Positions 1-41,471 are shown, counted from the stretch's first letter. The stretch: 41,471 bases of DNA from Fibrobacteria bacterium (GCA_041746255.1 JBGTHM010000001.1:1-41471), one strand, 5' to 3'. Made by a program: numbers and translations. The notes: generated by a model from the sequence alone, not told the origin.

Positions 1-1
1 C

Positions 2-1435
2 GTGCATTTGGAAGTGCGGGAACGCGACTATTTCTTCAGTCCCACCTTCATTTTCTTCAGCGTTCTATTCGCCCTGGCCGGCGCTTTTTTACTGCGGTCT
101 ATTGAATCCATGCCTAGACTCTCCCGGCTCCGTCTTTCCAAAGGGGTCGCCGTAGCGTTGGTATCCGCAGCAATTGCCCTTCCTGCCTTTTCCAACTATA
201 AGGAACAAAACCGTTCGGGCATTTACGTCCCTTACGACTATGCTTACAACCTCTTGCAATCCTGCCGCCCCAACAGCGTATTGTTTACGAACGGCGACAA
301 CGACACCTTTCCTTTGTGGTTTATGCAAGAAGTGGAAAACATCCGTCGCGACGTGCGCGTAGTGAATCTTTCCCTGGTGAATACCGATTGGTATATTCAC
401 CAGTTGCGAGACAACGAACCCAAACTGGTGCTGGGATTTACCCGTGATGAAATAACCGGTATCGGGCCACAACCCTGGCCCTCCCAAGGGAAAATCACAT
501 GGACGGCCCCCGCCGCAGGCATTACCGTCGAATTGGAGCGTCGGTCGTATTTGAAAGTACAGGACATCATGGTCCTGCACATCGTGCAAAATAACTTTCC
601 CCAAAGACCCATTCACTTCGCCATTTCGGTATCGGACGGAAATATGATGGGGTTGGATGAATACGTGCAAATGGAAGGCATGGTATATACCCTGACCACG
701 GAGAAACGCAAAAAGGCGCTGGACCCCGAAAGAACCGCCTATCTTGTCGATTCGGTGTACCAGTTTCGGGGATTGGGAGACGGAACCACATATATCGATT
801 CGAATACCGAGGGACTTCTCTCCAATTATTCCTCAGTGAATTTCCACCTGACCATGTGGGTGCAGGATAGCTTGGCGCGTATTGACGCAAACTTGAGGAA
901 CCTTCGCAATGCGGCTAGCAACGATTCCGAGGAAACCGCATCGCAGAAATTGCGGGAATTGGAGACCGAACGCGAGGCTTTGGTGGAAATGGGGACGAAA
1001 TACCTGTCACTCAACGAGCGGATATTGCCTAACGAGTGGAGGACCTATTATTACTCCGGGCAATTTTATGCGCAATTGGGCCGATTCGATGCAGCCGAGG
1101 AGCAATTCGCCAAGGGAATGGAGCGCGGCCCCGAGCCCAGGATGTTCGAAGCACAGCGGATCCGGATGCTCCTGGAAAAGGGGGATAGCGGCAGAGCCGA
1201 GTCCCTGATGGCATCCGCGTTGGAAAGGAACCCGGATGATTTCGAAATGGCGTATGGATTGAGTGAAATCTATCTCAACAGCAACAAACCGGCCGAAGCC
1301 CGGAATATTCTGGGACGTTGGCTTGAACGGAACCCTCAGCATCAATATGCGGGAGCTATCGGCCAACAAATCCGAATGCTGGACCAAAGGATGCGCGCAC
1401 CCGACCCGGCCCCGGATACGGGCGTAATACCGTGA
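2..1435 (+). CDS. DUF2723 / TMEM260-like membrane glycosyltransferase (putative protein O-glycosyltransferase) with C-terminal TPRs; 5'-truncated by the window edge
   Basis: Family motifs RERDYFF, VLFTNGDNDTFPLW and RxDVRVVNLSL..TDWY. Two TM helices at the start, TPR-like helices at the end. The frame is open at the window start. Confidence 0.85.
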   Translation: MHLEVRERDYFFSPTFIFFSVLFALAGAFLLRSIESMPRLSRLRLSKGVAVALVSAAIALPAFSNYKEQNRSGIYVPYDYAYNLLQSCRPNSVLFTNGDNDTFPLWFMQEVENIRRDVRVVNLSLVNTDWYIHQLRDNEPKLVLGFTRDEITGIGPQPWPSQGKITWTAPAAGITVELERRSYLKVQDIMVLHIVQNNFPQRPIHFAISVSDGNMMGLDEYVQMEGMVYTLTTEKRKKALDPERTAYLVDSVYQFRGLGDGTTYIDSNTEGLLSNYSSVNFHLTMWVQDSLARIDANLRNLRNAASNDSEETASQKLRELETEREALVEMGTKYLSLNERILPNEWRTYYYSGQFYAQLGRFDAAEEQFAKGMERGPEPRMFEAQRIRMLLEKGDSGRAESLMASALERNPDDFEMAYGLSEIYLNSNKPAEARNILGRWLERNPQHQYAGAIGQQIRMLDQRMRAPDPAPDTGVIP

Positions 1436-1475
1436 AACAAATCTTGGATGACTCTTTCATAGAGGCGGAGTGCTG

Positions 1476-2252
1476 ATGGAATACCTCCTTTCCATGTTGA
1501 TTGGGTTACTGCAAGGATTGACGGAATTCCTTCCCGTTTCTTCCTCAGGCCATTTGGTTCTCTCTCAGCATTTACTCGGCATCAAACAGGAAAGCCTGTT
1601 TTTGGAAGTAGTGCTGCATCTTGGAACGGCCTTCGCCATCGTATTCGTATATCGGGAAGATATTTTTCATTTGGTCAAATCGGGATTTTCATCCGAACCC
1701 GAAAAAAAATGGGCGAGCTGGCACCTGCTCAAATTATTGATTGTCGGTTCGATTCCCGCGGGAATCGTCGGGGTCTTTTTCAAGGATTTTTTCGAAGAGG
1801 TTTTCATGGAGCCGAGAATATCGGGCTTTATGCTTATGGTAACCGCAGGGATACTATTCCTCTCCAGGCGCCATGTCGAAAGAGGAAACATACTCACCTA
1901 TGGCAGCGCCTTGATAATCGGCTTGGCGCAGGCATTCGCCATTTTCCCCGGCATCTCCCGCAGCGGCTCCACCATAGTCGCAGCGTTGATGCTCGGATTA
2001 GCGCGCAAAGAAGCGGGCCGGTTCTCCTTTTACCTGGCCTTACCGGCTATTTTCGGAGCCGCCTTACTGCAAGTAAAGGATATTTCCGAGGTCGTTCTCC
2101 CCTTGGGCGCCATAGTTTCGGGGTTTCTCGTGAGTTTCGTCTCCGGAGTAATCGCTCTTAAGATTCTTCTCCGCTTCGTGGAAAAAGGCAAGCTTCACTA
2201 CTTTGCCTATTATTGTTTGCCCGTAGGCCTTTTGGCGGTGCTGTTCTTTTGA
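1476..2252 (+). CDS. uppP: Undecaprenyl-diphosphate phosphatase (BacA family)
   Basis: Signatures GLTEFLPVSSSGHL and PGISRSG; polytopic hydrophobic protein. The ATG at 1476 follows GGAG (1467-1470); the ORF track starts at GTG 1470. Confidence 0.96.
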   Translation: MEYLLSMLIGLLQGLTEFLPVSSSGHLVLSQHLLGIKQESLFLEVVLHLGTAFAIVFVYREDIFHLVKSGFSSEPEKKWASWHLLKLLIVGSIPAGIVGVFFKDFFEEVFMEPRISGFMLMVTAGILFLSRRHVERGNILTYGSALIIGLAQAFAIFPGISRSGSTIVAALMLGLARKEAGRFSFYLALPAIFGAALLQVKDISEVVLPLGAIVSGFLVSFVSGVIALKILLRFVEKGKLHYFAYYCLPVGLLAVLFF

Positions 2253-2351
2253 ATCCAGTACTTTAACCACAATATATGGGATTCAGATTTGATTCCACGA
2301 GAAACAGGACCGGGAAATCGACGCGAATTTTCCCATTTTCAATAACCATGC

Positions 2352-2382
2352 AAAAGCCTCTTCCCGTTGGGGAAGAGGTTTG
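2352..2382 (-). terminator. Intrinsic terminator between the convergent uppP and lipoprotein genes
   Basis: Stem CCTCTTCCC (2357-2365) / GGGAAGAGG (2370-2378) with a 4-nt loop. It is followed by TTTT on the minus strand and TTT on the plus strand, so it may be bidirectional. Confidence 0.7.
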
Positions 2383-2432
2383 AAATTTTAATTGCTTCAG
2401 AACACATCTTGAAAGAGCGCTAGGAAACCCGA

Positions 2433-3632
2433 TTATTTTTTGACAGAATTCGCTTTGGTCCAACCTTGGTACCAAAGATCGTTACCAACGATGGCGCCCG
2501 CATTAGCGGTCTTAACCGCTTCCGCTTTAGGCGACAAGTCGTCATTCAAAGCATCAGCGGCTTGTGTCAGCATCGGAGTGAGCAAGGCCACCACCGCAGC
2601 ATCGGCAGCCACTACCATTTCCGTGAACGTACCGTCATAGAAGGTATTTGTGAATTTAGTTTTTCCCGAGGTGACCTGCTCCAGCGCCACGGCTCCTTCC
2701 ACCTTCACCAATTCAGGCGTATTGTTACCGATGATAACCGTCTTGTCGAGGTTCAACATTACGTTGTTCTTGATATGGATAGCCTGGTTTTTTTCGTTGG
2801 CCACGATGGTCATATTGCTCCAAGTAGCCTCTGTGATACGGTTCGGGTCGAGGGCAACGCTGCCCGCTTCGATGGCGCGGTCGCTGTCTACACCTTGGAT
2901 AGCTATCATATACTGGCCTTCCCCTTGGTAGCCCTCGTCGATATCGAAGCCGTCGTCCTCCCCTCCTGTGGAGACCAAGTATTTGGAATTCACGCTGCCG
3001 CCAAACCATTCGAAGTTGTCGTCGGATCCATCGTGCACTTGCACGTATTCAACCGTCGTTCCTCTGCCAACGCCGCCCAAGGTCAAGCCATTCAGCTCTT
3101 TGTCGGTGGCAACCTCCCACCCGCCGTATTCAATACGCACGTATTTGAGTATTCCACTGTTGTCCTCTTCGTCGGTACCGCCGAATTTCTGGTCGCCGGC
3201 CTCGAATTTTTGCGTCTTATCCGGAGTAGAAACCGGCGCTTTACCGAAGATTACCACGCCCGCCCAGTCGCCTGGAGCCGGATTGGCTTTTTTGGAAGTG
3301 AAGACAATGGGCTTGTCTTTGGTGCCTTCGGCCTTAATTTTACCGCCGGGCATGACGATAAGCGCATCCTTGCCTTCGGATTTGATCATCGTTCCCGGCT
3401 CGATGGTGAGCTCCGCACCGTCCTCGACGAAAATTAATCCTTCCAATTCCCAGGTTTTGTCCGCAGTGAGTTTAAACTCCCCTTTGATGTCCTTGCAGAT
3501 GGTGTTTGCATCGCAACCCTCTTGACCGGTTGTCGGTTCCGGCTGTAAGATTTCTTTCTTGTCGTCACCGAAGCATCCGAACAACACCGCCGCAAGCGGA
3601 AGCGGTGCCAATATTTTTAACCAATTTATCAT
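2433..3632 (-). CDS. Surface lipoprotein with probable beta-helix fold, ElpS-like (family usually linked to phosphate starvation and a TBDR)
   Basis: Lipoprotein signal MINWLKILAPLPLAAVLFG-C; the ATG at 3632 has a GGAG RBS. Motifs PGDWAGVVIFGKAP, DNSGILKYVRIEYGG, ELNGLTLGGVG, DDNFEWFGG and DDGFDIDEG. Family link recalled, not searched. Confidence 0.75.
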   Translation of the reverse strand: MINWLKILAPLPLAAVLFGCFGDDKKEILQPEPTTGQEGCDANTICKDIKGEFKLTADKTWELEGLIFVEDGAELTIEPGTMIKSEGKDALIVMPGGKIKAEGTKDKPIVFTSKKANPAPGDWAGVVIFGKAPVSTPDKTQKFEAGDQKFGGTDEEDNSGILKYVRIEYGGWEVATDKELNGLTLGGVGRGTTVEYVQVHDGSDDNFEWFGGSVNSKYLVSTGGEDDGFDIDEGYQGEGQYMIAIQGVDSDRAIEAGSVALDPNRITEATWSNMTIVANEKNQAIHIKNNVMLNLDKTVIIGNNTPELVKVEGAVALEQVTSGKTKFTNTFYDGTFTEMVVAADAAVVALLTPMLTQAADALNDDLSPKAEAVKTANAGAIVGNDLWYQGWTKANSVKK

Positions 3633-3736
3633 GTTCTCTCCTAAATGAATGACTATCTGAAACTCGTTGGATTTTCGGTCATAACCGAGGGACTCCATTT
3701 CGCCCGTTTCTTACGGATAAAAGATTGAATTCGGAT

Positions 3737-3765
3737 GTTGCAAACGCGTTGCAATTTCTTTTCCC
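3737..3765 (-). promoter_or_regulatory. 11-bp-periodic direct-repeat box (degenerate copy) upstream of the lipoprotein gene
   Basis: On +: GTTGCAA at 3737 and 3748, plus a weak third unit TTTTCCC at 3759. Same phase and orientation as the boxes at 8273 and 12513. Confidence 0.5.
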
Positions 3766-3770
3766 TATTG

Positions 3771-6700
3771 CTAAAACGACAGGGTGTAACCCGCTGAATA
3801 ACCGACCCCTTCCTGTCTTTCGTCTATCACGAAACGGTGGGGCATGGTAGAGTAATAGGCGTCCCTTTGCGAATCACTGATGGAGACATACTTGCGTGCG
3901 TGATTGTCGGGGTAAACGGCCAAAATTTTCCGGGAATTCAGCAAATTTCTGATTTTAAAGTCAAATTGATGGCGTCCCCAGGTATACTTTCCGAGAAAAT
4001 CCAAGCTATGGTAGGGCTCCTCATAGGTGTCGGGAATCCCGTCGGCGCCCAAATCGTGGATGCGCTCGCCGGCCACGTTATACAACAACCCGTTAAGTGT
4101 CGACCATCGTCCCCAATCCCTCTCATGAGTCAGCTTTATATTGTAAAGATAAGGGGACTGCCCGACCATCGCGCGGTTGGTTGAGGACAAAATTACAGTG
4201 CCCTCCTGCGTGGTATCTATACTTACTTCCGACTTAATCCATGCGGCATTGGCGTATAAACCCCACCCTTTAGTCAAGGCATTGGCGAATGAAGCCCGTT
4301 CTAACATTTCGCCTATTTTCATGTCCACCTCCAATTCCAATCCGTAAACGGATGCGCTATAGGCATTTTGAAATCGCCGGATATTGGGATTCGGAACGGC
4401 ATCGAGTACCCTTTCGATGGGTTTTTCGAAATCCTTGTAAAAAACCGAGGCCGAAAAGACCTGGTTATACGGAAGGAACCAATCGAAACGCAAGTCATAA
4501 TTATCGATACGGGTATCCACCAATTCTGGATTGCCCGTTACATCCACTTCGTCCTCGGTATCGAAGAAATTAACGGGCGCCCGTTCGCGAAATTCAGGAC
4601 GAACCCGCGTGCGCGAATACAAAACCCGCGTCTTGGTTTGGGGTATGAATTCGAAATCGATTCCCGCCTCGGGATAGAATAAATGATCGCGCCGTTCAAA
4701 TTCGATAGCCCGTGTATCACGCAGCCGGGGGTCTAGAATTGCCGCATCTCCGGTAAAAGGCGCCTTGAAATTCAATAAGTAATATTCGTAACGTCCTCCA
4801 ATTTTCCATCCTATCGGAATCCCCGATAAACGAAATCCCTGTTGCAAGGTCAAATAAGCGGCGAAGCTACCTTCCTGGGCTTCGTAAGAATCAAAATCCT
4901 TCGCGGTTGTCTGGAAACCACGGCCGTTTTGCTCCACATAATTCGCGACATATTCGGGATCGTGGATTCTTTCCACCAGTCCGTAGTCCGACAGGGAATC
5001 GCGGACACGGGGGAGTCCATTCCAATCGTAACGGACGATATCGAATTCCCTCGACTTAACATGGGCCATGGCTCCCCATTTTCCCTTAGGAATTTGGATG
5101 TCCGACAATAGGCGCGCACCTTCACGAAAGACGGATTTTTCCGAGACCGAAGGAGGGACGACCAAATCGAAATCGAAACGCCCTGCCGCCCCCTGATCCT
5201 GTAACTCCTCCCATTGGCGCGTGCCCCAAGGCTGCTTAATGTCATAGGTGATGACCGATGTCGAATCATTTTCTCGAATGTAGGCGTACTTCTTACTGTC
5301 AGGTATTTCGCCGGTAGTGCTAGCCAGCCCCGCGGCCCAGTCAAGAGAATCGAGGACTGACAAGCCCAGGTAATGCCCACCGCCTATTTGTCCCACCAGA
5401 ATGCTGCGCCGCTCGTATTCCAATACGAAGCGCTCCTCCAACACGTTCTCCTGTCCCGCGCTGACTCCCGGCACGGCTAGGCTATAATTGTAGAATGCCT
5501 TGTCTTCCGAGAGATTCGCATAGAGGGACTTGAACCATAATTTGTTGTTAACATCCTGGTATCCCCAGTTGAGGAGACCCGATAATGTGGTGCCGTATGT
5601 GCCTTCGATACGGGATTGTTCCAGGCCTTTCACGATATGTTGCAACGGTATCGAGTCGTTTTCGGAACGTTTGTCGTATATCGATAGGCGTCTCATGAGC
5701 GTATCGCCGTTTACCACCCAAGGCGTTTCTCCGGTTTGGGGATTGGCCAGCGGAACACGCGTCTGGAGATTGACCGATTCCACGCTGATACGATTACGGT
5801 CTTCTTGATCGTAATCGTTCTTGAAGGCCAGGTTAAAAAGCAGCCCCGTCTTGGCCTCGTCGCCAAGGGAGTAAACGCGCCCCATGGAAAGCGAATAACT
5901 TTGGTCGGGGAAAATCGAGGCCGTATCAACGGCCAAACGATTATGGAATAATCGCGCAAATTCCGCACGCTCCCCTCTCTCGAAGCTGGAAGAGGTAATA
6001 GACAGAGGAACATCGGGTCGGGCGCGGAATCCATCATCGTATCCGAAATATTCCGGAACCGCGGCCCCGCCGGGATAGGTCAGGCGCTCACCGCCGAAAT
6101 TCAGGAATCGTCCATCCCCCCAATCGTCTTCGGCGCCGAGGGAACCGGAAACTCGGAAGAAGTTTTTGTCGGGTATGCCTTTAGTCTCCAAATCGAGCGA
6201 ACCTCCCGCAAAATCCGCGGGCCGGTCGGCGCTATAGGTTTTATAAATGGCGAAAGTTTCCAATGCCGATGCCGGAAATAAATCCTGGGGCACGACGCGC
6301 TTGTCCTTCTCCGGCGAAGGAACCGGAAGTCCGTTCAGGGTCATATTGGTGTAGCGTTCTCCCAAACCCCTTACGAAAACATATTTGCCGCCGACGACCG
6401 AAGTGCCGGTGATTCGTTTGGCGATGGCCCCCGCATCGCTATCCGTCGATTTGGATATCTGTTCCGCGCCGACGCCTTCCATCACCCCCGAAGCCTGTTG
6501 CCGCCTTTGCAGCATGGCCAATTCGCTACCGGCCTGGGGAGGGGCTTTGACTTCGATGAGTTGGCCTTTTAATATCCTCGGCTCCAAACCGACTTCCCAA
6601 GTAGCCGGAACTCCCTCTTCAATGGTGTAACTCCTTTGATACGGTGCGAATCCGGATTTGTAGGCTTTCAATTCATATACGCCGGGCGCGACATTACCGA

Positions 6701-7079
6701 ATTGGAATAAACCGTATCCATCGGAGGCAACGGAATATTCCCGCCCTTCGCCTTCCAGCACCATGCGGACATTTTCGACAGGCTCCCCTTCGGTTGCGTG
6801 CAACACCAGCCCCGCCGGGCGGCCAGGATTACCTTGGACCTTCCTGGCCCTATCTTCCGAAGGCTTTTCCAAATCGGATGCAGGCGCGGATAAGGAATCA
6901 CCGGAGGTTTTCGAGGTATCGGCAACCGAATCCGCTGGTGTAGCGATAATTTCTTCGAGCGACTGCGGGGGTATCGGCTCAGACCACGGAGCGATATCGC
7001 CGGTAGGTTGCGCCAACAAAGGCAGGGCAAACAACGCCAACAATAAACAATGGATTTTAAAGGCTGGAATAGGCATCAT
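3771..7079 (-). CDS. TonB-dependent outer-membrane receptor with N-terminal carboxypeptidase-regulatory-like domain
   Basis: Signal peptide, SDGYGLFQFGNVAPGVYEL domain, plug motif SDAGAIAKRITGTSVVGGKYVFVRGLGERY..LNG, GNPEL motif, and C-terminal beta-strand ending in Phe (GYTLSF). Confidence 0.93.
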   Translation of the reverse strand: MMPIPAFKIHCLLLALFALPLLAQPTGDIAPWSEPIPPQSLEEIIATPADSVADTSKTSGDSLSAPASDLEKPSEDRARKVQGNPGRPAGLVLHATEGEPVENVRMVLEGEGREYSVASDGYGLFQFGNVAPGVYELKAYKSGFAPYQRSYTIEEGVPATWEVGLEPRILKGQLIEVKAPPQAGSELAMLQRRQQASGVMEGVGAEQISKSTDSDAGAIAKRITGTSVVGGKYVFVRGLGERYTNMTLNGLPVPSPEKDKRVVPQDLFPASALETFAIYKTYSADRPADFAGGSLDLETKGIPDKNFFRVSGSLGAEDDWGDGRFLNFGGERLTYPGGAAVPEYFGYDDGFRARPDVPLSITSSSFERGERAEFARLFHNRLAVDTASIFPDQSYSLSMGRVYSLGDEAKTGLLFNLAFKNDYDQEDRNRISVESVNLQTRVPLANPQTGETPWVVNGDTLMRRLSIYDKRSENDSIPLQHIVKGLEQSRIEGTYGTTLSGLLNWGYQDVNNKLWFKSLYANLSEDKAFYNYSLAVPGVSAGQENVLEERFVLEYERRSILVGQIGGGHYLGLSVLDSLDWAAGLASTTGEIPDSKKYAYIRENDSTSVITYDIKQPWGTRQWEELQDQGAAGRFDFDLVVPPSVSEKSVFREGARLLSDIQIPKGKWGAMAHVKSREFDIVRYDWNGLPRVRDSLSDYGLVERIHDPEYVANYVEQNGRGFQTTAKDFDSYEAQEGSFAAYLTLQQGFRLSGIPIGWKIGGRYEYYLLNFKAPFTGDAAILDPRLRDTRAIEFERRDHLFYPEAGIDFEFIPQTKTRVLYSRTRVRPEFRERAPVNFFDTEDEVDVTGNPELVDTRIDNYDLRFDWFLPYNQVFSASVFYKDFEKPIERVLDAVPNPNIRRFQNAYSASVYGLELEVDMKIGEMLERASFANALTKGWGLYANAAWIKSEVSIDTTQEGTVILSSTNRAMVGQSPYLYNIKLTHERDWGRWSTLNGLLYNVAGERIHDLGADGIPDTYEEPYHSLDFLGKYTWGRHQFDFKIRNLLNSRKILAVYPDNHARKYVSISDSQRDAYYSTMPHRFVIDERQEGVGYSAGYTLSF

Positions 7080-7171
7080 CCACGCATCGAATAATCGAAT
7101 GTCCTGTTTTATGGGTTTCCGGTTTCCGACTTGGGAATGCGAAAACCGATGGGTACTTGGTTTTTAGGAAA

Positions 7172-8239
7172 CTAGGTGTTGACCTGGTCCAAGGCGTCCA
7201 TCACCTCGGGATCTTTGGGAAAAAGGTTGAGCGCGCTGCTCAAAACTTTTCGTGCCTTGGTGAATTGACCTTGATCTCCCAGCTTCCTTCCGACGGCAAC
7301 TAAACCCAGCTTGGCTCTTTCGTCGCCGCCCTTGGCAGCCGCTTCGTAATGGGCAATCGCTTCGTCCATTTCTCCTGCGCTCATATAAAGTCTCGCCATT
7401 TCCACCAGCATCGCATCAGGATGATTTAAAGCAGACGTCGATTTTTTGGAGTTCAAGGCTTCGATGGCCATGTAAAAATGACCTTCATCCTCATAGAGTC
7501 GGCTCAATTTAAGCCTGGCAGCTTGATTATCCGGGTCCAAGCGCAAGCCCGACTGAATGGCTTCGATGGATTTAGACGGATTCCCGGTTGCCTTATATAA
7601 ATCCGCCAGGTAAAAATGCAGACTGGATTGGGTTGGATTCATTTCGACGGCTTTGCTCAATATTCTCTGCGCCGCCTCGAAATCCTGCAATTTCAAGTAG
7701 ACTTCGGTTTGCGCGAAATACCATGCATTCATTTCCGGCTCTACGGCCTGGCCTTTTTCGAAAAAGTAAAGCGCATCACCATAGTTCGCGAGTTTCAAAT
7801 GGCACTCTCCCGCCATTTGTAAAGCCTTTGCGTGCTTCGGTTCCAGCTTAAGCACCGAGCTAAAGTATGCGAGCGCTAATCCGATTTCGCCCATTTGAAA
7901 ATAGACGGAACCCGCGTTGATATAGGCATTCGCGAAGTTCGGCGACGCCTCGATTGCCTTATCAAAATAAAGCAGGGCGCGTCCGGTTTGTTCCAGTTGC
8001 ACCAAAGCGTTTCCCATGTTGAAATAAGCCATGGGCTTGCTCTCGCCTGCCTGAATCGCCTGATCGTATTGGGCTAGGGCGCCTCGGAAATTTTTTTCGT
8101 TAAAGGCTTTATTGCCTTTTTCCAGATAGGATGCCGAAGCCAGGGCGGCCAGGGCGGCGGTAAAAAGCACCGTTGCGCGGATAGATTTTTTGAATTCCAG
8201 AGGTAACGACCCGGTAGAGACGGATTTGCTAATCATCAT
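7172..8239 (-). CDS. Exported TPR-repeat protein (TtpD-like position in the TonB cluster)
   Basis: Signal-peptide-like hydrophobic stretch (VLFTAALAALASA), then many TPRs (AYFNMGNAL, AYINAGSVY, ALQMAGECH). Start placed at ATG 8239 because the track's GTG 8272 abuts the regulatory box. Confidence 0.85.
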   Translation of the reverse strand: MMISKSVSTGSLPLEFKKSIRATVLFTAALAALASASYLEKGNKAFNEKNFRGALAQYDQAIQAGESKPMAYFNMGNALVQLEQTGRALLYFDKAIEASPNFANAYINAGSVYFQMGEIGLALAYFSSVLKLEPKHAKALQMAGECHLKLANYGDALYFFEKGQAVEPEMNAWYFAQTEVYLKLQDFEAAQRILSKAVEMNPTQSSLHFYLADLYKATGNPSKSIEAIQSGLRLDPDNQAARLKLSRLYEDEGHFYMAIEALNSKKSTSALNHPDAMLVEMARLYMSAGEMDEAIAHYEAAAKGGDERAKLGLVAVGRKLGDQGQFTKARKVLSSALNLFPKDPEVMDALDQVNT

Positions 8240-8272
8240 GTTGTAAGAATAGATTTTCGGAGTGGCCGGCAC

Positions 8273-8301
8273 GTTTCAAACGGATTTCAAAGATGTTTCA
8301 G
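8273..8301 (-). promoter_or_regulatory. Triple 11-bp-periodic direct-repeat box; probable internal promoter for the TPR and TBDR genes
   Basis: On +: GTTTCAA at 8273, ATTTCAA at 8284, GTTTCAG at 8295. A -10-like TATTCT lies downstream on the minus strand (8251-8246). Confidence 0.65.
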
Positions 8302-8312
8302 TCGTCCGGAAC

Positions 8313-8969
8313 TCAGAACTGAAAGGGCTGTTCGATTCTTTGTTCCACCGGCACTCCACCGGCCATGGCGGGCTCATAGCGCCATTTCGAAAGGGCCTCC
8401 CGAACCGCCTCTTCGAATCCGTAATCTCCCGGAGTTTCCAAAAACTCCACGGATTTCACCGATCCATCCAATCCAACCGTCAGCACCACCCTCACCAAAC
8501 CCCGAATTCCGTATTTCCTTGCCTTTTCAGGATAACCCGGTGGCGCCTGAACTAAAGGACGGGCGTCTTGATCCGGTGATCCCGCTGAGCTGCCGCCCAT
8601 GGCCGCAGCGTTGCCGGCCAGGGCCCATACCGCACCCCGCCCCCCGGCACTGCCCAACGCTCCGGCCCAATCCATGCTTTGATTTGCCGCTTGCAAGGGA
8701 TCGGCTTTCGATTGCGGTCGCGCTTGTTGCGGTCTCGGCTCTGGACGGGGAGGAGGTTTGGTGGGAGATTTCAACTCCATAATTTTGACTTCCTCTTTAT
8801 TCTTGCTGAATTTTCCCGGTGAACTGACGAACATCAATTGTTGCAGCCCTAAAAAACCGAAAAGTACGGCGGTAATCGCGAGGCTAAGCCCTATGGCAGT
8901 AAACTGGAAGAGCAGAAAGCCCAACTTGTGCAGCGGCGATCGCGAAACCAATGAGGATACGGGGGACAT
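8313..8969 (-). CDS. tonB: Energy transducer TonB
   Basis: N-terminal TM helix, Pro-rich linker (KPPPRPEPRP), and C-terminal domain with YPEKARKYGIRGLV..V..DG and WRYEPA. Confidence 0.92.
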   Translation of the reverse strand: MSPVSSLVSRSPLHKLGFLLFQFTAIGLSLAITAVLFGFLGLQQLMFVSSPGKFSKNKEEVKIMELKSPTKPPPRPEPRPQQARPQSKADPLQAANQSMDWAGALGSAGGRGAVWALAGNAAAMGGSSAGSPDQDARPLVQAPPGYPEKARKYGIRGLVRVVLTVGLDGSVKSVEFLETPGDYGFEEAVREALSKWRYEPAMAGGVPVEQRIEQPFQF

Positions 8970-8972
8970 TAT

Positions 8973-9383
8973 TTACCGGTCGGCCTTGGCCGCCCCTACC
9001 GATACGTTTTTAATGCCCGCCAGGTTGGCTTCATCCATAACGTCCACCACCACGCCCATATCGGCGCCCCTGTCGGCGAGAATGATGAGCGCCTTCTCCG
9101 GATTCTTGGCCATTTCCTGCCGCAATATGTTCTGAAGCATGGCCAAATCCACCTGCCTGTCCTGAATACTGAGTATGCCTTCCTGGCTGACACCGACCGT
9201 AAGCGAACCCTTGTCGAGTTGAGAGGCCGTGGCCGCCTGCGGTTTGGTGATTTCCAAACCGGTTTGTTTCGTGAAAGTGGTGCTGAGAATGAAGAATATC
9301 AGCAGTACGAAAATGACGTCAACGAGATTGGTCACCGCGATTTCCACGTCTTTGCGTTGCTTTTTGCGGACCGATGCCAACAT
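8973..9383 (-). CDS. exbD: Biopolymer transport protein ExbD
   Basis: LVDVIFVLLIFFIL with the conserved TM Asp, and ADRGA..GVVVDVMD..AG. Start overlaps the exbB stop (TGATG). Confidence 0.93.
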   Translation of the reverse strand: MLASVRKKQRKDVEIAVTNLVDVIFVLLIFFILSTTFTKQTGLEITKPQAATASQLDKGSLTVGVSQEGILSIQDRQVDLAMLQNILRQEMAKNPEKALIILADRGADMGVVVDVMDEANLAGIKNVSVGAAKADR

Positions 9384-9982
9384 CAGCGCGTCTCCTTGCG
9401 ACCGGCGATAAAGTCCCAGCCATATTGATCGATTAAAGATTCCAATTTATCGGTCTTACCTAATAGGAGGATATGCACGACCATCAAAGGAACCGCCACC
9501 AGTAAACCGGCTTGCGTAATGAGTAGGGCTTCCCGTATACCCATGCTCAGGAGGGTCACATTATCCGTGCCGAACAAAGCCATAAGCTTGAAGGTGTTGA
9601 TGATGCCTCCCACCGTGCCGAAAAGCCCGAGCAGCGGGGCTATGGTGATTATCACGGAAAGCGTGGGGAAACCCTTCTCCAATTCGGGAATCCAGCGCTT
9701 ACGTAGTTCGTCGAGCTTGGCCTCGGCATGCGCGAGCGGCGACTGACGGTACTTATTCATGCGAACCGCTACTCCGTCGATGCGTCCGTCTTTTTCGCGC
9801 TTACGGGAAAAAATTTCCGAAAAAAATTTTCGCCAGGTGCGATCCGGAACCATTTTTTTTTCGAATTCGCGCAAGCGCCAGACGATTTGGAACACCAGCA
9901 TCCACCCGAACAGGGAGCAGAGGGTAAGCGGAATCATTACCCATCCGCCCGCCTTATAAGCATAGAGGTAATAGTCTCCCAC
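9383..9982 (-). CDS. exbB: MotA/TolQ/ExbB proton-channel protein (short)
   Basis: GGWVMIPL, APLLGLFGTVGGII and GIREALLITQAGL motifs. Confidence 0.92.
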   Translation of the reverse strand: MGDYYLYAYKAGGWVMIPLTLCSLFGWMLVFQIVWRLREFEKKMVPDRTWRKFFSEIFSRKREKDGRIDGVAVRMNKYRQSPLAHAEAKLDELRKRWIPELEKGFPTLSVIITIAPLLGLFGTVGGIINTFKLMALFGTDNVTLLSMGIREALLITQAGLLVAVPLMVVHILLLGKTDKLESLIDQYGWDFIAGRKETR

Positions 9983-9984
9983 CC

Positions 9985-11667
9985 TTAAGTCTCCGAAGTT
10001 GCGACGGTTACGGCCTCGCTATGCATAGGCGTTGGGTTTACGACGGGCATTCCATCCCTTTGGCCATGGATGAGGTTCAAGCCCTCGGTTCCGTACCTCT
10101 CCATGTCGGCCACGATACGGTTGGCCCAATCGCTCAAAAGGGAATAGATAAGCAGCAGGGGTACAGCGACCAAAAGCCCCCATTTCGTGGTGATCAAGGC
10201 TTCCGCGATTCCATCGGCCATGAAACGGGGATCCTCGGTTCCGTGAACGGTGATGGCAGTGAATAAATTGATCATTCCCGAGACCGTTCCCAGTAAACCC
10301 AGCAAAGGAGCCGCGGCGGCCAGCACATTAAGCGTGCTCAAGTTACGGTCCATGCGCGGGGCATTACGGAGCAGTGAGGCGTGGGCGCGGCTTTCCGTGT
10401 CTTCACGGGAAATATGCGTCATATCCGTGACGGTTTTGAGCAAGTCTCCGGCGGCGCCACGCAACTCTCGTGCGGCTTCCTGAGCATTCCGATGCTCGCC
10501 CGCTTCGAGATGGGCCATCACTTTATCCATTTTTTTGCGGCTGATACTGTGATAGGCAAGCATCACCATTTTCTCCAAGGCGATAAGCAGGCCCAGAATC
10601 AAGGATCCCACGATGAGGTAGACGGCAAATCCACCTTTGGAAAATTCATCCGCCATATAGGCGATTATGCCCATCTGCGAGGATGCGCGGAAGCCATCCC
10701 CGCTGGCATTGCGCAATTGCACGTCCACGGGAAGTAAAACCACCAGGGATTCGCCGGCCGCCCCTTCTTCTGCGACCAGTTTTTCGGCCACGGCATGCAA
10801 TTGATTGCGAATGGCGGTGGGGATATTTTCCATCCATTGCCAGGCATTGGGACCTAACTGGCCGGTTTTGACCAGAATGGCTGCGTCTTCGCCTTCGGTG
10901 CTGACAAAGGCTTTATAAAAAGTGCCCAGTCGAATGGTAATTCCCGCCGCTATTCGTCCTTGGATGGATTCGGGGAGCCTTACTCCGGGATTCTGTTCCT
11001 CAAAAACCACTTCTCCCTTGATGGGAAGGCTTTCTCGCGCGATGCCACTCGACTCTTCCAGACGGAACTGTTCGGCTTGCAGACGGAATACTTCCGTAAT
11101 CGGCTCATGCAGCAAAGCCTTTTCATCGGCTACTTTTTTTTGCATGCCAGCCCAAGCCGCCTGCCGCTCCGGCAATTCATGGGGGAACGCTCCCGTGGAT
11201 TTTTCGTAAGTCTCATCCACCTTTTCCAAAAGGGTATATCGAAACTGCCGATACCTGTCTTCTTGCGACGCGATGACCTGCTCCCGTTCCGCGCTTTGTC
11301 CGCGTAAACGCAACAGCATTTCGTCTTTACGCGTTTTCACCTGGTTCATCTGATCCAGCTCACGCTTTAAATCGTCCCACATTTTCTGGAAGGCTTCTTG
11401 TGCTGCGACCGTGTTACGCTTGTCCTGCCAACGGCCGACCTTAACCTCCTCCAAACGTTTTTGCAACATCCCCAACTCTTGGTGGGCTTTGGCGAGCATT
11501 TCCTGCCGTTTTTGTTCCTCACGACGCCGGTTATCGGATCCATCTGTAGGAAGGAAGAGGGACGCCATCAAGGCAACCACAGGTATAATTCGCGAAGGCC
11601 GCACCATTGATAAGGCGCTTTTGAATTTTAACAGGGAATTGGTGGAGGGATTCAGCATAACTTTCAT
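9985..11667 (-). CDS. Long ExbB-family protein with periplasmic coiled-coil / DUF3450-like N-terminus (TtpC-like)
   Basis: C-terminal APLLGLLGTVSGMI..F and GIAEALITT.GL motifs; ~340-aa N-terminal region with signal-like sequence and coiled coil. Start overlaps the upstream stop (ATGA). Confidence 0.88.
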   Translation of the reverse strand: MKVMLNPSTNSLLKFKSALSMVRPSRIIPVVALMASLFLPTDGSDNRRREEQKRQEMLAKAHQELGMLQKRLEEVKVGRWQDKRNTVAAQEAFQKMWDDLKRELDQMNQVKTRKDEMLLRLRGQSAEREQVIASQEDRYRQFRYTLLEKVDETYEKSTGAFPHELPERQAAWAGMQKKVADEKALLHEPITEVFRLQAEQFRLEESSGIARESLPIKGEVVFEEQNPGVRLPESIQGRIAAGITIRLGTFYKAFVSTEGEDAAILVKTGQLGPNAWQWMENIPTAIRNQLHAVAEKLVAEEGAAGESLVVLLPVDVQLRNASGDGFRASSQMGIIAYMADEFSKGGFAVYLIVGSLILGLLIALEKMVMLAYHSISRKKMDKVMAHLEAGEHRNAQEAARELRGAAGDLLKTVTDMTHISREDTESRAHASLLRNAPRMDRNLSTLNVLAAAAPLLGLLGTVSGMINLFTAITVHGTEDPRFMADGIAEALITTKWGLLVAVPLLLIYSLLSDWANRIVADMERYGTEGLNLIHGQRDGMPVVNPTPMHSEAVTVATSET

Positions 11668-12467
11668 TCCTGGTTAGTCAGCATGGAGGCGGGTATGGGA
11701 ATCGGTCGGAACTCAGGAGGCAGCCCCCCTTCGGCGGTGATAATTCCATCGCGTATCGCCTCCCTTTCGGCGAGGTTCATTTTCTCCTCCGTCACCCAGG
11801 CACGCGCACCGGAAGGGTCTCTGGAGAGATAACCGAGTTTTCGTCCATCACGCGACGCATAGAACATCAATTGTTTTCCCAGGCGGAGATAAGTGACGGG
11901 CTGGGCATTCCCGTCCAAGGGAGGGGCGGCTTCGTAAACTTCGCTTTCGGCCGCCAATTGGTGTTCGTTCTCGTACAAAACCCACAGGCGATTGAACGCC
12001 TCTTCGGGAGAAATACTCTGTGATTTGATGTCCCGTATCAGGAAGTTTACGCTTTTTTCACGCCTTTCCGTGCGATAGGGGATCGAGCCCGCCATCAAGC
12101 CTTTGAGATCTTCGGTGCGCTGTAAAAGGATGTCCATCAGGCGGGAGAATCGGGTGGTATATTCCGATTCGGATCTTTTCAGGCTTTCAATTTTCTCTAT
12201 CTCGGACTGAATATCGGTTTCCAGCTTTTCAACCTGCTCGCGAACCTTGTCTTTTTCCTGGTTGAAATTTTGGAAACGCTCTTTTCGTACGATTTCCGCG
12301 TCTTTGGCCTCCTGCTTCTCTTTGGACCAAACTTCCTCCTCTCGCGCCATTTCCGCCTTTATTTTTTCAATCAACAGCTCCGTTTCCACCAGAGTGGCGG
12401 GAGGATCGGCAAAAAGGGAAGCGAGGGTAATTGCCAAAAAAACTATTATGACGGAAGCCTTGCGCAT
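11664..12467 (-). CDS. DUF3450 family periplasmic protein (TtpB-like)
   Basis: Signal peptide, coiled coil, IPY..ERR, SPEEAFNRL..Y..E and YLRLG..FY motifs. First gene of a ttpB-ttpC-exbB-exbD-tonB-TPR order. Confidence 0.8.
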   Translation of the reverse strand: MRKASVIIVFLAITLASLFADPPATLVETELLIEKIKAEMAREEEVWSKEKQEAKDAEIVRKERFQNFNQEKDKVREQVEKLETDIQSEIEKIESLKRSESEYTTRFSRLMDILLQRTEDLKGLMAGSIPYRTERREKSVNFLIRDIKSQSISPEEAFNRLWVLYENEHQLAAESEVYEAAPPLDGNAQPVTYLRLGKQLMFYASRDGRKLGYLSRDPSGARAWVTEEKMNLAEREAIRDGIITAEGGLPPEFRPIPIPASMLTNQE

Positions 12468-12512
12468 ATCGTCGGGTCCTTGAAAATGGAAGAGAAAAAC
12501 TAGACGGAGGCC

Positions 12513-12541
12513 ATTTCAAAAATGTTTCAAATGGGTTTCAA
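12513..12541 (-). promoter_or_regulatory. Triple 11-bp-periodic direct-repeat box in the divergent ttpB / phrB promoter region
   Basis: On +: ATTTCAA at 12513, GTTTCAA at 12524, GTTTCAA at 12535. A -10-like TAGTTT lies on the minus strand at 12502-12497. Confidence 0.7.
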
Positions 12542-12561
12542 TACTGAAATAGGGTGATTCC

Positions 12562-13986
12562 ATGAGCGTATTGGTTTGGTTTCGTCGGGACCTCCGAATT
12601 ACCGACAATCCAGCTCTGGAGGCGGCATACCGATCCGGAAAATCCATCCTTCCGCTCTTCATCGAATCATCGGGGAAAGCCATCCCGTGGCGCCCCGGAT
12701 CGGCATCGCGCTGGTGGTTGCATTATTCCCTGAGCAGCCTGGACGCTTCTTTGCGCAAGCGCGGCTCCCGGCTTATTCTCCGGAAGGGCAATACGGTGCA
12801 GGAGGTTTTACTGCGCCTGCTAGGTGAAACCCAGGTGGAAGCGGTTTATTGGAATCGACTCGATGAACCACAAGGTAGGGATGAAGCCACCGCAATAACC
12901 GAAGCCTTGAAAAAGGCCGGGGTGGAAACGCGTGAGTTCCGAGGGCAATTGCTGCATGACCCGGAACGCTTATTAACTGCGGGTGGAACTCCTTTCAAGG
13001 TTTTCACCCCCTTCTGGAATCGCCTGCAAGCATCGTTGCATTCCGTTCCGACCTTGGCTGCGCCTTCAAAGCTGAAGGCGCCCGATCCCTGGCCGCAAAG
13101 TCTTTGCGTGGATGAGTTACAACTTCTTCCTTCCCGCGATTGGGCCGCCGGACTGCGTGAAAATTGGACTCCCGGCGAAGCGGGCGCAAGAGCCCACCTC
13201 CGGCGTTTTCTGCAAGGTCCTCTCGAAGAGTACTTGGAAGCGCGAGACCGACCCTCTTTGGCAGGCACCTCACGCCTCTCGCCCCATTTGCACTTTGGGG
13301 AAATAAGCCCGCGTATGCTTTGGAACGCCTTGGAGGATGCCCCGCGCGAGACCGCCGCCTCGGCAATCTCCTACCGACGGGAATTGGCATGGCGCGAATT
13401 CGCCCATCACCTCCTGCGTCACTTTCCCGCTACCCCGGAAAATCCCTTGCGTCCGGCCTTCGAAAAATTCCCCTGGCGACGCTCCCCGAAGGATCTTCGT
13501 GCCTGGCAAAAAGGCTTGACGGGCTACCCTCTGGTGGATGCGGGCATGCGTGAGCTATGGCATACCGGTTGGATGCATAATCGGGTGCGAATGATAGCCG
13601 CCTCTTTTCTGGTTAAGCACCTGCTGATAGATTGGCAGGAAGGCGCTCGCTGGTTTTGGGACACGCTGGTGGACGCCGACCTCGCCAACAATACTTTGGG
13701 TTGGCAATGGGTGGCCGGTTGCGGGGCCGATGCCGCGCCCTACTTCCGGATTTTCAACCCCGTGACGCAAGGGGAAAAATTCGATCCACAGGGAGCCTAT
13801 GTAAAACGGTGGGTGCCCGAGTTGGCGCGGCTTCCGGTGAAGCACCTGCACGCGCCCTGGGAAGCGCCCGCCTCGGCGTTGAAGGAAGCAGGCGTGTTAC
13901 TGGGGAAAGATTACCCGAAGCCGATGGTGGATCACCGCATGGCGCGGGAGCGGGCCTTGGCGGCTTTCGCTTCCATCAGAAAATAA
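12562..13986 (+). CDS. phrB: Deoxyribodipyrimidine photolyase (class I/III CPD photolyase)
   Basis: WFRRDLR, FKVFTPF, TSRLSPHLHFGEIS, GYPLVDAGMREL..TGWMHNRVRM, LVDADLANN and APYFRIFNP motifs. Confidence 0.96.
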   Translation: MSVLVWFRRDLRITDNPALEAAYRSGKSILPLFIESSGKAIPWRPGSASRWWLHYSLSSLDASLRKRGSRLILRKGNTVQEVLLRLLGETQVEAVYWNRLDEPQGRDEATAITEALKKAGVETREFRGQLLHDPERLLTAGGTPFKVFTPFWNRLQASLHSVPTLAAPSKLKAPDPWPQSLCVDELQLLPSRDWAAGLRENWTPGEAGARAHLRRFLQGPLEEYLEARDRPSLAGTSRLSPHLHFGEISPRMLWNALEDAPRETAASAISYRRELAWREFAHHLLRHFPATPENPLRPAFEKFPWRRSPKDLRAWQKGLTGYPLVDAGMRELWHTGWMHNRVRMIAASFLVKHLLIDWQEGARWFWDTLVDADLANNTLGWQWVAGCGADAAPYFRIFNPVTQGEKFDPQGAYVKRWVPELARLPVKHLHAPWEAPASALKEAGVLLGKDYPKPMVDHRMARERALAAFASIRK

Positions 13987-14080
13987 CTTTTGGCCCCCGC
14001 GCCTCAGGAATGCAAAAATTTAATCCTCATTACTATTTTTTTTGTAACGAAGTTTATTGGAAAAATTTCTTTTTATGGGT

Positions 14081-14096
14081 CTGGATATTATCTCAG
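14081..14096. promoter_or_regulatory. Possible LexA (SOS) operator upstream of dinD
   Basis: CTGGATATTATCTCAG fits CTG-N10-CAG with an AT-rich core, ~140 bp before dinD. The host's LexA specificity is unknown. Confidence 0.3.
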
Positions 14097-14233
14097 TGAA
14101 CAGTTGATCAAACTTTTAATTTTGGTGGCCGCTTTCGAACCGTAAGGTGGGGTAAAAATGGGTATGACTTGCATTTTTCCCCGTTCCGACAAGGAAGAGG
14201 CCTGGACGAAAGCCATAGAAAAGGAGGTCTATC

Positions 14234-15091
14234 ATGGAAAACGAAGACCTGAAGAAATTGCAGTCCCAATTCGACCGTATGGCGCAGGTTTTTCCGGACG
14301 CCAAAGTAGAATTCTGGTATGCACGCGACTTACAAGCGGCCTTTGACTATGACCGCTGGGAAAACTTCAAAAAAGTGCTGCAAAAAGGCATGCTCGCCTG
14401 TCAAACTGCGAATTTTCTCATTTCTGACCATTTTCGTGAGGTCACGAAAATGGCGAAAATCGGTCAGAATGCTGAACGGGCCGTTGAAGACTTCATGCTC
14501 ACACGATACGCCTGCTATTTAGTGGCCCAGAATGGGGATGCCCGGAAAGTTCCTATCGCTTTCGCCCAAAGTTATTTCGCCTTACAAACACGCAAGCAAG
14601 AGCTGATTCAAGAGCGAGTCAAACTTGAGGAGCGTATCAAGGCGCGACAGAAATTGAAGGAATCGGAAGCCGACCTTTCCCGGAATATTTATCAACGGGG
14701 TATCGACGACCGGGGTTTTGGCCGCATCCGTTCCAAAGGAGACGCGTCATTATTTGGAGGGCTTAGTACTCAGGCCATGAAGGGCAAGCTGGGAATCCTC
14801 GACAGCAAACCTTTAGCTGATTTTCTGCCTACTATCACCATCGCCGCCAAAAACCTGGCCACGGAAATCACCAACCATAATGTCACGCGGCACAACCTTA
14901 AAGGAGAGCGGCCCATTACCCAAGAGCATGTACAAAACAATAAAAGCGTGCGTAATACTTTGGTGCAGAGAGGAATCCAACCCGAAACCCTTCCCGCCGA
15001 AGAGGATATTAAAAAGTTGGAACGGCGCGTGCAAACCGAAGCTAAAAAGTTTGGGGAAAAAACAACATTACCCAAACACGCGCGCGATTGA
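14234..15091 (+). CDS. dinD: DNA damage-inducible protein D
   Basis: EFWYARDL, DHFREVTKM, LTRYACYLVAQNGD.RK.IAFAQ.YFA.QTR.QE, PLADFLPT and PE.LP.EEDIKK motifs. Strong AAGGAGG RBS. Confidence 0.92.
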   Translation: MENEDLKKLQSQFDRMAQVFPDAKVEFWYARDLQAAFDYDRWENFKKVLQKGMLACQTANFLISDHFREVTKMAKIGQNAERAVEDFMLTRYACYLVAQNGDARKVPIAFAQSYFALQTRKQELIQERVKLEERIKARQKLKESEADLSRNIYQRGIDDRGFGRIRSKGDASLFGGLSTQAMKGKLGILDSKPLADFLPTITIAAKNLATEITNHNVTRHNLKGERPITQEHVQNNKSVRNTLVQRGIQPETLPAEEDIKKLERRVQTEAKKFGEKTTLPKHARD

Positions 15092-15140
15092 GAAGAGTGC
15101 CCTTTGATTGAATAAGTAGATTCTCTCTTATAATAAAATA

Positions 15141-15953
15141 CTACTTCTCTTCCACCACATCCCACACCGTCTCGGGCCCATACCGTAACGGCAAAACCTT
15201 CCCCGTCCGCACGGTTTCCACACCATGATGGGTGCAATCGCTGCGGGCGAATCCGTTGATATACACCCGCCGGCTGATGCGGCTGGTATTGGGCAAAGAG
15301 CCATGTATGGTAAAAGGATTCCACAAGGCCACGTCGCCGGGCCGCATAATCGCATCCACCGGCGCCGGAAGCCTTTCGAGCACCGCGGCGTTATGCGCAT
15401 TGGCCTCCCATCCTTCATAGCCCCCGTCCAGCAGAGACTTTCCGGAAACATGCGAGCCCGGGATGAATTGCAGGCAGCCATTCTCACGGGTGGAGGGGTC
15501 CACGGCAATAGCGGCTTGTAAAAAACCATGGTAGAGATCGCGATAGTCGCTGTCGGGCTTACGGAAGACGCAATCCTGGTGCATTTGGAAACTGACGCCA
15601 TCGCCCGGGTTCTTATAATGCATTTGATTGGTGATTTGCCGGAGGTCGGGACCCAACAAAGCCATGACTATTTCCAGCAATCGCGGGGAGGTACGGATTT
15701 GGTTCAAACCCTCATGTAGGGCCGAACCCCATTTGACGAATTTAAGCGTGGGCTTTCCCGCGACATCCACCACGCGAAATTCGGTGAGGCCGGTTTTAGT
15801 GACGCGGGCCAGCCCCGTGGCCTGAGCCAGCATTTCATCGAAATAAATGGATAGCAGGGCGATGTCTTCGAGCGGAACCACTCCCGGAAGAATGACGAAT
15901 CCGTCGCGCCAATAACTCTCCTTCCAAGCGGAATCGATACCCTTACCCTCCAT
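15141..15953 (-). CDS. Phytanoyl-CoA dioxygenase (PhyH) family Fe(II)/2-oxoglutarate dioxygenase
   Basis: Y.RDGFVILPGV, HQD (HxD), ENGCLQFIPGSH and PGDVALW...IHGS.PN.S..SRR. ATG 15953 follows an AGGAG RBS. Confidence 0.88.
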   Translation of the reverse strand: MEGKGIDSAWKESYWRDGFVILPGVVPLEDIALLSIYFDEMLAQATGLARVTKTGLTEFRVVDVAGKPTLKFVKWGSALHEGLNQIRTSPRLLEIVMALLGPDLRQITNQMHYKNPGDGVSFQMHQDCVFRKPDSDYRDLYHGFLQAAIAVDPSTRENGCLQFIPGSHVSGKSLLDGGYEGWEANAHNAAVLERLPAPVDAIMRPGDVALWNPFTIHGSLPNTSRISRRVYINGFARSDCTHHGVETVRTGKVLPLRYGPETVWDVVEEK

Positions 15954-16007
15954 TATCAACTCCTTGGGTTCGACTTGGTAAGCGCCTTCGACTCGAACCT
16001 ATCCCGA

Positions 16008-16889
16008 TTATACGATACGGAGGGCGGAAATCATTCGCAACGCTTCCACCGTTTCGCAGACATCGTGAACCCGCAAAATGGAAACGCCTTTTAAGGCCGC
16101 GAAAACCGCCAAAGCCACGCTCGGAATCAAGCGATCCGAATTTTCCAGGCCGGGAGTCTTGCCTATGAAAGATTTTCGCGAAACCCCTAATAAGACAGGA
16201 CAGCCGATTCCGTCCAGAAACTCAATCCCGTCAATCAACCGATAATTGTCTTCGACACGTTTTCCAAAACCAATGCCGGGATCGAGGGCAATACGATCCT
16301 TGGGAAGCCCCAACGAAGCCAGCAATTGCACGCGTTCGAATAGGAAGGCCTTCACTTCCCGCAAAACATCGGTGTATTGCGGCGCCTTTTGCATGGTTTG
16401 GGGCGTGCCTTGCATGTGGTTCAACACCACCCCCGCCCCATAGCCTTGGGGCAATTCCCACATCATGGGATCGACGGTCATGCCACTGACGTCGTTGACA
16501 ATGAGCGCTCCCGCATCCAGCGCACGGCGCGCGACTTGGGATTTCACGGTATCGATGGACAGGGGGATTTGCGTTCGGCGCGCCAAGGCTTCGATGAGCG
16601 GAACCACGCGTCGAATCTCTTCCTCTTCGGAAACGGGAAGCGCCCCGGGTCGGGAGCTTTCTCCGCCGATATCCAGAATATCGGCTCCGGCTTCGAGAAG
16701 CTCCTCGCAATGACGCAAGGCCGTATCCAAAGAAGCGTATTTGCCACCGTCATGGAAGGAGTCGGGGGTGACGTTGACGATGCCCATCACCAGCGCCCGA
16801 TCACCGCCCAGAAGACGGTCCCCCACCCGCCAGGAGCGGGTGGGCAGGGTTTGGAGGGGAGCGCCCCGTCCGTCCGGGGAAGAAAGCAT
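16008..16889 (-). CDS. folP: Dihydropteroate synthase
   Basis: MGIVNVTPDSF.DGG, DIGGESSRPG, SIDT, DPGIGFGK, GVSRKSF and RVHDV motifs; directly follows ftsH. Confidence 0.97.
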   Translation of the reverse strand: MLSSPDGRGAPLQTLPTRSWRVGDRLLGGDRALVMGIVNVTPDSFHDGGKYASLDTALRHCEELLEAGADILDIGGESSRPGALPVSEEEEIRRVVPLIEALARRTQIPLSIDTVKSQVARRALDAGALIVNDVSGMTVDPMMWELPQGYGAGVVLNHMQGTPQTMQKAPQYTDVLREVKAFLFERVQLLASLGLPKDRIALDPGIGFGKRVEDNYRLIDGIEFLDGIGCPVLLGVSRKSFIGKTPGLENSDRLIPSVALAVFAALKGVSILRVHDVCETVEALRMISALRIV

Positions 16890-16894
16890 TGCGG

Positions 16895-19168
16895 TCAGGC
16901 TACGCCGTCAAAGCCGCTGCCCTTACCCGCATCTTTGCCGGCATCCTTGTCCAGCGTGGAATCGTCGGAACCGGCATGCGATGGGCTTTCGGCATCGCCG
17001 CTCTTTTTCGAAGCAGTCTTTTTACGGTCGGTCTCGGTAACAGCCACGGCACCCAATTGATCTTCGGCTTCCGCTTCGGCATCCGCTTCCGCTTTGGCAG
17101 CCGCCTTTTGGGCCGCCATGCGTTTCTCACGGGCGTCGATATCCTTGAGATAGGAGCGGCTCTTGCGCGTGTCAGTTAGCAATTCGCCTTCGATGGCCCG
17201 CTTGATTTCGTCGAATTCAAGCACCTCATGCTCCATCAATGCTTCCGCGAGGTTGACCAGTTTTTGCTTATTTTCGGCGAGTATGGTGGTTACCCTTTCC
17301 ATCTGGCCTTCGACGATTTTCCGAACTTCGCGGTCGATTTGAATCGCCGTGGCTTCGGAGTAATCTCGATGCTGGCTTATTTCGCGGCCCAGGAAAATCT
17401 CCTCTTGCTTCTTGCCGTAGGAAAGCGGGCCCAGGTCGGACATGCCCCATTCACAAACGTATTTGCGCGCCAACTCGGTGGCCTTTTCGATATCGTTGCT
17501 CGCACCGGTATTCTTCTGGTTGAAGATGAGCAGCTCAGCGGCCCGTCCACCCATGAGGATGGCGATCTTATCGAGTACATAACGCGAATCGTAGGTGTAA
17601 TTGTCTTTATCGGGAAGCTGGAAGGTGATACCCAGCGCCCGTCCGCGAGGAATAATGGTGATTTTATGCAGCGGATCGGCATGTTTAACCAACAGGGACA
17701 TGATGGCATGGCCCGCTTCATGGTAAGCCGTCGTCCGCTTCTCTTCTTCGTTGAGAATGCGCGAGAAGCGCTCGGACCCAATCATGATTTTATCCTTGGC
17801 CTCTTCGAAGTCGATCATGGCGACCTGATCGCTGCCGAAACGGGCGGCCAGCAGGCAGGCTTCGTTGACCAGATTTTCCAGGTCGGCTCCGGAAAGGCCT
17901 GGGGTACCTTTGGCGATACGGTGCAATTCCACGTCTTCGCGCAAGGGAACTTTGCGCTTATCCAGGTGCACACGGAGTATTCCTTCACGCCCCCTGGAGT
18001 CGGGCAGGTCGACAACCACCTGGCGATCGAAACGACCGGGCCGTAACAAAGCCGGGTCGAGCACGTCGGGTCGGTTGGTTGCCGCTATCAGAATGACGCC
18101 TTCGTTACTGCCGAAGCCGTCCATTTCCACCAGCAATTGGTTCAGGGTTTGCTCCCTTTCGTCATGGCCACCGCCTACTCCCGCACCGCGTTGACGGCCC
18201 ACCGCGTCGATTTCGTCGATGAAAATGATGCAGGGCGCGTTCTTCTTACCCTGTTCGAACAAATCGCGCACGCGGGATGCACCCACGCCCACGAACATTT
18301 CCACGAAATCGGAACCCGACATGGAGAAGAAAGGAACTTGCGCCTCACCGGCGACGGCTTTGGCCAATAAAGTCTTTCCGGTTCCCGGAGGGCCCAGTAA
18401 AAGTACGCCCTTGGGAATGCGCCCACCCAGATTGGCGAATTTGGAGGTATCCCGAAGAAATTCGATGACCTCCTGTAATTCTTGCTTGGCTTCATCAGCC
18501 CCGGCCACGTCCTTGAAGGTTGTTTTGGGACGGTTTTCATCCAGCACCTTGGTCTTCATCTTGCCGAAGGAGAATATTCCTTTCGCTCCGCCCATCTGCC
18601 CTTGTCGGGACATCATGAACCAGAAAAATGCGATAAGCAGGAAAAGTGGGAAAATGGTGCCCAAATAGCCGAGCCACCGGGTTTCCCTCACGAAGGTTAC
18701 TTCCGTGCCACGCGAGACCAGATTATCCAACATCGCTTGCAAAGGCTCATCGATGTCGGGAAGAATCGTCTTGAATTTTACCGTGCGGGCAGCCAGCGCG
18801 CTACGGTCCTCGCGAAACTCCGCCTGCTCCTGGGGCGAAAGCTCGCGTTCACCCACGACCAGATAACCCTCGCCGACCCTTTGCAGTTCCAGGGAAGTGA
18901 TTTTGATTTTTTCGTCGACTATGATTTCCCGGAATTGGGAATAGCTTTTCTCTTCGACGGGATTTTGCGAGTCGAGCAGTTGAATCAGAAAAATCGCAAC
19001 CAACACCATCGCCAGAATCAAAGTCAGGTTCTTACGACCCAATTTGCCCGGCTGTGGAGTGCCTTGCTTGGAATCCGGCGCTTTGTCGCGTCTCGGAATT
19101 TCCTTCTTACTTTTCTGGTTTTTGTCGTCTACCAAATTATTGTTTTTGTCTTCTACTGGTTTTCCCAT
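16895..19168 (-). CDS. ftsH: ATP-dependent zinc metalloprotease FtsH
   Basis: Two TM helices, Walker A GPPGTGKT, Walker [22 protein letters not shown] and HEAGH zinc motif. Confidence 0.98.
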
Positions 19169-20703
19169 TGCAACACCAATTTTAAAATTCGCCGCGTCCC
19201 ATCGCCTATTCTATGAAATTCTGAAAGGCCATAACCAGGAACCCATATCACTCTATCGCTTGTACACAACAGAGGCAAGGCATCGCGTTCCCGCAAGGGC
19301 ACCTTTTTTTCGTTGAAAAACGCCTTTAGTTTCCGGGAATGGCTGGAAATACCCAGCGGCGAAAATTTATCTCCCCTTTTTCTGGTTCTAATTCTTAATC
19401 TACAAGATAATAAGTCGGCATCAAAGAGCGCAATCGGCTCCCCGGCACCGGGAAAATCGGGGTTTGCGGGGATCGGATGAGTCTGCGGATAATACCAAGC
19501 GCATAGATTAAAAGTCCGGCCTCCCCACGACCCTTTCAAGGGGCCTTCGGCGGGGTCCCAACCCCACTCCGGAAATTGCGAAACTTCTCCTGCGGGATGG
19601 TCGGGACGAAAAGCACAGAAAAGGCCTGCCTTTTCAGCCTGGAACTGCCAATAAGCGTTTAAGTTGACTTTCAGGCCCCTGATCCCGCTTTCTCCCTGCC
19701 TTCGCAACTCATCCAGTATTTTCTGTGTGACCCCGCGGGGGGGCAGCCTTTCCGGGGTGGCGTCCGGCGACCCTACCCGAGCCGCGGCGAGTAAATCCTC
19801 CAGGGCCGGCTTCAAGCTCTCGGAATGCGGGAGGGCATTCTCCACGCTTTTCCAGGGTAAATAAGGCCGACCTATTTCATCTTTCTCAATTTCGAGGACA
19901 GGGAACAAAGCTTGCATGCGCGGCCACAAATCTTGCACCGTAAAAGCGATACGCGCCACCTGTTCATTGAGTTGGGGGTTTTGCTCCCGCCATTTTGGCA
20001 TCAAATGCAACCGATACCGATTCCGTTCGATGCGCACATCCCGGTTCGAGTCGTCCTCCCGCCACGGAGTTTGCGTCAGGTCCAGATATTGCCTGATCTC
20101 GGCGCGGGTCCGATTGAGAAAAGGTCGGATAATCCGATTTTCACGGCAAAAGGGAATGCCCTGTAATCCCTTGAAACCCGTACCCCGACCCAACCTTTGC
20201 AAAACCGTCTCCACCAAATCGTCCCGATGGTGGGCGGTAAGAATAAAATCGGACCCCGTATCCCGAGCCGCCTCTGCAAAACAGCGGTAGCGCTCTTCCC
20301 GAGCCCACATCTCCACCGATTGCCGGGCGGCGCGCCGGTGGGGGTGAATGCGCTTCACCGTACAACCCATTCCTGCCTCCGAACAATAGCGGATAACCAG
20401 CCGCATATCCTCATCCGCTTCGGGCCGCAAACCATGGTGAATATGCAATACCGAAAGTTGGGAGGCTGGGCGGAATCGACCGGAAAAATAGCGAAGCATG
20501 GCCATGGAATCGGCTCCACCCGAAACGGCAAGTAACAAGGCCTTGCCTTCGGGGTGGAATTTTCTTTCCGCCAGGAAAGCGGACGTGGGTTCTTCCCAGG
20601 CCTCAACCGTGCTGATGGGGATTGGGCGGGGCAATGGGGCTTCCCTGGATGACCCAGGCTCCTTCGATTCGCCGACGGAAAAAACAGGAGCGGAATCCTT
20701 CAT
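19153..20703 (-). CDS. tilS: tRNA(Ile)-lysidine synthase; start uncertain (ATG 20703 or TTG 20634)
   Basis: [10 protein letters not shown]-loop, HIHHGLR, AREERY, TAHHRDD..ET, EDDSN, RNRYR and C-terminal R..GD.F...RKLK motifs; upstream of ftsH. Confidence 0.94.
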
Positions 20704-21022
20704 GGCAGGCCGCCCCGTCTCCCTCTTGCACGACTTTGAACAACAAAGCGTCGCCGTCGCAGTCGATATGCGCCGAAACCACTTTTTGCCGATTGCCCGA
20801 GGTTTCGCCTTTCAACCACAGGGATTGCCGCGAGCGTGACCAATAAGTCATATAACCCGTGTCGAGAGTAAGACGCAGCGATTCGGCGTTCATATAGGCC
20901 AACATCAGCACTTCACCGTCGGCCTCATCCACGGCTAGAGCCGTAACCAGCCCTTGCGCATCGAATTTCACCGAATGCAGCAAATCATCCCAGGATGGGT
21001 CGGACAAGGCGCCGCCGCTCAT
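20603..21022 (-). CDS. hisI: Phosphoribosyl-AMP cyclohydrolase
   Basis: [31 protein letters not shown] and ACH.G..SCF motifs. The ATG at 21022 overlaps the proA stop (ATGA); the longer track ORF extends into proA. Confidence 0.95.
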
Positions 21023-22323
21023 TTGCGCACATGCCCTTTCCCGGTGACCACCCAGCGGTAGGTGGTCAGGCTTTCCATTCCCATGGGACCGCGAGCGTGC
21101 AATTTGTCGGTACTGATGCCGACCTCGGCTCCCAAACCATACTCGCCCCCATCGGCGAAACGCGTCGAGGCGTTCACCATCACCGAGGAGCTGTCGACGC
21201 CTTCCAGGAAAATTTTTTGCGCCTTGGCCGACTTCGCCACGATGGCGTCGGTATGGCCCGTGCCGTGCTTCCGGATATGCTCGACCGCGCCTTCCACTCC
21301 GTCCACGGATCGTACCGCGAGTACGAGGTCGAGGTATTCCTCGTCCCAATCCGATTCTGAAGCGGCCTTCACTCCCGGCAGCAACTTGCGCGTTACGGAG
21401 TCGCCGCGCAACTCCACTCCAGCGGCGGCCAACTTTTCCAGCAAGCTCCGCATTCTCTCCGGCTTTAAACGCTTGTCCCATAAAAGGGTTTCCATGGCGT
21501 TGCATACGCCGGGCCGCTGCACCTTGGCATTGAGCGCGATTTCCTCGGCCTGGACCGGATCGGAGGTGGCGTCCAGGTAAACATGGCAGACGCCTTTATA
21601 ATGTTTGATAACCGGCACCCGCGCTTTTTCCGTCACAGCCCGAATCAGGTTCTCGCCGCCCCGGGGAATGACCAGATCGATATGCCGGATATCGGCCAAT
21701 AGCGCGTCGACCACTTCCCGCGCCGGAGTGTTCACCAGCTGCACGGCGTCGGTTGTCACGCCTTCGGCCTTGAGGGCCTTGTGGAAAAGGGATGCCAAGG
21801 CGGCATTGCTGCGCGCGGCCTCTTTTCCGCCGCGGAGGATTACCGCATTCCCGCTTTTGAAGCATAGCGCGCCGCCGTCCACCGTGACATTGGGACGCGA
21901 TTCGAAAATGAAGAAAATCGTGCCGATGGGCGCGGCTACGCGGGCGATTTCCAGGCCGTCCTTGCGTACCTTGCGATCCAATTCCCGGCCCAGGGGATCG
22001 GGAAAGGCGATAATGCTTTTCAGGCCATCGGCCATGGAGGCGATACGTTTTTCGTTCAGCAACAGGCGATCGAGCAGGGCCTCGCTTAGGCCTGCGACGC
22101 GCCCCGCTTCCACGTCGAGGGCGTTTTCACGCAATATGATTTTTTGATTGTCGAGCAGAGAAGCGCGCAGGCGTTTCAGCACCGCGTTGCGTTTAGCGGC
22201 GCTGAGATTCCGCACGGCGACGGCCGCCGCCCGGCTTTTCAGCCCCAGGGAACGCGCATAGGCTTCCGTGGAGGGCTGCGCGGTTTTCGCGCGAGGGGGT
22301 TTCAAAGTTTCTGTAGTAAGCAT
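21019..22323 (-). CDS. proA: Gamma-glutamyl phosphate reductase
   Basis: [42 protein letters not shown] and [12 protein letters not shown] motifs. Confidence 0.98.
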
Positions 22324-22443
22324 GGCGGTAATCCTGAATCCGGTTTAGCCGAGTCGTTTGTGGGCCGGAGCAAGGATCCGGAACCCACCTGCGGCGGAGA
22401 TTTACAGAAAATAAGATATTCCCGGCCCGTCGCCGTGGCGTAG

Positions 22444-23574
22444 TTAAAAAATGACCAGTTGGTCGCGGTGGATGACTTCTTCGGGACCCTTGCGGCCCAG
22501 GATTTCGGGAATCAGACCGCTTTTTTTCCCTCGGATTTTTTCCACGTCGGAAGCCGAATAGGCGGTACGGCCCCGTCCAATAACCTCGCGATTCGGGTTC
22601 AGGATTTCCACGAAATCACCCGCGACGAAATTGCCCTTTATCTTGAGGATACCCGCCGGTAAAAGGCTCACCTTGCGGGTGAGCAGCGCCTTCTCACCTC
22701 CGGCGTCCACTCCGATTTGTCCCTTGGGCTTGGAAACGAAGGCCATCCAGCGCTTATTGTTGCGAATACGGGCCGAGTTGGGCAAAAAAAGCGTACCGAC
22801 GGTCTTTCCCCGCACCAATTCCAACAACAGGGCGTCGGTGCCTTTGGTCAAAACGGCCGGGGTTCCGGCCTCGGTTGCCTGTTGCAGCGCCCGCAACTTG
22901 GCGCGCATGCCTCCCACGCTGACTCCGCTTCCCGGCGCGGCCCCTCCCAGTTTAAGTATCTCTGGTGTTACCTTGGGAACAATGGCTATCGGCTGCGCGT
23001 CCGGATGCTGCTTGGGATTGCGGGTGTAGAGCCCGTCTTCATCCGAAAGAATAACCAACAAATCGGCATCGAGAAAATGGGCCACGTCGGCGCTGAGCTT
23101 GTCGTTATCGCCGACTTTGATCTCGTCCGTCGTAATGGTATCGTTTTCGTTTATAATGGGAATCACGCCCTTGGCCAAAAGGCTGTCGACGGTATTGCGG
23201 ATGTTATTGAAACGCGTACGATTGTGGAAATCTTCGGCCGAGAGCAGTATTTGCGCCACGACCTTGCCCCGCTTGGCGAACAGGTCTTCGTAAAGGTGCA
23301 TGAGCCGCACCTGTCCTACGGCGGCGCAGGCCTGTTTCTCCGGTAGCCGCGAGGGCCGTACTTTATAGCCCAACGCGCCCATCCCCAATCCCACCGCGCC
23401 GGAACTGACGAGAACCAGCGCATGGCCCCCATCTTGCAGTCTGCAGATTTCGCTTACCAGGTGCTTTAGATAGACGGTATTGGGGGTATTATCATCGTTG
23501 CATAAAAGCCGGGTGCCCACCTTGACCACCAGGCGTTTGATGTCGGCGAATACCTTCTTACGGAGATCTTCCAT
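22444..23574 (-). CDS. proB: Glutamate 5-kinase with PUA domain
   Basis: VVKVGT, VSSGAV, AAVGQ, PIINEND, GDND.L and GGM..K motifs; PUA domain ending VIHRD. Start placed at ATG 23574. Confidence 0.97.
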   Translation of the reverse strand: MEDLRKKVFADIKRLVVKVGTRLLCNDDNTPNTVYLKHLVSEICRLQDGGHALVLVSSGAVGLGMGALGYKVRPSRLPEKQACAAVGQVRLMHLYEDLFAKRGKVVAQILLSAEDFHNRTRFNNIRNTVDSLLAKGVIPIINENDTITTDEIKVGDNDKLSADVAHFLDADLLVILSDEDGLYTRNPKQHPDAQPIAIVPKVTPEILKLGGAAPGSGVSVGGMRAKLRALQQATEAGTPAVLTKGTDALLLELVRGKTVGTLFLPNSARIRNNKRWMAFVSKPKGQIGVDAGGEKALLTRKVSLLPAGILKIKGNFVAGDFVEILNPNREVIGRGRTAYSASDVEKIRGKKSGLIPEILGRKGPEEVIHRDQLVIF

Positions 23575-23606
23575 GAGGGGCAAGAATGTAGCTATTCCCG
23601 CCGGGG

Positions 23607-23903
23607 TTACTGTACTTTTTCCAACTCACGGATAAGTCGTTTATACCGGGCGTTCTCGGCCTGTAAACGTTCCACTTCCTGCCTGAGGAGATTAATCTCG
23701 TCCTCAACTTCTCTGGAGGCTGGAACGGTATCAGTCAAAGCGACTGCACTCCTTTCCGAAATCCCCGGATCGGCCTGGGTTTCCCGTTCGGATTCCACGA
23801 ACGCGTCCGGAGGGGTTCGCAGCGGTGGGGAAACCTTGGCTGCACAGCCCGTCAAAAGGAGGGCCAACGCCGTTCCGGCACAGCTTCTCCCTAACCCGCT
23901 CAT
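23607..23903 (-). CDS. Small lipoprotein with C-terminal coiled coil
   Basis: Lipobox LLLTG-C and heptad EINLLRQEVERLQAENARYK. The ATG at 23903 overlaps the upstream stop (TAATG). Confidence 0.7.
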   Translation of the reverse strand: MSGLGRSCAGTALALLLTGCAAKVSPPLRTPPDAFVESERETQADPGISERSAVALTDTVPASREVEDEINLLRQEVERLQAENARYKRLIRELEKVQ

Positions 23904-25006
23904 TATTCCTTCTCCCATGTCCGCTCCCAAATTCCGCTGGAGCGGACAATATCAATCATCTGATCCTTTTCATCAATGTAATTCTCGGTCACCGGTTCGC
24001 GGATCTCCTTAAGCCTTTGGGTGACCGTATGGATGCGCTGAACCTCGTCCATGATGGAGGAGAGTTTGGACTTTACCCCATCGGAAGCTCCCTCCAGGGT
24101 CGCGGCCAAAAATTCCGCATTGGCGCTGATAATCATCAGGGGGTTGTTGATTTCGTGATTCACACTGCGCACGATCTGGTTTATCGCCTCCAAGCGTTTG
24201 AGCCGACCGTCGGATGCATGATGGTCCTGCAATTGCAGCGACATTTTATTGAATACCGAGGCCAGACGGCCGATTTCATTTTCCACCGGAACGAAGGCCT
24301 GATACCCGAGATTCCCCGTGCCCAATTCCACCGCTCCCTTTTCCAAGGTCTTGAGCGGTCCGAGAATCTTCCACTTGAGCACCACTCCCACATACGCCAG
24401 CATCACCACCAACAAAAGCAGAGTATAGCCCACTTTCGACCCGGCCGCTTCGATCGAGGCGGATAGCAGGGCGAGCTTGGCCGTGCGGTCGGTACGCATG
24501 CCGTCCTGCAAAGCGAAAAATCCCTCGCGGATTTCCTGCTCCCAAACCTTCAACCGATCGTTGATGCTCCCGTCCATGCGGAATTGCCTGCCACCCCTGG
24601 AGCCGGAACCGGCCGCCTGGGAAGAACGGGAGAGTATCAGGTATTGGGACATTTTATCCTGCAATGCCAGCCAACTTTCGGTGCTCTGCAAATTTCCGGA
24701 AATCCCCGCCGTATTGATTTGGCGCCAGCGTGCATCCAATTCCTCCACCGAAATCTGGAATCTCCGGAAATGGTGCTCCGTTCCCAGGGCGGAATACTTG
24801 GTTCTTTCGCGCGCTGTTACGGAAAGTGCCGAAATGGTGGTCGCCAATAGGTCGCCCGATTCTGCCGTAGCGCCCAATTCACGGGTTTGACTGTCGATGG
24901 TATTCATCTGATGCAATACCGCCAGCAAGAAAGCCAGAATGCCGATAAAGGCGGCCAGAGCCACCGCAGGCATTTGAAATTGCAAACTATGTAACCATTG
25001 TCGCAT
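23903..25006 (-). CDS. Membrane sensor with HAMP and HisKA (DHp) domains, lacking HATPase_c
   Basis: Two TM helices around a helical periplasmic domain, HAMP (PLKTL..GA..LG.G...NEIGRLA..FNKM) and H-box VNHEINNPL. No N/G1/F/G2 boxes before the stop. Confidence 0.85.
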   Translation of the reverse strand: MRQWLHSLQFQMPAVALAAFIGILAFLLAVLHQMNTIDSQTRELGATAESGDLLATTISALSVTARERTKYSALGTEHHFRRFQISVEELDARWRQINTAGISGNLQSTESWLALQDKMSQYLILSRSSQAAGSGSRGGRQFRMDGSINDRLKVWEQEIREGFFALQDGMRTDRTAKLALLSASIEAAGSKVGYTLLLLVVMLAYVGVVLKWKILGPLKTLEKGAVELGTGNLGYQAFVPVENEIGRLASVFNKMSLQLQDHHASDGRLKRLEAINQIVRSVNHEINNPLMIISANAEFLAATLEGASDGVKSKLSSIMDEVQRIHTVTQRLKEIREPVTENYIDEKDQMIDIVRSSGIWERTWEKE

Positions 25007-25037
25007 TTACTACCTTCGCACTCCCGGGAGGACGATT

Positions 25038-26735
25038 TTGCCCATTTCGACCCAATATCATCTTAAGGGTTGGTGGGGGGAAAGCACAAGGCGGAAATTA
25101 CCCTTTTGTGGCTTTGCAGCCTGGATTCCGCTCCTATTAGCGCTCAATATCCCCGCTCAAACCGAAACACCGGCCGTTGCGCTATTCCTCGACGCTTTGG
25201 AAGACCGGCGCTTGGAAGGCCGGCTATCCGAAGCACAATTCACGGCTCTTTCCCTGGAACTGGATGAGTCCTTCGACTGCCCATCGCTAAGGGCGCTCGC
25301 CCTGGAATGGGATCAATCGGCGGTGGATGAGGCCGTCGCTCAGGCCTGCCTGGAATCCCACCTGGTACCCGTCGTTCCCACCGCGCCCAAGCCCAAATCG
25401 ATACGTGCCCAGTGGACCCAGGCTCTTTACCCCCAAGCGCCGGACCGCGACGGGTTTGCACTCACCGCCGACGCCCACTACGCCGACTTTCGGGTGGGCG
25501 GGGCGTTTCGGGATACCGCCTTGGTTCGCCGGTATGTCGAAGCCGGCTTTGGTTTTGCTTCGGGTAACCGGATTAGCCTGCACGCGGGTAACTTGCAATA
25601 TACCCTACCCGATATGCGTATCGCCCTGGTATCCGGTAGAAGAGCTCCGGCTGGACTAAGATACCGCGAGGGCCCCGCTCTGCTTTTCGCCTCGCATCCG
25701 GGAATGAATGGATTGGGTGTGGGGTTCACCGGAAAAAAGGCGACCGCCGCCGCCCATGCCTCCTGGAACAAAGCCTATCGGGGTCAAGAACGCGTCGACC
25801 TCTTGCAATACGGAGCGGGCGCACGGCTAGATGGAGAAACCATCAGTCTCACCGCGCAAAATCTGCTCGTGCGTTATGAAACCGACAACGGAAGAGCATC
25901 CGATTATTGGATAGGGGGGCTGGAAGGAAGGGAGCGGAAAGACAAATTTCGTGCCGGACTGGGGTATACCTTTTCCCGGGATGGGGAAAGCCTAAGCGGA
26001 CCGGAAAGCCGTCTGGGTTTTGTTGCCGAGGCGGAGGTCAAACACAAGGGGTCGCAACGCCGCCAGAATTCCCTACGGGTATTCCAGGCTACGCCGGATT
26101 GGGAAAACCCACTGGCTCCCGCCTGGTTGCGCTACCAGGACACGACCGCCAGCGGCTTTAAGGTGGCGGGATCCGGAGAAGGCGGTTTGGTTTTGCGCTC
26201 CCGGATTCCTCTTGGGGAGGCGAAAGGATCTCCTCTTTTGCAAGCCGATTCGGAATTAGGATGGCTATGGATGCGGCAGGATTGGCTCCGGCAAGGCTTT
26301 CGATTGGGGTTGGAACAAAAATGGGGCGCTTTCCAAACTCAGGCGGATTGGCGATGGGATCAAGCCCAAAATTGGAATGAGGATTTCTCGGGCGAGGATT
26401 TTAGCCACTGGACCCTCGGTGGCGGCACGCGCTACCGCGCGGAAAAATGGCGGGCGGCGTTGCGCTATTCCCACCGGGGAGAGGGTTATCGCGGCCTTTT
26501 CCCCCGATCGTTGCAAGGCGACATCGCCTGGCTCCGAAAAAACTCGGACGCCTTACGTTTGGGTTGGCAAACCGGAGACGTGCTAAAACCCCTATCGCGA
26601 AACCGGATTTATTTTTCGCAGGACTTCGACATTACCCCCGGATTGCGGCTGACGGGAATCGTCAGGGTCCCCTTGGCCGAAGGCTCCGTCGAAAAGTCCT
26701 TTTACTACCGCCTGCAAGTGCGCGCGTCTTATTAA
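25038..26735 (+). CDS. Hypothetical protein, probable outer-membrane beta-barrel
   Basis: TTG start after GGAGG, signal-like segment, many amphipathic aromatic/Gly strands, and a C-terminal beta-signal-like YYRLQVRASY. Confidence 0.6.
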   Translation: MPISTQYHLKGWWGESTRRKLPFCGFAAWIPLLLALNIPAQTETPAVALFLDALEDRRLEGRLSEAQFTALSLELDESFDCPSLRALALEWDQSAVDEAVAQACLESHLVPVVPTAPKPKSIRAQWTQALYPQAPDRDGFALTADAHYADFRVGGAFRDTALVRRYVEAGFGFASGNRISLHAGNLQYTLPDMRIALVSGRRAPAGLRYREGPALLFASHPGMNGLGVGFTGKKATAAAHASWNKAYRGQERVDLLQYGAGARLDGETISLTAQNLLVRYETDNGRASDYWIGGLEGRERKDKFRAGLGYTFSRDGESLSGPESRLGFVAEAEVKHKGSQRRQNSLRVFQATPDWENPLAPAWLRYQDTTASGFKVAGSGEGGLVLRSRIPLGEAKGSPLLQADSELGWLWMRQDWLRQGFRLGLEQKWGAFQTQADWRWDQAQNWNEDFSGEDFSHWTLGGGTRYRAEKWRAALRYSHRGEGYRGLFPRSLQGDIAWLRKNSDALRLGWQTGDVLKPLSRNRIYFSQDFDITPGLRLTGIVRVPLAEGSVEKSFYYRLQVRASY

Positions 26736-26758
26736 GGAAACCATCCCCGTTGTGGTTT

Positions 26759-28021
26759 TTATCCCCGCAACGACTCGGGTATGCGCTCGAATTGCAAAAT
26801 GGCCTCGAAAGTCTGACGTTCGCGAATGGTTTCCGCAACGCCCTTGTCTACCATCACCTCGGCCGCCAGCCGACGCGTATTATAGTTGGACGACATTACC
26901 GACCCATAGGCCCCGGCGTCGTGGAGGATGAGGTAGTCGCCGACCTGCGCCTCGGGAAGCTTACGGGTGGTCACCAAACCGCCTTCTTCTTGCGTGAAAA
27001 CGTCACAGGATTCACACAAGGGGCCGGCCACCACCGCTTCGACGCTGCCGGCCAGCTGGCGGCCGTCGCCCGCCGCGATGGAGATTTCGTGGTAAGCCCC
27101 GTACATGGCCGGGCGGATCAAAGTGTCGAAACCAGCGTCGACCAGGTAGAAGGCGTTCCCGCCCGTCACCTTGCGCGACCGGATTTGCGTGAGCAGAAAA
27201 CCGCTTTCGGCCACGAGGTAACGCCCAGGCTCGACCTCCAGCGAAACCGCATGCCCCAGTTCCGCTTCGATGGATTTGCGAGCCTTGTCCCATAATTCAT
27301 AATAGGCCCCGATTTCGATGCGCGGCTGTTCCTTGCGATAAGGAATGGGCAGCCCGCCCCCCGCGCTGATGACCTTGAGTTGCTTGCCCATGCGTTTGGC
27401 TGCGGCCACCATGGCGTCGCACACTTGCGACAGGTGGTGGAAATCGCTGCCGGATCCGATATGCATATGCAGCCCGACGATATGCACTCCCGCCTCACGC
27501 CCCAAACGCAGGCATTCCTCCAGGTCTTCGTGCCAGATTCCATGCTTCGACCATTCTCCGCCGGTATTCACCTTGCGGGAATGGCCATGGCCGAAGCCGG
27601 GATTGATGCGCAAAATGGCTTCGGCTCCGGGGCAGAAAGAACCCAATTGGGCGAGCATGTCGGGCGAACCGATATTGACGGGAATGCGATGCTCCCGAAT
27701 GAGGGCGATGGCATCCTCATCGAAAAGGTCGGCGGTGAATACAATACCCGGCTTTTCGGTACCCCCGGTAAATCCCGCTTTGAGGGCGCGCACAATCTCT
27801 CCCGCCGAAACGGCGTCGACCACCACGCCCAGGCGGCGCATCAAGGAAAGGATGGCCAGGTTGGAGTTGGCTTTTTGCGCGAAGCGAATGACGTCGAATT
27901 GCTTGAGTTCAGCCACGCGTTTTTCGATTACGGCGCGATCATAAATAAAGGTGGGCGTGCCGAAACGGCGGGCCAATTCCGGAATTTCCACCCCGGCGAT
28001 ATGAGAGAGTTGGTTTTGCAT
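26759..28021 (-). CDS. lysA: Diaminopimelate decarboxylase
   Basis: FAQKANSN (PLP Lys), HMHIGSG, GGG, EPGRYLVAE, GPLCES.D and GAYG..MSSNYN motifs. Confidence 0.96.
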   Translation of the reverse strand: MQNQLSHIAGVEIPELARRFGTPTFIYDRAVIEKRVAELKQFDVIRFAQKANSNLAILSLMRRLGVVVDAVSAGEIVRALKAGFTGGTEKPGIVFTADLFDEDAIALIREHRIPVNIGSPDMLAQLGSFCPGAEAILRINPGFGHGHSRKVNTGGEWSKHGIWHEDLEECLRLGREAGVHIVGLHMHIGSGSDFHHLSQVCDAMVAAAKRMGKQLKVISAGGGLPIPYRKEQPRIEIGAYYELWDKARKSIEAELGHAVSLEVEPGRYLVAESGFLLTQIRSRKVTGGNAFYLVDAGFDTLIRPAMYGAYHEISIAAGDGRQLAGSVEAVVAGPLCESCDVFTQEEGGLVTTRKLPEAQVGDYLILHDAGAYGSVMSSNYNTRRLAAEVMVDKGVAETIRERQTFEAILQFERIPESLRG

Positions 28022-28115
28022 GAGAAGCCTTGTTCCTGAGGGAATTCAAAGCTGGAAATATATTAAAGGAGTGGCGGTCGGGAGGTGGCGGTGGAGAGAC
28101 GCGGATGTGGGAAAC

Positions 28116-28301
28116 TTAAGCTTCCGTTTTTTCCGGGTCGGCGGGAGTCTGTTCCATCAGACCATACTGATGCATCAAAACATGTTCCAGTTTTTGCACC
28201 CAGTTATTGAGCGGCGCCTCCTGGCGCGACAGCTGGAAGAACAGGCTGAGGAAGAACACCCCTAGGCAGAAAGTAAGGAATGCCAAAAAAACGGTAAGCA
28301 T
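28116..28301 (-). CDS. Small single-TM hypothetical protein (61 aa)
   Basis: Fills the asd-lysA gap in the same orientation. Hydrophobic N-terminal helix; AGGG precedes the ATG. Confidence 0.5.
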   Translation of the reverse strand: MLTVFLAFLTFCLGVFFLSLFFQLSRQEAPLNNWVQKLEHVLMHQYGLMEQTPADPEKTEA

Positions 28302-28334
28302 ACCCCTATTTTGGCATGGATACGGTCGCTTTGG

Positions 28335-29333
28335 CTAGGGAAAGAGTTTCTCCGCGATTTGCACGGCGTTCAAGGCCGCGCCTTTGCGGATTTGGTCGCC
28401 CACCACCCAAAAATCAAGGGTATTGGGTTGGGAAGGGTCTTTGCGCAGACGTCCGACAAAAACCGGATCCTTGGAGGAGGCATCCATGGGCATCGCCCAG
28501 CGGTTATTCGCCCTGTCCTCTAAAATCTCCACTCCCTCGGCCGCATGTAAAATACCGTAGGCTTCTTCCACGCTGAAATCTTTGGCGAACTCGACGTTCA
28601 AAGCTTCGGAATGCGCGCGTAGCACCGGCACGCGCACGCAAGTCGCCGTAATGCGCAGCGAATCGTCATGGAAAATCTTGCGCGTCTCCTTGATCATTTT
28701 CATTTCTTCTTCGCAATAGCCCGTTTCGCCCATGGGCGAATTATGCGGAAAGAGGTTGAACGCATAAGGGTGGGGAATCACGGTGGGGGTGAATTCGCGC
28801 GCTTCGAGTTTGGCGGCGGTTTCCTGCAGCAACTCTTCCATGGCGGTGGCTCCCGCTCCGCTGGCGGCCTGATAGGTAGCGGCGACGATGCGGCGGATGC
28901 CGAAGCGCTTGTGCAAGGGCCAAAGGGGCAGCGCCATGATGATGGTCGAACAATTGGGATTGGCGATGATGCCTTTATGCTTGGCGATGTCCTCCGGGTT
29001 GACCTCGGGAATAACCAGCGGCACGCCTTCTTGCATGCGGAAATAGGAGGTGTTGTCGACCACCACCGCGCCCGCGGCCACCGCGGAAGGGGCGAACTCC
29101 TTGCTGATCTTGCCGCCGGCGGAAGCCAAAACCAATTGCACGTCTTTAAAGGAATCGTGGGTCAACTCCTCGACGGGATAGGATTCCCCCTGAAAAGTCA
29201 GGGAACGTCCGGCCGACCTTTTGCTTGCCAGCAAGGTCAATTTGCCCAGAGGAAACTTCCGTTCATTGAGCAAGGCCAGTAATTCCGTACCTACCGCGCC
29301 GGTGGCGCCCATAATGGCAACGTTGACACCCAT
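28335..29333 (-). CDS. asd: Aspartate-semialdehyde dehydrogenase
   Basis: GATGAVG, VVDNTS.FRM, ANPNCST, YQAASGAG, TCVRVPV..HSE and DQIRKGAALN motifs. ATG 29333 follows an AAGGA RBS. Confidence 0.97.
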   Translation of the reverse strand: MGVNVAIMGATGAVGTELLALLNERKFPLGKLTLLASKRSAGRSLTFQGESYPVEELTHDSFKDVQLVLASAGGKISKEFAPSAVAAGAVVVDNTSYFRMQEGVPLVIPEVNPEDIAKHKGIIANPNCSTIIMALPLWPLHKRFGIRRIVAATYQAASGAGATAMEELLQETAAKLEAREFTPTVIPHPYAFNLFPHNSPMGETGYCEEEMKMIKETRKIFHDDSLRITATCVRVPVLRAHSEALNVEFAKDFSVEEAYGILHAAEGVEILEDRANNRWAMPMDASSKDPVFVGRLRKDPSQPNTLDFWVVGDQIRKGAALNAVQIAEKLFP

Positions 29334-29577
29334 AAAAATTTGTTTTTCCTTTCGGCCGTCCAATTTACAAATTGCGGCCCTGAATCAGGGGAGTATGAAG
29401 ATAGGACATATTAATTTAATTTATGGTCGCTTTGGGCATGCGCTGAAAGCTCATCCCCACCGACCGGCCATTCAGCGGCCTCAAAGCAACCATCGAGGGG
29501 CAAAAGAGCGCGTACGATCCGCTTGAAATCGCTCCACGAGACGAAACCTCCCAACCTGAGCAGGAACCTGTACCCAA

Positions 29578-32481
29578 ATGACCCCAACATCCCGGTCCCT
29601 CCCGCAAGCAGCCTTTTTCTCGGATAGACATATCGGCCCCAACGCGGAGGAACAGCAAGCCATGCTTGAGGCGCTGGGGGAAAAGTCCCTCGACGGCTTG
29701 GTGGACAAAACGGTACCGGCTTCGATTCGGTTGCGGAAACCCTTGAACATTCCCGCCAATCCCGACGAACATGCCTTCTTGCAGGAATTCCGGAAACTTG
29801 CGGACAAGAATCAGATTTTCAAATCCTATATCGGCATGGGCTATCACGGCTGCATTACGCCGCCGGTCATTCAAAGAAACATTCTGGAAAATCCCGGCTG
29901 GTACACGCAGTATACGCCCTATCAAGCCGAGATAGCCCAGGGACGGCTGGAAGCCCTGCTTAATTTCCAAACTTTGGTTTCGGATTTGACCGGACTTCCC
30001 GTCTCCAACGCCTCCTTGCTCGACGAAGCCACGGCCGCCGCCGAGGCGATGAATTTGCTGTACGCAGCCTCGCGGAGGGATCGCGAAGCGGCCATGGTTT
30101 TTTTCGCTTCCGACAAATGCCATCCCCAGACATTGGCCGTCTTGGAAACCCGGGCCCGTCCACTTGGAATCGAGTTACGGGTGGGAAGCGCCGAGGATTT
30201 CGACTTTCCCGCCTCCTGCTTCGGAGCTTTGCTGCAATATCCCGACACCGACGGCGCGGTTATCGACCCCACCGCCTTTTGCGCACAAGCGAGCAAGGCG
30301 GGAATACGGACGGTGCTGGCCGCCGACTTGCTGGCCTTGACCTTGTTGAAATCGCCCGGCGAATGTGGAGCGGATATCGCGGTGGGATCCTCTCAACGCT
30401 TCGGCGTGCCCATGGGATACGGCGGACCACATGCGGCGTTTTTCGCCACCCGCGAAGAGTTCAAGCGCATTCTCCCCGGACGTATCATCGGCGTTTCGGT
30501 GGACGCGCGCGGTAAAACCGCGTATCGCATGGCCCTGCAAACGCGGGAACAACATATCCGCCGCGAAAAAGCCACCAGCAATATCTGCACGTCGCAAGTA
30601 CTCTTGGCCGTGATGGCCGGCATGTACGCCGTTTACCATGGCCCGCAAGGGCTCAAGGCCATCGCCTCTCGCGTTCACGCTCTGGCGCGCAAGCTCGACG
30701 CGGAACTGGTGAAAATGGGTTGTCGTAGCCTGCACGACGCTTACTTCGATACCTTGCGCATGGGATTGCCGGACGCGGCCTCCGCACGGAGGCTGGCCGT
30801 ACATGCCGAAGCGGCGCGGATTAATTTCCGGCTTCACGGCGACGGCAGCGTAGGCATCAGCCTGGACGAAAGCGTGCAGCCCGAAGATTTCTCCCGGTTG
30901 CTGTCGGTATTCGCCCAAGCTCTGGAAAAGCCCGTTCCCGATTCCAGTATGACGCAGGTTACCGGTTCGGAAACGCCGGTATGGCCGCCCACCTTGACTC
31001 GCACCACGCCTTTTCTCACGCATCCCGTTTTCAATACCTATCGTTCCGAAACCAATATGCTGCGCTATATGCGCTCTTTGGAGAGTAAGGATCTTTCGCT
31101 CACCACCTCCATGATTCCGCTGGGCTCCTGCACCATGAAACTCAACGCCACGGTCGAGATGATGCCCGTTACCTGGCCGGAATTCGCCGAGCCCCACCCC
31201 TTCGCTCCCCGCGCCCAATTGCAAGGCTATGCCGAACTGTTCCGCGGGCTCGAATCCGCACTGGCGGAAATTACCGGTCTGCCCGGCGTTTCGTTGCAAC
31301 CCAATGCGGGATCGCAAGGCGAATATGCGGGACTACTGGTCATCCGCGCCTATCAGGCCGAACGGGGAGAATCACAACGAAACGTGGTACTCATCCCCTC
31401 GTCGGCGCACGGAACCAATCCGGCCAGCGCGGTGATGGCGGGATTCCAGGTGGTGGTGGTCAAGTGCAACGATCGCGGCGACATCGACTTCGACGATTTG
31501 CAACGCCTGACTAAGGAGCATAAGGCCCGGCTGGGCGCCTTGATGATAACCTACCCGTCCACCCATGGGGTGTTCGAAGAAGGCATTCAGGAAATCTGCC
31601 GGGTAGTGCACGACGCGGGCGGCCAGGTCTATATGGACGGCGCCAATATGAACGCCCAAGTGGGATTATGCAATCCCGCCATGGTGGGAGCCGATGTTTG
31701 TCATTTGAATTTGCATAAGACTTTTTGCATTCCGCATGGGGGCGGCGGCCCGGGCATGGGCCCGATTTGCGTCGCACAGCACCTTGTCCCCTTTCTGCCG
31801 GGCCACCCTGTCGTCAGCCCCACGGAGTCGCGCACAAGCTTGACTCCGGTTTCGGCCGCGCCCTGGGGCAGCTCTTCCATCCTTCCCATTTCGTGGGCGT
31901 ATATCCGCATGATGGGCGGCGAAGGCCTGACGCAAGCCACTAAGGTGGCCATTCTCAACGCCAACTATTTGAAACGCTGCCTGGAGAAGCATTACCCGGT
32001 TCTCTACCAAGGTAAGCATGGAACCGTGGCTCATGAGATGATTCTCGACTGCCGCGCCTTCAAGGCTTCGGCGGGTATCGAGGTGGAAGATATCGCCAAG
32101 CGTTTGATGGACTATAACTTCCATGCGCCCACGGTTTCCTTTCCCGTGCCGGGAACGTTGATGATAGAGCCTACGGAAAGCGAATCGAAAGCGGAGTTGG
32201 ACCGGTTCTGCGAAGCCTTGATTTCCATCCGCGAAGAGATTGCCGAAATCGAAGCGGGGCGTGCCGACCGGGTCGACAATCCCCTGAAGAACGCGCCGCA
32301 TACGGCCGACATGGCTTTGAGCGACGAGTGGAAACATTCTTATAGCCGGGAAAAGGCGGTGTTTCCCCTGCCCTATGTGCGCCACCACAAGTTTTGGCCT
32401 AGCGTGGCGCGCATCAACGCGGCTTACGGAGATAAGAATTTGATGTGTGCGTGCCCTCCGTTGGAATCGTATCAGGCTTAA
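29578..32481 (+). CDS. gcvP: Glycine dehydrogenase (decarboxylating), single-chain P protein
   Basis: [64 protein letters not shown] (PLP Lys) and EPTESE motifs. Confidence 0.98.
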
Positions 32482-32509
32482 AGGGTTCTCACCTGATCGG
32501 ATTCCCGGA

Positions 32510-32980
32510 TTATTCCAATCCGTAGGACCAGCAGTTAAGGCGTAATTCAAATCGAGAACTGAGGCTTTTGGAAACCTTGATTCTTATAGCCCTGACGGAA
32601 GGTTCAATAGCACTGCAAGCATTGAGTTGATGGCAAGCTCTCCTGCCATAGAACCGATGACCATCCAGCCATAAATAAGTTGTATCTCCACGGGATTCCG
32701 CTCCTTTTTGATGGGTCGTGTCGGAATAGGTCACATAGTCAAAATCGACTGAGAACGCATAATCGACCGTTTCCACGGTATCCAGGGTAGCAGGTCTATC
32801 TTGGGCCAAGTATAAAATTACCGGTCCGGAATGCGGAATGGCATTCATCTCAATGGTCGTTGAATCCGTACCCGATCTAACTCCCTCGAAAGTGCAGTTA
32901 CCGATAAATTCGCAGCCATCCAGAAAGGGGATGAAAAGGATGATTGTGAGCAATGGAACCAGAAATGATTTGCTTTTCAA
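32510..32980 (-). CDS. Hypothetical lipoprotein
   Basis: TTG start with GGAGGAG RBS; signal MKSKSFLVPLLTIILFIPFLDG-C; further Cys residues in the mature part. Confidence 0.7.
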   Translation of the reverse strand: MKSKSFLVPLLTIILFIPFLDGCEFIGNCTFEGVRSGTDSTTIEMNAIPHSGPVILYLAQDRPATLDTVETVDYAFSVDFDYVTYSDTTHQKGAESRGDTTYLWLDGHRFYGRRACHQLNACSAIEPSVRAIRIKVSKSLSSRFELRLNCWSYGLE

Positions 32981-33142
32981 GTGCTCCTCCCTTTTCCCGT
33001 ATCACGGCGAGAAATAGCTGTTTGTGGAATTTTTTCCATAAAGGTATTCACCATCACCTTTGTTTCACCAGATACTCGGAAAGAATTCAGCAAAACCGAA
33101 TTGAAACGGTTACCACCCTGTTTTAAATGGTTAGACCACATT

Positions 33143-33484
33143 TTATTCGAGCCAAGTGCTCCTGATTAACTGGAAAAACCCCTCATAATAGTGAAACCAT
33201 ATTTCAATTCGAAAATAAATAACTGAAACAAGCAGAAGGCCAAGCACTAAATAAAATGCCTCCCGAATCCTTTGGAGTGTGGATGAGCATTTTGAAATTC
33301 TGAAAATCGAAAATCCAAGGTAAATGGCCATTACAAACGGTATGATTCCAAAATGATATGTTACCCAAATAAATCCGAAAATATTTTGAATTCTGAAAAG
33401 AAAAAATAAAGTTAGATCTAAAATAATTAGTGGTGCAATAATTCGAATCCAACCCGGCCTTCCTCTAAAATTCGATGTATCCAT
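33143..33484 (-). CDS. Small AT-rich membrane protein (about 3 TM helices), hypothetical
   Basis: AGGA RBS before the ATG; three hydrophobic segments; visibly lower GC than flanking genes. Confidence 0.6.
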   Translation of the reverse strand: MDTSNFRGRPGWIRIIAPLIILDLTLFFLFRIQNIFGFIWVTYHFGIIPFVMAIYLGFSIFRISKCSSTLQRIREAFYLVLGLLLVSVIYFRIEIWFHYYEGFFQLIRSTWLE

Positions 33485-33809
33485 TTTTGTTCCTGTTATT
33501 ATTTTCCGGATACCCTAAAGATTCTTTGGGTACTTGGCCCTATCGCTCCCACCCATATTGAACCAAAGGTTTCCATTTGCAATCAAATACATCCGTGACA
33601 CGATCTGCACATCGGCATTTATGGCACCCCCTCCGTAAACCAACCTGCCCTTTACCCCATGATTTCAACTCGTTTCGCTGGATAGGGCGACCACAAGAAA
33701 TGATAGGTTGCTCGCCCGAGCACGAATTGAAATGGGCTGCAGAATCTGTCCGGATCAGAGGGGACGGTTCATATCGGAGAGCCAACCCAGCTGGGTATCA
33801 CCAATGGAC

Positions 33810-34025
33810 TTATTTTTTCTTTTCTGAATCAATTTCGGGGTTATTAAACCCCCCTGGCTGATCTTCCTCAATCGTGGCAAGTATTCCGTTTAAAAATAAT
33901 GCCCCCGACGTTATCAGAAAAATTTGCCAAAAGGGGACATTTAGAAATATGCTTGCCCCAAAACTTATTGACGTGGTCACCAGGATATAAATAAGGAAAG
34001 CCCGCCAGTCGATAATTTTTTTCAT
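33810..34025 (-). CDS. Small two-TM hypothetical protein with C-terminal EEDQPGGFNNP motif
   Basis: MKKIIDWRAFLIYILVTT... has two hydrophobic helices and a polar tail. ATG 34025 chosen over the track's GTG 34127. Confidence 0.6.
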   Translation of the reverse strand: MKKIIDWRAFLIYILVTTSISFGASIFLNVPFWQIFLITSGALFLNGILATIEEDQPGGFNNPEIDSEKKK

Positions 34026-34120
34026 AGAGCCATCACTTGCGGCATACCAAATCTTCCCAATGATCTTATCTGACTGAATTTTCGGACTGGTTCCAACCTC
34101 AAGACGGCGAACCAAATGAT

Positions 34121-34363
34121 CTGCCACAGCCTCCTAAACCGGGACTTGTAAGGTTGATCAAAGGCGGAGGCAGTATCTATGGAGAAATCTGGTCTCTTCC
34201 TTTGTGCCGTTTCGGCGCCTTGATAAGGAAAATCCCCCGGCCTTTGGGAATTGATACCGTCTTTTTGGAGCAGGGTGAAACCTGCCAGGGGTTCGTATGC
34301 GATGCGACGGGGGTTACCCATGCCGAGGAAATCACCGACTTGGGATATTTTCGGCGGGCTTGA
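34121..34363 (+). pseudogene. Remnant of the allophanate hydrolase (AtzF) C-terminal domain
   Basis: Frame reads LPQPPKPGLVRLIKGGGSIYGEIWSLP..FG..I..IP.PLGI..V.LE.G..CQGFVCD...AEEIT, matching the AtzF C-terminal pattern. In-frame TGA at 34061, and no upstream amidase domain or GAHL motif. Confidence 0.75.
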
Positions 34364-34515
34364 AATTTTCGATGGTATTCCCTGGGGGGATGGGGCTATC
34401 GGTCAGAAAGTATTCCTACCTGATTAGCGATTTTAGCAAAGATTCCGCCACTTGGGCCCGGTCGGTGATATCCATCACTTTTAAGTACTGGCCGCCATTA
34501 TATATCTTTTCCCGC

Positions 34516-35166
34516 ATGCGTATCGCTTCATTTTTCTTCCCATTCGGTATAATCCTGGCATTGATGGTGCTTTGCTCGCCCATTTACCCCGCTTCGCCAT
34601 CCAAGGTCCAACCCAAACCTGCCAATGCGGCAAAGGTCGAATCGGCAAGTATGGACCGCGCCCAATTGCTGGATATCTATATGTCCGGCGAACTGGACAG
34701 CCTGCTCATGGTTTGTGAAAACATTCGGCGCAAGGGCGCCATGATGACCCGCGACGATTCGATTATGGTTTACAAGCTGTTGGGCGTGGTATACGGTGCC
34801 AATGATTACAATCGGCGAAAATCCGAAAGTTTCTTCTATCAAATGCTGAAACTCAATCCCGATGAAAACCTATTGGCCTTGGCCGTTGGCGACTCCGTGG
34901 AATCGCTTTTTTCGAATGTGCGCGAAAGATACGCGGCCTTGCATCCGGAATACCGTTCGAAAGCCGATTCCCTGAATGGAGGGAGCGAATCATCGACTTC
35001 CGTACCGGCTTCGGTAATCACCCCCCGCGCTCCCGACCGGGGAATCTCCCCCAAGGTCTGGTACGCGGTTGGAGCCACCGCTGCCCTGACTGGCGTAACG
35101 GCATTCGTTCTTCTCAATCAAGAACCGGAAAAAAATGTCAATGTCATCGTCCAACCTATCGAATAA
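34516..35166 (+). CDS. Exported hypothetical protein with TPR-like helical hairpin and C-terminal hydrophobic anchor
   Basis: Signal peptide from ATG 34516, DSIMVYKLLGVVY...FFYQMLKLNP helix pair, Ser/Pro linker, and WYAVGATAALTGVTAFVLL near the C-terminus. Confidence 0.7.
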   Translation: MRIASFFFPFGIILALMVLCSPIYPASPSKVQPKPANAAKVESASMDRAQLLDIYMSGELDSLLMVCENIRRKGAMMTRDDSIMVYKLLGVVYGANDYNRRKSESFFYQMLKLNPDENLLALAVGDSVESLFSNVRERYAALHPEYRSKADSLNGGSESSTSVPASVITPRAPDRGISPKVWYAVGATAALTGVTAFVLLNQEPEKNVNVIVQPIE

Positions 35167-38056
35167 TTCCTACCTCCGTTTCCCAACCTTGCTTCGCCGA
35201 ATAGGACTGCCGCTTTTCGCGCTGGTCGTGATTCCGGTATTGCTTTCCTGCACGAACCTGGCTCCGATAGAGGAGTATGAAATTGAATTCGTTCTTGATC
35301 CTTCCTTGGTAGGAAATTTCGACAGCGTGCAAGTTAAGATTTTTAATGTGAACTCTTCGGGTGAGGTGGATACCGCGAACCCCGTCCAAGTGAGCCTCTT
35401 TCCCTTGGACGAGGATACGCGCAGAATTCGTATGACTCTGAATACCAAAGTGAAGGAAAAATTCCGGGCATCCGTTGTCGGGTATGGCGAGTCGGGTATT
35501 GTCTTCAACAAACAATATGCTTACACGGATTTCGGGGTGGACGGCGACACCCAACCGGTGGACTTGCTTCCTCCTAAAGCTATTCCTCCGCAAGAAATAA
35601 CCGCGGAAGATTTAGTGGGGCTGGTCGGAGATACCTTGGTACCTGCTGTGACTTTCAAGCCTGAAGACGCAACCAATAAAAACTTCGTTTTGACCAGTTC
35701 GGAAAATTCGGTGGTCGAGGTAGTGGGAAAAAAGCTGGTGGCGCTGAAGTTAGGCGAGGCAAAAATCACCGTAAAAACCGAAGCGGGGGATTTGGAAGCG
35801 GTTTTCACCGTCCAAGTCGTGGCCCCTTCCTTCGAGAACCGGATTCTTCCCATTGTGAAATTGAAATGCGCTCCCTGTCACATACCGGGCGAAACCTTTA
35901 ATTTCCAGGATTCTTCCGAGTTGGTGAGATGGGGCGCATCCGCAATTGATCGTCTGGGGAGAAAAGTGGGAGATGGTGGCCGCATGCCTTTGGCTGGGGC
36001 TCCCAACGGGGATTTGAGCGCCGACGAGTTGGAGATATTGGTTAAGTGGCTGGAAGGTGTTGTCGTACCGGCTAAAAGCGTTTCCGCATCCGATATGCAG
36101 GGAACCTTGGGAGATACCTTGGAACTTAAATTGTCCTGGGATCCTCCGGAAGCCACCAATCAGCGTTTTCGGTTGACCAGCTTGGATACAACCAAGGCGA
36201 TCGTGAAAGGCAATCGGATAATACCCCAGGTCATGGGCGACGCTTTTGTGTTGGTGGAGCCGGAAGGCCTGGATCAGCGGCTTACCGTTAAGGTAACCGT
36301 GGGCTCCCCCACGTTTCTAAAGAACGTGCTCCCGATTACCAGCTTTAAATGCGCCCCCTGCCATGTACCGGGTACCATTCGTAATTTCCGGGACTCCACC
36401 GTCCTCATTCAAATGGGATTGCTGGTCATCGAGGCGATGCAAAGGAGTCCGGATGGCGAAAAATTAATCATGCCCGTGCCTGACGCTCCCAATGGCCCGC
36501 TGACTCCTTTGGAGCTTAACGTTATCCGCACTTGGTTGCAGGAAAATATGCCGCCTTCGCAAATCGGCAATCAACCAAGCGACATCCCGCTGGAAGATGT
36601 CGCTGTGGCGGATGACAGCGTATCGCTGGGAGCGGAAATTACGCCCGTCATCACCTGGGTTCCGGACAATGCCTCCAACAAAGCCTACACGCTCCAATCC
36701 GAAGATCCCAAAGTCGAAATTCTCGAAGGAAAGCGCATCAAGGGAAAAGGAGTGGGTACTGCCGAGGTAGAATTAGTCACTCAAGGCGAACGGTTCCGAA
36801 AGAGCTTTAAGGTCAAAGTGGTGTCTATTTCGGTAACCGGAATTTCGGCTGCGGATACAGTCGCGTCGGTGGGAGATATCGTCGTGCCCCGCATTAAGTT
36901 AACGCCGGATAACGCCACCGACACCGAATTTTCCATCGTTTCCGTGGCGGCGGTTTCGCATGTAAACATCAATGGCAAACAAGTGGAAGCCAAATCGGTG
37001 GGCAGAGACACATTAGAAGCGATTTCGATGGACGGAAACCATAAAGCCCGTTTTGAATTTCATGTTCTCGCCACGCTTCCCAAATCCTTGACGGCCGTCG
37101 ATACCTTCGGGGTAATCGGAGTTGGAGTTACACCTCGGCTAATTTGGACTCCCAAGAATACCACCAATACGACTTACACTCTGGCTATACCTGTTGAATT
37201 TGCCGCTCTGGCGGAAATATCCAATGGGCAAGTGATGGGAAAAGCCGAAGGTGATGTGAAGGTAGTAGCTCTCTCAGCTGCGGATCCCGAAATTACCACC
37301 ACCTTCAACTTTCGGGTGGGCCCGATTGCTCCCCAGTCATTGACTGCTATCGATACCTCCGGCATTATCGGTAAAGCGGTAACTCCGCGACTCCTTTGGA
37401 ATCCCGCCAACACCACCCACAAAGGATATACCCTTTCCATAGACCCGGCAGACAATGCCCTGGCGGAAATTACCGAGGGGCGGGTGATGGGAAAAGGCAT
37501 AGGCAATGTGACCGTGACGGCCACCTCTTTGGCGGATACCGACATCACCACAACGTTCACTTTCGAAGTAAAGCCGATTCCGGTTGCCTCGCTTTCGGCT
37601 TTGGACATCACGCTCTACTCCGGCGCGACCGCTTCCGCCCAGCTCACCGTAAGCCCTCCCGAGGCCACCGATAAACGTGTGGAATTGAGCCTGCCGGCAG
37701 CCGCCGACGCCACCCGGGTGGATTTGGCCGGAACCCAGATAACCGGTAAAGCCCTGGGCAGAGCAACCGTTCTGGCCACCACTGTCAATGGAGGAAAAAC
37801 AGACGAATTCACGGTAACCGTCTTGCGCCCTCCCTTTACCGGTGACGGGAATATCCTTCCCATCACCCAGGCGAAATGTGCCGGATGCCATAGTATCACG
37901 TTTCCGAACGTTATGGATTCCGTCACGGTAGTTGCTAATAAAGTAGCTATTCTCGACCGGATCCAAAGAGAGCCGGGAAGCGCGGGCTTCATGCCTGCGG
38001 GAAGCTCTCTAACTCCCGCGGAACTAACCCGATTAATCGACTGGCTCTCCCTGTAG
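35135..38056 (+). CDS. Large lipoprotein with three monoheme cytochrome c domains and seven Ig-like (Big_2-type) domains; start may be TTG 35189
   Basis: Lipobox VLLS-C. CAPCH at 35867, CAPCH at 36350 and CAGCH at 37877, each in an I/VLPI....CxxCH...MP....L...EL.....WL context. Repeated P.NA/T.N....G.A.V.V Ig-like units. Confidence 0.85.
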   Translation: MSMSSSNLSNNSYLRFPTLLRRIGLPLFALVVIPVLLSCTNLAPIEEYEIEFVLDPSLVGNFDSVQVKIFNVNSSGEVDTANPVQVSLFPLDEDTRRIRMTLNTKVKEKFRASVVGYGESGIVFNKQYAYTDFGVDGDTQPVDLLPPKAIPPQEITAEDLVGLVGDTLVPAVTFKPEDATNKNFVLTSSENSVVEVVGKKLVALKLGEAKITVKTEAGDLEAVFTVQVVAPSFENRILPIVKLKCAPCHIPGETFNFQDSSELVRWGASAIDRLGRKVGDGGRMPLAGAPNGDLSADELEILVKWLEGVVVPAKSVSASDMQGTLGDTLELKLSWDPPEATNQRFRLTSLDTTKAIVKGNRIIPQVMGDAFVLVEPEGLDQRLTVKVTVGSPTFLKNVLPITSFKCAPCHVPGTIRNFRDSTVLIQMGLLVIEAMQRSPDGEKLIMPVPDAPNGPLTPLELNVIRTWLQENMPPSQIGNQPSDIPLEDVAVADDSVSLGAEITPVITWVPDNASNKAYTLQSEDPKVEILEGKRIKGKGVGTAEVELVTQGERFRKSFKVKVVSISVTGISAADTVASVGDIVVPRIKLTPDNATDTEFSIVSVAAVSHVNINGKQVEAKSVGRDTLEAISMDGNHKARFEFHVLATLPKSLTAVDTFGVIGVGVTPRLIWTPKNTTNTTYTLAIPVEFAALAEISNGQVMGKAEGDVKVVALSAADPEITTTFNFRVGPIAPQSLTAIDTSGIIGKAVTPRLLWNPANTTHKGYTLSIDPADNALAEITEGRVMGKGIGNVTVTATSLADTDITTTFTFEVKPIPVASLSALDITLYSGATASAQLTVSPPEATDKRVELSLPAAADATRVDLAGTQITGKALGRATVLATTVNGGKTDEFTVTVLRPPFTGDGNILPITQAKCAGCHSITFPNVMDSVTVVANKVAILDRIQREPGSAGFMPAGSSLTPAELTRLIDWLSL
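37073..37576 (+). repeat. Tandem 252-bp (84-aa) duplication of an Ig-like domain
   Basis: Units 37073-37324 and 37325-37576 share P.SLTA.DT.G.IG..VTPRL.W.P.NTT...YTL.I....ALAEI..G.VMGK..G.V.V.A.S.AD..ITTTF.F.V.P, with visible DNA similarity. Confidence 0.85.
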
Positions 38057-38123
38057 AATTCGGGGCCTATAGGTTTGCGGTTGATTGGCGATTGGTTTAC
38101 CGTACAATCGCTCCGCATGGGTA

Positions 38124-38546
38124 TCAGGGGTAAGCCTTTTTCATATCCTTCACGGATAGGGAAATCAATTCCTTTAGAACCTTCAAATCGATATCGGCCA
38201 CTTTGTTGATATACACGCAGGATCCGGAACTAACTTTATGCTTTCCGAGCTTTTTCAATAAGTCGGCGTACTTCGCCACTCCCGGCATGATATAAATGGA
38301 AATGTTCTGCTTTCTCGGCGAAAAGCCGGTCAAAGGCCAGTCCCCTTCCTGGGAGCTTCTTTCAGACTTGTAATGATAGGTACCATAGCCAATCATATTG
38401 TTGTTCCACAACGCGGCCTTTTCTTTGGTGGCGGAATCGAAGATTTTTTTAATCGCGAAACTGTCCGCTTTCTTTTGCTCCGATTCGATGGAGTTCAGAA
38501 ACGCGTCAATATCGTCCTTTGTGGACCGGGTTTTTATCTGTCCCAT
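38124..38546 (-). CDS. DUF1801 (YdhG-like) domain protein
   Basis: W..MIGYG.YHYK...EGDW..TGFSPRK..ISIY and LGKHK..SCVYI motifs; GAGGG RBS. Confidence 0.88.
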   Translation of the reverse strand: MGQIKTRSTKDDIDAFLNSIESEQKKADSFAIKKIFDSATKEKAALWNNNMIGYGTYHYKSERSSQEGDWPLTGFSPRKQNISIYIMPGVAKYADLLKKLGKHKVSSGSCVYINKVADIDLKVLKELISLSVKDMKKAYP

Positions 38547-38588
38547 GCTGTGGCCCTCCTTCCCAAAATCTACATCGGGTCGATTTTT

Positions 38589-39116
38589 TTATGCAAGGGT
38601 GGAGACCATTTTCCGCATTACCGCGGGAACTATCCACTTATGGAACGGCTTTACCGGAATGAAATAAAGCTTTCCCAACTGTCTCCGGAACATTACGATA
38701 GTGGTCAAAACCAGGGTATATTCATTGACCCCGTTCCACGGCGACTTTTCCAGATAGAAGGAAAGCCTGAAATCGAGGTGTTTATCGTCTTCACCGGTTA
38801 TGATTTCCTGCTCATTTCTGTCCAATACTTTGAATAGTCCGAGACTCGCTCCTTTTTCCGCCACGAAATTTTCGATTTCGTGCCGGTCTAATTTCTGCGC
38901 CACTTTTAATCCGATAAAGCCGGCCACTCTTTCCCTAATCTTGAATAGAACAGTAACCCAGGCGGGCATGGTCAAAAAGAGGCCTTTGAAAAAATCGTCG
39001 GGAGACAGGTCTTTCGAAGAAGAAAAACGGCATTGATAGGCATCCTGATAATCGATTCGGGGAAGCGCTCGCGGAATAATCGATTCGCGAGGCGTAGTGG
39101 TGTAGACGATTTTCAT
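38589..39116 (-). CDS. DUF2867 family protein
   Basis: DY.DAY, P.WV..L..IR..V...GLK, GEDDKHLDFRLS and G.LY...VKPFH..IVP motifs. Confidence 0.85.
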   Translation of the reverse strand: MKIVYTTTPRESIIPRALPRIDYQDAYQCRFSSSKDLSPDDFFKGLFLTMPAWVTVLFKIRERVAGFIGLKVAQKLDRHEIENFVAEKGASLGLFKVLDRNEQEIITGEDDKHLDFRLSFYLEKSPWNGVNEYTLVLTTIVMFRRQLGKLYFIPVKPFHKWIVPAVMRKMVSTLA

Positions 39117-39158
39117 AGGTTCCCAAAAAGTAGGAACTAATTGAGAAGGGATTTGCGC

Positions 39159-40175
39159 CTAGGGGAATGACCCAGCCCGCAACAGCATTCGTCCATGCTT
39201 GAGGATAAAAGTCGCACCGACATCCTGCCAATCAAGCGAGGAATTCCTGCGGCCGTCAATTGAAAACACCTCCCCCTGATTTATCCGCTGAGAAAATTTA
39301 AAATCGGGCTTCCCTAGAACCGACATCGATGGGCCCGTCCAGGGCTCGTGCCGGATAAACTCTTCCGCATAAACCGCCATGTTATCGAAATAGGCATGCA
39401 CGGTAGCGTATTCCCCGCTTAAGGTTTTGGGCGCCCAGGAAGGTTCGCTGCCCCCATGAAATGTCGAAAAGTGGACCCGGGTTATTTCGCTCGCGGCGCC
39501 GTCAAGCATTCGGTACTGAATATTGTCTTTTCTCTGGATGAGTTCACCATCGGCGTAAATTCGGAAAGCGCCGTTGGATTCGGAAGCCGGTGAATTGACT
39601 TCGACATAATAACAGATTGTATGATACTTGCCGGATTGAAAGGCGAAAGGTTTAACCTGAACGCCCGCCTCGCCATACTGACCCGCCTGCTTTTGATGGT
39701 AGATATAGGGATCCAGCTTTCCGCCCGCCTTCCACATTCCGCGCGCGGACCATCCGTCCGGTTGGATGGCATTTCCTCCGGTTATGGATCTCGTTGGTCC
39801 GAGTCCATGGAGCTTACCCCCCTTCACGAATTGAAAGTCTTTCTCAAATTTAACGTCGAAACAGAGGGAGGCTTTTGTAAGGCTGTTCGGGAGATTACCG
39901 TATGAAACGATGCGCGCGCTTCCTTGGGATTCTCCGACATAGGTAGCCTTAAGCGCCTGCGAATTCCCCACTCCTTGATCCGTTGAGAGTGAGAGGTGCA
40001 TATGCTCAAGCAACCGGGTGCGGAAATCCTTGGATTCCTTGGAGTATTCCAAGGAATCATCAAAATTAATCCACAGGATGGGGGCGGGCGTAGTCGCGTT
40101 TATCAGAACAGGGGCAATTACGCAAAGGACGAATCCAATTACGGCTTTCGAAATCGCCTGGTGGGATAGGGTCAT
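39159..40175 (-). CDS. Secreted polysaccharide lyase, PL14-like jelly-roll fold
   Basis: Signal peptide, FDVKF..DFQFVKGGKLHGL, GWSAR.MW, YIYH and FSTFHGG..SWAP motifs. ATG 40175 follows GGAG and overlaps the upstream stop (ATGA). Confidence 0.8.
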   Translation of the reverse strand: MTLSHQAISKAVIGFVLCVIAPVLINATTPAPILWINFDDSLEYSKESKDFRTRLLEHMHLSLSTDQGVGNSQALKATYVGESQGSARIVSYGNLPNSLTKASLCFDVKFEKDFQFVKGGKLHGLGPTRSITGGNAIQPDGWSARGMWKAGGKLDPYIYHQKQAGQYGEAGVQVKPFAFQSGKYHTICYYVEVNSPASESNGAFRIYADGELIQRKDNIQYRMLDGAASEITRVHFSTFHGGSEPSWAPKTLSGEYATVHAYFDNMAVYAEEFIRHEPWTGPSMSVLGKPDFKFSQRINQGEVFSIDGRRNSSLDWQDVGATFILKHGRMLLRAGSFP

Positions 40176-40699
40176 GGATTCTCCCGTACCCGAATGTGAA
40201 AGTAATTTCCGAAGGAACTGATTTTCCTTCCATTGACAAGATGCCATGCGGGGTCATTAACCGGTATTTTTTCTGGAACTCCCATTTTTTCAGGTATGTT
40301 AATGAAAGAAGCCCCGATGACTTCAAAATAGCTAGAGTCGCCTAAATCCTTTTTGAAGTCGCTGGTAGAATCAAATTGAATTTTATAGAGCCCTATTTGA
40401 AAGTTTTCAAATTCAATTTTGGGGCCACTATACCCCATAAGCGTCGCGCAGTTCGGTCCTTGGATGGCTTTGATATTGATTAGGGTTGTCCGCTTTGAAC
40501 TGATAGGTGTGGGAAGAAGTTCATACGACACGTCGTAGCTGTAAAGGCATGCGTTGTATTCGAATGCCTCGAAAGTAACTCTTTGTCCGGAAGTAGCCAC
40601 CTTAGGAGTTAGGGTGTAATAGAAGTCCCCGATAGGGGGCTGGGGGAAAAGGCTAGAAGCCAAACCAAACATGGCCAGCATAATTAATCTTGGGTTCAT
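40172..40699 (-). CDS. Secreted hypothetical protein
   Basis: Signal peptide from ATG 40699 with GGAG RBS; beta-rich domain with a Cys pair; tail containing WHLVNGRKI. Confidence 0.65.
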   Translation of the reverse strand: MNPRLIMLAMFGLASSLFPQPPIGDFYYTLTPKVATSGQRVTFEAFEYNACLYSYDVSYELLPTPISSKRTTLINIKAIQGPNCATLMGYSGPKIEFENFQIGLYKIQFDSTSDFKKDLGDSSYFEVIGASFINIPEKMGVPEKIPVNDPAWHLVNGRKISSFGNYFHIRVRENP

Positions 40700-40941
40700 A
40701 TGGAGGCTCCCCCAAAAAACGATAAAACTCGAACTCGGCATTCCGCTCTCCAAAGAATAAAATACCCCATTCGGTCAATAGGTATAACCTATGCCGAAAA
40801 CTCGAAAAATGTTCGCAAATAATGAGGGTCGTTGAATCGAATTAGGCTTCCCAGCCTAGCCTACGTCCTGAATTTTTAATCGCCTGGCCACCGTAGATTA
40901 GAGTGTAACAAGCCAACAATTCGGTTTTTCACATTAATGAG

Positions 40942-41471
40942 TTACCGACTGAAGGGAAAAACGATTTGATTTCCGCGGACTTTTTCCGCCTTCAGTGTCG
41001 GCATTAAGCGCCCCTTTATGTCATAAGCAAAATCAAACTCCGGTAAAACATGCCTGGAATTTCCATTGCGGTATTTGAAATCGACGCTGGCCGAGAGATC
41101 ACCCTCCAATTTATAGTCGATCACCTCTACGGAAGAATAATTCGAACCGATTAAAAATACGGACAGTAGATTTTCGCCGGCCAAGAGGACCCTATCGAAA
41201 AGCGCGTCACCCGAAAAATCGCGGGGGTGCGAATAAACGACCTTCCAATCTTTGTAGCCTGCGGATTCCGTAGCCTTGGCGATTTTGAATCCAGCCAGCA
41301 GAATATAAGCGTTATGCTTGGCATCGAGTAGTATCTTGCTTCTTCCGCTTACACCCATTCCCGTATTGATGGTGTGCCAGGTTCCACTTTCATCCTGATA
41401 AAAATGGTGGATGGTGTTCCCCAGTCGATGGGCGAAATGAGGGCGATTTTTAAAATCAACGGTCATTCCCT
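40942..41471 (-). CDS. C-terminal part of a BNR_4-like beta-propeller protein; 5'-truncated by the window edge
   Basis: M.VD..NRPH, HHFY..G.W, R.KILLD...NAY, IAKAT....YKDW and LFDR pattern; tail with YDIKGR. The frame is open to the window end. Confidence 0.6.
   Translation of the reverse strand, partial: GMTVDFKNRPHFAHRLGNTIHHFYQDESGTWHTINTGMGVSGRSKILLDAKHNAYILLAGFKIAKATESAGYKDWKVVYSHPRDFSGDALFDRVLLAGENLLSVFLIGSNYSSVEVIDYKLEGDLSASVDFKYRNGNSRHVLPEFDFAYDIKGRLMPTLKAEKVRGNQIVFPFSR

Follow-up and report, generated by a model that had tools for sequence, protein, structure and literature searches.

A predicted lipid-anchored cytochrome c with three single hemes on an Ig-domain rod belongs to a paralogous two-gene cassette in Fibrobacterota

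An uninterrupted open reading frame of 973 aa plus stop occupies positions 35135..38056 on the forward (+) strand of the window, the whole 41,471-nt stretch of a Fibrobacteria bacterium genome that we analyzed (GCA_041746255.1 JBGTHM010000001.1:1-41471). The encoded protein has seven cysteines, one in a lipobox (LLSC, C39) and six in three CxxCH motifs that begin at residues 245, 406, and 915. Downstream of each motif lies a Met-Pro pair (M284-P285, M446-P447, and M953-P954), and each heme module ends in a closing helix of the form L...EL.....WL, which in module 1 comprises L294..E298 L299..W305 L306. A preliminary description of the sequence had named the three motifs with their Met-Pro pairs and closing helices, and all were confirmed in the 973-aa protein. 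Scanning the whole protein with Pfam returned Big_2 (43.9 bits, cut-off 22.8) and Cytochrome_CBB3, PF13442 (30.4 bits, cut-off 27).

The AlphaFold2 model of the whole protein (mean pLDDT 79.6; pTM 0.33, which makes its inter-domain geometry unreliable) consists, in order, of a signal helix, a beta domain, an Ig domain, a helical domain, an Ig domain, a helical domain, five Ig domains, and a helical domain. This is the layout that the preliminary description had proposed (lipobox, N-domain, Ig, cytC, Ig, cytC, five Ig, cytC). All features lie on the + strand. The signal peptide and lipobox (residues 36-39, with Cys39) span 35135..35251, with the modeled signal helix at residues 20-36, and are followed by the N-terminal beta domain (residues ~40-145, 35252..35569; strands at 49-130). 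Ig domain 1, of the Big_2 type (residues 154-229, 35594..35821; best Pfam stretch 153-218), leads to heme module 1 (residues 233-309, 35831..36061), which carries CAPCH at 245-249 (nt 35867-35881). Ig domain 2 (residues 315-390, 36077..36304) separates it from heme module 2 (residues 394-471, 36314..36547), with CAPCH at 406-410 (nt 36350-36364). Beyond a low-confidence linker rich in Pro, Ser, and Gln (residues 472-487, 36548..36595; pLDDT <50 at 476-483) come the five Ig domains (488-563, 569-645, 651-729, 735-813, and 819-897; 36596..37825) and the C-terminal heme module 3 (residues 898-973, 37826..38053), which carries CAGCH at 915-919 (nt 37877-37891), includes the best PF13442 stretch (912-971), and is helical from 907 to 972 in the model. 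Helices at 233-244, 394-406, and 907-915 lead into the CxxCH motifs. The model thus contains seven Ig domains, and the PDB profile matches were all Ig domains.

Residues 472-487 form the only disordered spacer between hemes in the model, the other spacers being folded Ig domains; this linker is partly an insertion private to the protein, a gap in every other row of the family alignment (A1, below). The third and fourth Ig domains of the five-Ig stalk are a lineage-specific tandem duplicate with 58% identity, and other members have four Ig domains at this position. This qualifies the five-Ig stalk of the preliminary description. Tandem Repeats Finder found no repeat at the DNA level, and scans for promoters and terminators did no better than chance.

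Among 34 homologue matches, 16 relatives have three CxxCH motifs and 2 shorter ones have two. Alignment A1 holds 16 family sequences with 32-40% overall identity, omitting the protein itself (P0002), an N-terminally cut sequence (P0009), and the short sequences with two CxxCH (P0018 and P0020). Residues S38 and C39, all three C/C/H triplets, and all three Met-Pro pairs are invariant (16/16), and the CxxCH and Met-Pro are also invariant across 23/23 modules. Judging from the sequence, Cys39 is predicted to be lipidated, and the genome encodes signal peptidase II (LspA; three Peptidase_A8 matches). We infer that the Met of each Met-Pro serves as a heme ligand. A cytochrome c maturation system, whose presence was one check put forward with the preliminary description, is encoded in the genome (System II; CcsA 80 bits, ResB 30.1 bits).

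Scanned singly against PF13442, modules 1 and 3 scored 19.1 and 20.6 bits, both below the cut-off, and module 2 had no match; module 2 had no Pfam match at all when scanned alone, yet it scored 98.8 bits against the family module profile. The PF07635 (PSCyt1) model matched neither the whole protein nor any single module. By hhalign, the module aligned to the modules of PSCyt1-bearing proteins with 98.8% probability (E 1.4e-16, 75 columns), the templates having come from the same module profile, and Pfam PSCyt1 scored above its cut-off in 10 of 20 sampled remote matches of the module. A PDB profile search with the module ranked the monoheme cytochrome 4rlr best (E 0.003), its match restricted to the N-terminal helix and the CxxCH motif, followed by hydrazine synthase alpha (E 0.014).

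The module model, built without heme, has four helices (pLDDT 80.5, pTM 0.71). The best three of 48,161 chains in VIA-align are heme c domains, those of YhjA (Z 5.7), PccH (Z 5.5), and FoxE (Z 4.8), and the next row is an unrelated chain at Z 3.8; a Z of 5-6 is modest by the program's own caution. Foldseek found nothing in the PDB for the module at E <= 0.001, its first rank being a non-significant match to PgcA domain 3 (8qk0; E 1.1, TM 0.35-0.43).

The modules share with PSCyt1 of PVC bacteria the motif F-x3-[IV]-x-P-I-x3-K-C-x2-C-H, the M-P that follows it, and a terminal L-[ST]-x2-E-[LI]-x2-[LI]-x2-W-[LI], but lack the PSCyt1 central loop, and the protein has no PSD or PSCyt2 domain. With PccH (4rlr), FoxE (5mab), and the N-terminal heme domain of YhjA (9qdt), 77-80 residues align at 19-21% identity, whereas those proteins are soluble or otherwise built and have no Ig rods. 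On sequence grounds, the modules are related to the PSCyt1 / PccH-type monoheme cytochrome c domain but shorter. The invariant motifs, the helical models, and the c-type cytochromes among the best fold matches (at modest Z) agree with the monoheme, His/Met, class-I-like pattern that had been suggested at the outset.

The eight confirmed genome loci of the family are all in Fibrobacterota MAGs (8/8), and only one Fibrobacterota family, here called f1, has the lipoprotein rod layout. Within f1, the tri-heme lipoprotein is found in 16/32 genomes (15/31 besides its own); it is missing from a same-genus genome that is 100% complete (G265) and from 16/31 other f1 genomes. The host family of the tri-heme lipoprotein is aerobic, cytochrome-c-maturing, environmental Fibrobacterota.

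The heme motifs of this protein are 161 (cyt1 to cyt2) and 509 (cyt2 to cyt3) residues apart, with folded domains between them. Across the family, the cyt1-to-cyt2 distance is 157-170 residues in 22/22 three-heme members, with one Ig domain between, and a spacing of about four Ig domains from cyt2 to cyt3 is kept in 20 of the 22, the exceptions being our protein at 509 residues and P0042 at 155. In 17/22 three-heme members, cyt1 lies 369-524 residues past the lipid anchor, leaving room for about 3-5 Ig domains. An initial expectation that two hemes sit near the membrane therefore holds for this protein but not for the family at large.

A partner gene lies directly upstream at 34516..35166 (+), its last 32 nt running into the start of the cytochrome gene; the partner's listed ORF begins at 34297, and the conserved part begins at the Met at 34516. 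The partner protein comprises a signal peptide, a helical TPR-like domain of ~110 aa, a linker, and a C-terminal TM helix. It matched no Pfam or NCBIfam family, a homologue search with the protein and alignment A4 recovered own-genome proteins plus one other protein only, and a PDB profile search with A4 returned nothing. The gene also adjoins the cytochrome gene in five other genomes (G256, G261, G263, G264, and G274).

The partner gene has six paralogues in its own genome, five of which lie directly upstream, on the same strand, of a 752-1085-aa lipoprotein consisting of an Ig rod and a head domain. The heads of these sister lipoproteins are beta-helix, ConA-like lectin, cadherin-like, and Calx-beta domains. 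One partner paralogue continues into a C-terminal region that scores just under the Pfam cut-off for the outer-membrane beta-barrel model OMP_b-brl (28.4 vs 28.7 bits). A search for paralogues, also proposed earlier, thus yielded six for the partner gene and five sister cassette lipoproteins.

The N-terminal beta domain and the N-termini of the lipoproteins of the five paralogous cassettes have in common a motif, [FY]DS[LV]xVxI (alignment A3, 18-23% identity), and D63 and S64 of the N-terminal beta domain are invariant in A1. This domain had no Pfam match, and neither it nor the whole protein yielded a useful lead in the ESM Atlas. Because an HMM of the domain had a single weak match in the own genome (E 0.15, to one sister lipoprotein), the case for a shared N-domain is built on the low-identity alignment A3. 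One stretch of the protein has a charge of 0, with acidic residues from +7 on, which we list against our preferred explanation.

Of these paralogous two-gene cassettes, each encoding a small TPR-like membrane protein and a large stalked lipoprotein, the one described here carries the cytochrome. Cassette matches number at least 10 per genome in 16 of 35 genomes with a match. This context is new, and it suggests that environmental Fibrobacterota have greatly multiplied an uncharacterized two-gene display cassette. Other neighbors in relatives include genes for a thiolase, an Rrf2 regulator, succinyl-CoA synthetase, and malate dehydrogenase; no redox partner gene conserved beside the family gene was found in these neighborhoods. 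A conserved 274-aa neighbor in the relatives (P0186) was rejected as a partner, being encoded elsewhere in this genome (C104). In the window, the opposite strand carries a PL14 lyase gene 1.1 kb downstream of the cytochrome gene.

Neither the PDB profile search nor the literature searched contains a characterized protein of this architecture, in keeping with the preliminary description, which had not recognized it; there is, however, precedent in kind in PgcA of Geobacter sulfurreducens and in PSCyt/Big_2 combinations. PgcA combines a lipobox with an N-terminal secretion domain and three monoheme domains, of which domains 1 and 2 show His-Met ligation (PMC10570954). Under the name 'microbial heme-tethered redox strings', its monoheme domains are described as sitting on flexible strings; exchange needs hemes within 15 A, so that contacts rely on flexibility, and PgcA is cleaved and released. 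PSCyt genes combine with Big_2, fn3, or CBM domains, combinations that are known but unstudied (PMC5615132).

Our protein resembles PgcA in its lipobox, its N-terminal non-heme domain, and its three monoheme domains too distant for fixed heme-to-heme transfer. The two differ in their spacers, which here are one and 4-5 folded Big_2 Ig domains and in PgcA are low-complexity Pro-Thr strings, and in their hosts, aerobic Fibrobacterota here and a metal reducer for PgcA. Sequence homology to the PgcA domains was not detected, 8qk0 being absent from the 34 PDB profile rows at E <= 10. By analogy, the protein would be a rigid-rod counterpart of PgcA.

We propose that the protein is a lipid-anchored, rod-shaped, tri-heme c-type cytochrome whose tethered modules would pass on single electrons when they collide with partners, with no continuous heme wire, a reading to which we assign a probability of roughly 45%. 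The predicted layout is that of a membrane-tethered electron carrier with a lipoprotein signal, seven Ig spacers, and three single-heme motifs. The periplasm would be the place of heme attachment, with His and Met as the ligands, and the lipid-anchored protein would be displayed on its stalk along with the small TPR-like membrane protein of the upstream gene. Surface display is probable by analogy: because five sister cassettes bear surface-type heads, the cell surface is the likeliest site. One Ig domain is about 4 nm long. Since one Ig domain parts cyt1 from cyt2 and four to five part cyt2 from cyt3, electrons would be unable to tunnel along one extended chain, and their exchange would require the rod to bend at a hinge in the linker that follows cyt2, neighboring rods to touch, or diffusible partners. 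The role would be an accessory one, with electrons exchanged between the cell envelope and a donor or acceptor outside the cytoplasm. The protein does not fit an Mtr-type porin-cytochrome conduit, which has closely packed bis-His hemes and an MtrB-type porin: besides the separation of 161 and 509 residues between heme motifs, PF11854 (MtrB-type porin) had no match in the genome, a weak test in that no control genome scored above the cut-off. Weighing against our proposal are this missing porin match, the lack of a conserved redox partner gene in the neighborhoods and of an LPMO_10 match, the patchy distribution within f1, and the module's sub-threshold Pfam scores, empty Foldseek result at E <= 0.001, and modest Z values.

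Alternatively, the protein could act in the periplasm as a membrane-tethered, high-potential cytochrome c that passes electrons from quinol-oxidizing complexes to oxidases or peroxidases, with the rod setting its periplasmic reach. His/Met monoheme modules are the usual donors to oxidases, and the genome has five COX1 matches, with several heme-copper oxidases, as well as a di-heme peroxidase and a number of cytochromes c, some soluble and some anchored; the C-terminal TM helix of the partner would suit inner-membrane anchoring. However, COX1 is found in 32/32 f1 genomes and CcsA in 31/32, and the tri-heme protein in just 16/32, so the core chain can do without it; its absence from G265 and from 16/31 other f1 genomes likewise places it outside that chain. 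The surface-type heads on sister cassettes also argue against this role, as does the rod itself, whose eight beta domains and three modules give a length about equal to or greater than the typical width of a periplasm. We consider such a role rather unlikely.

A tethered donor for an extracellular, polymer-attacking oxidative enzyme, comparable to the cytochrome domain of cellobiose dehydrogenase that feeds LPMOs, has little probability in our estimate. The fusion of one module relative (P0057) to copper type II monooxygenase domains, the beta-helix and lectin heads on sister cassettes, and the PL14 lyase gene nearby are in its favor, and Fibrobacterota are known polysaccharide degraders (PMC11495043). 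Against it, no LPMO_10 gene was found in the 100%-complete genome, no gene for an oxidative enzyme was found conserved next to the family, and the Pfam scan found no carbohydrate-binding module in the protein.

Oligomeric or side-by-side packing of rods could bring hemes of different chains within tunneling distance and form a conductive layer or fiber. The near-constant spacings across the family, with one Ig domain between cyt1 and cyt2 and four between cyt2 and cyt3, suggest that register matters, and transfer within one extended chain is not feasible; the departure of this protein and P0042 from the four-Ig spacing speaks against packing, to which we give a small chance.

We also give a small chance to a mainly structural surface protein or adhesin, whose heme modules would bind ligands, sense, or scavenge peroxide and would not transport electrons. 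In its favor, adhesins typically contain Big_2 rods, and a Foldseek search of the PDB with the whole model gave Ig-rod proteins only (the GhpA grappling hook, S-layer proteins, and cadherins; TM 0.1-0.2). Against it, the strict invariance of the distal Met-Pro in all three modules indicates a six-coordinate heme, ill suited to ligand binding or peroxidase chemistry. The matched rod proteins share with ours beta-sandwich domains (seven here) on short linkers; none of them bears in-line heme modules.

Packed multiheme wires and, more recently, the hemes on flexible strings of PgcA are the known means of moving electrons over long range in biology. If the tethered-carrier reading is true, a rigid Ig rod that holds single hemes at conserved distances would add a third design for such transfer, displayed on stalks by aerobic, non-metal-reducing, polymer-degrading bacteria, and one would have to ask how electrons get over gaps of 4-20 nm. 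A bolder extension, improbable in our view, is a two-dimensional cytochrome lawn, in which the display system and hemes at fixed heights on neighboring rods would let electrons travel tens of nanometers away from the cell with neither a multiheme wire nor a porin. Among the relatives of the module, one bears a T9SS sorting tail, which, along with the monooxygenase fusion of P0057, offers an extracellular precedent.

An uninterrupted reading frame at 35135-38056 (+) specifies a protein of 973 residues. The product has seven cysteines in all, C39 of the lipobox (LLSC) and six in three CxxCH motifs, which lie at residues 245, 406 and 915 as the preliminary description had them. We also recovered the other module features it had reported: a Met-Pro pair ~35-40 residues downstream of each motif (M284-P285, M446-P447 and M953-P954) and a closing L...EL.....WL helix, which in module 1 comprises L294, E298-L299 and W305-L306. 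Over the whole protein, the Pfam models Big_2 (43.9 bits against a cut-off of 22.8) and Cytochrome_CBB3 (30.4 bits against 27) both score above threshold.

We modelled the protein with AlphaFold2 from an alignment of 16 sequences (mean pLDDT 79.6, pTM 0.33), and the model matched the previously proposed domain layout residue for residue. It contains a signal helix (residues 20-36), a beta domain (49-130), a first Ig domain (154-229), helical module 1 (cyt1, 233-309), a second Ig domain (315-390), helical module 2 (cyt2, 394-471), a low-confidence linker (476-483), five Ig domains (488-563, 569-645, 651-729, 735-813 and 819-897) and helical module 3 (cyt3, 907-972). As the pTM is low, the placement of these domains relative to one another is unreliable.

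When the modules were scanned singly against Pfam, PF13442 scored 19.1 and 20.6 bits, below cut-off, with no match to module 2, and the PSCyt1 model matched none of them at all. A profile of 23 modules taken from the window and eight related loci found the monohaem cytochrome 4rlr first in the PDB (E 0.003) and also hydrazine synthase alpha, in its C-terminal haem region (E 0.014); neither match extends beyond the module's N-terminal helix and CxxCH motif. Of 1.84 billion representative proteins, the same profile matched 3407 at E ≤ 0.001, 274 at E ≤ 1e-10 and 20 at E ≤ 1e-30. Thirteen listed matches were judged by their length and motif pattern to belong to the family or to be pieces of it, and were set aside; CxxCH spacing in the 130 non-family proteins among the matches listed was tandem in 54, spaced in 53 and mixed in 22, with one single motif. 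PSCyt1 scored above its Pfam cut-off in 10 of 20 sampled non-family matches. Profile-profile comparison with 34 modules from nine PSCyt1-bearing matches gave 98.8% probability (E 1.4e-16, 75 columns), although these templates were themselves found with the profile and are not fully independent. Compared to PSCyt1, the Fibrobacterota module lacks the central loop in this alignment.

A model of a single module folds into four helices (pLDDT 80.5, pTM 0.71). VIA-align against 48,161 chains placed three haem c domains on top, the YhjA N-terminal domain (Z 5.7), PccH (Z 5.5) and FoxE (Z 4.8), followed by an unrelated fourth row (Z 3.8), values that count as modest by the tool's own caution. Foldseek returned no match at E ≤ 0.001, its first-ranked entry being PgcA domain 3 (E 1.1). 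We conclude that the modules are probably divergent PSCyt1/PccH-type monohaem cytochrome c domains with predicted haem binding and His/Met ligation.

We note that modules of this type are strung on beta-sandwich spacers in other unstudied proteins among the profile matches. In P0051 and P0145 they are interleaved with fn3, Big_7 or Kre9-type beta domains, P0057 has copper type II monooxygenase domains, and P0071, an Ignavibacteria 'hypothetical protein', ends in a T9SS sorting tail. In one of these four, five modules recur at intervals of ~295 residues, together with fn3, Big_7 or Kre9 domains.

A homologue search with the tri-haem protein scored 7994 candidates and yielded 34 proteins at E ≤ 0.001: the protein itself, 16 relatives with three CxxCH motifs (31-42% identity, 907-1210 aa), two shorter proteins with two motifs, and 15 plain Big_2 proteins without CxxCH. 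We aligned the query with 15 relatives, excluding the query's own entry, a protein truncated at its N-terminus and the two short proteins. The lipobox Ser-Cys, the three Cys/Cys/His triplets and the three Met-Pro pairs are invariant throughout.

Spacing between the haem motifs is nearly constant. Every one of the 22 three-haem members examined has a cyt1-cyt2 interval of 157-170 residues, or one Ig domain, and in 20 of them the cyt2-cyt3 interval is 403-425 residues, or four Ig domains; the outliers are P0042, a relative with 155 residues, and the window's protein with 509. In the latter, two adjacent Ig domains (residues 651-729 and 735-813; window 37085-37573) share 58% identity. The extra domain is a lineage-specific tandem duplicate that gives the stalk five domains in place of four, although the pair shows no repeat at the DNA level. 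Between the lipid anchor and cyt1, the 22 members have anywhere from 206 to 524 residues, and 17 of them have 369-524, with room for ~3-5 Ig domains. Because this stretch is variable and mostly long, the two haems that had been placed near the membrane are a peculiarity of the window's protein, for which the placement stands, but not a property of the family.

The tri-haem gene forms part of a two-gene cassette, which is new in this analysis. Immediately upstream, an ORF at 34516-35166 (+) runs into the start of the tri-haem gene. Its product, the partner protein, has a signal peptide and a helical TPR-like domain of ~110 residues, joined by a linker to a C-terminal TM helix. The TPR-like domain bears the family motif EDSxFxYKYLGVIY...ESYFYQML; the partner protein matched no family in Pfam or NCBIfam and represents an uncharacterised small-protein family. 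Six paralogues lie elsewhere in the same genome (C89:11189-11827, C97:20456-21070, C97:59050-59667, C125:78481-79113, C102:10138-10773 and C80:24762-25856), five of them immediately before, and co-oriented with, a gene for a lipoprotein of 752-1085 aa. The rods of these sister lipoproteins are of Ig type (Big_9, cadherin-like, PKD and Big_2), their heads include a right-handed beta-helix, Laminin_G_3 and Calx-beta, and none of the five contains CxxCH. In the sixth paralogue (C80), a C-terminal part scoring 28.4 bits against OMP_b-brl, just under the Pfam cut-off of 28.7, stands where the TM helix is in other partner proteins; this near-threshold match hints that the partner family may work at the outer membrane.

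Aligned over their N-termini, the six lipoproteins are 18-23% identical and share a lipobox followed by LxFxL and then [YF]DS[LV]xVxI, with D63 invariant both here and in the tri-haem family. The partner gene adjoins the tri-haem gene by coordinates in five further genomes (G256, G261, G263, G264 and G274), as in the window, and by tblastn in 2/8 fetched related loci, which may overlap with those five. The partner family is much expanded in three Fibrobacterota families (f1, f2 and f3), with at least 10 matches in 16 of the 35 genomes having a match, and is absent from all 151 genomes of family f6. Given these paralogous pairs, there is a lineage-specific system that pairs stalked lipoproteins with small membrane partners, and the tri-haem protein is one of its payloads.

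Electron tunnelling operates between haems within about 1.5 nm, and one Ig domain is ~4 nm long. In an extended chain, electrons therefore cannot cross from cyt1 to cyt2 or from cyt2 to cyt3. The best-supported reading, to which we assign a probability of roughly 0.45, is a tethered, collision-type electron carrier with predicted haem binding. Haem would be attached in the periplasm, the protein would be lipid-anchored with its rod held by the cassette partner, and the three modules would swap electrons with partners or one another by bending at a hinge, by contacts between rods or by way of diffusible mediators. A cell-surface location is favoured, since the sister cassettes bear surface-type heads and one relative of the haem module (P0071) has a T9SS tail. 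A 2026 preprint on Bacteroidota gives charge as an export-signal criterion and describes translocon subunits as conserved in the FCB superphylum. The export-signal charge of the window's protein is 0, which holds the collision-type carrier at the probability given and leaves some weight for a less likely periplasmic role as a membrane-tethered cytochrome c.

The preliminary description recognised this architecture from no characterised protein, and we likewise found it neither characterised in the literature nor, by PDB profile search, among solved structures. Its nearest characterised analogue is PgcA, a lipobox protein whose secretion domain is N-terminal and whose three monohaem domains are strung on Pro-Thr linkers; PgcA reduces Fe(III) and Mn(IV) oxides, and the paper on it takes 15 Å as the tunnelling limit between haems (PMC10570954). 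On paper, the tri-haem protein works like the PgcA class, but it departs from it in two features: its spacers are folded Ig domains whereas those of PgcA are Pro-Thr strings, and no homology between their haem domains was detected. In Verrucomicrobia, PSCyt-type modules with Big_2 or CBM domains are noted as having no known function (PMC5615132).

The source genome (4.59 Mb, 100% complete) encodes CcsA (80 bits) and ResB (30.1 bits), and thus the System II cytochrome c maturation that the preliminary description had made a check on its proposal. It also encodes signal peptidase II and has five COX1 matches; LPMO_10 and an MtrB-type porin were not found in it. Each of the eight loci confirmed in the species-genome collection comes from a Fibrobacterota MAG, and the window DNA was found in sequencing runs labelled hot springs metagenome. 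The module profile matches 24/296 genomes of the phylum, including 15/31 other f1 genomes, with no match in the 151 f6 genomes or in the same-genus genome G265. COX1 and CcsA are found in 32/32 and 31/32 f1 genomes, respectively, counts that take in one genome flagged unpublished (G254). As the protein occurs in only part of f1, yet COX1 and CcsA are near-universal there, it is an accessory of an aerobic lineage, outside the core respiratory chain.

In relatives, the genes flanking the tri-haem gene are housekeeping ones. Those upstream are for thiolase and beta-oxidation, and those downstream encode succinyl-CoA synthetase, malate dehydrogenase and an Rrf2 regulator; no redox partner gene is co-encoded beside the tri-haem gene. 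The window's own neighbours, a glycine cleavage P-protein (29578-32481, +), a DUF1801 protein (38124-38546, -), a DUF2867 protein (38589-39116, -) and a PL14 polysaccharide lyase (39159-40247, -), are not conserved beside the gene in relatives. A conserved 274-aa secreted protein of no known family is convergent to the tri-haem gene in 6/8 related loci (L010:6515-7339, -; homologues in L012 and L014-L017), and in the source genome sits on a different contig (C104:1839-2666).

The source genome has many further cytochromes c, among them di-haem peroxidases, a PSCyt1 protein, a hydrazine-synthase-alpha-like protein and two octahaem HEAT/TPR proteins. These last two are paralogues of ~784 aa in which eight CxxCH motifs are combined with HEAT and TPR repeats (C21:5246-7597 and C83:48239-50587). 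Three tandem paralogous ORFs of 469-491 aa at C19:120041-124393 have two CxxCH motifs each; two belong to no Pfam family, and the third scores 24.9 bits for Cytochrome_CBB3, below the cut-off of 27. A di-haem protein with a hydrazine-synthase-alpha middle domain is encoded at C34:47449-49671, and C130:32-2686 encodes a fusion of a glucose/sorbosone dehydrogenase with PSCyt1-like haem modules.
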